From assembly GCF_004010195.1 (NCBI RefSeq), contig NC_057718.1, positions 85,433,625 to 85,497,078 on the forward strand: a DNA stretch of 63,454 nucleotides, written 5' to 3'. The notes beneath the pieces were generated by a model, which worked only from the letters and a program-made list of their open reading frames with translations, did not search any database and was not told the DNA's origin. Position numbers and translations under genes: made by a program. Numbering within the stretch: position 1 is the first letter of the stretch; every line of letters starts with the position of its first letter. This document shows positions 1-63,454 of the stretch, in pieces. This DNA is from Chiloscyllium plagiosum (lineage: Eukaryota).

Positions 1-1479
1 CCAAAAATAGGACCAAGTATGCTAACTTCAGCAACAATACAATAGGCAGAAAAGTAAGAATCTCCATCTGCAAAAGCAGAGCAGACACAGCATTAAGATT
101 TCTGACTGCAGTAATAACACCAAAGAAACAGTGACTAGAATTTTCAACTGCAGTAACAAATCTATAGAAAGACATATCAGAAAGTCTGGCTGCTGGCCTG
201 AATAGTGATGCTCACATCCCATGAGTGAATAAAAAAACCCTCTAACTGTAACAATAACTTTATAAATATAAGAATTTGAGAGTGCAGTTATTATCCTAGT
301 GAAATAGGAATAAGAATCTGATTGAGATAATAATCCTAAAGAAACAATATGAACCAAGTATTGCAGTAATAATGTGATAAACAGCAGTATGAATCTGTGT
401 CTGAAGAAATTATGAACATCTGATGAGAGTCATACTCTATAGAAACAAGGGAACTATCTTGGGCTGCAATATTGATCGTATAACGGTTGGAGTAAAAAAC
501 CATTGCTGCATTAATAATTTGGTGGAAAATGGTGTATGAAGTTCTGAGTGCATAGAAGCAAGAGTCTGTAGTAATAGCACAATAAATCCAAGAGTGGGAA
601 AATGGATGAAATGAAACACATTGCAACAATAACCTTATTTGTAATAAGGATATCAAGACATAGGTCTACAATAATAATAGTTTAGAAGCTTGGGTAAATC
701 ATAAACACATTTTCTAAATCATTTAAACATAAGTAAGTGTGTATTTTGGAATTACTTTGAACATACCAACATCCTAGTTTTGTTTTAAATAATATAAGTA
801 TAAAGAAATTACCATTAAGTTTATAAAATGTTGTATTAAATAGTATATTTGTACTCTAATGGTTTGCTGAATTACTAAAATAAACCATAATGTAGGAGCC
901 TTTTTCTGAACCTGTTTTACAGAAAATAGAGGGTGCTAAATTCACCTCCTTATGAAATGCCATGGCAATTCTGAATTGATCCATCCTGTGCTGCCATATA
1001 CACAAACTGCAGAGTTTGAAATTACACAGGAGTGTGATCAGTCTGCTCTTAAAATGGGTGAGTTCTCTCTCAGTTCACTTGAAGAACCTCAGCCCAGTCA
1101 CTACTGTAGTAGATGATTTTAATAGATGCATTTCATATAAGTTAATGAGTAAGGATCAACTAAACTTTTTAAAAACTGCAGAGTTTTTTTTCGCTGCATT
1201 AAATTTCTGTGAATACTCATTGATTCATTGGCTTAGGGCAGTTCCCTACAATTCTAAAATAATGATGGGAAATGCCAGGAATTGGATAAGGTAGTATCTA
1301 TGCTGAGAGAAACACAATCATGCATTAAAAAAGTTAGAGAAGTACGTTATTAAGCTAATACAGGGACATGGACAGCATGGGACGTGCTGAACAAAACAGT
1401 TGGCTAGAAAGCAGAAGTTAAATGACAGGAGGATGATGCATGAGGCTAAGCCACAGAGAGTATAATGGGACTCTTCCAA

Positions 1480-2010
1480 GTTCAGTGGGTATTAGAGAAT
1501 ATTGTCTTTATTTCAAAGAGGATGGAATATAAAATTAGGGACAGTTTGTTAAAACTATCTCAGGCACTAGTCAGACCACACCTGGAATACTGTGAACAGA
1601 TTTGGTTCCATTAGCTAAAGAAAGACAAACCGGCCTTGAAGGCACTCCAGTGAAAGGTCACGAGGCTGATGCCAAGTATGGAGGGACTGTCTTATGAGGA
1701 GAGACTGGGTAAATTGTGCCTGTATTCATTGAAATATAGAAGAATGAAAGGCAAAACATACAAGATTCTTCAAGGACTTGACAGGGTAGATTTGGAAAGG
1801 TTGATTCCCCTTGAGAGAAAGGCTGGGTCATTAATTATATTCGAGGCTGAGATAGACAGATTTTTAGTCAGTAAAGGAATCGAGGGTTGTAGGTAAAAGG
1901 CAGGAAAGTGGAGTTGAGGATTATCAGATCGACCATGATCTCGTTGAATGATGGAGAAGACTTGATGGAATTAATGATCTACCTCTGTTCCCATGACTCA
2001 TGGTCTTAAC
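1480..2010 (+). mobile_element. CR1-type LINE 3' fragment
   Basis: ORF 1669-1896 (MEGLSYEERLGKLCLYSLKYRRM) resembles the CR1 ORF2 C-terminus; boundaries approximate. Confidence 0.8.
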
Positions 2011-2554
2011 TTCCTTTCAGAATGCTTAGATTGAACTTGTCTCCCCTCACTCTCAGGCTAAAAATTGATTAGTCCTGCTCATGATGCCTGGCCAGAAAAC
2101 AATAGAAATGCACCTTAAGGGTCTAGAGGCTGCTTTCCAATGCCGAGGTGACAAGAGAGGGTTCAGACAGATTGCAGCTCAGCAGCTGATGGATTGTTAC
2201 TGGATTTGTGGTCAGGGCCAGGTTTCCAGACCCAGGGCTGACAGACACGAAGAGCAAGACAAAGGTCACATGATACCTGGACATTGATGCTGGTGCAGGG
2301 TGCTGTCTCAGATGAGGAGGGCGTGTACTTCAAGTTTCCCTGCTGGGCTGTGGACCAAATGCCGGAAAGTCAGATTAAACTGGCTGGCTCATTTTCCAGC
2401 TGGTGCGAACGTGATAAGTATCCTCTGTCTGGGTGTGTTTATGGGATGTTGTGGGAATTAGAACAGTTCCTTAGTTAAGTTTATCTATCGAGTTGGTTGA
2501 ATTTTCTAATAGTTAAGTTATTCTAAATTCCATTTTCTTCTGTTCGTGTTTCAA

Positions 2555-5500
2555 TGGAATTTTAAAAAAATATATACTTTTATTGGAAAACAGATTTTTT
2601 AATGCTACAACAAATACAAAATACAATTCAAAACAATACAAAGAAAGAACACCAAAAAAATGTAAAAAACCCAAACCGCCCTCATGTACAAATGTATAAA
2701 TATGCATAAAATAAAACCCAACTAACTACTTAACTAAATAAATAATGATTAACAAACTAATAAATAATAATACAGCTCAGCCAAACAAAACACTTACTCT
2801 TGAATATCGAGAACATTAATTTTCACCTATTCATATGTTCACAGTTCCCCTCTCTGGATATTGGACTCGTAAAGCACAATCATTATGGCTATCTAAAAGC
2901 CCTTATTAGTGTGGCAGACAAATCTGTGTCCAGGTATCCCAAAAAGGGCCACCATGCCTTATAGAAGTTTTCAGTTTTGTGGTCTACCATTCTTGTAAGA
3001 AAATCCAAGGGGATATTCTCCATAACAATCTTCTGCCAACCCGACAGCCCCGGGGATTTTCGGATACCCAACCTAACAAGATATTCTTTGTAGAGCAGAA
3101 AGTGAGGATGTTGAAAAGTGTTTTCTTAAAGCGCACCTGCAGGGAACACACTGGGCAGGCCAAGAAGGGAGATTGGGTCCTTCTCCACCCTTACACCCAA
3201 AATACCCTCCATTGCCCCGCCACAACGCTCCAGTATGTTTGAAGCCTACCACTGGACCAGAGTCAATGGGTAAGAGTGCCCGTACTAACTTTACACTTGG
3301 GACATGTTGAAGATATCCCTGGTTTAAATTTTGACAAATGATCCGGAGCCAAATGGACCCTGTGGAGAATCTTCAACTGTAAAGCATGGGTCCGATTGCA
3401 AACTGATATCTTTCTTGCGTTTTCCCAAATATCGTCCCATGCCTCTGAGGAGACCTCAAAGCCTAACTCTCCCACACCCTGCAAAGTCGATCAAAATCAT
3501 CTGAGGGGCCGTGCCACAATTCATGATATAAAGTGCTGACAGAAAGTGTATTCTTAGCACTGAGCACCCTCCTCTCTATGTCGGATTTGTAGGGATCTGT
3601 TAAAGGTATAGATTTTTTAAAATTAAATCCGTAACTTGAAAAAATGAGAGAGGCCCCTGCTGGATAGCTCGTACGTCCGTGCTAAGTGATCAAAGGACAT
3701 CAAAGTGTCTTCCTCAAATAAGTCACTCATGCAAGACACACCCCGAGCTGCCCAATGTTTGAATCCTGAATCCATTAGTCCTGGTTGAAAACCCGGCATA
3801 CCCACTATCGTTTTAAGAAAAGGTGTTTTGCCAATATTGCCTTCCCTCTGCCGAATTGTCCTCCATGCTTTAACAGTATTGATAACTATTGGGTCAAGGC
3901 AATATTCCCTAACTGTCCTCATTTTGTTCAAAAACAGCAAGCTAGCAACGGGGCACCTTGCCTGAGAAGTCTCCATATCTAATCATATTGAAAGAGGGTC
4001 CCCACAAGCCCAGTCACTCACATAAGATAAAAGCGAGCTTAGTTGATAGTTTTTGATGACCAGAAGATCCACTCTCCACCGCTCTGTGAGGCAATTACAG
4101 TTTAGCTAATTTATTAAGGGGCTGCTTATGATGCCAAATCAAAGACCTGAACATGCTGTTCAGCCTTCTGAACATTTGCTTATCAAAAATCAGGGGAGCA
4201 TCCGTATAGGATACAAGAAACTGGGGAGAATATTCATCTTAATAAGTGCTATCCAACCTACCCATGAGACCGGTAACGCCTCCCATCTTTGAAAGTCTTG
4301 TTTGATTTTGTTGAATAATTGAACAAAATTAGCCTGAAACAACTGACCAAGAACTGGAGTGATGAATATGCCCAAATACATAAAACCCCTCTGGGACCAC
4401 TTAAATAGGAATCAAGATTTGCCCTCAAGACCTAGCACCTTCATAAGACCACCCATAGGCGTAGCCTCTGATTTTACAAAATTAATCTTCTACCCCGAAA
4501 AGGTGACAAACTGGCTGATTCATTGTATCAGGCGAGGCACTGAAACTGCTGGATTTGACAAAACAAATGAGTACATCGTCCTTGTACAACGAAATCTTAT
4601 GTAAATTTGACCCCACTCCTGGGGTTGATAGATTGGGATCCCCACGAATGGCCTCCGCCAATGGTTCAATCACCGATGTAAAAATCAGTGGTGAAAGGGG
4701 ACATCCCTGTTGGCTGCCCCTAAAAATGTTGAAATTACTTGATTGTACCCCATTGGTGATGACCACAGCGAGAGGGTCACTGTAGAGAACCTTTACCCAT
4801 CTTATAAAGGCTTCACCCAAGCCAAACTGCTCCAGAATAAAAAAAGGTACGGCCATTCAGCCCGGTCAAATGCCTTCTCCAATCCCTGTACAGACTGTTG
4901 TTGAGACGCTTGAGTTACGTTAAGCAGCCTCATAACATTATTGGAGGATCTGCGGCCCTTTATGAAGCCCATCTGGTCCTCTTTAAAATAAAAGGTAACA
5001 TAGTCTCCAACCTTAACGCAAGAGTCTTACAGAGGATTTTAAAGTCCACATTTAAAAGTGAAATGGGCCTGTAAGAAGCACAGTCCTCCGGAACCTTCCC
5101 TTTTTTAAGAATAAATGAAATATTGGCCTCTCTTAGAAATGGCAGGAGACGATCAATGTACCAGTCATTGAACATGTTGAGCATCAGGCCTGACAATATG
5201 TTTATACATTCCTTATAGAGTTCACTGGGAAATTCATCAGGACTGGGTGCCTTTCCACTCTGAAGCTGTTTCACAGCCTCCTGCACCTCTTCCTCTGATA
5301 AGGGGGCATTGACAAAAGACTCTTGTTTAGGGGTGACACCTGGGAGCTACATAAACTAAAACCACTACAAATCAACAAACCCACAAAGTTAAAAATCACA
5401 CAATTAAACCTGTTGGACTATAACCTGGTGTTGTGTGATTTTTAACTTTGTACACCCCAGTCCAACACCGGCATCTCCAAATCAAACCTACAAAGCTATC

Positions 5501-6146
5501 AAAGATTATATACAACAAAAAACAAAAGAAAGTCAACCAACATATAAAGCGCCAATGGCACTGAAAAGGGGATCCCAAAGGGGGCATTTACACATCCCAG
5601 AACCCAATTTCCCATCCCACTGCCAATACTGCAGCTAGGGCATTTAAATACCTGAACTGGGCATAAAGTGCCTGTAAGTAGGCATCTTGTCATCCCAACC
5701 ATTTTCTCCCCTCCTAGCTAGAGCTGCACCATAAACACAAGCTAAAAAGAAAGAAAATACACCATGAATTAACAATGTGAACAAAGAAATTTTGAAAAAA
5801 TGGTAAGTACACCACCCATCTTTTGGTATAACTTAACTTAGAAATGGAAAGTACACATTCCAACTGCCCCGAACGTAGTTTAGACCAGATTGTTACCAAT
5901 AAAAAAAGGAAAAGAAAGTCCCGACCAGACTTCGTGTCTTTTTTTAAAGACACACAAGAGACATATCCGGACAACACTATTTGTACATACTAAATTGTTC
6001 AGATTAAGTTAATTTGTCCACAAAGTCTCTCGCCTTCTTCGACGTGTCAAAGAGATATACAGATCCATCTAAGGTGATCTGAAGCACCACCGGATACTTC
6101 AGAGAGTACTGGATCCCAAGCTCCCTCAGTCTTCTCTTAACACCAT
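2555..6146 (-). mobile_element. L1-clade LINE, 3' portion: ORF1 C-terminus, spacer, disrupted ORF2, 3' UTR
   Basis: ORF1 end GVKRRLRELGIQYSLKYPVVLQITLDG...VDKLT* (stop 6004-6006). ORF2 fragments include GKAPSPDEFP, YRPISLLNVDFKIL, RGSQQGCPLSP, SLYKDD, YLGIFIT and the C-terminal CPKC-x7-H motif. The endonuclease region is absent. Confidence 0.92.
5389..5484. mobile_element. Short Penelope terminal-repeat fragment inside the L1 spacer
   Basis: Matches the termini at 12392 and 14965-15020, has an internal inverted repeat (ttaaaaatcacacaa / ttgtgtgatttttaa), and is flanked by aaacc(c/t)acaaag. Confidence 0.7.
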
Positions 6147-6584
6147 AATTTTCTTTTTATCTTTTGCCCTTTGACAAGTATTGCTTGTCCATTCCCGCAA
6201 CATCCTCCCCAACGGACTTTCAGGAGGAATGTTACCAGGGACTTTGTCTTCTTCCTTTACTCCGTGACAGCTACTCTGCCTACACCCCATTTCCCGGGGC
6301 CCTCGCCAGTCCCTCAGCGATTAAATACCCCTTTTCCCGGCCACCAAGGCAATACTTAAAAGCCAGGTTTCTTACCTTGGTCTGTGCACAGAGTTGCCTG
6401 GCCCCTTTTCGCCGTATTTTCTATCGACCTCCGATCACTGTCCAATTCAGATGTCTCTCTTGTGGGATCCGTACCAGTCGCCAAGGGAGCGGACCAAACC
6501 GGGACACGTACCGCTCCTCAATTGGGAACGGGACACGTCTTCCCAGTGTCCAAGGCCAGCCACTCCCCCCGGCGATGGAAGAAC
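6147..6584 (-). mobile_element. ERV leader (splice donor AAG|GTAAG near 6375) and gag N-terminus (ATG 6290)
   Basis: MGCRQSSCHGVKEEDKVPGNIPPESPLGRMLREWTSNTCQRAKDKKKI has the MGxxxS myristoylation consensus and the matrix-type IPPxSPLGxML motif. It is too short for the ORF track. Confidence 0.88.
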
Positions 6585-6601
6585 ATCCCGGACAGCCCCC
6601 A
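6585..6601 (-). promoter_or_regulatory. tRNA-Pro primer binding site
   Basis: TGGGGGCTGTCCGGGAT differs from the canonical Pro PBS TGGGGGCTCGTCCGGGAT by one deleted base. Confidence 0.9.
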
Positions 6602-6603
6602 AT

Positions 6604-6835
6604 TGTGAGAAACAAAGCTCACACACTTCAATAATTGCAGTCTGAGACAAAATCTGAATCAGTAGTGTCCTTTATTTTACTCTTGCAAGAGGGTGTGATG
6701 TCCAGTGTCTACAAGGCAAGGGACACACACACACCAAATTCAATTAATACACGATATTTATATAATTTGGTTTCTTTTTTTTTCATTGCACCTCCTCTGT
6801 TTACATCTTCCACTTCCCTAAGACCGGCACCCTTT
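6604..6835 (-). promoter_or_regulatory. Partial retroviral LTR (end of U3, R, U5)
   Basis: On the minus strand: CAAT near 6786, TATAAATA near 6755-6762, AATAAA at 6671-6676, and a terminal CA at 6605-6604 two bases before the PBS. Confidence 0.8.
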
Positions 6836-9595
6836 CCGTGACCAACACTAGATCATCCTTTTCTATTAATATTGCCTCATATTTCAAAATCCACGAGTCT
6901 GTCAACCATCGCCCAGCTTTTTGGTTTAGGATCGTTCTCACTTGGTGTGGGGTGTTTACTATTAGGGCTCTCCCAAATGTAAGCTTTCTGCTTTCCTCCA
7001 CCAACAGTGCAGTGGCAGCCACAGCCTGCACACACTCAGGCCATCCCCGGGATACTGGATCCAATAGCTTCGAAAGATATGCTACTGGCTGTTTCATTCC
7101 TCCCCACCTCTGGGTTAATACTCCCAAAGCCGCTCCCTTATCTACAGTGGCAAAGAGGTGGAAAGGTTTATCTAGGGAAGGTAAGGCTAACACGGGGGCA
7201 TGGAGCATATCTCTTTTGAGTTCCTCAACTAGTTTTTTTTCCTCATCATCCCAACTTAGACATTTTGGTTCCTCCTCTAATAGTTTGAGATATAATTTCT
7301 TAGTCTTCTGAGCATAGGAATCAATCCACAATCTGCAATATCCCGTTAGACCCAAAAATTTACGTAACTCCCGTTTAGTCCTGGGCAGCGGCATCCCCAC
7401 TATTCCCTCTATCCGTTCCGGGCTTATCTTTCACTTTCCCTCACTAACTAAATGCCCCAAGTATTTCACTTCTTGCTCCACATATTGTAGTTTGTTTTTA
7501 GATACTCGCAGTCCTTGTTGGCCCAGAAAATTCAAAAATTTGTTAGTGGCTTCTACTACTCTTTCTCCAATATTTGTTCTAACATCTGTCCAAATAAATT
7601 CGTGGATTCCGTAAACCCCTGGGGGAGCACAGTCCACCGGTATTGCTGTTTCCGTCCTGTCTTGGGGTCTTCCCATTCAAAGGCGAACAAATTCCTACTT
7701 TCCTCCGCCAAGGGACAAGCCCAAAAGGCATCCTTTAAATCTATCACACTCAACCATTTGTGGTCATGAGGGATTTTACTTAATAACGTATAGGGGTTTG
7801 GCACCACTGGGTGCCTGACCTATACTATCCGATTTAATGTTCTCAAATCGTGCACCAATTGATAAGTTCCATCAGATTTCCGCACTGGTGGAATTGGGGT
7901 ATTATAAGGAGACATACATGGCTCCAACAGTCCATCTCTAAACAGTCCTTCAATTACTGGCTGCAGTCCTCGTTTACCTTCTATGGAAATGGGATATTGT
8001 CGCTCACAGACAATGTCCCCTTTCCTTTCTAAACTTATTAAAAGGGGAGGGATCTATAGTTTTCCACGATTCCCTTCTCTAGCCCATACAATAGGGTCTA
8101 TCTTTCTCTCCACATCCTCTGTCAACATTGCCATTTGTACAACTAATTCTTTTTCCTGAATTCCAATCTCCAGTCCTAAGAGGATAATTAAGTCTCTCCC
8201 TAGTAAGTTATTTCCTATATCAGGGATATACAGCAGTTCCCCTGTGACCCTATCCTTAGGACCTTCTATCATCATAGGTTCAAATACTGGAACAGTAAAT
8301 CCTTCCCCTTTTACCACCGAAACAGTAATTGACCGTGTCGACATTTCTACTTTCTTTGGTTTAAAATTTAGCGATGACCGTGCTGCCCCCGTATCTACTA
8401 GGAAGACTACCTCTTCCCTATAGGGTCCCACCTTCAAGTTTATCAAGGGTCCCTGGTGGGCCCCCGAGGAACCCCTGACACCCCTATTCTTCATCAAAAT
8501 TCATAAGCGGAATTGCCGTTTCTTCCCTTTGTAGATCAGGACACTTCTGCTTAAAATGCCCTATCTTTCCACAATAATAGCATCCTGCCTGTGGAGACCT
8601 CCATCTCTGCCCCTGTCGCTCGAACCTTTTGTCAAATGCTCCCCCTTGTCCTCTCCCTCTCCCCCTTCCTCTCTGTCCGACATGCTGCCACCCGCCGCTC
8701 CGGTTGCTCAATATTGGTTCCATTCTTTTCTTAACTACCTCATCAACCGTAGCTACCATCATTTTCACCTTCTGTTTTTGTCTCTCATCCTCTCTCTTTA
8801 CAAACACTTTCTGTGCCTCTCTTAACAATTCATCTAATGGTATATTCAAAATAGACATTAACTCAGCCCAGGTATACAGACTGGGCCCCAAAAATTGATC
8901 AATTTGTTCAGACAACCCCACCGGATCCTCAGCCAGGACCTTCATTTCCTTTTTAAATGTTCTGACCTCCCCACTGGTGAGGGGGGCATTTACAAACCCA
9001 ATCCCAGGACCTTCATTTCCTTTTTAAATATTCTGACCTCCCCACTGGTGAGGGGGGGGACTTCCAAACCCAATCTCTTTGTCCCCTATTGGTACCTCCT
9101 GAAGGGGATAAGTCGTTACGTTCTTCCCTTTTTTTTTGTTTTTCCCCCTTAGGCTTTGATTGAGATCCTCCGGAGGCCTCCTCTACATCTACTGTAGTTT
9201 TCCTTTCTTTTGCTGAGGATTGAGGGTCAGGAACAACAACATCCCTGTCCACTGCCCCTTCGTCTTCCTCTTGTGAGTCATCTGTTTCCTGTCCCTGTCT
9301 GTCTGTCTCTCCTCCTCCCCCGTTTTCACCTAACCTGATTTTATGGTACGGGGGGGGGGGGCAAATAGCCAAGAGGATCCCGGGGACTGGGTGGGGCAGA
9401 GGGGGAATCCCTTGTCTTTACTACCATCATTCCCAAACTGCCCTTTCAACAGGATGCATAGTCCGCCTCCTCTTGACTAAAAGGTTGTTTTTTATTCACA
9501 TACAAATCTAAATACTGACAGACCCAATCCCCCTCCGAACCATACTTTTGCCAGAAGACAGCTGGACGAAGGATTGGGTCTTTGGACCATACTAA
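6836..9595 (-). mobile_element. Class I (gamma/epsilon-like) endogenous retrovirus: gag from mid-matrix, pro, partial pol
   Basis: WSKDPILRPAVFWQKYGS (MA-like); PPPY late domain; CYYCGKIGHFKQKC zinc knuckle; gag ends FDEE-TAG-GGG at 8484-8486; protease FLVDTGA; RT IDLKDAF and YRWTVLPQGF; thumb FLGLTGYCRLWI; connection PVAYLSKLLDPV. Confidence 0.95.
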
Positions 9596-10431
9596 GATCA
9601 CTGCCGCTGAGAAGTCCTGGAAGAACATGATTTTAGAGCTCTCGTAAACTTGGGCCTTTGGATCCTTCCCCTGGATTCTGGAAGCTCCCACGATTCTCTC
9701 CTTACTTTGATAGTAATGAAACCGCACCAAAGCAGGATGAGGACATTGATCCAGATCTGACCTCCGCGCCGTGACCCAGTGAGCCCTCTCCATCTTCGAG
9801 CCTCTCATTTCAGCTTCCAAGTTAAGGAATTTCAACAACCAGTCCTCAATAAATTCTGCAGGCTTCTCACCTTCCTTACCCTCTGGCAGACCAACGATCC
9901 GAATATTTTTTCTCTTGCCCCTGTTCTCGAGGTCATCAACCTGGTCAAGCAAATTACAGACTTGTGTCTCCAGGGCTTGGATCCTATCCTTGGAGGAATC
10001 GGTATTGGCTACCACAACTGTGACCCTGTGTTCTACCTCATCCGTCCTTTTCTCCAGGTCTCCCATCTGCAGTTCATGCTTCTGCAGCATGATAGAGATC
10101 GGGACCAGCTTCTCCTCTATCTGCTTGCCCAATATCTCGTGAGATTTCGTGAGCTCCTTTACCAGGACCTGGTAAGAAATCGATTCCGAGGATCCTGCTG
10201 CCTGGACCGCGGGCCCAGCCTCAGATGTACCTCCTCCCTTCTTCAGCATCCCTGGACGGTGAAAACCGAGGTAAGTTGCTCTCTGACAGTGTCCTGAGAC
10301 TCCATGACCTTTCCAGAGTCCCAAGATATCGCAGTGGCCTGAGTAGGGCGGGCTAGGACTTCATCCCACCTGCAATGCAGTGCAGAGCTCAGCAACGCAA
10401 TCTTCCCTCGGTCGCCACCATCTTGGATCCT
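9596..10431 (-). mobile_element. L1-clade LINE, 5' portion: 5' UTR and ORF1 coiled coil/RRM
   Basis: DDLENRGKRKNIRIVGLPEGKEG, MERAHW and KIMFFQDFSAAVI are typical L1 ORF1 segments. Likely ATG at 10249; GC-rich 5' end CAAGATGGTGGCG. Confidence 0.92.
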
Positions 10432-11019
10432 CTCAACTGCAGTGTTTAAATAAATTCTGACTTGCTTACAGCCGACTGGCTGCATCACACCTAGAATATC
10501 TACTTCATATCTGCCTTTATAATAAGAAAATGTTAGGGTCTAGGCTACCTTCTTAAAAAAAACTTGAGGCCTGGTCCATAACAGGGTTACTCAGGAGTGA
10601 GCCTATATTTAATACTATAACTTTTCCTGAGTGACTATTTACTTAGTTTCATCAGAACTTTGCAAATTTTCCAGTTTAAAAAAAGAGAGGGTTGGAGGGT
10701 TCCAAGCATAGGGCAGTTGCCCAGCAGAAAATTCAATTTCCCAGGTAAATCTTTCAAAGTCTGACTCAAAGAAAAGTCATCTATGAATATAGAAACAGAG
10801 CTAATATTTTGAGGCTGACACGATTTCTTCAGAACTCAAAGAAAAGTCGTATTAAACTTGAAATATTAACTGTGATTCTCTATCCACAAGAGCTGCCAGA
10901 CCTGCTGAGTTTTAGTAGCACTTGCAGTTTTTATTATGCACAGCTTAATTTTTGCAGTCAGGTCTGCACTTAAACTTTGGATTTATTCTGGACCTTGAAC
11001 GAACACAAGATCAGAAGGG

Positions 11020-11838
11020 AAAAGTGATGGAGTGGATGAGTCAGGGAACAACTTTGGATACAGAACTGGCTCAAAGGTAGAAGACCACTCAAAGGTGGTG
11101 GTTGTGGGTTGTTTTTCAGATTGGATGCCTGTGACCAGTGGAGTGCCACAAGGATCGGTGATGGGTCCTCTACTTTTTGTCATTGACATAAATGATTTGG
11201 ATGCGAGCGTTAGAGGTACAGTTAGTAATTTTGCAGATGACACCAAGATTGGAGGTGTAGTGGACAGCGAAGAGGGTTACCTCAGATTACAACAGGATCT
11301 TGACCAAATGGGCCAATGGGCTGAGAAGTGGCAGATGGAGTTTAATTCAGATAAATGTGAGGTGCTGCATTTTGGGAAAGCAAATCTTAGNNNNNNNNNN
11401 NNNNNNNNNNNNNNNNNNNNNNNNNNNNNNNNNNNNNNNNNNNNNNNNNNNNNNNNNNNNNNNNNNNNNNNNNNNNNNNNNNNNNNNNNNNNNNNNNNNN
11501 NNNNNNNNNNNNNNNNNNNNNNNNNNNNNNNNNNNNNNNNNNNNNNNNNNNNNNNNNNNNNNNNNNNNNNNNNNNNNNNNNNNNNNNNNNNNNNNNNNNN
11601 NNNNNNNNNNNNNNNNNNNNNNNNNNNNNNNNNNNNNNNNNNNNNNNNGTGGTGGAGGCTGGTACAATTGCAACATTTAAGAGGTATTTGGATGGGTATA
11701 TGAATAGGAAGGGTTTGGAGGGATATGGGTTGGGTGCCGGCAGGTGGGACTAGATTGGGTTGGGATATCTGGTTGGCACGGACGGGTTGGACTGAACGGT
11801 CTATTTCCATGCTGTACACCTCTATGACTCTATGACTC
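11020..11838 (+). mobile_element. CR1-type LINE 3' part (spans gap 11391-11648)
   Basis: SGVPQGSVMGPLLF...FADDTKIGG...WQMEFN; tail ctctatgactctatgact. Confidence 0.92.
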
Positions 11839-12440
11839 GAGGTTCGCTAAGAGGATAGGTTAGCCATCAGTCACTGTAGACAGTGTGAATATAACTGGTG
11901 TGAATGTGGACAGAATAAGTATGAACAGGTCAGTGGGAGAGTTTTAGCATGGACAAGATTAGTGTGGACAGTGAAACTTCTGGTCTGTAAGAAGGGGAGA
12001 GTATCAGTCCAGGCAAGGCAGGTATAGACAGTGTCAGTATGGATGGTAACAGTACCAACATACGTAGTGCAAGGATTGTGGAAAGTGTCAATTTGGGCAT
12101 TATCAGTGTGGAAAGTATAAGTTGTGGACATGGTTAATGTGGACAGTAACATTACAGTGTGTCAGTATGAACAAGGTCAATATGAGTGTAATCAGTGTCA
12201 ACATGGATAATGTGAGTGTGAAAATTGTAGTGTAGACAGTGTGGGTGCAAAAACTAATTTGTAGTTAGCATCAGCATGGGGAGTGTCAGCATAGACAGAC
12301 AGTGCGGAGAGAGAGAATTGTGGACAGTATGAGTATTGAAGACAGTGTCAGTTGTAGAGTATGTGTGTGGACAACATCAATGTGGACAGCATTAAAAATC
12401 ACATAACACCAGGTTATAGTCCAACAGGTTTATTTGGATG

Positions 12441-12475
12441 CACGAGCTTTCGAAGCGCTGCTTCTTCATCAGGTG
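12441..12475 (-). ncRNA. Minimal hammerhead ribozyme motif (Penelope family A)
   Basis: CAC-CTGATGA-A-GAAGC-AGC-GCTTC-GAAA-GC-TC-GTG: intact core, 5-bp helix II, palindromic AGCT helix III, CAC/GTG helix I. Confidence 0.8.
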
Positions 12476-14907
12476 GTTGTGGAGCAGAATCATACAACAC
12501 AGAATTTATAACAACAGGATTGCAGTGTCATGGAATAATAGTAAACAAATTTAGCTTGAGTCTTTCGGTTTTGAGAATGATATGTTAGTTTCGGTTCCTT
12601 CATATGTAAGTCCCAGAACTTTCTTAAGGTTACATTGTCAAGCTAGCTTTTAGCAACAGGTGCCGTCTCAGCTCCGATAATGCATTGAAGGTGTGAAGTT
12701 AAAGTCTGTCTGTGTCCTAATGCTAGGTCAGACTGATTCTGTATCTAAAGTTGAATTTACAGAATCTTACAAGGATGTATGCAGGTTTTCAGCAAAATAA
12801 AATGTAGTTCTGCAAGTACAAATTCACCCCACAGACTTATATGTGTGTGTGTGTGTTTGTCTGTGTGCAGGGGAGATCGAATGAATGTGTGCATGTGTGT
12901 CTGTGTGTGTCTGTGTATAGTGTAGTAGGGTCATCTGTGGTGTGACATGAACCCAAGATCCTGGTTGAGGCCATCCCTATGGGTATTGAACTTGGCTATC
13001 AGCCTCTGCTCGGCGTGTTTGCATTTGTTGCCGTGTACTTGGTGGGCGACACTCTGACAAGTCTTGCAGCATCTGCCGTGACAGGGTTGTAGGTGTTGTC
13101 CTGAAAGGTGGGCAGTTTGCTGTGAACAATGATTTATTTGACATTTGGTGGTTGTTTAAAGATGAGAAATGGAGGAATGGGGAAGGTCATGGCGAGATGC
13201 TTATTCTCTTCGATAATGTGTTACAGGCTGTGAAGAACATGGCGTAGTTTTTCCCCTCCGGGAAGTACTGGACAACAAAGGGTACCCTATCTGTTACGAC
13301 CTGTATCTGTGTCCTGAGGAGGTCATTATGGTTTCTGACTGTGGCACGTCAGAAGTTGAGCATCGTACCCTGTTCATATGAGGGCATCCTTGAGCACCTT
13401 CAGGTGTCCATCACATTTCTCCTCATCTGAACCGAGTCTGTGTATACAGAGGGCTTGTCTGTAGTGGATGGCTGTTTTAATATGTTTAGGGTGGAAGCTA
13501 GAGAAGTGTAGCATTGTGAGGTAATCTGTGGGTTTGTGGTAGAGTGAGGTGCTGAGGTGCCCATCCTTGATGGAGATACATGTGTCCAAGAATGAGACAG
13601 ATAGTAGAGAGTAGTCCGTGGTGAGTTTGATGGTGGGATGAAAGTTGTTGATATCACTGTGTAGTTTTTTTAATGACTCCTTGCCATGGGTCCAGAGAAA
13701 AAAAATGTCATCAATGTACTTGCTGTCTGGTGTTGGTTGGAGTTCCTGCTTAGAGAAGAAGTCTTGTTCGAGACTGTGCATGAAAATGTTGGCATATTAG
13801 GGGGCAAATTTGGTCCCCATGGCTGTTCCGTGTGTCTGGATGAAGAACTAGTTATCAAAGATGAAAATGTTGTGGTTGAGGAAAAAGCGGATGAGTTATA
13901 GGATGGTGCTTGGAGACTGGCAGTTATTGGTATTGAGTACTGAGGCTGTTGCCATGATGCCGTCACTGTGGGGGATGCTGTTAGAATGCTGAAATGTCCA
14001 TTGTGACGAGGAATGTTCCTGGTTTGACTGGTCCATGGGTGCTGAGTTTCTGTTAGAAATCTGCAATGTCGTGACAGAAACCCTGCACAATGGGTTTTAT
14101 GACGCCTTTGACATAGCCAGAGAAGTTCTGACATGAGGTTCCATTGCCTGATACGATGGGATGTCCTGGTGTGTTGGCTTTGAGTATCTTTAGAGGGCAG
14201 TAGAAGTTGCCTACGCGAGAAGTACGTGGGATAAGTGTGCATAGGGAACTCTGAACCGGGACCTTGGGTTCATGTCGCACTACAGGTGACCCCTCTGCAT
14301 GACGCGCACACACAAACACACACTTCTCACACACACACGTGCGCACACACAGACCCACACACTCCCACAGACCCTCTCTCACACACAAGCTCTCATACGC
14401 TCGCTCATACACACCCCACAGTCTCACCCACGTACGTACTCTCTCACAGGCTTATACCCCATTACACTCACACACATACACAGACACGCATGCACACACT
14501 CTCTCGGTCTCCCCTGCACGCACATGCGCGCTAACACACACACAAGTCTGTGGGGTGAATTTGTACTTGCAGAATTACATTTTATTTTGCTCAAAAAGTA
14601 CATAAATCCATGTAAGATTCTGTAAATCCCACTTTAGAAAGAATCAGTCTGACCTAACATTGGGACACAGACAGACTTTAGGTTCACACCTTCAATGCAT
14701 TATCGGAGCTGAGATGGCACCTATTGTTAAAAGCTAGCTTGAGAATGTAACTTTAAAAATGTTGTGGGATTTATATATGAAGGAACTGAAACTAACATGA
14801 TCATTCTAAAAGATGAAAGACTCAAGCTAAATATATTTAATATTTCATTCCATGACACTGCGATCCTGTTGCTATAAAGTCTGTGTCTTAGGATTCTGCT
14901 CCACAAT

Positions 14908-14942
14908 GACCTGATGAAGGAGCAGCGCTTTGAAAGCTAGTG
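14908..14942 (+). ncRNA. Minimal hammerhead ribozyme motif (family A, opposite arm)
   Basis: GAC-CTGATGA-A-GGAGC-AGC-GCTTT-GAAA-GC-TA-GTG; helix II has two G-U pairs. Confidence 0.7.
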
Positions 14943-15084
14943 ATTCCGAATAACGCTGATGGAAAATAACTTGGTGTTGCGAGATTTTTAACTTTGTCCA
15001 TCCCAGTCCAACACCGGCCTTTCCAAAAAATGTGGGGACAGTGTAAAGTGCAAACAAGACATTGTGTTAGTGACAGTGAGGATT

Positions 15085-17365
15085 GTGTGATAGCAGTGTG
15101 GAAAGTGAGAATGTGGACAGTCACAGGGGTGTCAGTGCAGAAAGTGAGAATGTGGACAGTTTCAGGGTGTCAATATGCACAGTGAGAAAGAATAATTTCA
15201 GGAATGTCAGTGTGGACAGTGAGAATGGGGACAATTTCAGAGGGGTCAGTGTGGAAAGTGAGAACGTGGACAGTTTCAGGGTGTCAATATGCACAGTGAG
15301 AAAGAATAATTTCAGGAATGTCAGTGTGGGGACAGTCTCTGGGGTGTCACTGTGGACAGTGAGAATGGGGACAGTCTCAGGGGTGTCAGTATGGACAGAT
15401 GGAATGGAGACAGTTTCAGGGGTATCAGTGTTGGACAGTGGGAATGGGGACAGGCTCAGCGGTGTCAGTGTGGACAGTGGGAATAGGGATAGTTTCAGGG
15501 GTGTCAGTGTGGGCAGTGCGAATGGGGACAGTCTCAGGGGTGTCAGTGTGGTCAGTGAGAATGGGGACAGACTCAGCGGTGTCAGTGTGGACAGTGAGAA
15601 TGGGGACAGTTTCAGGGGTGTCAGTGTGGACTATGGGAATGGGGACAGTTTCAGGGATCTCAGTGTAGACAGTGAGAACGGGGACAGTCTCGGGTTGTCA
15701 TTGTGGTCAGTGAGAATGGGGACAGACTCAGCGGTTGTCAGTGTGGACAGTGAGAATGGGGACAGTTTCAGTGGTGTGAGAGTGGACAGTGGGAATGGGG
15801 ACAGTTTCAGGGGTGTCAGGGAGGACAGTGAAAATGGGGACAGACTCAAAGTGTCAGTGTGGACAGTGGGAATGGGGACAATCAAAGGGGTGTCAGTGTG
15901 AACAGTGGGAATGGGGACAGTTCCAGGGGTGTCGGTGTGGACTGTGAGAATGGGAACAGACTCGGGGTGTCAGTGTGGACAGTCAGGGGTGTCAGTGCGT
16001 AAAGTGAGAACGTGGACAGTTTCAGGGTGTCAATATGCACAGTGAGAAAGAATAATTTCAGGGGTGTCAGTGTGGACAGTGAGAATGGGGACAGTTTCAG
16101 AGGGGTCAGTGTAGACAGTGAGAATGGGGACAGTTTCAGAGGGGTCAGTGTGGACAGTGGGAACGTGGACAGTTTCAGGGGTGTCGGTATGCACAGTGAG
16201 AAAGAATAATTTCAGGGGTGTCAGTGTGAACAGTGGGAATGGGGACAGTTTCAGAGATGTCACTGTGGACAGTGGGAATGGGGCCAGTTTCAGAGATGTC
16301 ACTGTGGACAGTGAAAATGGTGACAATTTCAGGAGTGTCAGTGTGGACAGTGGGAATGGGGACAGTTTCAAGGGTGTCAGTTTGGACAGTGAGAATGGGG
16401 ACAGTCTCAGGGGTGTCAGTGTGGACAGTGGGAAGGGGTCAGTCTCAGAGGGGCCAGTGTGGACAGTGGGAATGGGGACAGTCCCAGGGATGTCAGTGTG
16501 GACAGTGAGAATAGGGACAGTCTCAGAGGGGTCAGTGTGGCCAGTGGGAATGGGGACAGTCACAGGGGTGTCAGTGTGGACAGTGGAAAAGGAGCAGTTT
16601 TAGCGGTGTCAGTGTGGACAGTGGGTATGGGGACATTCACAAGGGTGTCAGTGTGGACAGTGGGAATGGGGTTATTCTCAGGGGTGTCAGTATGGACAGT
16701 GAGAATGGGGACAGTCTCAGGGGTATCAGAGTGAACAGTGGGAATGGGGACAGTTTCAGGGGTGTCAGTGTGGACAGTGGGAATGGGGACAGTTTCAGGG
16801 GTGTCAGTGTGGATAGTGAGAATGGGGAGAGTTTCAGGGGTGTCAGTGTGGACAATGAGAATGGGGACAGTCTCAGGGTTGTGAGAGTGGACAGTAAGAA
16901 TGAGGACAGTCAAAGGGGTGTCAGTGTGGATAGTGGGAATGGGGACAGTTTCAGGCGTGTCAGTGCAGACAGTGGGAATGGGGACAGTTTCAGGGGTGTC
17001 AGTGTGGACAGTCGGAAAGGGTACAGCTTCATGGGTGTCAGTGTAGACAGTGAGAATGGGGACATGTCAAAGGGGTGTCAGTGTGGACAGTGGGAATGGG
17101 GACAGACTCAGGGGTGTCAGTGTGGACAGTCGGAATGGGGACAGTTTCAGGGGTATCAGTGTAGACAGTGAGAATGGGGACAGTTTCAGGGGTGTCAGTG
17201 TGGACAGTCGGAAAGGGTACAGCTTCATGGGTGTCAGTGTAGACAGTGAGAATGGGGACAGTCAAAGGGGTGCCAGTGTGGACAATGGAAATGGGGCATT
17301 TTCATGGGTGTCAGTGTGGACAGTGGGAATAGGGACAGTTTCAGGGGTGTCAGTGTGGACAGTGG
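15085..17365 (+). repeat. 39-bp G-rich minisatellite running into gap 17366-17865
   Basis: Unit gtgtcagtgtggacagtgggaatggggacagtttcaggg (starts at 16762 and 16801), more than 50 imperfect copies. Confidence 0.97.
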
Positions 17366-18007
17366 NNNNNNNNNNNNNNNNNNNNNNNNNNNNNNNNNNN
17401 NNNNNNNNNNNNNNNNNNNNNNNNNNNNNNNNNNNNNNNNNNNNNNNNNNNNNNNNNNNNNNNNNNNNNNNNNNNNNNNNNNNNNNNNNNNNNNNNNNNN
17501 NNNNNNNNNNNNNNNNNNNNNNNNNNNNNNNNNNNNNNNNNNNNNNNNNNNNNNNNNNNNNNNNNNNNNNNNNNNNNNNNNNNNNNNNNNNNNNNNNNNN
17601 NNNNNNNNNNNNNNNNNNNNNNNNNNNNNNNNNNNNNNNNNNNNNNNNNNNNNNNNNNNNNNNNNNNNNNNNNNNNNNNNNNNNNNNNNNNNNNNNNNNN
17701 NNNNNNNNNNNNNNNNNNNNNNNNNNNNNNNNNNNNNNNNNNNNNNNNNNNNNNNNNNNNNNNNNNNNNNNNNNNNNNNNNNNNNNNNNNNNNNNNNNNN
17801 NNNNNNNNNNNNNNNNNNNNNNNNNNNNNNNNNNNNNNNNNNNNNNNNNNNNNNNNNNNNNNNNNTCAATTTAACCACCTGAAAATTCCACATTACACTG
17901 AACCAAATACATGCCATTACAAGTTGAGAATTTTGTAGGTTACATTTGTGTGCCAGAGTCTACTCACATTTATTGGGTTAATTATGAGAACACTTTCTCT
18001 CACCTAC

Positions 18008-18071
18008 CTTCCCCTTTCATGTCATGAGGAAAGCCAATCACTGCCGTCTCTGGCACATCAGGGTGTTCAGC
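18008..18071 (-). CDS. ACSS1: ACSS1 coding exon 12 (64 nt)
   Basis: tag|GCT...G|gtagg; AEHPDVPETAVIGFPHDMKGE. Confidence 0.94.
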
Positions 18072-18374
18072 CTAAAGACCATTTGAACAGAGAAACATCA
18101 TCTCAATCAATTAACAGGTTCCTATTAACCTCCAGTTATTTCTTCTCATAAAAGATTTGGAATACTGTAATAACAAGGCACTGTTTTACAAGTGGACGCA
18201 GTGCATGCATTTCTGCCTTTGAAGCAGAAGGTCTAAACTTGAGTTCCACCCAAGGACCCGATGACCAAGGAAGGTGCATTAACAAAGCCAAACAGAATAA
18301 GTATTACCCTGCAGATCCCTCCAAGTGGCTGAATATCAGGAAGACGCAGTAAAATAGGAGCAGGAGCAGACCAT

Positions 18375-19620
18375 GCAGCCCCGCGACCCTGTTCCACAAG
18401 GAGGAGAGGGAGGAACTCAAGAAAATTATAATCACCAGAAAAATAGCACTGAGCAAAGAAAGTTGGAGCTGCAAGCTAACAAGTTCCCAGATCTTAATGG
18501 ACTTCATTCTAAGATCTTGAAAGAAATAGTTAGTGAGATTGTTGGTGTGTTGGTTTAAATTTTCCAAAATTCTCGAGGTTCGAGGAGGGTTCCATTAGAT
18601 TATAAAATAGCAAATGTAACTCTTTTATTCAAAAAGAAGACCAGAAGCAGTACACACTCCACAGCACTTAGCTGATCATACATTATAGCGAATATACAAA
18701 AAGACATCATAGCAGAGCACTTAGTAAATTCAAGGTAGTTAGACAACAATCAGAATCAATATGGTTTTGTGAATGGGAAATCATGTTTATTCAATTTATT
18801 GGAGTTCTTTAAGGAAGTAACATACTGTGGAGAAAGAAGAATTGGTGGATTTACTGTACTTAAATTTCCAGAAGCATTTGACAATATGCCACATCAAAGA
18901 TTATTGTTAAAAATAAAACTCTCAGTTTTCGCAGGATCACATATTGGTATGAATAGAAAATTGGCTAGTAAAAATGATTCAGGGAGAAGGTATAAATTAC
19001 CCATTATTTCGTTAGTAAGGTGAAATGAGTGGTGTACTACTGGGATCAGTGCTGGACGCTCATCTTTTTATAATCTATATAAATGACTTAGGGGAAGATG
19101 CAAAAGGTAGAGTTGCTAAATTTGCTGATGACACAAAGATAGATAGGAAAGGAAGTCGTAAAGAGAACATAAGGAGGAAATAAAAGGGTAAAGATAGGTT
19201 AAGGGAGAAAACAAAGATCTGATTAATGTTGTATAATTTGAGAAAATGTGAAATTGTCCACTTTGGCAGGAAGAATAAAAAAAGAATATTTGAATGGTAA
19301 GATATTGCAGAGCTCGAAGATGCAGTGGCATCCAAGTGTCCTAATCCATGAACCTTTAAAGGTCAACATGCAGGTACAGCAAATATTATGAAAGCTAATA
19401 GAATGTTGATTGGAATATGGTTGAGGGGACTTGATAGAGTGTAGGTGGAATGGATGTTTCCTCTTCTGGGAGGATCTAGAACTAGAAATCACTGTTTAAA
19501 AATGCAAGACAGAGATGAAGATTTATTTTTTCATACAGCACCATGAGACTTTGCAACTCTTACTCAAAAATTGTGGAAATCATATCTTTGAATATTTTAA
19601 AGCAGAGCTAGATAGATTCA
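18375..19620 (+). mobile_element. Old CR1-type LINE fragment
   Basis: Degenerate PDLNGLHSKILKE, GKSCLFNLLEFF, AFDNMPHQRLL and tttgctgatgacacaaag (FADDTK). Confidence 0.85.
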
Positions 19621-20492
19621 GACTCCCTAAGTGATCTGTAACACCTCTCTGAGTGCCCATCCTTCCACCAGTTACTTACTATCCAATTCAGCAGGCTTCA
19701 TACATGATCCTGTGTATAGATCTAGACACTGTGTGTTACGTGTTCATACAAAAACAAGCCATTCAGCCTAACTGATCCATACTCCTCACAAAGTCCCTTC
19801 CTTCCAACCCTGCAGTAAAACCTGTCTCTTCTCCCTCATGTAAAAATGAAGGTTATCTACTTCCACTAACTCATGTGATACATTTTCATTACTCTGCATG
19901 TAAAGAAATTCCTTATAAATATTTTATGTGACTTTTAACAGCTAATTTACATTTATACTCATTTGATCTAGACTCATTTCGATGTGGAAACAATTTTTCC
20001 ATTTGATGTCTTGAACAGGTTTGTTGAAAGTGCTGTTTTCATCTGTGTTACACATCTCCAGATCACATTTTTTTTCCAGTCCATTCCAATGCTGGAGAAA
20101 AGTTCCACATTATCGAGAACATGACTATGCTTTGTCACATTCAGGAGTAGAGCTGATCAATACAGGGTCCAGGAGGGTTAGCTTCATAATGCAGGATCTA
20201 TAGGGACAGTTGATCCATCACTGATGCACAGTCAGTAACTCCATTACCAGGTCCATGTGGACAGTTGGTCTAGCACTGTTTTCATGGTCCAGCTGATTAA
20301 GTATGGGGTCCACAGGTCAACTGATCCAGTTGATCAGTTCAGTATGAGGTTTATAGGTCAGTTAGAGAGTAATAGAGCCACACGACACAGCATTAGCCCC
20401 TTTGTCTAACTCGTCCATGCTGACCCCGTATCCTCAACTGATCCAGTCCCACTTGCCTACATTTCGGGTGATCCAACACTGGGCCCTGGGTA

Positions 20493-20673
20493 CATCTGAT
20501 CCAATATCAGTTCCATGGAGATAGTTCAGGATAGTTCATGGACTCAGTAGTTAATCAGTTAATGTCTGTGGATCAAGTGTTCATCTGATCCAATATCAGT
20601 TCCATGGAGATAGTTCAGGATAGTTCATGGACTCAGTAGTTAATCAGTTAATGTCTGTGGATCAAGTGTTCAA
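20493..20673. repeat. 89-bp tandem duplication
   Basis: catctgatccaatatcag...gatcaagtgtt starts at 20493 and again at 20582. Confidence 0.95.
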
Positions 20674-21128
20674 TCCTCTTGACCCATAAACTCAGCACTG
20701 ATTAGCAACACCTTGGATGTGGATCATGGCTGCATTAAATCTCAAATTTATTCAGCTATCCTCACTCTAGAGTCCTTCAAAATCTTGCCTTAGAAAAGCT
20801 TTTGGCAACACCAGGGCCTGTCTACAATTTCACTCATGCCCTAAAAAAGGAAGGAGGCTGGCTTCATTCTGATTCATTTGTGCTGTACCACTTCCAAGGT
20901 TACTACATCTTTCCTGAGGTTCAGCTCCCAAACCTTGAATATTCAACTCTCTATTCCTTCTTCCAAGTCATTGATATATAAAAAAAGCTGATAATGAATC
21001 CCTGAGAAACATTATTCATCATGTACCACTTTTCAATACCCAGTCTCACAGCTTATTACCAAGCTATGTTTCAAAGTTGCCTCAAATTCTTTAAGCCCAC
21101 ATTTAGATCACTTATGTGGAGTCCTTAC

Positions 21129-21256
21129 CAGAGCATTCTCTATTTCAGCTGTTCCCAACCTGTGGCCACTGATGTTAATGATGTCATCCATCCGGCCAGT
21201 AATCTTGTAAAAGCCTTCTTCTGATCTGTGCACACCATCACCAGTTAAATAATATC
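21129..21256 (-). CDS. ACSS1: ACSS1 coding exon 11 (128 nt)
   Basis: cag|GA...CTG|gtaag; (G)[42 protein letters not shown] with the TGD and GRxDD motifs. Confidence 0.96.
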
Positions 21257-22354
21257 CTGAAAAGCAATGGGAAATGGATGCGTAACTTTACATGAATGCA
21301 GTAATCTGCTCTTTCAACATACCTCAAAGCTGTGTTGTTTCCCTGGAACATAAATGCCGAAGATGCATTGTGATAAAGCTTTTTAAAGGAGTAGCATTTT
21401 ATATTGTATGTTTTTCACAATAAGATTGTGTTCAAAGTGCTAACTTAATTGCAGGATCTGATTTTTTTTACTCGTGATTTATTGCTTTGCTAGGGATATT
21501 GAGCTATAGATTTACAACAGCTGAAGGAGTGGAAAAAGAAGGCAGTTCTGGCTTGTGATCCTGTATTGTTCAAAGATCAAAAACAGAAGTATTCATCTCC
21601 CAATAGGCTTAAGTTTATTAACTTATCTTGTCCCAACTTTTGATATTAATTTATTGAAAACCAACAAGGCTCATTTACAACTTTCCAACAGATTTTGGAT
21701 TCTTAAAGAAGGTTTGAATTATTCAGTTAACCATCGTATGAAAGGAGAGTACAAATTGATATTTGATAAAAAGAATGGATCTGGCACCAGTGTACATGAC
21801 CATGGGAGGTCAGGATGAAGCTTCCTCAGCTGCAAGACTGAGAGTTCTCTTATATTGTAAATATAAACTAGGTGATTTTTTCTTCCCTGCCTCTGAAATC
21901 TTCTCCAGCCTTTCATTACTCTTGAGAACAATGCATTTTTCCATCTTTTGCTGCTTGCACGTTGCAAACTTCCTTCAATCTTGCTTTAACAACCACGCCT
22001 TTACCTAACCAGGTCAAGCTCTGGTATTCTCTCGTTAAACTTCTTTATCTCTTTACCTCTCCTCCTTTATGTTCCTTCTTAAACTTTACCTTTTTCAAAA
22101 GATTTTAGTTGGTTATTTTTGTGTTCATGGAATATGGCATCACTGTCTAGGCCACTTGTCCCTAATTGCCCAGAGGACAGTTAAAAGTCAATCACCGTTG
22201 CTATGCTCTGGAGTCACATATTGGCCAGACCAGGTGAGGACAGAAAATTTCTTTCTCTAAAAGACATTAATGAACAAGTTGGGTTTTTAACAACAGTCAA
22301 CAGCAATTGCATCATTGCCAATAGGCTAGCTTTTTACTCCAGACTTTCATTGAA

Positions 22355-22505
22355 TATAGGGAGAAAGTGAGGACTGCAGATGCTGGAGATTAAAGTCGAG
22401 AGTGTGGTGCTGGAAAAGCACAGCTGGTCAGGCAGCATGCCCGAAATGTTGATTCTCTGATACTCAGATGCTACCTGACCTGCCGTGATTTTCCAATACC
22501 ACTCA
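22355..22505. mobile_element. Fold-back Penelope terminal-repeat insertion inside a SINE
   Basis: Arms gtggtgctggaaaagcacagctggtcaggcagcat and atgctacctgacctgccgtgattttccaataccac; flanked by actttcattgaa (22343-22354 and 22506-22517). Confidence 0.75.
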
Positions 22506-23200
22506 ACTTTCATTGAAAACAGATTTGACTATCTGCCATGATGGAATTCCATATCCCTAGAACATTAAATTGGGGTTCTGGATTACAAGTCCAGTGAAAT
22601 TACCACCATTCCAGTGCTCCTCCCCCCAGCCCTGATTACCAGCCTGTTCTAATATAAAGCTCTGCTTCAATTTTTGCCGATAACACCCCTGTCAAGTGCC
22701 TTGAGACATTTTCTCAGTACATTAACTACATTATATAAACACAAAGTGTTCTTTTGTACCGTAGTTCTTTTGATAAATACCTTCATTCCGTATCCTTCAG
22801 TTACTGACTCTCTTACAAATAGAAACACTTTTTTGTTATTTACTCTTTCTACACATCAGAAGGTGCTGAATATTTGTACTAAATCTCTCCTTTCTCTAAG
22901 AAGAAAATCCCAGATTGTATAGTCTCTCTACATAACTGAATTCGCTCATCTATAATGGCATTCTGGTATATGTCCTCTGCATCAGCTTGATATTATACTT
23001 CTCGAACAGAGTATTTCATTGAAATAAAACCTGAAAGTTAAAGGTGAATAAAGTGGTCTGTTCAAATCCAAGATTGCGGAAAGGGAGATCAGCAATCTAT
23101 ATTTAGTGCCATAAGCTACTTTAGTCGTAAACAATTGGAGACATGTATGCCTGGAAGAGTATTAAAGGATGATTTTTTTCTGAACATATTAATGTCTTAC

Positions 23201-23327
23201 CTGGATATTTTTTGAAATATGAATTCAGGAATCTGGGATGATCCCCATAGATACTTCTGGCAATGCCAGGCCAAGGCTTTGTGATGCAGAGAGCACCAGT
23301 AACATTGTTTCCCTCCATCCGATTACC
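23201..23327 (-). CDS. ACSS1: ACSS1 coding exon 10 (127 nt)
   Basis: cag|GGT...G|gtaag; [42 protein letters not shown]. Confidence 0.96.
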
Positions 23328-24183
23328 CTGTATTTAGGTACATGCATTTTCATTATTAATCAAGAATGATACCATAACAGACAGCACAGCAATCAGGAAA
23401 GATGGCATAGGCTTGAGATCTTTTCCATAGAAAACAAGTTTGAGAGGTGACATGATAGAGGTCTTTAAAATAATGACAAAATTACATAGAATTTTACAGC
23501 ACAGTAACGGCCAATCATCCCAACTGCTCTATCCTGGTGTTTTTTTCTCTTCACAAGAGCATCCTCTCATCATAATTAATCTAACTGTATCAACATATCA
23601 TTCTATTGCTTTCTCCCTCAAATACTAACTTCAAACAAGTTCTTTAATGTGTGTATGCTATTCTCTTAATTGAGACTGCAGGTTACACACACGTAACAGT
23701 CTGGGGAAAGAAGTTTCCTCTGAATTCCTTATTAGGCTTATTAGTGACTACCTTACTTTCCAGACCCAATTTCCGAATTGCCCCGCAAGTGAAAGCAGTT
23801 GTCTGTACCTACTTTATTAAGCCTCCTTTCAAATTTAAAAGACCTCTGTTTATTAATTCCTCAGTCTATTGTTTTCTACTGAATGTGCCACAGTTATTCA
23901 CCTTTCCTGATTGTCAAAACCCATCGGTCCTGGTTTCATTCTTGCAGATCTTTTTCTCGCTTTTTCCAGTTTTGATAGGGTTAACGTAGAGAAGGTGGTT
24001 CCAGTTCTAGACAATTTCAAAATAGAGGCTAGCAATTTAAGATAGTCACTGATAAATCCAATAAAAAAACAAATCTGAGTGTAGTGAAACTGTGGATCTC
24101 ATACAGGATCTCACAAAAGAAGTGGGTGTAGTGAATAGCATGTAACATGGCTTTAAAGCGCAGCTTGGATTAAGAACTTAAGA

Positions 24184-24712
24184 GCCAAAGCAAAAGAATG
24201 ATGTGCTAATAGACTTTGATGAATTATGGTGGGAGGGAGCTCTTGAGAAGTATAAATATCAGGATAGACCAGTTAGAGAAACAAGTAATGGGTAAGAAAT
24301 GTTACCCAACTATTGATTTCTACATTCTGAGTGCAGATCTTTTAGAGTTGCTTGACTGAAGGTCATGATGTCAACAAGTACTTTCAGTTCACTAGCTCTG
24401 GCCAGGAAGCCAGACCGAACTGTCTACATACAAAGTTGTTGGGGCTCGCCAAAGCAAAAGAATGATGTGCTAATAGACTTTGATGAATTATGGTGGGAGG
24501 GAGCTCTTGAGAAGTATAAATATCAGGATAGACCAGTTAGAGAAACAAGTAATGGGTAAAAAATGTTACCCAACTATTGATTTCTACATTCTGAGTGCAG
24601 ATCTTTTAGAGTTGATTGACTGAAGGTCATGATGTCACCAAGTACTTTCAGTTCACTAGCTCTGGCCAGGAAGCCAGACCGAACTGTCTACGTACAAAGT
24701 TGTTGGGGCTCG
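24184..24712. repeat. 264-bp tandem duplication
   Basis: gccaaagcaaaagaatgatgtgc starts at 24184 and 24448; the copies differ by a few substitutions. Confidence 0.95.
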
Positions 24713-25004
24713 AATATTCAACCATAATGCCTTCTAATGTAACCTTCACAGAAATAGACATTCCCCTTCACGAGCTGAGTAAGAGTTTACTGAAGTAGAG
24801 CTTCCGCCCCTGTAAAACAGACCCGAGTTACATTCCACTGGAATTAACACATTTGTTATAGTCCTAACAGAAATATAATTGATAAAATGACAATGTGATA
24901 AAACATAGAGTACTTTATTGAACTTATTTCAGTCATGCATGAGATCTGCACAACTCCCTCAGTCGCACAATAGGTCTGAATGGGCAAAAAACTACTAATA
25001 GAGC

Positions 25005-26690
25005 CATTGAGTCATAGAGATGTACAGCACAGAAACAGACCTTTTGGTCCAACTCATTCATGCCAATCAGATATCCTAACCTAATCTGGTCCCATTTGCC
25101 AGCACCTGGCCCATATCCCTCTAAACCCTTCCTATTCATATACACATCCAGATGCCTTTTAGATGCTGCAATTGTACCAGCCTCCACCACTTCTTTTGGC
25201 AACTCATTCCATACACACACCACCCTCTGTGTGAAAAAGTTGCCCCTTAGGTCTCTTTTATATCTTTCCCCTCTCACCCTAAACCTATGCCCTCTAGTTC
25301 TGGACTCCCCAACCCCCAAAGGGGCCTATTTATCCTATACATGCCCCTCATGATTTTATAAATCTCTATAAGGTCATCCCTCAGCCTCCAATGCTCCAGG
25401 GGATAGCTCAAGCCCTCCAACCCTGGCAACATCCTTGTAAATCTTTTCTGAGCCCTTTTAGGTTTCACAATATCCTTCTAATAGGAAGAAGACCAGAATT
25501 GCACGCAATGTTCCAAAAGTGGCCTAACCAATGTCCTGTACAGCGCTAACATGACCTCCCAACTCCTATACTCAATGCTCTGACCAATAAAGGAAAACAT
25601 ACCAAACGCCTTCTTCACTATCCTAGCTACCTGCAACTCTACTTTCAAGGAAATATGAACCACATTCCAAGGAGTCTTTGTTCAGCAACACTCCCCAGGA
25701 TCTTACCATTAAGTGTATAAGTCCTGCTCTGATTTGCTTTTCCAAAATGCAGCACCTTGCATTTACACTCCATCTGCCACTCCTCAGCCCATTGGCCCAT
25801 CTGATCAAGATCCCGTAAAACTCTGAGGTAACCTTCTTCACTTTCCACTACACCTCTAATTTTGGTGTCATCTGTATACTTACTAACTATACCTCCTGTG
25901 TTCACATTCAAATCATTTATATAAATGACAAAAAGTAATGGACGCAACACCAATCCTTGTGGCACTCCATGGGTCACAGGCCTCCAGTCTGAAAAACAAT
26001 CCTCCACCAACACCTTCTATGTTTTACCTTCAAGCTAGTTAAACCTACCATAATTTTATCTTTGTGATTTATTTACTGACTTTTGATTGTACTGTTAAGT
26101 TGTATGCATTTCTAACATGTTTTCTCTTGACAGAATGTTTTTCTGCACGATTTTATGTTCATCGTCCATTCACTTCATGCTCAAATTATCCTTCTCATAA
26201 CATTTATGTGTTAGCACAGCATTCTAGAACCTCAATATCTTTATTCATGCATTGCTGTCTAATCCTGGCTGCCTTACTTTTCGTTCTAACAGAACGTAAT
26301 GTCTCGGAACTCTCGTTATCACACTTGTGAAAGCTTCCCACTTTTCATACATTGCTTTTCCCACGAACAGTCTTCTCCAATCAATTTTTGAAAGTTCTTG
26401 CCTCATACCAATAAAATTTGCCTTACTCCAATTTAAAGCTTTAACTTTATGGAAGCTTATCCTTTTCCATAACCATTTTAAAACAAATAGAATTATGATC
26501 ACTAGACCCAAAGTGTTCCACTACTATCACTTCAGTTACTTGCCTTGTCACCCAACAAAAGGTTATGTTTTGCTCCTTCTCTAGTCGGAACATTTACATA
26601 TTAATAAAGAAATTTTTTTTGAACTTTTTTAACAAATTCTTCACCATCCAAACATTTAACACTATGGTAGTCCCAGTCAATGCTTGGAAA
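25005..26690 (-). mobile_element. CR1-type LINE fragments (RT and 3' tail; upstream ORF2 part)
   Basis: GVPQGLVLRPLLF...YTDDTKI, LYRTLVRPLLEHCVQFW, ESRTRGHRFRVRG and LNWSKANFIGMRQEL. Confidence 0.9.
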
Positions 26691-26692
26691 AT

Positions 26693-27000
26693 TAGATTAG
26701 ATTAGATTCCCTACAGTATGGAAACAGGCCCTTCGACCCATCAAGTCCACACTGACCCTCCAAAGAGTAACCCACCCAGACCCATTCCCCTACCCTATAG
26801 TCACCCCTGACACTATGGGCAATTTAGCAATTCACCTAACCTGCACATCTTTGTGACTGTGGGAGGAAACCGGAGCACACCCATGCAGACACGGGGAGAA
26901 TGTGCAAACTCCACACAGACAGTTGCCCAAGGCTGGAATTGAACCTGGGACCATGGTGTTGTGAGGCAGCAGTGCTAACCACTGACCCCCGTGCTGCCCC
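26693..27000 (-). mobile_element. HE1-type tRNA-derived SINE
   Basis: Reverse complement of the 60076 copy, with a (TCTAA)n tail. Confidence 0.85.
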
Positions 27001-27194
27001 GTGTTAAAATCACCTATTATTATAACCTTAATATACTTAAATATATTTGAGATTCCAGATGAAGGGCTTATGCCAAAACGTCGATTCTCCTTCTCCTTGG
27101 TTGTTGCCTGGCCAGCTGTGCTTTCCCAGTGCCACACGTTTTGGCACTGTTTTGAAAACAATCAACATTACAGATAAGAAAGTGCTGATGGTCT

Positions 27195-28765
27195 TAAAAT
27201 ATAAAACTGTATAAATCGCTATGACCTGATCCAGTGTGTCCCAGGACGTTGTGGGAAATAAGGGACAAAATTGCAAGGTACCTTGCAGAAATATTTGGAT
27301 CATTTATAACTATGGGTGGTGTGCTGGATGACTGGAGGGTGACTGATGTACCTTTGTTTAACAAGGGATGTAAGGAGAAACTTGAAAACTTAGACCTGTG
27401 AGCCTGACTTCGATTGTTTGTAAGTTGTTGGAAGTGATTTTGAAAGATACGATTTTTATGCATTTGGAGAGGCAAGGAATAATTAGGGATAGTCAGCATG
27501 GTCTTGTGCGAGGGAAATCATGTCTCACAAATTTGATTGAAAGTAACCAAGAAGATTGATGAGGGCAGTGCAGTGGACATTGTTTACATTGACTTTAGTA
27601 AAGTCTTTCACTGGGTTTTGCATGGTAGACTGATTAAGTTAGATCACATGGGATTCAGGGTGAGCTTGCCAATTGATATAAAATTGGCTTAATGACAGGA
27701 GACAGAGTGATGGTGGAGGGTTGTTTTTCGGACTGGAGGCCTGTTATGAGTAGTGTTCCACAGGGATCGGTGCTGGATCGACTTTCGTTTGTCCTTTATA
27801 TAAAACATTTAGATTCGACTTTCGTTTGTCCTTTATATAAAACATTTAGATGAAAATGTAGAAGGCATGGTTAGTATGTTTGAGGATGATACCAAAATTA
27901 GTGAAGACAGTGAAGAAGCATATCTAAGATTACAAAGAGATTGTGATCAATTGGGTCAATGGGGTGAGGACAGGCAGATGGAGTTTAATTTGGATAAATG
28001 TGGGCGGAATTGCATTTTGGTAAAACAAACAAGGGCAGGACGTACACAAATAAAAGTAGGACCTTGGGTCATGTTGTAGAACAGAGAGACCTCAAGGTTC
28101 GGATATATAATTCTTTGAAGTTTGCATCACGTGTAGATAAGGTGGTTAAGACGGCATTTATCACACTTGCCTTCATTGCTCAGACCTTTGAGTATAGGAG
28201 TTAGGACGTCATGTTGAGGTTGTGCAGGACATTGGTAAGGTATCTTCTGGAGACTTTGTGCGGTTCCAGGTGCCCTGTTATAGGAAGGATATTATTAAGC
28301 TGCAGAGGGTTCAGAAAAGATTTACCAGGATGCTGCTAGGAATGGAGGCTTTGAACGATAATGAGAGGCTGGATAGACTGGGACTTTTTCACTGGAGCAT
28401 TGACCTTTTAGAGGTTTATAAAATCATGAAGAGTACAGATAAAGTGAATGGCAGTTTCTTTTCCCTAGGGTGGAGGATTTCAAGACCAGGGGACATATGT
28501 TTAAGGTGAGAGGAGAAAGATTAAAAAAAACATGAGGTAATTTTTTTTTACACCGAGTGGTTCGTGTATGGAATGAACGTCCAGAGGAAGTGGTGGATGC
28601 GGGTACAGTTACAATGTTTAAAAGATATTTGGATAAGTACATGAATAAGAAATGTTTGGAAGGATATGGACCAAGTGCAGGCAGGTGAGACTAGTTTACT
28701 TTGAGATTGTGGTCAGCATAGAGTGGTTGGACTGACTGGTCTGTTTCCATGCTGTATGACTCTAT
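27195..28765 (+). mobile_element. CR1-type LINE ORF2 3' part, containing a 37-bp tandem duplication at 27778-27851
   Basis: VSMFEDDTKI, QMEFNLDKC and LQRVQKRFTRML; tail gtatgactctat. Confidence 0.9.
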
Positions 28766-28986
28766 AAGAGGAGGTTTCTTTACAGTCACTATCACTGATA
28801 TTTTTAATTGATTTCCAATGGTTGCTCTTTTCTGATACAGAATGGAATTTTGCACAGTCTTCTCACCTTGATCCAACCAAGAACTGTTAATACTTCTATC
28901 GGAGGGAGCTTGCAGATACTGGGTTTTATATTTCCACATTCCACCAGAATGACTCCTGTATTATTAAGTCTCAACCAAACACTTAC

Positions 28987-29099
28987 CTTCTCATCCATTA
29001 TAGCAAGCTGTATCCCAAAGAATGGTCTCATAGCCATAGAAGGCAAAATCTTTGCTCCTTCCTCTGAAGGCCGTGGAGAGATGCAAACACCACCCGTTT
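28987..29099 (-). CDS. ACSS1: ACSS1 coding exon 9 (113 nt)
   Basis: cag|AA...AAG|gtaag; (E)TGGVCISPRPSEEGAKILPSMAMRPFFGIQLAIMDEK. The PRPSEEGA and MAMRPFFG segments resemble ACSS1 rather than ACSS2. Confidence 0.96.
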
Positions 29100-31057
29100 C
29101 TGCTCACAAATGAAAGGAAATCAAGGGAGGTACATACTGAAATGATATCAATATACTGGATCAGTGAAGCATGGTAAAATATAATGAAGATATTCAGTCT
29201 CCTTCGCAAGAGCTGTCAGCTTTATGGAAGAGATTTTACTATAAGATTTAGTTTATCGAGCTTGCCTTTAAACAGCTAATTAAAAAGAAAATTGAAACTC
29301 CCCTTAGTCTTCTCTACTTTTCTGAAAATAATCATAATATCTCAAGCTTTTTCACGATTACGGCATGAAATCTCTACCTGACTCTTGTCCTATTTTTAAT
29401 TATCTAAGAATTGTTGGAATGCTGCTAGCTGCCTCAACTCTTATAGGTTTCAAAAAGGTAGTTCTCCTATTTGTTATCCCTGCTCAAAGAATAATATAGC
29501 ACAAAACAAAGCCCTCAAGTCTGTGCCAGCTCTAAAATTGAATCATTTGATCTCATTCACCATAAATTTTCCAGTTTATCTCATTCACCATAATTTTGCA
29601 AGCTTTCCTCCTTGAAGTAATTATCAAATGCACTTCTGAAAGCTTCTTCATATTTGGAAACACCAAACTTACCAGTTAATGAATTCTAAATCTTAACTGT
29701 TTGGAGTCATACAGCACAGACACAGACCATTCGGCCCAACTCATCCACACTGACTAGGTTTTCTAAACTGAACAAGTCCCATTTGCCTCCATTTGGCCCA
29801 TATCCTTATAAATCTTTCCTATCCCTGTACCTGGCCAAATGTCTTTTAAATGCTGTAACTGTACTCACCTCTACCACTTCCTCTGGCAGCCTGGTCTATT
29901 TATGCACAACCCTCTATGTGAAAGATTTTCCCCTCAGATCCATTTTAAATCTTTTTCTTCTCACCTAAAACCTGTGCCCTCTAGTTTTGGACTCCCCTAC
30001 CCGAGGAAATAGATCCTGGCTACTCACCTTAACAATGCCCCTCATGGTTTTATAAATCTCTATAAGGTTACCCCTCAGCCTCCTACACTCCAAAGAAAAA
30101 AATCCCAGCCTCTCCCTATAACTCAAACCCTCCATTCTCAGTAACATCCTTGTAAATCATTTTTGCACCCTTTCCAGTTTAATAATATCCCTCCTATAGC
30201 AGGGCAACCAAAATTGTATGCTGTATTCCAAATGTGGCCCTACCAATCTCTTGTACAGCTGTAACATGACATCCCAACTCTTGTACTCAGTGCTCTGGCC
30301 AGTGAAGGAAAGCGTGCCAAATTCCTTGTTCACCATTATGTCTACCTATGACACCACTTTTAAGGAACTATGTATCTGCACCCTAAATCTCTCTGATGGA
30401 CAACACTCCCTACGGTCCTACCTTGGTTTTTCTTATCAAAATGCAACACCTCACATTTATCTAAATTAAATTCCATCTGCCATTCCTCAGCCCACTGGCC
30501 CAGTTGATCAAGATCCCATTGTACTGTTAGGTAATCTTCTTTACTCTCCACTACACCACCAATTTTGGTGTCATTTACAAACTTACTAACCATGCCTCCC
30601 ATATTTTTATCCAAATAGTTTATAGAGATAACAAACAACAATGGATCCAGCACCGATCATTGCGGCTCTCTGCTTGTCACAGACCTCCAGGCTGAAAAAC
30701 AACCCTCTCCCATCACCCTCTGTCCCCTACCATTAAGCCAATTTTTGTATACAATTGGCTAGCTCTCCCTATATCCCACGTTATCTAACCTTACTAATCA
30801 ATCTTATGTGGAACTTTACAAAGGTCTTGCTAAACATTTGACAACCTCAACCGCACTCTCTTCACCTATGTTCTTGGTCACCTCTTCCAAAAAACTCAAT
30901 CAAGCTTGTACGACAAGATTTCCCATGCACAAAGCCATGCTGAATGTCCCTAATGAACCTTGCCTTTCCAAATGCATGTAGATCCTGTCTCTCAGAATCC
31001 TCTCCAACAACTTATCCACCACTGATGTTAGGCTCACCAGTCTGTACTTTCTTTTCA

Positions 31058-31500
31058 GAGTGTGGTGCTGGAAAAGCACAGCAGGTCAGGCAGCATCCGA
31101 CGAGTAAGAGAATTGACATTTCGGGCACAAGTCCTTCATCAGGTAACATTGGGCTTCTGCCCTAAACGTCAATTCTCCTACTCTGCTGTGGTTCTGTTCG
31201 CAGAGCTGGAAGTTTTTGTTGCAAACATTTCGTCCCCTGTCTAGGTGACATCCTCAGTGCTTGGGAGCCTCCTGTGAAGCGCTTCTGTGGTGTTTCCTCC
31301 AGCATTTATAGTGGCCTGTCCCTGCCGCTTCTGGTTGTCAGTTTCAGCTGTCCGCTGTAGTGGCCGGTATATTGGCCGGTAAATCTTCTCACAAACTTTG
31401 ATCTCCTACTTTTTGGAAGCTGGCTGACCTACTATGCTTTTCCAGCACCACACTCTCGCGACTCTGATCTCCGGCATCTGCAGTCCTCACTTTCTCCTCC
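31058..31500. mobile_element. Fold-back Penelope terminal-repeat insertion containing a fragment of a second Penelope family
   Basis: Inverted family-B arms with a different element at about 31190-31380; imperfect flanking duplication ctgta(c/g)tttc(t/c)tttcag. Confidence 0.7.
31221..31260 (-). ncRNA. Minimal hammerhead-like motif (Penelope family C)
   Basis: GCA-CTGAGGA-T-GTCACC-TAGACA-GGGGAC-GAAA-TG-TT-TGC; GCA/TGC helix I, imperfect helix III palindrome. Confidence 0.6.
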
Positions 31501-31767
31501 CTGTAGTTTCCTTTCAGCCTTTCTTAAATAATGGCACAACATTAGCCACCCTCCAGTCTTCCACACCTCACCTGTGGCTGTCGATGATACAAGTATCTTG
31601 GCTCGGGGCCCAGCAATTTCTTCCCTGGCTTCCCACAGGGATAACTTGATCAGGTCCTGGGGATTTATCTATCATAATGCATTTTAAGACCTCCAGCACC
31701 ACCTCTTCTGTAATGTGGTCTCTTTTCAAGACATCACTATTTAGTTGCCTGAGGTCTTTAGCTTCCA

Positions 31768-32252
31768 TGTTGAAAGGATTCAGAAAAGATTTACAAGGAT
31801 GATGCCAGGGTTGGAAGATTTGGGCTATAGGGAGAGGGTGAATGGACTAGGGCTGTTTTCCCTGGAGCGTCGGAGGCTGAGGGGTGACCTTATAGAGGTC
31901 TATAAAATCATGAGGGGCATGGATAGGATAAATAGACAAAGTCTTTTCCCTGGGGTGGGGGAATCCAGAACTAGAGGGCATAGGTTTAGGGTGAGAGGCA
32001 AAAGATATAAAGAGACCTAAGGGGCAACTTTTTCACGCAGAGGATGGTACATGTATGATCTGAGTTGCCAGAGGAAATGGTGGAGGCTAGTACAATTGCA
32101 GCATTTAAAAGGCATGTGGATGGGTATATGAATAGGAAGGGTTTGGAAGGATATGGGCCAGGTGCTGGCAGGTGGGACTAGATTGGGTTAGGATATCTGG
32201 TCGGCATGGACAAGTTGGTCTGTTCCCATGCTGTACATCTCTATGACTCTAT
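31768..32252 (+). mobile_element. Younger CR1 3' fragment inserted antisense into the older CR1
   Basis: ERIQKRFTRMMPGLEDLGYRER...ESRTRGHRFRVRG; tail ctctatgactctatg. Confidence 0.9.
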
Positions 32253-34477
32253 GTCATTCCCCGCAGTAACTACTGACACTAAATATTTGTTTAGGATCTC
32301 ACTCAACTCTTGTGGTTACACACATAGAAGGCCTCGTTAATCTTTAAGGAGCCCTATTTTTTCCCTACTTACTCTTTTGCCCTTAATATATTTGTAAAAT
32401 CTCTTTGGATTCTCCTTAACCGAACTCATGTCCCCCTTTTGCCCTCCTGATTTCCCTCTTACATGTACACCTACACACCCTATACTTCTCAAGGAATTAA
32501 CCCTAGCTTTATATACCTGACATATGCGTCCTTTTGCTTGACTCAATATGTCTAGTCATCTAGTGTTCCCTACTCCTGCCAGTCTTGCTCTTCACACTAG
32601 GAATATGCTGTTCCTGAACGCTCGTTATCTCACTTTTGAAAGTCTCCCACTTGCCAGACATCCTTTTACCTTCAAACAGCCTCCCCCAACCAATATTTGA
32701 AAGTTCCTGTCTAATACCATTTGTTACATTAAAAAAAACTTTTTCTCAAATCACCCTCCACTTGTTTTGCCAATCACTTTAAAACTATGTCCTCTGGTAA
32801 CTGACTCTCTGGCCATTAGAAATTGCATATTTAAATCCTTTATGATTTGACCCTCCTCTATGAAATCTTCTCTTGTCTTTTTATGTTCTAAGTAGGAGAA
32901 TCTAACTTTTCTAGTCTATCCACATAATGCAGCCATCCAGATAAAATGCTACAGAAGAGATTAACTTGAATGTTTCCAAGGATGAGGATATATACACAAA
33001 CTTGCAATTGCATTCCCCTCATCCAAAAAACCTCTTACCAGTTTACCCTTAATAAATCTGTGCTCCCTCCAACTTATTAGTACATGCATGTCCAAATGGC
33101 CGTTCATTTTCTCTAGCATTCATGCTTTAAAAAGTTTTCCCAACACTGGTGTTAAACTATCTGTTTGCAATTGCTAGTTTATCCTTCTCCTCTGCTTCTT
33201 GAACAAGGTGTAGCATTTACAGTCTGTCAATTCTTCAGCCAGCCCCTCCACAATCTCTACCATTTCATCAGCAATTTAGGGATGCAGCCAATCTGAACCC
33301 CTAGGAGTTTTAAATACACCAGGTCTTCCTCATATCAAGTATCTTGGCAACCTTCTCATTTGGTAAACACTGTTGCAAAACATTCATTTAGTTTTCCAAC
33401 TATGCTTTCTACTGCCACCAAGAGTTCTTCATTTTGGTCCAAAATCATTTCTGTAATAGTCCTTTCCACTATTAATTTTTCCACTATCACAGGCATTTGG
33501 GTCCCTTTTGTGTTATCTGGCATTCCCATTCCACTTCTTCACACTTCTTCTTTCCCTTTCACTTTCACTTATCCTCTGTACTCCTTATATTCCACCAGAT
33601 TCTCCCTTCTTTTCCAGAGAAAAAAATCAGAATCAATTATCATGACTAGTTGTTTTAAGATTCGGCAAACAATGACATATCAAGGTCCAGGTCATGACTG
33701 ACGTATGTGGAATAATATACTTGGCGAAGAATCACATTTTCAGAGAAGGAGATTTGTCATAACTATATTATTTAGGAAATACACAATCTACTGCTCTCAG
33801 ATTACAAAGAATTAAAAACTATTCTGTCAGTTTAACCCTCTCAGTTGTGTTCTCTGAATCAGACACTGTACTTCATACTTGAGACCGGCAGCCCTGCCCC
33901 AGACACGACACATAATTAGCACATAATTGAAGCTGTGTGCACTGCAAGAACGTTTAAATGATCCTGATTTCCATACACAATTGTCTTTTAACCTGAATCC
34001 GATGGGTGCTCCTGGTACAGTGATAGTGTCCCTCCCTCCGTTCAAGTCTCACCAGCTTCAGAGATATATTGTAACATGTCTGAACAGGTTGATTAAAACT
34101 ATTCAGACCCCTTACACTGACTGCTTCAGCAGTATTATCTTAAGGACATTACTGTCCCTTCAATGCCGGGTGAAGGTATTCAAAATCAAGATTTATCTTA
34201 GTTTGAGAGTATTCAGCAACCATTATAACCAATTCAGATTTGAAATTCTCTGACAACAACATTGTATGTTCATATGGAACCTTCACTTCATAGAAAATAA
34301 GATGAAGGTACTCCACAGGACATAATCTGACAAATATTGACACCAAGGTAAGAAAGAAATATTAGATTAGGTTACCAAAAGCATGGTCAAAGATGTATAT
34401 ATTGAGGAGTGCATTAAAGACAAAGAGGTGGAAGGGAATTTTAGAAATTAGAGCTTGAACAAATGGCAGTCTCAGAC

Positions 34478-35128
34478 TGCACTGGAAAACTGAAAATATG
34501 TAACATTTGGCAGTGAAATGGATACCTGAGTTTTGGTTACTGTTTTGACAACAATTCATATTTAACCAATCAGTTTAAATTATGCCCCAGGATACAAAAA
34601 CCCAATTGAGTTTGAATTTATTGTTTTGTCAACATTGAACCAATGAGACGATCCAATATTGGGGATATGAAAATTCTGGCATTTTGAAAATTGTAGAGAG
34701 AGCAACTACCATCGAGAGAGACCCAATAATTAGGAAACACTCTCTATCAAAGGTACCTTTTCATATGAAACATTTTCACAGTAAAAGAAGACAACCCAGG
34801 GAGATTCTCAGCCAGAAGAAGACAGACACCGAAGACAACAGCAGCTGTGTGGTTTTGAAACTAAGTTACTGTCATTTTAATAAGTGTCTTATTGGAACAG
34901 CGTATTGTTATCGAGTTGGAGGCAGGTAATAAGCAATTAAGAGAAAGGGGGGCTTAGAGTTGACAATAGTTGTTGTTTAATGTTCACTGTTAGAGTGAAA
35001 ACAGTGGAGTTTAAATAGTAGAATTTGGAACTTCTCTGTCATTCATATTTTAACAGATTACAAGGCGAGGTGAGCTTTTCTGGGTGTTTGGATTAATTAA
35101 CAGAAGGGTTCACTGCCATGTGATAACA
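34478..35128 (+). mobile_element. 5'-truncated copy of the LTR at 60518-61278
   Basis: Colinear similarity (gtgaaatggatacctgagttttgg, tctctatcaaaggtacctt, ttaattaacagaagggttcac); ends TAACA. Confidence 0.85.
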
Positions 35129-35208
35129 AAGTGCAATTTCAGTGCAAAAATCACGAAATATTCTTTGTTGAGTGTTTGAATATTTACATATATCCAAACT
35201 TTCCTCAC

Positions 35209-35301
35209 CTGTCTGCCACCAGGTATCCACAAGGGTACATCGGCCATCTCCCACAACCTTCCAGAACCACTCCCAGGCTTCGTGGTTAATAGGTTCCCCT
35301 A
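35209..35301 (-). CDS. ACSS1: ACSS1 coding exon 8 (93 nt)
   Basis: tag|TA...G|gtgag; (V)[30 protein letters not shown] with the GEP and DTWWQT motifs. Confidence 0.96.
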
Positions 35302-36399
35302 CTATAAGAGAAACATTAGCAGCTAAACTATGCAGTGTAGATTGAGGAAGTAGTTTCTCAGAATTGCAATTGGGGTGAAATCACAGAACAGACGTATCCT
35401 AGAATTCATGAACTAAATAGATAATTCACATGGTTGATTTAATCAGTCCTAAATATTTTCCCATTCCCCTACCCCACACCCAATCTGCACATATCTGGGC
35501 TATTATACTGAGTTATGAGGAACGAAACATTTACTTTTTATTCATTCATGGTGTGAATTGCTGGCTAAGCCAGAAGTTATTACTCATCCCTATTTGTCTT
35601 CAAAAAAGTGCTGGTGAATTGTCATTTTGTACTGCTGCAGGTTCACTAATGCATTTTAATGAAAAGAAAATCTGCCATCCTTACCTGGTCTGGCCTACAT
35701 GTCACTCCAGACTCTCACGAATATGGTTGAGTCGTAACTGCCCTCTGAGCAATTACAATTGCTGTACTAGCCCACAACACCACATCCCATGAATGAATGT
35801 ATTCCTGGTGAGTAGATACTGCATAGTAATGTTATGCTGAAGAACTAATTGTGCATTGGAGCTGCTCTCATCCAGCCACGTGGGGAGTATACCATTGCAC
35901 TCTTTCTTGTGCCACATAAATGGTAGATGGACTTTGGGGAATAAGGAGGTGAGTTACTCACTGCAATATTCCTAGCCTCTGACCTGCTTTTGTAGCCACA
36001 GTATTTTATACAACTAGTCCAGTTCATGCCCTGGTCAATAATCTCATTTAAAACCAATTGGAATCCTTCTATGTTTTAGCAAGTATTTGTTTAAGTGTGT
36101 TGAGGGGATAGCTCATGCGGCTGGATGACTGGTTTGCGATGCAGACTGATGCCAACACCATGGGCTCAATTCCTGTGATCAACATGAACATCCCTCCTTC
36201 TCAATCCTCAGGGTAAACACAACCAGTCATCGAATGGGAGAATAGCCTATGGTTTCCTCTGGGTCTAGGGGACCTTCACCTTTGTGAAAATGTTTTCTTC
36301 ATTAGGAAATGATAGAGAAGTCCTTACCTGTTTAGTTTCACTGTTTATTATTTTAACGGCTTTTACTAATCAAACAAAACTGACAATTATTTCTCCACT

Positions 36400-36550
36400 C
36401 TGCAGGCACCCTGCCTCTATTCCTGATGAAGGGCTTTTGCCCGAAACATTGATTTTCCTGCTCCTCGGATGCTGCCTGACCTGCTGTGCTTTTCCAGCAC
36501 CACTCTAATCTAGACTCTGGTTTCAAGCATCTGCAGTCCTTGTTTTTACC
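36400..36550 (+). mobile_element. Penelope family B terminal repeat with hammerhead motif
   Basis: cCTGATGA-A-GGGC-TTTT-GCCC-GAAAcattga at about 36422-36452, followed by the conserved gctgcctgacctgctg...catctgcagtcct tract. Confidence 0.8.
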
Positions 36551-37159
36551 TAGTTGATTTTAACTACCGCTCCAGGCAACTGAACCTCCACTTGCAAGTT
36601 TCAAGGTTAAACAAGCCTTGACTTACATGTGCACACTATTATAAAAATCACTCTCGGTTTGACTATTCAGGGCAGGGAGGGAAGTTTCTCAGGAATGTGG
36701 AATAGATTGGCTATTTTCAAGTCACTTCTAGCTGGTAAGTTAGAAGAAGGGTATGATAAGTCATGCCATATAAGACCGTTTGTGCCACACAAGGCAAGGT
36801 ATTGCCCATCTCCAGCTATCATCCAAACACATTCAATGGGAATACCATTGCTGAATCCCCTCCTATCAGCATCTTATGTATTACCATTGATCTGAAACTG
36901 AATTAGACTAGTTATATAAGTACTGCAACTGCAAGAGCAGGTTAAAGGCTAGGAATTCTGAAGTGAGTGACACACCTCCTGTCTTCCAAATCTATAAGGT
37001 ACAAGTCAAGAATGTGAAGGAATACCCTCCACTTGCTTGGAAGGATTCAGCTTCAACAACACTCAAGAAGCTCAATGCAACTTGGAACAATGCAACATGC
37101 TTGCTCTCATCCCCTTAATCCTGATGCACAGTGGTAGCAGTATGTACAATCCGCATGTA

Positions 37160-38143
37160 CGTTCCGCAAGTAGGTGGCCTGTCTCCCCAATATAGAGGAG
37201 GCCACATCGGGTGCAGCGGGTGCAGTAAATGATGTGTGTAGAGGTGCAGGTGAATTTGTGGCGGATATGGAAGGATCCCTGGGGGCCTTGGTGGGAAGTA
37301 AGGGGGAGGTGTGGGCGCAAGTTTTGCGTTTCTTGCGGTTGCAGGGGAAGGGGCCGGGAGTGGAGGTTGGGTTGGTGGGGGGATGTGGACCTGNNNNNNN
37401 NNNNNNNNNNNNNNNNNNNNNNNNNNNNNNNNNNNNNNNNNNNNNNNNNNNNNNNNNNNNNNNNNNNNNNNNNNNNNNNNNNNNNNNNNNNNNNNNNNNN
37501 NNNNNNNNNNNNNNNNNNNNNNNNNNNNNNNNNNNNNNNNNNNNNNNNNNNNNNNNNNNNNNNNNNNNNNNNNNNNNNNNNNNNNNNNNNNNNNNNNNNN
37601 NNNNNNNNNNNNNNNNNNNNNNNNNNNNNNNNNNNNNNNNNNNNNNNNNNNNNNNNNNNNNNNNNNNNNNNNNNNNNNNNNNNNNNNNNNNNNNNNNNNN
37701 NNNNNNNNNNNNNNNNNNNNNNNNNNNNNNNNNNNNNNNNNNNNNNNNNNNNNNNNNNNNNNNNNNNNNNNNNNNNNNNNNNNNNNNNNNNNNNNNNNNN
37801 NNNNNNNNNNNNNNNNNNNNNNNNNNNNNNNNNNNNNNNNNNNNNNNNNNNNNNNNNNNNNNNNNNNNNNNNNNNNNNNNNNNNNNNNNNNNNNNNNNNN
37901 NNNNNNNNNNNNNNNNNNNNNNNNNNNNNNNNNNNNNNNNNNNNNNNNNNNNNNNNNNTCCCCCAAGTCCCTCCTCCCTACCTTTTATCTTAGCCCGCTT
38001 GGCACACTTTCCTCATTCCTGAAGACGGGCTCATGCCCGAAACGTCGATTCTCCTGCTCCTTGGATGCTACCTGACCTGCTGCGCTTTTCCAGCAACACA
38101 TTTTCAGCTCTGATCTCCAGCATCTGCAGTCCTCACTTTCTCC
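37160..38143 (-). mobile_element. Penelope-like element (GIY-YIG fragment, gap 37394-37958, oppositely oriented terminal repeat)
   Basis: FTCTSTHIIYCTRCTRCGLLYIGETG is a GIY-YIG motif; CTGAAGA-CGGGCTCATGCCC-GAAACGTC lies on the + strand near 38019-38047. Confidence 0.85.
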
Positions 38144-38338
38144 CTAAGCCAAATAGAACCTGACATATAATAAAAACAAAATTTTGGAAATACTCAACAG
38201 ATCAGGCAACATATATGGACAGAGAAGTAAGTGGCCTATAATTCCCTCACTTATTTCAGTCGTCTTCATTGAATTGGAGAATGACATGTTGGCCTCTCTT
38301 CAAAGCAAGTTATTATTCCAGACATGATTGGCATTTAC

Positions 38339-38476
38339 CTGTGCCTAGTGTTTTCAAGGATGACCGATCGTATTTGGACACCCAGCTGTCTCCATATTTC
38401 AGCAGCAGACGAATGGCCGTTGGAGCCCCATAAAACTGATTGATTTGTAACCGCTGCACAGTTTCCCAGTATCTAC
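38339..38476 (-). CDS. ACSS1: ACSS1 coding exon 7 (138 nt)
   Basis: cag|GT...G|gtaaa; (G)RYWETVQRLQINQFYGAPTAIRLLLKYGDSWVSKYDRSSLKTLGT. Confidence 0.96.
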
Positions 38477-40159
38477 CTGATAAACAAATGCAGAGAGAAT
38501 TAATATCCGCATGGTTTAGCTTTCATGAATTTGGATCAAAATGCATCTAAATTAAACCAGTTGTTGAACTAAGGTCACTTGGTGCCATTAGATTGAAAAA
38601 ATAGATGTTACCTAGTTAATTAATTGAGGTTAATAGTACACAGTAGTTTCAGACTTACGTACATCAGTCTTTGCCATTGAGGTCGAAAGTGACATAACTA
38701 AATCCTAGATTAGAGAATTCAACTTAAAGAAATAAAAACTTCATGGAAAAGTGATATACTGGCCAAATAATGAGGTTAAGAGTTGTGTTAGTTTAAAGAA
38801 ATAGTCTTACAATGTTGCTTGTCCTTCTTTAAGTCATTCAAGTTTATCATTATACCAGCTAAAGTTGAGCTTCTGCATTACATAATTTCCTTTCTTTTTA
38901 TCCCCTTGTTTCCGGTTTCCGGTTGACTCTCATGTGATGGCTGTTTCCTTACTTTATGTCAGCAGCCCAACCGCAAAATTAAATTTGAGATACAGTACAG
39001 TTATCTTGGTAGAAATAGTCTCCTTATGTCATGGTCTGCTGCATTGAATGCTTTACTCTCCATTTCGCTCTATTTTATTTATAGCTTAAAAACTGAGAGA
39101 ACATTTCTCAGAATGAAAAACTTTGATTATGTGTAGAGATTACAAAATCTAAGGTTGTTCTCCTTACAGAACAGAAGTTGAATATTACATGCTAGTGTTT
39201 AAAATTATGAAGTAATTGAATAGAAAATATAGAGTTGAGAACTTATTGCTGCAAATTGTGAATTAAAATACATCATTTGAAATGTATTTACAAAATATCT
39301 ACAGAACAATGAGGACATTGTCAAACAGAGGTCCTGTTTGGATAGCACATTCAAAAAGCCAGACATGATGAACTGATGGACGTGATGCCTCCTTATGTTT
39401 GTATCGTTCTTTGAAACTGTTCCACTGGTAGATGGACAATAGCCAAAGTTATTGTCCATCTGTTATATGTAATATGTTATATGTAATGGCAAAGAAACCA
39501 GAGACGAGCAGATAAGGAGCGTTTATTTTTATACAGTGAATTCTTATGATCTGAAATGGAGTGATGGTAGCAGATTCAATAGCAACTTTCAAAAGAGATC
39601 CAGATGTACATTTGAAAATAAAAGAAAATCCCTCGATTATAGGGTAAGAGGCAATAGAATGGAGCTAATTTATTCTCTCTTTTAAAAGCTGACCCAGGCA
39701 TGATGGGCCAAATAGCCTCTATTTGTGCTGTAATATGCCAAGATTTTATTGTGCAATTTTGTAATGGTTATAATCCCAGTAAGGCCAGAGTAAATTAATT
39801 CAATTCGTATCATGGCACTTTGAGAATTTGAATTCCCTTCAAACTAATTAGTATAATTTGCAAATAAAAAGCTGATTTAGTTCTGACCACTCACAGCAAG
39901 TAGTTAGCACTGATAAGATTTACCTGTTATACAGGACAGATAGTCGATCTCCTCCATCTGTGATACTCATGAAATTATTGAAGTTCCACTGAAATATTGA
40001 CAGTTATGTACAAATATTTACTCAAATTTCAGCTATTACATTGTAATGCTTTTTGATATTTTAAATCATCCCTAATGTAAAAAGATATAGTCAGAAAGCT
40101 GAAAACTAAATGATGTTAAGGGAAGTTCAGGTGTGATAAAACAGTTTTAAAACATTTAT

Positions 40160-40520
40160 TACTCGTTTGTGGGACTGTTAGTTTTGCTGCCCGAGACAGC
40201 AATTATTGCCACTTGAACTGACTGGTTTACTAGGGCCATTTCAGAAGTCAGTTAAGATGCAACGATATGCTGTTGATCTGGCATCATATGTAGGCCAGAG
40301 CAGGTAAGGTTAACAGATTTCCTTCCCTCAAGGATATTATTGAACCAGATGAGTTTTTTAAGACAATCGATAATGCTTGCATAATTGCTATGGGAACTAA
40401 CTTTTAATTCCAGATTTTCAAGTTTCACCATCTGCCCTGGTGAGATTCAAGCTCATGTCCCAGAGCATTAACTCTGGATCACTAGTCCAGTGACAATACT
40501 ACTACACCACCACCTCCCCA
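40160..40520 (-). mobile_element. tRNA-like SINE; related copies near 22120-22620, 35630-35800, 57490-58740 (split) and 59880-60050
   Basis: Head ggggaggtggtggtgtagtagtattgtcactggactag; shared core catatgtaggccagagcaggtaagg...atttccttccct...gaaccagatg. Confidence 0.65.
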
Positions 40521-43391
40521 TTAGCAGTTGTACCATAACAAAGAAAATATGATATAGCCTTAATATAGCCTCAGGACATCGTGAAGTACTTTCCAGCCCC
40601 AATTTAAGAACTTATGGCAGGGTCAACTCTGTTGCGGTAGAGGATATGTGGCAAGTAACTTAAAATCATAACAGCCTCACCAACCGCAATAAGTACCAGA
40701 TCATCTCTTTTAACTGATGTATGAGAAACAAATATTGTGAAGGATACTGGACAGAATATCCTAACACTTCTTCAAAATTATGCCATGAGTTCTTTTTGTT
40801 TCATCTGAGATGGAAGGCAGGTTAATGCCTCCTCTGGAAGATGGCAATTCTGATAATGTGATCCTTCAGTAACTGCAGTAGACCACCAGTTGAAATGTTT
40901 TGCTGAATCTCTGAAGTAGGACTTGAATCCACAACCCCTAGGTAACAGGCAAGAGTACTACTACCATTAAGCTTACTACTTAATTATACTAGGGAAATAT
41001 ATCTAATTAGATATTATTATATCTAATTATTAGGCTAGAGAATTGTGTTTTAATGAAGTATACATTTAATTAACTCTGAATACCTGTCCTTGTCCTAAAT
41101 TGTCACCATGTTTATCACATTGCAAACAGCAACTTTGTATTTGACTTTGCATTGTTTAATAAATAGATTCCTGATTTCTGTTAAGGTATTTTAGTGTGAC
41201 AGACTTTATCAGTAGATGCAACCATAAAGCTACCAGATTGTCAGCAAAATTCCAACTGATTCACTAATACGTATCCAAACCTCGATTCAAGATGAAAGAC
41301 CACCAACACCTTCTCAGGACAATTAGAGATCCAGTATTACTACCAGTAATGTTGGAAATAATGAATTTTCAACGTTATACTTGATTTGCCCCATACATTT
41401 GCTGACTCACTTGTCCAAATCACACTAAAGCATTTCAGTACCCTCCCCACAAATCTCCATCTCACCCAGCTTTTTTTGTGTGCGAATTTGGAGATATTAA
41501 ATTTAGTGTCCATACCTGAATCATTAATCAAAAAAGCGTATTTCACATGGCATCAATTTTTGTGGTTTCACTAAATCATCCAGAGGTCACTTGAAAGTTT
41601 AAAAAAAAGTCCTCTCACAAATGCAATGCCTGGCATACTTGAGTAAGTCACACTCCCAGATTATGTAGGGGTTTAACTATTTATTGCAGCTACTTATGCA
41701 ACTATATTAAGTCAAAAATAACTAACTCCCAATCATGCTCTCATATCTGTGGAACACTGTAAACTTTGTCCTTCAGGACGTAAGTAGTTCCACTAGGCAA
41801 TTAAAATAGCAGTAAATATGTAACTAACTTGTTAACTGATGGATCAGAAAGTGAAATCTCCTTCCTTTTCTGTCAGGTGTGTGGAAAAAAAGAGAATGAT
41901 CAGCTAAATACTCCTTATGTTTCCTGTGAAGTAAATGTCCTGGACCCTGGAAGATGTAACTGAGATTAAGAAATCACAAGCACAAGCTCATCTTTGATTG
42001 AACTATGTCTAGACCACTGCCAATATGCAGACTGCACTGTGGGTAGAGTTCTTGATTTATTCTGAACATGCACACTTTGCATTTCTTATTTCATTTCTGT
42101 ACATATTGCAAAGTATTCCTTGATCTTTAGATGGTAAATAATATCGATGATGAGGGTTTAGGGAAATAACTTCTTGGTTTGTGGTTCTTTTGATCAATTT
42201 TTTTAAATTTGCATTTTTTTATGCAAACATGTATTTTGTCTCTCTCTTTTGCTCACAGGTTTGCTCTGTCAAGATGCCATTTTGCTTATAAAGCTGTACC
42301 TTAAACATCTGTTAATTTGAGACAAAGCTATTAGTGTTTCATGGTTTATGTATGGTTTCAAGGATTACTTGTAACTACAACAACGCACAGATCAGAATGC
42401 TGCTAAGTATCTTCCTCTCCTTTTCCTTTTCTGTCTTCCTAAATTTTCTTACAATCTTACTCTTGCAGTGAATTTACAAACCTTCAGATTTCCAACATAG
42501 CTTTCACGTACAGAGACACTGCGCTGTTTGAAATACAAGCCTTAAGAAGATTGTCATCTTGGATTTTTTAGAATTCACTGAAATTGATACATGCGTGGGA
42601 TCTCATTCTGCCTGCTGCACCTACCCATACTCACCATCAGTACAGTCTATAGGAATGGACTCTGTATACTGTCATCATTGGCTCCAGATTGTGCAATCAT
42701 ATTTATTAGAACATAGAACATAGAAGAATACAGCGCAGTATAGGCCCTTTGGCCCTCGATGTTGCGCCGATCCAAGCCCACCTAACCTACACTAGCCCAC
42801 TATCCTCCATATGCCTCCATATGCCTATTGTAACAGGAGGGTCCCATGTGTAGATTTCACAGCAGTATTCAATTTTCCTCAAAGTGTGGAAGAAATGCCA
42901 GCATAGTGAGCAAAGAATGTCAGGTGAACAGGCATAGGGATAAGAAGAATCTCTGACAAACTGGAGGTTGGGAAAATGGTAGCAGTGTGAATTGGGAGTA
43001 AGAGACATAATCCAGCAAAACTGGTTATTGGTTAGATCTAGAAAATTATTTGCACTTATTGACAAAATTTTCCTCAATTTTCTCATGTTCCCATTACAGA
43101 TAAATGGATCCCAGACCTTGAACGGTCACTCCCTGGAAAGACAAAACTATGCCCTAATCTCACAACTACGAGCATTTCCAACATTTTAGGTGTGGATGCA
43201 GAATGCTGGTGTCAAGAAAGACCATAGGGTTGATTTTAACTCAATCTGCCCAATGGAAACCACAGTATCAGGCTGAGCATATGAATCATTTGGGTGACTT
43301 GTCTGCCATTTTTGCCTGCCACGTACATTTTAATTTGCTATTCAAATCAGACAGCAAAGCAACCCACACAAAATGTTTAGGTCCTACATTA

Positions 43392-43465
43392 CTGACCTGC
43401 TGTGCTGTTCCAGCAATAAAGTTTCAACTTTGATCTCCAGCATCTGCAGACCTCACTTTCTCCTC
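43392..43465 (+). mobile_element. 74-bp Penelope terminal fragment flanked by a 49-bp direct repeat
   Basis: caaatcagacagc...gtcctacatta occurs at 43343-43391 and 43466-43514. Confidence 0.85.
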
Positions 43466-43723
43466 CAAATCAGACAGCAAAGCAACCCACACAAAATGTT
43501 TAGGTCCTACATTAAGTAATCAGATCTGGATATTGTGAGGCTATCAGGTCCAGGCATAACTGTAATCTGCAATTTCCTGGTAAACACCAGCTGGCAGTTG
43601 AAACCACCCCATTCCTGGCAGCCCAAGTTCATATTTATTTTCTTTCTGACTACATCAATCACAGGGAGTTCAAACAGGTACATAGAGTATGTTTTTTTTA
43701 ACAATAGTCCTTATTGTGCTTAC

Positions 43724-43871
43724 CTGGATTTGGGTAGATAGGAGTGCTTTCAAATAGTACAGTCGTGCCACCATTGCAGAGTGGGCCATAGGCCACATAA
43801 CTGTGCCCTGTAATCCAGCCAATGTCTGCCATACAGCCAAAAATATCACCTTCTTGATAATCAAAGACATA
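43724..43871 (-). CDS. ACSS1: ACSS1 coding exon 6 (148 nt)
   Basis: cag|TAT...G|gtaag; [49 protein letters not shown]. Confidence 0.96.
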
Positions 43872-46800
43872 CTGAAAGATAACATTTGTATGTTAACCTT
43901 ATGAATTAGTATCTGGAACAGAAAAATTATTCCACTAAAAGATTCACTCTATAGGTAACAAACAAAACTAGGACTCAAAAATAGACCCTGCAATACCAGT
44001 TTACAAAAAAGTAATACAATTAGTTGATTGGGTAAGCGTCTATTAAAATCACTCAGTAAGCAAGTTAAATGAATGAGGCCAAGTGGGTTTTGTTTGCAGC
44101 TGGGGATGAAGTCCTGGAAAAATACAAGTATGCCAGGAATCCCATTCCAACCTGCCAACTTTCATATTTAATTGCAGTAGACCACATGAGATCACACCCC
44201 TCAGGAGAGGTAGGTTGTCAATTTTATGATGTAAAAGATCAACTCCTGTGATAGTAACACGGAATTTGAAATAAAACGTTTGGCTCTGCAGGTTTCCTAT
44301 GCTTCCTCGAACCTGCTAGGTGATTGCCAGGCAAGACGAAGGTGGCAACTAAAGGGGTGGAAGCTATGAAAAGGAAATCTGGTTGTAGAAAATGGTGTAT
44401 TCACAGTACTTTTACCATGATATCGCAGAGGATGTTATTTTACATGCATTGAAGGTGCCATCAACACTTTGAATGTTCAAAGGCCTGACTTGCACTACCA
44501 TATTTCCTGGCTGTTGTTTATGCAGGGTTACTTTGAACCTCAGATTATATCCAAGATAAATTGCCAGCAGCAGTAGATCGAAAAGCAGCAAGAGGCAAAG
44601 CACCAGGCTGCAACAGTACTTCCATTAGCAACAGCCCACTTCTTACAGACCTGCAGTTCATTACTATAGCACATTGCCTATAGGCAGAGCATAGTGGATA
44701 AGCTTCCTTGACATGTCAGAGCATCAGTGTCTCAGGAGGCACAAACTGTCATGTCAGATTTTGGCAGACATTACAAACTTTCTGGACCAGACCTGCTACT
44801 GACTGAACCTACTGTGTCTATGCCTGTCAAAATAACCATTGTCCTTGACACCTGTGCCTCTGGATCCTTCCAGGCTCACCTGGAATTATTGCCAGGATCT
44901 CACAGTTAGTGGTAGATAAATGCATAAGAGAGCTTGCTGACTACTTATTTGCCAAAAGTGTCAACTTCATCTGTGATGACACCAGTCATAAGGGGGAAGC
45001 ATCCAAATTTGTGACTCTGAAATGTTTGCCATAGGTGTAGTGCTGCCCGCAAGTGACAACTAAAGCAACCACCCTTCACCCAGGCAAGTTAATAAAGGGC
45101 TTCCTCTCCGTCAATATGCAAGAGGTGAGCAACCAAATGTCTTAATACCTGGATGCAGAGCTACTTAAAAGATGGTCAGTGACATCCCTCAAACTTCTAA
45201 GGAATACAGCCTAGAAACAGTACAATTAATGTCATACAACCATTGTGTATCATTAAACAAACTGTTGGGAGTGCTGAAGGTGCAGTTCAAATGTCTTCAT
45301 AGATCTAGAAGTGCACTTCAGCTCACAGAGACCAGGGTATACAATGCAATTTTGGTGTCTGCTGTCTATATAGCAGTGCACAACAGCAACGTTGGACCTG
45401 CAGGAGGAACAAAGGGCAGAAACACAAAGCAGAAGGTGATGCTGGCAATGGACTACCTGCTGCCCAAGATGCCCTTAGAATTGAGTTTTACTTAGTTTCC
45501 ACCATTCCATCCATCAAATAAGCAAATTCAAAAGTGGTTGTGGCAATTGCTGCCTCCCAGCCCTCTGTCATAACCCTACATCCTCCAAGAAACAACCTGT
45601 AAAGGAGTCCTTCAAACAATGAAGCCTCTCATTCACAACCCCCATTACTTTGTGTCAGTTACATGAGATATAGAAAAAATGTGGGGTTGAATTTTACACT
45701 CGGTGGACACAAATATTTTCATTATCTTGATTAGAAATATTGCTCTTAATTGTTATATACATCCAAAGACAGCACTATTTCTAATTAATTACAATATTGG
45801 TCACACTTACAAAACCAGTAATAGTGGAATAAACAAGTCATAACTGGAATACACTAGTCACAACAAGAAAATTATTAATGATTGGAATATTCTTTGTATA
45901 GTGACATTAATACAGAAAACTGTCCCAAGACATTTGTAGATACATTATCAAACCAGATTTGACGCCAAGCCAGATAAGAAGATATTATGGCATGTGGCCA
46001 AAATCTTGGTTGAGATATGTAGGTTTTAAGGAGTGTGTTTGCGGAAGAAACAGAGATGGAGAAGTTGAGTGACAGAATTAGAAAGTTTAGGACCATGGCA
46101 GCTGAAAACAAAATCTTGAGCACTCTCTCCCTAACAGCACTTGGGCATATCCCCTGTCCAGTACCACATGGCAGTTCATCAACACTTTCCCAAGTTCAGA
46201 TTAGAGATGGACAACAACTCAATGGACACGTCACATGTGAAAGAATGAAAATGATGATACAGTTAAAACTCAGGAATGCTCAGGACTCTAGGTTTGGAGA
46301 ATCACAGATCTCCAAGAGGGCTGCGAAGCTTGAGGAAATTATAGAGTTAGGGAGAGGTGAGGCCATGAAGGATAGACGTTTTCAAATCAAGATAGTGTTT
46401 ACCCATAAGGAGCAATATGTAGATGAAAAATAGAATAGACCTTTGGGCAGATCCTTGTGGGATGCAAAGATAACAATGTGGGAGAAGGAAGTGAAGCCAT
46501 TGCAGGTTATTCTCCAGTTACAACTGTATAGTTAAGCATAGTGCCAGATGGATTTTGTCTCACCCATTTGGATCACAGCAGACAGGCTTTGGTGAAGGAT
46601 GATGTTGCCAACAATGTCACATGCTGAAGACAAGGTGAGAATGCTGAAAACAGAGAGCTTTTTATAATCACAATAGGATAGGACATCATATGACTTTGTT
46701 AATTTCCTTGATTAATAAGGGGACCAATGGTTATTGGGAGAGGCAGGAGAATGGGCTTGAGAAACGTATCAGCCTGATCGAATGGCAGAGCAACTGAATG

Positions 46801-47602
46801 GGCCAAATGGCCTAATTCTGCTCCTACATCTTATGGTTAAGAGGGTTTTTGGTGCGAGGACTTGAAAAGCTGATTGGCAGGAACTTGGAGTTCCAGGAGA
46901 GATGGGCATAGATTTGGGTGGCACACCATGTTCAAAGACTTTAGGAAATTTGACATGAGGTAGTAGCTTATAAGAACAGTAGGATCATGGTATAATTTTG
47001 AAGAAAAAGATAAAAAGAAACTTGAAGGCGAGGGATTGAGTATAAAATTGGGAGAGAAATTTTAGCAATATCAACTAATAAGGGCAGGGAAGGAAAACTG
47101 GGAGGTCAGCAATTTAATGGAATGGGTCATGGAGCAGGAGGTAGCTTTCAAACAGATGACAAGTTTAGGCAGTGTATAAGTGCCAATAGGAGAGAACCTA
47201 GAGGTGAGGATCTTATAGGATGCGAGATAGGTCATAATTGGAATACACTAAATTAGGATTGGAATATACTGGATTTAATTAGAATATAATAGCCTTAACC
47301 GGAATATGTTGGCCAAAACTGAACTGCTATGTATTATCTCAACTAGAATTTATTGGCCACAATTTGATCATAATTGCAATATGTTGTTCTTAATTGGAAC
47401 ACACTAATCAAACTCTACGTTGGTGTAAACTGGAAACAGTTTTCAAATCAAGACATTGTTTTCCCAGGAGCCAATCTAAGTTAGCAAGCACTGGGGTGAT
47501 AGATGAAAACTTTGTTTCAAATGAGCCCAAATTGGGAAAGCATATGCCATGTAGGAATGTGCTGAATTGTTAAGTGTCAAAACAACAAACGCATGGCTGG
47601 AG

Positions 47603-47944
47603 TTACATTACATTAGATTCTCTACACTGTGGAAACAGGCCCTTTGGCCCATCAAGTCCACACCGACCCTCCGAAGAGCGACCTTCCGAAGAGCAACCCA
47701 CCCATTCCCCTACATTTACCCATGACTAATCCACCTAACACTATGGACAATTTAGCATGGCCAATTCACCTGGCCTGCACATCTTGGGACTGTGGGAGGA
47801 AACCAGAAAACCCAGAGGAAACCCACACAGACACGGGGAGAACGTGCAACCTCCACACAGACAGTTGTCCGAGCCGGGAATCGAACCCTGGTCCCTGGCA
47901 CTGTGAGGCTGCAGTACTAACCACTCAGCCACCGTGCCGCCCCA
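47603..47944 (-). mobile_element. HE1-type tRNA-derived SINE
   Basis: Reverse complement begins gggcggcacggtggctgagtggttag; B box GGTTCGATTCC. Confidence 0.88.
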
Positions 47945-49896
47945 TTATTAACTGCAGATGACTTGAGGCAAGGTGAGTCCACCAGTATTATAGAGATACA
48001 ATTTGGCACAGCTATGGATGCGCATTGTAGGGTCAACCATGACACCAATGTTGCAAGAAGACTGGTTCAGTCTCTGACAATTCTCAAAAAGTGAGAGAGA
48101 GTGGTAACTGGAAGTTTGGGGTGGGGCTTTGGTCAAATTTAATTGGAAGAAATTTCTGCTTGTCTAGTATAGATAGTTTGAATAGATAGTTTGACAATTT
48201 AGAGATTGTGAAGGAATAGAGAGAGGCAGCAGTTGGGTAGAAACATGGTAAAAAGGAGCAAGCATTCGGCCCCTATTCAATAGGATCATGGCTGATCATC
48301 CAACATAGTACCATTTTCCTGCTTTGTCCCCAAATCTTTCGCTCCCTTTAACCCTAAGAATTATATCTAACTTCTGGAAAACATTCAATGTTTTGGCCTC
48401 AACCATTTTCTGTGGCAAAGAATTCCACAGGGTCACCACTCCCTGGGTGAAGAAATTTCTCCCTCTTCTCAGTCTTAAATGTTCTACCCTATGTCCTCAG
48501 AGTGACCTCTGGTTTCAGCCTTCTTATTCTCCTTCAGGATAATGTTTCCTACTTTTATCTTGTATAGTCCTGTTGGGATTTTATATGTTTTATGAGATCC
48601 TATCAAATTAACCCAGCTGAACAAAAACCACAGATCAGGTTTCATAACCTTAAATTTAAGTCTAACCCTATTTAAGAAGAATTGCTATTAATTAAAAATA
48701 AATACATGTTCTGTTCTTAAATTTCTCCTCTCTTTTTTTTCATTTGTTCACAGGAGACATGAGCGATTGTCACATTAATTGTGAAATCTTTGGTTAAAGG
48801 ACACAGGTGAGGAAAAAATACACTGGTTCTTTTCAGGTTTTGATTACCTATTTTTTGGAGGGAAAGATAGATCAGCTCCCAAAGCAGCTGTAAAAAGGCT
48901 TCTGTCAAAATCATTCACACCCAAAAACTATTGAGCTATCCAGTTGCTGTTGTCAGGCTGACAGTCTTTGGCATCCATAGCTGGTCACAACTCCTCAAGC
49001 CAATCAGTAATCTGTTGCTGACCCATCTACTAACAGCCTCCACTACTTTCTCAACAAAGCTGCAATGTAAATATGACTCACATCGAGATTCAGTAACTTG
49101 TTTTTTAGAAGTGCAGCAGTTCTTTCATAATCATTGGTTTTAAAATGGTCCTTTTCCCAAATCAGTTCATAATCAAAAATACAGTAAAATAAAAAGATAT
49201 GGGTTTTATGATGTGAATGGGAGTTGGAGAGATTTAGTGTAAGGAAATTGCACCCCTTATTCATTCACAGGATGTATACCAGCACCAAGGACTGTGAGGT
49301 GCTTGTGCCTGGCTTCCAGTGATCCCGCAAACTGCAATGGAAGGCATGTGAGTGCTGGAGAACAACAAAAGCAGTGATTCCCTTAACCACTGGGTCAGAG
49401 ACCCAAAGAATTTCAGGGACATTGTTTGCAATCTAGTCCAGGTGTTTTGTACTGATATTATTGCAGTCACTGACTCTTCGATCCTGGAAGCAATATAATC
49501 AGAAGCAGTTTTATTAGCATGAATTTTCACAATTAATCAACTTAATATTCTGGATAGATAATACTGCTAAGGTAAATATCTACATCATCAGCCTTGTTAA
49601 AGAGTAGGAAGTAAAATCATACAAAACATAAGAAAATTGTCTGAAAAACATATCTAGATATTCCTACAATGAGTTGCCTAACAGTTATGTATGTTAACAT
49701 AACTCAGAGACTAGCATATATTTATTTTTTTTATTTAGTTAAGTAATTTAGCATTAGCAACTTTACAGATAAATGCAATCTGTGAAGTTGGCCTTTATTC
49801 CTTTGGCCTTTGTACGTTAATGTTAAGTAATTTCTGTAATCAGTATTAAATACTAGAAGGAAAACATTGAGGCTCACCATCCTGCTCTACTGATAC

Positions 49897-50049
49897 CTTG
49901 TGGGTAATAGATGTATATAGCAGATAGCCAGCTTGTGTATGGACTAGGCCCTTGGGTTTTCCTGTGCTTCCAGAAGTATACAGCAAGAAGAGCAGGTCCT
50001 CACTGTCCATGGACACAGGTTCACACACCGGCTCCTCTTTCTCCATCTC
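49897..50049 (-). CDS. ACSS1: ACSS1 coding exon 5 (153 nt), AMP-binding loop
   Basis: cag|GAG...AAG|gtatca; [51 protein letters not shown] contains the YTSGSTGxPKG signature. Confidence 0.97.
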
Positions 50050-51434
50050 CTGAGGAAGAAAAAAGGCAGATCATCTGAGCTGATGTTTTATTCCAGGAAA
50101 ATGTGTTTAATAGTTGTTCTGTATAATTTAGACATGACAATAATGTGAAATACACCTACATTCTAATGGTAGATTCAATCTACAAAAGACCCATACTTTG
50201 TGTCTGCCTATTTCTGTGTTTTCACCAGATTGACAATGGTTAGTATGGCGGATGATTTGATTAATGTGTGCGTGGTGCTGGGCCTTAGTGGGAATTGGAT
50301 TCACCATCCTCAGAAAGAGGGTAGACATAGCCATAGGGGTTGCTGAGTACAGAGGCAATTTTATAAAAGGCTTGCCTTTGCCTTCTGTACATTGTCCCAG
50401 CTATAAAGAAACAAGTAAATGAAATACAGCCCTCAGCCTTCACCCACCAGACAAACCTCATGTCATACATGCCAAACCATTCTCCCACCCAACCCCATGC
50501 TGCCTCACGCCTCCCATGTCAATGAATGTCCATCTACGCACCCGTCCTAGCCCTTCCCATACCCACTGTGACAACCGATGTCCTTACACCTTCCATGCCA
50601 ACTCACCCAGGATCCATCACAGGCAGACCTCAGGACCTATGCTGAGTTGAAATAAAGTTTTTTTGTCTTTTGATTATTTCACTAATTAAGAAAAAGTACA
50701 ATGATTGATTTTAAAAACTCTGTTGCATTTACATTCCTTTAATTGCTCATCTCTTATAAATACAAAATTTGTATTCATAGCTCCACACCAAAGTCTTTGT
50801 AACTGCATGGTACTGTCAAACAAGTTGTGAATTGACAGGCATGTCATAATGATAATTATAGGTTGTGAAATGAGTCAACCAACACAAATTATATACTGAT
50901 AGCCAGCAGGCTTAGGTCAACAGACAAGATTTAAATGCAGGTTTTTTAAAATTCAAAGCAGTTTAAATTAAATGCCTTTACAGCTTGGCAGTTTCAATGA
51001 GCATATCCACTTTTAACACACATTCACATCTACTTTAAACAATCCTAAATGACACATAACCGATCCCAAAAATGTTCTTGGACGTATCCAAAAGTTTAAT
51101 TTACCAAAAAGGTACTTCAGTAAGTTTAGACCTTCCCTTGAAAAGTATGAAGTCCACAATTCATGTTTTAGGTGTCCCACTAATGAAAAGTAAATCTGTT
51201 TGAATACAATTCCATTTTACATATGTAAATAAAAATGGAATATTTTGGGTTATTTCTTATTTTAGGGTCATCCAGTAAATTTAGTTAAATCCAATGGGAA
51301 TTGTAACAATTATTTAATCACACTCGTGACTTTGATCTTGGAATTGATGGATGAGCATTTGCAGATTCAAGTTTTGGGTTATTCACTGCAGAAATTCTGG
51401 CCTTTAGACTGTTCTTGGAGCCACCCTATTATAT

Positions 51435-51558
51435 TCCTGAAGAAGGGCTCATGCCCAAAACGTCGATTCTCCTGCTCCTTGGATGCTGCCTGACCTGCTG
51501 CGCTTTTCCAGCAACAAATTTTCAGCTCTGATCTCCAGCAGCTGCAGTCCTCACTTTC
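51435..51558 (+). mobile_element. Penelope family B terminal fragment with a 15-bp target duplication
   Basis: gccaccctattatat at 51420-51434 and 51559-51573; the hammerhead core is mutated (CCC-AAAAC). Confidence 0.85.
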
Positions 51559-52204
51559 GCCACCCTATTATATGTCTGCTTCAGCTGAGTTTCTTGTTAA
51601 TGGTAAACACCAGGATGTTGATGAAAGGGGTATTCAGCATTAATAATGCCATTGAAGGTCAAGGGAGATTCTTTTGTTGGAGATGGTCAATACCTAGCAT
51701 TTGAATGATGCGACTATTACTTGCCACTTAGCAGCCCAAGCCTGAATATTGTCCAGGTCTTGCTGCCTACAGTCACAGTTTACCTCTTTGGTGAGAAGTT
51801 GTGAATGGAACTGAACATTAAGCAATCATCAGCGAACATCCCCACTCTGATTTTATGATGGAGAACAGGTTGTGAGAAGCAGCTTAGGATGTTTGGGTCT
51901 GGGAGACATTTCTTTGAGGACTTCCTGCAGCTCAGTCCTAGTGATGAGATGATTTGCCTCCAGCAACTATAACAGTTTTTCTTTGAGTTAGTTGTGATTC
52001 CAGCCAGTGGAGAGTTTCGCCCTAGTTTCCATTTACTTTAGTTTTTTTTGACAAATTCAGTAAAATACATATTAAGAGCAAAAATGTCCATTCTGCTTCT
52101 GGAATTCAACTCCTCTTTCCAAGGCTCTATCTATTGCGGTCTGGAGTTAAATGTCTCCTCACGGAACTCAAAACTAAATATTACTGAGCACGTTATTGTT
52201 CATA

Positions 52205-52404
52205 GTTGAGAGTATGTTGCTGGAAAAGCACAGCAGATCAGGCAGCATCTGAGGGACAAGAAAATCAATGTTTTGGGCCGGAGCCCTTCATCAGGAATCA
52301 TTTGGGCCAGATTTTCCTGGTCCTCAATGCTGCCTGACCTGCTGTGCTTTTCCAGCAAAACACTCTCAACTCTAATCTCCAGCATCTGCAGACCTCATTG
52401 TCTC
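52205..52404. mobile_element. Fold-back Penelope terminal-repeat insertion with a 16-bp target duplication
   Basis: cacgttattgttcata at 52189-52204 and 52405-52420; inverted arms of about 60 bp. Confidence 0.85.
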
Positions 52405-52444
52405 CACGTTATTGTTCATATCACTGTCAATAATACCATCAATC

Positions 52445-52810
52445 AAATTGAGCTTTACTGACACTAATGCAACACTAAGGGAGTGCTGCACTCTCAAATA
52501 TGCCTTTTTATGGATTCGGTGTTAACCTGAGGTCCCATGTGGATGTAAAATATATACTATGTGACGATCAAGAACGTTCTCCTCAGTGTCCTGTTCAATA
52601 TTTATCATTGAAAGGATATCAGTAAATCAGATTAACTGGTCATTAACATATTGTATTTGTGGCACTTTGCCATGAGCATACTGGTCGTATGTGTTACCAG
52701 CAACAATGACAACTTCTCACTTCTATGCGTTTACTTCAAATGTACTTGATTGTATATAAAGCAATTTTTGGCATGATCTGACGTCACAAAAGATGATATA
52801 CAAATGCAAG
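52445..52810 (+). mobile_element. Old Deu-domain-like SINE; related copy near 40545-40960 on the minus strand
   Basis: agggagtgctgcact...tgcc...tttatggattcggtgttaacctgaggtcc resembles the Deu domain as recalled; not verified by search. Confidence 0.55.
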
Positions 52811-52913
52811 AACTTCTTTCTTTCCAGAAAGCCCTGTGCTTTCCTGCTTTAATTAGATCTCATTGTCAACATCTATGTGTTCCACTATTAACAATGGCTC
52901 TTACACAATAATG

Positions 52914-54666
52914 CAGGTAGACAATTCTTTATCCGAAATTCTGTAATCCAAAAAGCTCAAAAGTCCGAAGGTTTTTTTGTGAAGTTTTTTTTCTCATTAA
53001 CAAGGTTGTTTGATGTACAAACAGTTAATCCAAGTCGACACCCACTCGATGCAACGTGTGGGGGTGTGGCCCAGCATCGGCAGGCCTCAATTCTCTCTCA
53101 AGGTCCGTTTTACTGAGTGAGTCTGCTCCTCCTGAGAAAGTTTATAGCCTTAAAACTTCTCCTTAAACATGTAGACTAAAATGTAACTTTGAATTATAGA
53201 ACACATTTGCTGCACACTAGAAAATAGACAGCCAGGGAGGGTAAGACAATTAAGAACATTTGCCTTAACATCAATGAATCTGGATAAACAGGACACCGAG
53301 TGATAACATTCCTTTGTGAAATTAATATCAATTTTTGATTCTGACCTCGAAATGAAACTCTGTATCAATTAACTTCTCTCTCAAATTATTGTCCTTCACT
53401 ATTACCTGTCTAGTTCAGAACATGCAGTGTTTTTGTGAACTTTTTGTGTTTGTGACAGTACAGCCTTTGTAAACTTGCGTGTAAAGGTAGTCTGTTTGAG
53501 ATCGTACAACAGAGTAGCCTGCCAGGGCTCTTGAAGGAAGAGCGATGTCCTACTCTCCTGGGTTATCAGTATCCAGTTAGCCTGACTTATAGGTATCAGT
53601 GTTATGTTGTAACAGTGATGCTATTAGTAAACAAAGGGGATGATCCAAATTAAACTAAACTGTCTGTAAGCGTTTTTTTATTCCAGACTACCAAAGGTGT
53701 GATCTCCGGAAGAACTAAGAGAGGCTTACAGGTTGAGTTCATAAAGAATTCCCTGGACCATCTCAAATCTGTATTTTATCAATTTGGCACTGCGAGAAAG
53801 GTTCCAACAAGGGATATGTTTGAGTGAAACTGGAAAAGGGGAACTTCGCCTGTGGGTCGGACTCGAGACCAACGAGCCCACAAGGTAGGATTACACCTTG
53901 ATTGGTCTTAGTCTGCATCTTTGTGTGATGCTTCCCCATTTCATTCTCACGGTACCTTGACGGAACCCTAAATGAGATTGTTTAAATACGTACTAAAAAC
54001 ATAAACTGTCAGGATTTTAGAATGTCAGGAATGTTTTGCAGAAATCACTAATCTTGTTTGTTGTTGGGGTTGTTGATTAGTGAAAATTTTAGGTCGATAT
54101 TATCTTCTCTGTTGTGTCTGTTCAGCTTGGCATGTCTTGCTTTGCCGTTTTGCTTTGTTTGTCTGCTATGGTTTTGTTCTGTTTGTTTTGGTGTTTATTC
54201 TTTGTTTATGAAATATAGAGCGTGGTTGCTGCTTTTGTCGCATTAAAAAAAAAGCTGGCCAGTGATACAAATCTCGCACACTTGGTAAAGCAGCTACATG
54301 CCACAGCCAGGATTTATGAGGCTAAACTCCCTGAATATGACTTATAGAATGTGAGTCCCTCATTATCCTTAAAATCACTGTAACAGTGATGCTATTAGTA
54401 AATGAAGGGGATGATTAAAATTTAAACTAAACTATCTGTAAGAGTTATTTTTTATTCCAGACTATGATCTCCAGGACGAACAAAGAGAGGATTACAGGTT
54501 GAGTTCATAAGGAATTCCCTGGGCCGTCTCAAATCTGTACTTTATCACACCGGTAAGTATTTTTAAAATTTCACCATCAAACTGTCACTTATTCTGAAAT
54601 TCAAAAAATTCTGAATTCCGAAAACCAGCTAGTCCCAAGCATTTCAGATAAAGGATTATGCACCTG
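52914..54666. mobile_element. Tc1/pogo-type MITE interrupted by a 1.4-kb insert
   Basis: TIRs caggtagacaattctttatccgaaa and tttcagataaaggattatgcacctg; both halves are colinear with the uninterrupted copy at 62034-62353. Confidence 0.85.
53608..54547 (+). mobile_element. Small non-coding LTR-type element: two ~170-bp TG...CA repeats and a PBS-like site
   Basis: TGTAACAGTG...TTTATCA at 53608-53781 and 54379-54547; the first copy is followed by attTGGCACTGCGAGAAAGG. Confidence 0.7.
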
Positions 54667-54785
54667 TACTAAGTAACAAACTTTGCAAAGTGACAGTTTT
54701 AATAATCACAATTTTTAAAAATATAAAGCTACCAAGCAAAAAAAAGCTTCTTAAGTTCAACGGTGTTACTGTAATGAAGACTTAC

Positions 54786-54961
54786 TTCTTCAAGCGGTAT
54801 ATCGATATTGCTCATTGGAACTTTGCCGTCTGTTCTCTGTGCCACAAAGATGCATTTTACTGTGGGACATGACTTTACTGCCTCATCCACCATCTTCTTC
54901 AGCTCAATAACACGACCACCACGTACTCCTTGATTGCAGGTGATAACAGCCTTGCATTGGG
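54786..54961 (-). CDS. ACSS1: ACSS1 coding exon 4 (176 nt)
   Basis: tag|CC...GAA|gtaag; (A)QCKAVITCNQGVRGGRVIELKKMVDEAVKSCPTVKCIFVAQRTDGKVPMSNIDIPLEE. Confidence 0.95.
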
Positions 54962-55724
54962 CTAGTTAGGCAAAGACAAACACTGTCATAATACATTGAT
55001 TTATTTTAAATGCTAAGGAATTGTAATTCTACAGCTAGGAAACTGGATCAAAAAAGGGAAAAGTTTACAGGGCTTTGCAACATGTTCCAAATCAACCGTA
55101 AAAAGGCTGACACTCAGTGGTCTTGACATTCAGTATCCAGGTAGCTGCCTGAACCTGGTGTTAGGCCCTTTGTGAATGTTAGCACTCCTTCCAGACATTA
55201 AGTGAAACTCAGTGCAGTCAGTGCTTTCCTCAGGCTTTCTAGAATTTGATACAGCCTCCAGCACATACTGAAGCAGCACATACGGGCTATTCTATGTTCT
55301 AAATTATTTTTCTCAAAAATATTGTCATCCAAATGTGGTTATTAAGTGGTCCAGTCATCTGTAAGAGTTCTTGCAACATTGTTGCACATTTGAGAATATA
55401 ATGTTTGTCATTGGGTTCAGCAGTACCCTTGCTCATTGTGCTGCTAACCACATCCTGGTTGCACAAATATACTGCCTGCCACTGTCAACCCAGTCACACC
55501 ATCCCTTTATACCAGCAGCCCAGCTTGTCAAGCAGCAGGAAGTGGATGCTCCATTTAGAGTACATAGCATGTTTGCCTCAAATTGAAATGAGGTCAGGAC
55601 ATCTAAAACATGAAGACTTTTTATGCCATTTCAAACATTCACTAAACAACATGTCTGTTAACTTGACCATATGACATTTCAAAGAATAATCTGTGCAGCT
55701 ACATTAGAACCTTGGCTCATTGTA

Positions 55725-56250
55725 CAGTCATACAGTCATAGAGACATACAGCATTGAAACAGACCCTTTGGTCCAACTCACTCATGCCAACCAGATATCC
55801 TAAAATAAACTCATCCCATTTGCCAGCACCTGGCCCATATCCCTCCAAACCCTTCCTATTCAAATATCCATCCAGATGCCTTTTTATTGTTCTAATTATA
55901 TCAGCCTCCACCACTTCGTCTGGCAACTCATTCCATATATGCACCACTCTTTGCATGAAAAAGTTGCACCTTAGGTCCCTTTTATATTATTTCCCCTCGC
56001 CCTAAACCTATGCCCTCTAGTTCTGGACTTCCCCCATCCCACCTTCTCCATGCCCTTCATGATCTTAATAAATCTCTATAAGGTCACCCTTCAGCCTCCA
56101 ATGCTTCAGAAAAAACAGCCCGAGCCTATTCAGCCTCTCCCTATAGCTCAAACCCTCCAACTCTGGCAACCTCCTTGTAAATCTTTTCTGAACCCTTTCA
56201 AATTTCTCAACATCCTTCCTATAGGAGGGAGATCAGAATTGCATGTTATT
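55725..56250 (-). mobile_element. CR1 3' fragment
   Basis: QRVVHIWNELPDEVVEA; tail (ctgtatga)n on the minus strand. Confidence 0.9.
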
Positions 56251-57011
56251 TTCTGAAAAGAGACTATTGCATGAGTATTGGAAGCTAAGTGACACACTGG
56301 AAACAGAAATGAATTTGAACACTTTTGTGCATGACCTATTTCCACAACACAAAAATAATCCAAGACCAATAATACAATTCAAGATGACTATCTAATGTAA
56401 TACAAATAAAATTACAGAACTGTTCCTTACTTTCCCTGTGTAAAGTCTATTTTCACCACACAAATTACTCTGAACTTCAGTGTTGATCTCGTTAATGTTG
56501 ATCTTGCTTGGCACACCTCCTGTCCAGTATTATCTATATGCTTCACTCTAAGTACCACAGGATCTGTACATCTTTGCTTGCTATGATCTGCCTGTACTGC
56601 TCACAAACAAAGTATAGCTTTTCACTATACTTAGGTACACATGACTACAATAAATCAAATCAAATTAACAGCATATATATTTTCTTAAATATAAACCGAA
56701 AGTGCTGGAAGATGCAATGATCATGACCTGAAACATTAACACTGCTTCTCTCTTCCCACATACTGTCAGACCTGCTGAACATTTAAAGCATTTTCTGTTT
56801 TTATTTTAGATTTCCAGCAGCGCCAGCACTTTGTTTTCAGATATATATTTATTTAATGGGATTGCAGATTCCTTCCATTTATTTGATTATCCGTTAAATT
56901 GAAAACAGAATCAATTAAAAATGTTAATTGGATAAACTGATATCAATTTAGCAAATGCACCTTGCAGACCAATGAATGCAGGACAATCCACATTGATATT
57001 CCCTCTAAATC

Positions 57012-57267
57012 ACACAGCACTGCCCTTTGATGTGAAGGGCAGTGTTTGTCACTGGCCACCCGGATGTTTTCCTATCATCCTGGCGGTGGAATTTGAATAA
57101 AGATTCGTGCACTTTGTGTCTTTCACTGTGTCTCACACCTGCACACACACACCATGGGTGCTGGGAAAAAAATAAGCACTACCGCACTTAGGTGGTAGTG
57201 TGGGGGTGAAATTTTTTAAAAAATTTAAAAAAATAAACAGGAGAAATTTGATTCGTGCGAAAAAAAA
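57012..57267 (+). mobile_element. 5'-truncated poly(A) retroposon tail with a 14-bp target duplication
   Basis: attccctctaaatc at 56998-57011 and 57268-57281; internal AATAAA; A-rich end. Confidence 0.75.
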
Positions 57268-57556
57268 ATTCCCTCTAAATCGTTTTTCGGTGCGCAGACC
57301 TCTGTAGCAGTGACTTCCAAAACTAGAAGTCAATGCATTGGCAAACTGATTGGCATACACAGAGAATGGTGTAGCTGTGTGACTGCACAGTTCAGAAGGA
57401 ACGTTGGTCCAGATGCAAGATTTTTATATTCTTTTGAGTGCAGCATTTGTTGACTGTCCATAAATGCCCTTTGCAACTCACTGCTTGTTAATTTATCTTA
57501 GATGGCCATTGCTGTGGGTCTGGAGTCACATGTAGACTAGGACAGCTAATCTCCAT

Positions 57557-58559
57557 GGGGTAAAAACAATAACTGCAGATGCTGGAAACCAGATTCTGGA
57601 TCAGTGGTGCTGGAAGAGCACAGCAATTCAGGCAGCATCCAACGTGCAGCGAAATCGACGTTTCGGGCAAAAGCCCTTCATCAGGAATAAAGGCAGAGAG
57701 CCTGAAGCGTGGAGAGATAAGCTAGGGGAGAGTGGGGGTGGGGAGAGAGTAGCATAGAGTACAATGGGTGAGTGGGGGAGGAGATGAAGGTGATAGGTCA
57801 GGGAGGAGAGGGTGGAGTGGATAGGTGGGAAAGGAACTAGGCAGGTCGGACAAGTCCGGACAAGTCAAGGGGACAGTGCTGAACTGGAAGTTTGAAACTC
57901 GGATAAGGCGGGGCAAGGGGAAATGAGGAAGCTGTTGAAGTCCACATTGATGCCTTCGGGTTGAAGTGTTCCGAGGCGGAAGATGAGGCGTTCTTCCTCC
58001 AGGCATCTGGTGGTGAGGGAGCGGCGGTGAAGGAGGCCCAGGACCTCCATGTCCTCGGCAGAATGGAAGGGGGAGTTGAAATGTTGGACCACAGGGCGGT
58101 TTGGTTGATTGGTGCGGGTGTCACGGAGATGTCCCCTAAAGCGCTCTGCTAGGCGGCGCCCAGTCTCCCCAATGTAGAGGGGAGCGGTCTTTGCGGAAGG
58201 CGGAGAGGGGTGGGGAGGGAAATATATCCCTGGTGGTGGGGTCTGTTTGGAGGTGGCGGAAATGTCGGCAGGTGATTTGGTTTATGGGAAGGTTGGTAGG
58301 GTGGAAGGTGAGGAGCAGGGGCGTTCTGTCCTTGTTGTGGTTGGAGGGGTTGGGTCTGAGGGCGGAGGTGCGGGATGTGGACGAGATGTGTTGGAGGGCA
58401 TCTTTAACCACGTGGGAAGGGAAATTGCGGTCTCTAAAGAAGGAGGCCATCTGGTGTGTTCTATGGTGGAACTGGTCCTCCTGGGAGCAGATACGGCGGA
58501 GGTGGAGGAATTGGGAATACGGGATGGCATTTTTGCAAGAGATAGGATGGGAAGAGGTG
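57557..58559 (-). mobile_element. Penelope family B 3' part (linker, GIY-YIG C-terminus, terminal repeat)
   Basis: MASFFRDRNFPSHVV...PLLLTFHP and QHFNSPFHS...EEERLIFRLGTLQPEGINVDF; target duplication taatctccat at 57547-57556 and 58560-58569. Confidence 0.9.
57654..57687 (-). ncRNA. Minimal hammerhead ribozyme motif (family B, best-preserved copy)
   Basis: TTC-CTGATGA-A-GGGC-TTTT-GCCC-GAAA-CG-TC-GAT: palindromic ACGT helix III, GUC cleavage triplet, short helix I. Confidence 0.75.
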
Positions 58560-58815
58560 TAATCTCCATCCCCAAGGCATATAAGTTAATCGTTATTACA
58601 ATCAATGATCATTTCGTGGTTGCCATTATTACCAAGACAAGCTTTTAATACCAGGTATTTATGAATTACTTGAACTTAGATTGAACCCATGCCTCCAGTA
58701 GACTGAACCTCTGACATGACCTGTTCCACCATCTAACTGCTTGATTTGAAAATGGATGTGACTCTTCAACAAATTAATCAGCAAAAAGAAATGTGAAAGA
58801 TCTTTGTTGACTTAC

Positions 58816-59015
58816 CATCAGAGATCCTTTCACTCAGTGCATGGCTGCTAAAACCTGCAAAGACTACTGTATGCACGGCACCAATCCTAGCACAAGCCAA
58901 CATTGAAGCTATACCAATAGGAGATACTGGGAGATAGATTGCGACTCTGTCCCCTTTCTGCACCCCATGACGCTTCAAAGTGTTAGCCAGTCGACACGTG
59001 GTCTCCAAAAGTTCC
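58816..59015 (-). CDS. ACSS1: ACSS1 coding exon 3 (200 nt)
   Basis: tgcag|G...G|gtaag; [66 protein letters not shown]; phase fits exons 2 and 4. Confidence 0.97.
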
Positions 59016-60075
59016 CTGCAACACAAAACATCCATTTACTAATCACTGGGGAGAGGGCAGGCAGGTGTAGTTGTGGACAATCACTCAAGTGTCCATCAGG
59101 TACCAGGACAGCAGTTAAAAATGGATCACGTTAAACGACTGCTCTGTTAAAATTTGAAAATGGCTGAGGAGTGAAGAGGCTGCCTGAATTAACAGGAGCC
59201 TCATACATGTATGCACAATAGTTTTTTTTTGCCAGTATCCTGTCACCAAGTCACCCTTTATTTACATGTGCACAATACATGGACTTGACCAGCTAGCTCA
59301 GAGCCAGTTCCTAGACTGAGAAGACTCTCTAGTACTCCTTTTTTTTTAATTGCCCCATTCTACTGCTGCACCGAAGGAGGACTCAGCAGTGGTACTTATA
59401 CTTCCCACAAATCACCTGTGGCTGTGTGTGTGTCTATGGCAACATAGTAAAAAGACACCATTGTGCAAAAATGTTATTCGATATTTTCCACCACCAATGT
59501 GGCTAGTGAAACATTAACAAGTAATGCCTGATAAGGGCAATGCTTGCATGAAAAACATGAAGGGGAAGGGGATAGGGAGACCACGTGGGGTTCTGTTAAA
59601 TCATTGGCATTCAACCCCAATTTAAACCAGTGGAGACAGCTGTACACAGGATTAGGGTTTGAAGGAGTCTTTACAAGTAGTTTAAAACTGCTTTGTTTTA
59701 CACTACCTTGAAAGTAAGTGTACCTCTAGGCCTCACAAGTGAATTGCAGCATTCATCTGCCTTAAACGCCACCATCCCTCACACTGAGAGTAACAAATAA
59801 TTATTTCTTATGATAATTCCATATTCATAGTATGAGGCTGACACTCTGAACCAGATGGTTATTATCAGCTTAAGTTTTATTTGTTTGTGGAATCTAGGAA
59901 ACTCTGGCAAGGTCGTACTTATTACTCCTCTGTTCTTGCCCTGAGAGCATAAAGAGTCAGGAATTTCAATTTGGAGTCATATATAGGCTGGACATGGTAA
60001 CTTCCAATGGAAGGATACTAGCTTTAATCATGATAAACCAGCGTTCTTTGATTAATCGAATTAATTTTAAAAAGT

Positions 60076-60401
60076 GGGCAGCACGGTGGCACAGTGGTTA
60101 GCACTGCTGCCTCACAGCGCCAGAGACCCGGGTTCAATTCCAGCCTCAGGCGACTGACTGTGTGGAGTTTGCACGTTCTCCCCGTGTCTTTGTGGGTTTC
60201 CTCCGGGTGCTCCGGTTTCCTCCCACAATCCAAAGATGTGCAGGTCAGGTGAATTGGACGATACCTTGCCCGTAGTGTTAGGTAAGGGGTAAATGTAGGG
60301 GTATGGGTGGGTTGCGCTTCGGCGGGGCGGTGTGGATTTGTTGGGCCGAAGGGCCTGTTTCCACACTGTAAGTAATCTAATCTAATCTAATCTAATCTAA
60401 T
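60076..60401 (+). mobile_element. HE1-type tRNA-derived SINE, full length
   Basis: A box TGGCACAGTGG, B box GGTTCAATTCC, central gtgtggagtttgcacgttctccccgtgtc, and a (TCTAA)5 tail. Confidence 0.9.
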
Positions 60402-60517
60402 TTATTTAATTGCACACCTTTCACATATTTAATTGAATTTAAGATTATTTGTTAAACTGCTTTAAAGTTCCACCTGCTCCAGAGGTGTGTAATAACATCC
60501 CTGAACAGGTTGATTGG

Positions 60518-61278
60518 TGTTATGAAGTTAAAGGCATGTATTGTACCTTTAAGAGAGAGGGAGTGCTGTTGTACTGAGAGCTTACAAGCACCTGTGATAT
60601 ATGACTAAGTCCCAGAGTGTCCTGGAAAATTGAAAATATGTAATATTTGACTGTGAAATGGATACCTGAGTTTTGGATGCTGTTTTGACAACAATTTGAA
60701 TTTAACCAATCAGTTTAAATTACGCCCCAGGCAACTAAAACCCATTCAAGTTTGAATCTACTGTTTTGCCAACATCAAATCAATGAGACAATCCAAAGTT
60801 GAGGATATAAAAAAGGCAGGCATTTTGAAAATCAGACAGAGCAGCTGCCATCAACACAGATCCAAGAAATTAGGAGACATTCTCTATCAAAGGTACCTTT
60901 CCATATGAAACATATTTGCAGTAAAAGGAAAGAAAACGACCCAGGGATAGCTTCAGCTGGAAGAAGACAGACACCAAAGATGGCAGTCGCTGTATGGTTT
61001 TGAAATTAAGTTGATGTGATTTTAATAAATGTTTTATTGGAACAATATATTGTTATAGAGTTGGAGGCAGATAATAAGCAGTTAAGAGAAAGGGGGCTCA
61101 GAGTTGTGAATAGTTGTTGTTTCAGGTTCAGGGTGAAATAAATAAATTGATGTTATTTTCTTTAATAGTGAAATTTGGGAGTTCTCTATCACTCATATTT
61201 TAATAGATTATGAGGCAAGGTGACCTTTTCTCGGTGTTTGGTTTAATTAACAGAAGGGTTCACAGCCGTATTGTAACA
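60518..61278 (+). mobile_element. Solo LTR (761 bp)
   Basis: TGTTA...TAACA inverted termini, internal TATAAAA and AATAAA, flanks ATTGG/ATTAG (5-bp duplication with one mismatch). Confidence 0.85.
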
Positions 61279-61327
61279 ATTAGAAATATAAATAGTTTAA
61301 AGGGTTATTGTGTACTAAAGATTGTAC

Positions 61328-61424
61328 CTGTAAGTAATCCTTATTTCTGTGCCTGGTTCATCTCTCTCCCAGATCAAAGCCACTCTGTTGGGGTACTGGT
61401 TGGCATGACGATCTAAGCAATTCA
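61328..61424 (-). CDS. ACSS1: ACSS1 coding exon 2 (97 nt)
   Basis: cag|TG...AG|gtaca; translates (V)[31 protein letters not shown](R), matching the recalled vertebrate ACSS1 segment NCLDQH...[18 protein letters not shown]. Not in the ORF track. Confidence 0.95.
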
Positions 61425-62033
61425 CTGAGGGGAAAAAAAAATCAAAGTTATTACAATAGATTAAATGATAACTGTTAGAGGTGACAGCTGATGCAAAAAA
61501 AACAGCTTGTATTTTTTTGCTTCATTTAACAACAGCTCTCAACTTACTAAAACATCCCAAGATGCTTCACAAGTATGTTACAAAATGAAAGATAGGGAGA
61601 GAAAAGAACAACCAGATGACAAAAAACTTGGTGAAAGAAGTAGGTTTTAAGGTGGGTTTTAAGAGAGGCAGAAGTGTTTAGGATTATATAGCTATGAGCT
61701 ACGCAATATACTAGCTGCATCTCCCTGAAGGTTTATACAATTAATAGGTCATCGTATATAATAAACATAGAGGGGGTGCTCACACAAATATCATGAAAAT
61801 TCTTTTCTAGAAATCCCCTCCTGACAATGAACATGTTAATATATTTACTTCACAGAGTAATCCTGTGCTATCTTAGAATCTCACAACACAGAAGTAAGCT
61901 ATTTGACTCATCACTCATGTGTTGATTCTTTGAAGGAGTTATTCCAGTTAGTTCTCATACTTCATTCTTTGTAATACGGCCCTGAAAACCTTTCCATTTC
62001 AGGTATTTATCTGTCTCCTTTTGAAATTTACTA

Positions 62034-62353
62034 CAGGTAGACAATCCTTTATCTGAAATCCGAAAAGCTCCAAAATCCAAAGGTTTTTTTGTGAAGTTTT
62101 TATCTCATGAACAAGGTTGTTTGGCATGCAACCAGTTAACCCAACTCCACACCCACTCGATGTGTGACGTGGTCCAGCACTGGCAGGCCTCAATTCTGTC
62201 TCAGGGCCCGTCATAATCACTGTGAGTCTGCTGTTCGATAAGATCTTTTAAAATATTTCACAGTTGAACTGTCACCTACTCTGAAATTCGAAAAATTCCG
62301 AATTCTGAAAACCAGCTAGTGCGGAGCGTTTCAAATAAAGGATTGTGTACCTG
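62034..62353. mobile_element. Tc1/pogo-type MITE
   Basis: TA|CAGGTAGACAATCCTTTATCTGAAA ... TTTCAAATAAAGGATTGTGTACCTG|TA. Confidence 0.9.
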
Positions 62354-63149
62354 TACTACATCTAATTTAACCATCCTTTTGGGCACTGTACTCCAGATTA
62401 CAAAACATAGCTCTGCCAAAGATTTCTCCGCACCTTTCCCCTGATTCTTTAGTCAATTACTTTAAATTACTGGCTAGCAACCTATTTCTCTCAGTGCATT
62501 TAACTGAGTATGTTGTCATAAAGGTGCTTTATATAGTGTAATTGCACTAAAGTTGAGAACATTTCAAAGACAGAGATATCAGAAGGACAATTAAAAGCTC
62601 GAAGGTGGATTTTTTGATGTGTCTTTAAAGAGAGGGAAGGAAAAAACAGTGAGATTTACATTCCCAATGAGGAATTCCAGAGCTTAGGGTCTAGATAACC
62701 AAAGGCATGGCCAGCAATTCTGTGGTGAAGTAAGTGGAGGATATGCAAGTAATAAGAATTGAAGGACCACAGTTCTCAGTAATTAAAAGGCTCGGTAAGG
62801 TTACAGAGATATGGAGAGGCAAGACCATGAAGAGATTTAAGCACAAGAATGAGTTTTTAAATCAAGAGGTTCAGGGTCTGGGAGGTAACATAAATCAGTG
62901 GTGCACAGTGGTAAGGGCAGAGCAGAACTTTGCACAAATTATGAAATGGGCAGCCAAGCTCTGGATGAGTTGATGAGTAATGAAAAATGGGTCACTAGCT
63001 GGAGAGCACTGGAATAGTCAAATGTACTGACAGCCAAAGGAAAACCCCCCATAATTAAGTCTCAAGCCAGGAAGGTCCCAAGTGGGAAACTGATCCACTT
63101 GTGGCAGGAAATCAGTTAGGCTTATTTCAAATTGACATAAATTAACCCT

Positions 63150-63454
63150 GAGGAGAAAGTGAGGGCTGCAGATGCTGGAGATCAGAGCTGAAAATGTGTT
63201 GCTGGAAAAGCGCAGCAGGTCAGGCAGCATCCAAGGAACAGGAGAATCGACATTTCGGGCATAAGCCCTTCTTCAGGAATGAGGAAAATGTGTCCAGCAG
63301 GCTAAGATAAAAGGTAGGGAGGAGGGACTTGGGGGAGGGGCTTTGGAAATGCGATAGCTGGAGGGAGGTCAAGGTGAGGGTGATAGGCCGCAGTGGAGTG
63401 GGGGCAGAGAGGTCAGGAAGATGATTGCAGGTTAGGAAGGCGGTGCTGAGTTCG
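63150..63454 (-). mobile_element. Penelope family B terminal repeat running off the window
   Basis: Similar to 57560-57900; CTGAAGA-A-GGGC-TTAT-GCCC-GAAATGTC near 63247-63277. Confidence 0.85.

Follow-up and report, generated by a model that had tools for sequence, protein, structure and literature searches.

A class I endogenous retrovirus segment with rotated gene order inside ORF1 of an L1 element in the Chiloscyllium plagiosum assembly, consistent with capture of a one-LTR ring

Introduction

How can a retroviral segment come to lie in a vertebrate chromosome with its genes in rotated order and with no LTR at either end? Circles carrying LTRs are usually treated as dead ends, and the annotation of endogenous retroviruses (ERVs) assumes colinear copies that run from LTR to LTR. 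Within the window (the whole stretch of Chiloscyllium plagiosum DNA that we analyzed, 63,454 nucleotides, referred to below as the 63-kb window), the assembly sequence places a 3.45-kb class I ERV segment, on the minus strand and in rotated gene order, inside ORF1 of an L1. This permuted copy is unusually readable because two coding frames, that of gag and that of ORF1, serve as rulers for both of its seams. We use these rulers to ask what kind of event could have made the insertion, and we weigh the capture of a retroviral ring against other routes to the same product.

Results

Layout of the insert

Read along the minus strand, the insert enters gag in mid-matrix and continues through pro and RT into an LTR-like piece, a primer binding site (PBS) for tRNA-Pro, the leader and, last, the start of gag. 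The gag start is thus positioned downstream of pol: residues 1-51 of the Gag homologue P0151 match 6290-6144 (E 1e-10), and its residues 56 onward match from 9595. In the pol part, the Pfam domains follow the order RVP, RVT_1, RT_RNaseH_2. The ERV and the L1 share one orientation, both host junctions fall within gag, and there is a single LTR-like piece only. The features, listed here in minus-strand order, are as follows.

9596..10430, minus strand: L1 5′ end plus the opening part of ORF1, an open frame that likely starts at about 10252 and is cut at 9596; placed by homologue matches, the 5′ end by eye
8484..9595, minus strand: gag from mid-matrix to its stop codon; tblastn matches to P0151 residues 56-271, 225-289 and 431-546, and a zf-CCHC domain
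8933..9075, minus strand: 71-bp tandem duplication within capsid, copies 93% alike
6831..8483, minus strand: pro and RT to the end of the connection domain; matches P0163 residues 1-290 and 317-about 558
6604..6836, minus strand: single LTR-like piece; TATA-like box at 6764, AATAAA at 6676, CA end at 6604
6585..6601, minus strand: tRNA-Pro PBS, 2 nt after the CA; identified by comparison with a published PBS (see below)
6291..6584, minus strand: 5′ leader, placed by its position between PBS and gag ATG
6150..6290, minus strand: gag start, first 47 codons of matrix, open frame; matches P0151 as above, and also P0153-P0158
6142..6149, minus strand: ambiguous seam, 8 nt readable as gag or L1; holds a hexamer also found at 9591-9586
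6004..6141, minus strand: the final 45 codons of L1 ORF1 with its stop, in an open frame; 80 of 150 ORF1 homologues align here
2580..6003, minus strand: rest of the L1 (spacer, decayed ORF2 and 3′ tail); stops and frame changes, 3′ end placed by eye

Elsewhere in the 63-kb window there is no second LTR or further ERV piece and no additional copy of either gag segment, and the flanks are the two halves of one L1. As far as the assembly shows, the permuted structure is real. A search of sequencing runs by shared words listed 24 runs, of which 20 contain part of 5500-10400, none as much as half of the words (best 0.44) and no RNA run among them, a result that is no evidence for or against the junctions. 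The initial annotation of this DNA had already read the minus-strand order as gag, pro, pol, LTR, PBS, leader and gag start, and both the tblastn positions of the homologues and the Pfam domains agree with it. Its assignment of the PBS to tRNA-Pro also stands, with 17 of 18 positions identical to the tRNA-Pro PBS given in PMC1769482, as does its statement that neither end carries an LTR or a target duplication: both junctions lie in gag, and the target shows a net loss.

State of the retroviral parts

The main gag piece encodes one CCHC knuckle and is interrupted by several stops and frameshifts. Its capsid region has an internal deletion of about 141 codons at 8841/8840, and in the 71-bp duplication nearby the differences between the copies are concentrated at one end, a pattern that is uninformative for dating. 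The pro and RT part is 69-75% identical to the nearest Pol homologue, P0163, with about 26 codons of RT missing at 7565/7559. Homology to Pol ends between 6837 and 6831, near residue 558 of the 1163 in P0163, so that the insert lacks RNase H, integrase and whatever would lie 3′ of them. We propose no function for the insert: gag is split, RT is broken, and the sole LTR now faces the gag start and the L1 tail.

A partial LTR had been annotated at 6835-6604. Its CA end at 6604 holds up, and its start at 6835 is unproven, being simply the point where pol homology stops. Within the LTR-like piece, a 14-nt purine tract with a TG right after it, at 6819-6804, could be the border of a complete LTR of 202 bp, which would mean a true 1-LTR circle of a deleted element, although a tract and TG as good as these occur in 2215 of 10000 shuffles and three such tracts lie within the coding part. 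On its other side, the piece is followed by the PBS, as in such a circle. An autointegration circle would have an exact LTR terminus fused to internal sequence; near the pol end there is no good inverted-repeat match to the U5 end, the best being 9 of 15 positions.

Searching directly with the 48-residue gag start gave no match, and the Gag relatives used here were obtained with a capsid query. In scans for loci resembling the Pol piece, viral contigs gave 11 pattern matches and metagenome contigs gave 122; none of these was confirmed. The motif formed by the LTR end and PBS had no matches in metagenome contigs and one in the window, which is the locus itself.

Relationship to other retroviruses

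By similarity, the insert is a class I ERV, with a Pol that appears closest to gamma/epsilon-like retroviruses. The best solved structures were gammaretroviral RTs (E 4e-50, versus 7e-6 for foamy virus), and P0163 carries the MLVIN_C domain. The Gag homologue P0151 has Gag_p30 and zf-CCHC domains; the window piece has zf-CCHC, and its own short capsid piece gave no Pfam hit. Named Pol matches include proteins from Chiloscyllium punctatum (76%) and Leucoraja erinacea (65%). The insert shares with class I ERVs of non-mammalian vertebrates a Gag of the Gag_p30 type and a Pol of the MLV type (both judged from its nearest homologues), a tRNA-Pro PBS and one CCHC knuckle, but differs from them in its rotated order, its one LTR piece and its lack of RNase H, integrase and env.

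The host L1

The host element has both an L1-type ORF1p and an L1-type ORF2p, as expected for a member of the L1 clade. A close ORF1 homologue, P0003, matches human LINE-1 ORF1p (E 2e-14), and in ORF2 the segments 5346-4963 and 4856-4485 match human ORF2p residues 438-554 and 615-707, respectively. For many ORF1 homologues the match stops at query residue 255, which corresponds to nt 9596. No clear target duplication of the L1 itself was found; the best shared word is 7 nt long and lies away from the ends. Neither composition nor decay is informative for dating the two elements: CpG observed/expected ratios are 0.41-0.63 for the ERV and 0.38-0.50 for the L1, and there are 3 stops in 543 Pol codons versus 0 in 220 ORF1 codons.

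The L1 carries a second scar, at 5346-5500, where ORF2 begins at the equivalent of human residue 438 and about 1.3 kb, the endonuclease region, is missing. An 81-nt piece of another repeat lies at this ORF2 gap and also occurs at 14956-15027 and 12392-12436.

Spacing at the two seams

For each coding frame, we aligned the two pieces to natural homologues one at a time and recorded how many residues separate them. For gag, with the spacing counted between the codon ending at 6150 and the codon starting at 9589, six of the 17 Gag-bearing proteins carry both pieces (in the other 11, one or both are missing), and they give spacings of 8, 8, 8, 8, 9 and 7 residues, where the value of 7 comes from an alignment that is poor at the head of the piece. 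The L1 frame gives a more uniform answer: 80 of 150 ORF1 homologues passed the score filter on both halves, and all 80 place 8 residues between 9596 and 6141. The initial annotation had described the outer ends of gag as neighbors in one matrix domain with only a few codons missing, and the L1 ORF1 as nearly contiguous across the insert; both descriptions are confirmed and can now be given as residue counts. It had also placed the right-hand junction at 6146/6147. There is indeed a gag-to-L1 junction at this place, but its exact point cannot be set there, since 6149-6142 can be read as either gag or L1.

Together the two gaps should span 48 nt, and 14 are present: the left seam keeps 6, which align as gag, and the right seam keeps 8, which allow either reading. 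From this difference, about 12-18 nt of gag and about 16-24 nt of L1 were lost. The target therefore shows a net loss of about 16-24 nt with no duplication.

A hexamer is shared near both seams (6142-6147 and 9586-9591), and 418 of 10000 shuffles give as much. Perhaps the join made use of it as microhomology, or perhaps the gag ends overlapped slightly there and a small deletion came afterwards. We rejected it as a target-site duplication (TSD), its left copy being gag coding sequence.

If the two gag pieces had overlapped extensively or belonged to different ERV subfamilies, a deleted tandem array or two insertions would have been the more natural reading. Their ends instead lie 7-9 codons apart, and for each of the four gag pieces P0151 comes out in first or second place among the 7 homologues compared. 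This ranking is consistent with one lineage, while the identity to the nearest Gag, 51-63%, is too low to prove one subfamily. Two unrelated insertions were rejected on the grounds that the ends meet within 8 codons and the pieces share the same homologue ranking.

Discussion

A single exchange, probably with a ring

By far the simplest account of the two seams is a single exchange in which a break in gag and a break in the L1 traded ends, each seam being the reciprocal of the other. The near-contiguity of both gag and L1, together with the absence of LTR ends and of a target duplication, excludes integrase: an integrase-made provirus runs colinearly as LTR-gag-pol-LTR with terminal LTRs and is flanked by a TSD of 4-6 bp, and the insert has neither property. 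An integrase insertion was accordingly rejected. The reciprocal seams lie 3.45 kb from each other, and between them pol runs into the LTR; this requires a donor that had, at one stage or another, closed on itself. A ring is the most economical donor for such an exchange. We favor, with a probability of roughly 0.6, a ring with one LTR that suffered a single break, in gag's matrix region, and was end-joined by the host into a double-strand break in the resident L1.

Such a ring would have held one LTR, the PBS, gag and pol. It could have originated as a by-product of reverse transcription, by LTR-LTR excision of the kind that leaves only a solo LTR where a provirus had been, through autointegration, or by a join of pol to U3. 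Ring and chromosome would each have been broken once and then trimmed, and the four ends joined crosswise, with microhomology of a few bases perhaps helping at the right seam. The capture would have happened in the germline, with the copy decaying since.

The ring model gains support from the fact that each of its ingredients is documented: LTR circles, ERV capture at breaks and swapped-order insertions. Both circle reintegration and ERV capture at breaks are already known as separate phenomena. According to PMC12951756, one-LTR circles, full and rearranged, are the main LTR-element ecDNA in fly testes. For mouse zygotes, PMC4516963 reports that ERV pieces captured at breaks have truncated ends, mostly lack a TSD and show short microhomologies, and PMC7188851 states the swapped order efghijabcd as the signature of eccDNA-mediated insertion. 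Against the ring stands the evidence that circles are poor substrates for integration: PMC12951756 describes integration as rare despite abundant circles, and PMC4510976 describes much less illegitimate integration for vectors that form mostly 1-LTR circles.

Other routes to the same product

The initial annotation had proposed that a circle was broken in gag and captured by end joining. What survives of this is the single exchange without integrase, with a ring as its most economical donor. That interpretation overlooked a chromosomal route that needs no circle and gives the identical product, and also two further routes: a linear donor whose two pieces were captured in swapped order, and an L1 RT that switched template twice. 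On the chromosomal route, an inversion or reciprocal translocation would have had its breakpoints in the L1 ORF1 and in the gag of a provirus elsewhere, with later LTR-LTR recombination restoring order; a permuted one-LTR provirus would remain here and a solo LTR at the donor, and a deletion would then join pol to U3. The seams do make up the exact reciprocal pair of a balanced exchange with small losses at each, and LTR-LTR recombination is common (as described in PMC5932611). Even so, two rare chromosome-scale events would have to follow one another, the intermediate karyotype would have to survive, and the window holds no evidence of rearrangement; we consider this route unlikely. We judge a linear donor to be just as unlikely. 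Here DNA broken in gag would have been captured as two swapped pieces, or break repair would have copied about one unit of a head-to-tail array with shared LTRs. Several retroelement pieces can enter one break (PMC4516963, for its mouse material), tandem proviruses with shared LTRs are described at HML-2 7p22.1 and 6q14.1 (PMC11807958), and the deletions across tandem-provirus junctions that PMC5932611 describes as common would explain the pol-to-U3 join. The swapped capture, however, requires both pieces to keep one orientation, and for an array copy two independent ends would come as close as 18 nt to one position of the unit in about 0.5-1% of cases, by a simple geometric estimate uncorrected for the choice of this locus on that very pattern. 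A tandem provirus formed in place and trimmed by deletions was rejected outright, as it calls for several coincidences, with both deletions stopping within about 20 nt of the L1 site.

Less probable again, in our view, is an assembly artefact, either a misjoin of repeat fragments or an incorrectly filled gap. The window is repeat-rich and contains three runs of N, but the nearest of these is 1.8 kb away, the seams share at most about 6 nt, which is too little for an overlap misjoin, and an error would not be expected to leave gag and L1 both nearly contiguous; the private deletions and stops of the insert also show that it is not a collapsed young repeat. We give the least credence to a chimera made during L1 retrotransposition, in which the L1 RT would jump to a circular or concatemeric ERV RNA, copy one turn and return about 20 nt onward on the L1 RNA. 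The shared orientation of ERV and L1 fits this scheme, and a circular template would yield one full turn and a return near the same L1 position. Yet the insert runs unbroken through U3-like sequence, R, U5 and PBS, unlike normal genomic RNA, its leader is unspliced, and the literature listed by our search held no double switch with return.

Comparison with known insertions

Cattle Cs6 and Cs29 are eccDNA-mediated duplications. Closely comparable in form are three human candidates (Takahashi and Innan 2020, PMC7188851) and the Nile tilapia vasa duplication (Fujimura 2011, PMC3245284), which are likewise described as swapped-order inserts from a circle that was cut at a new point and reinserted. 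The order seen here agrees with theirs: the segments are swapped, keep the same orientation and have ends that are adjacent in the donor, as judged against protein homologues rather than donor DNA. PMC7188851 treats the remnant of a local tandem duplication as a false-positive pattern for eccDNA-mediated insertion, and within the 63-kb window the insert is not such a remnant. The difference lies in the donor: as presented in these two reports, the duplications are of host segments with a known donor, whereas here the donor is a retrovirus and the insert is described from the assembly sequence.

Among retroelements, MuERV-L and MaLR capture at mouse-zygote breaks (Ono 2015, PMC4516963) is described as also independent of integrase, with no LTR ends, short or no microhomology and small target losses, but the inserts in that study are truncated and measure some hundreds of bases, and none is described there as a rotated unit with meeting ends. 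The 1-LTR circles of nomad, copia, HMS-Beagle and mdg3, as reported in PMC12951756, have the same junction, with internal sequence followed by one LTR, PBS and gag. They differ in being extrachromosomal and in rarely integrating, and the LTR of the window insert is an LTR-like piece with a candidate polypurine tract. The HML-2 tandem proviruses at 7p22.1 and 6q14.1, too, are described in PMC11807958 as having a junction of internal sequence, LTR, PBS and gag, but they keep their outer LTRs and exceed one unit, whereas the window insert amounts to slightly less than one unit and has no outer LTR.

Our literature search, an incomplete one that covered titles and abstract openings, found no permuted germline ERV. 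If the permuted copy is real, end joining lets one-LTR rings, or something topologically equivalent, into vertebrate germlines, and a simple screen is on offer, namely a search for single LTRs across which gag or pol ends meet. A more specific version, which we regard as doubtful, is that reverse transcription of a defective class I retrovirus made a true 1-LTR circle, which opened in gag and became fixed in a vertebrate germline without integrase, and that permuted ERVs are an overlooked fossil class whose count would measure a second route of endogenization. One dead locus without function changes little alone.

Other features of the window

Three two-copy tandem duplications, of 264, 89 and 37 bp, lie at 24184-24712, 20493-20672 and 27778-27851, respectively, with 98-100% identity between copies; these are either recent duplications or assembly doubles. 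A 39-bp minisatellite, strongly G-skewed, is present in about 52 copies in 15327-17364 (region 15094-17365) and ends at an N gap, and looser units related to it occur near 11950-12400. Finally, two inverted repeat arms of about 480 bp (12383-12865 and 14517-15000, 83-91% complementary) surround a 1.65-kb core with RT-like open frames at 13374-13796, and we take this element (12383-15000) to be possibly Penelope-like.
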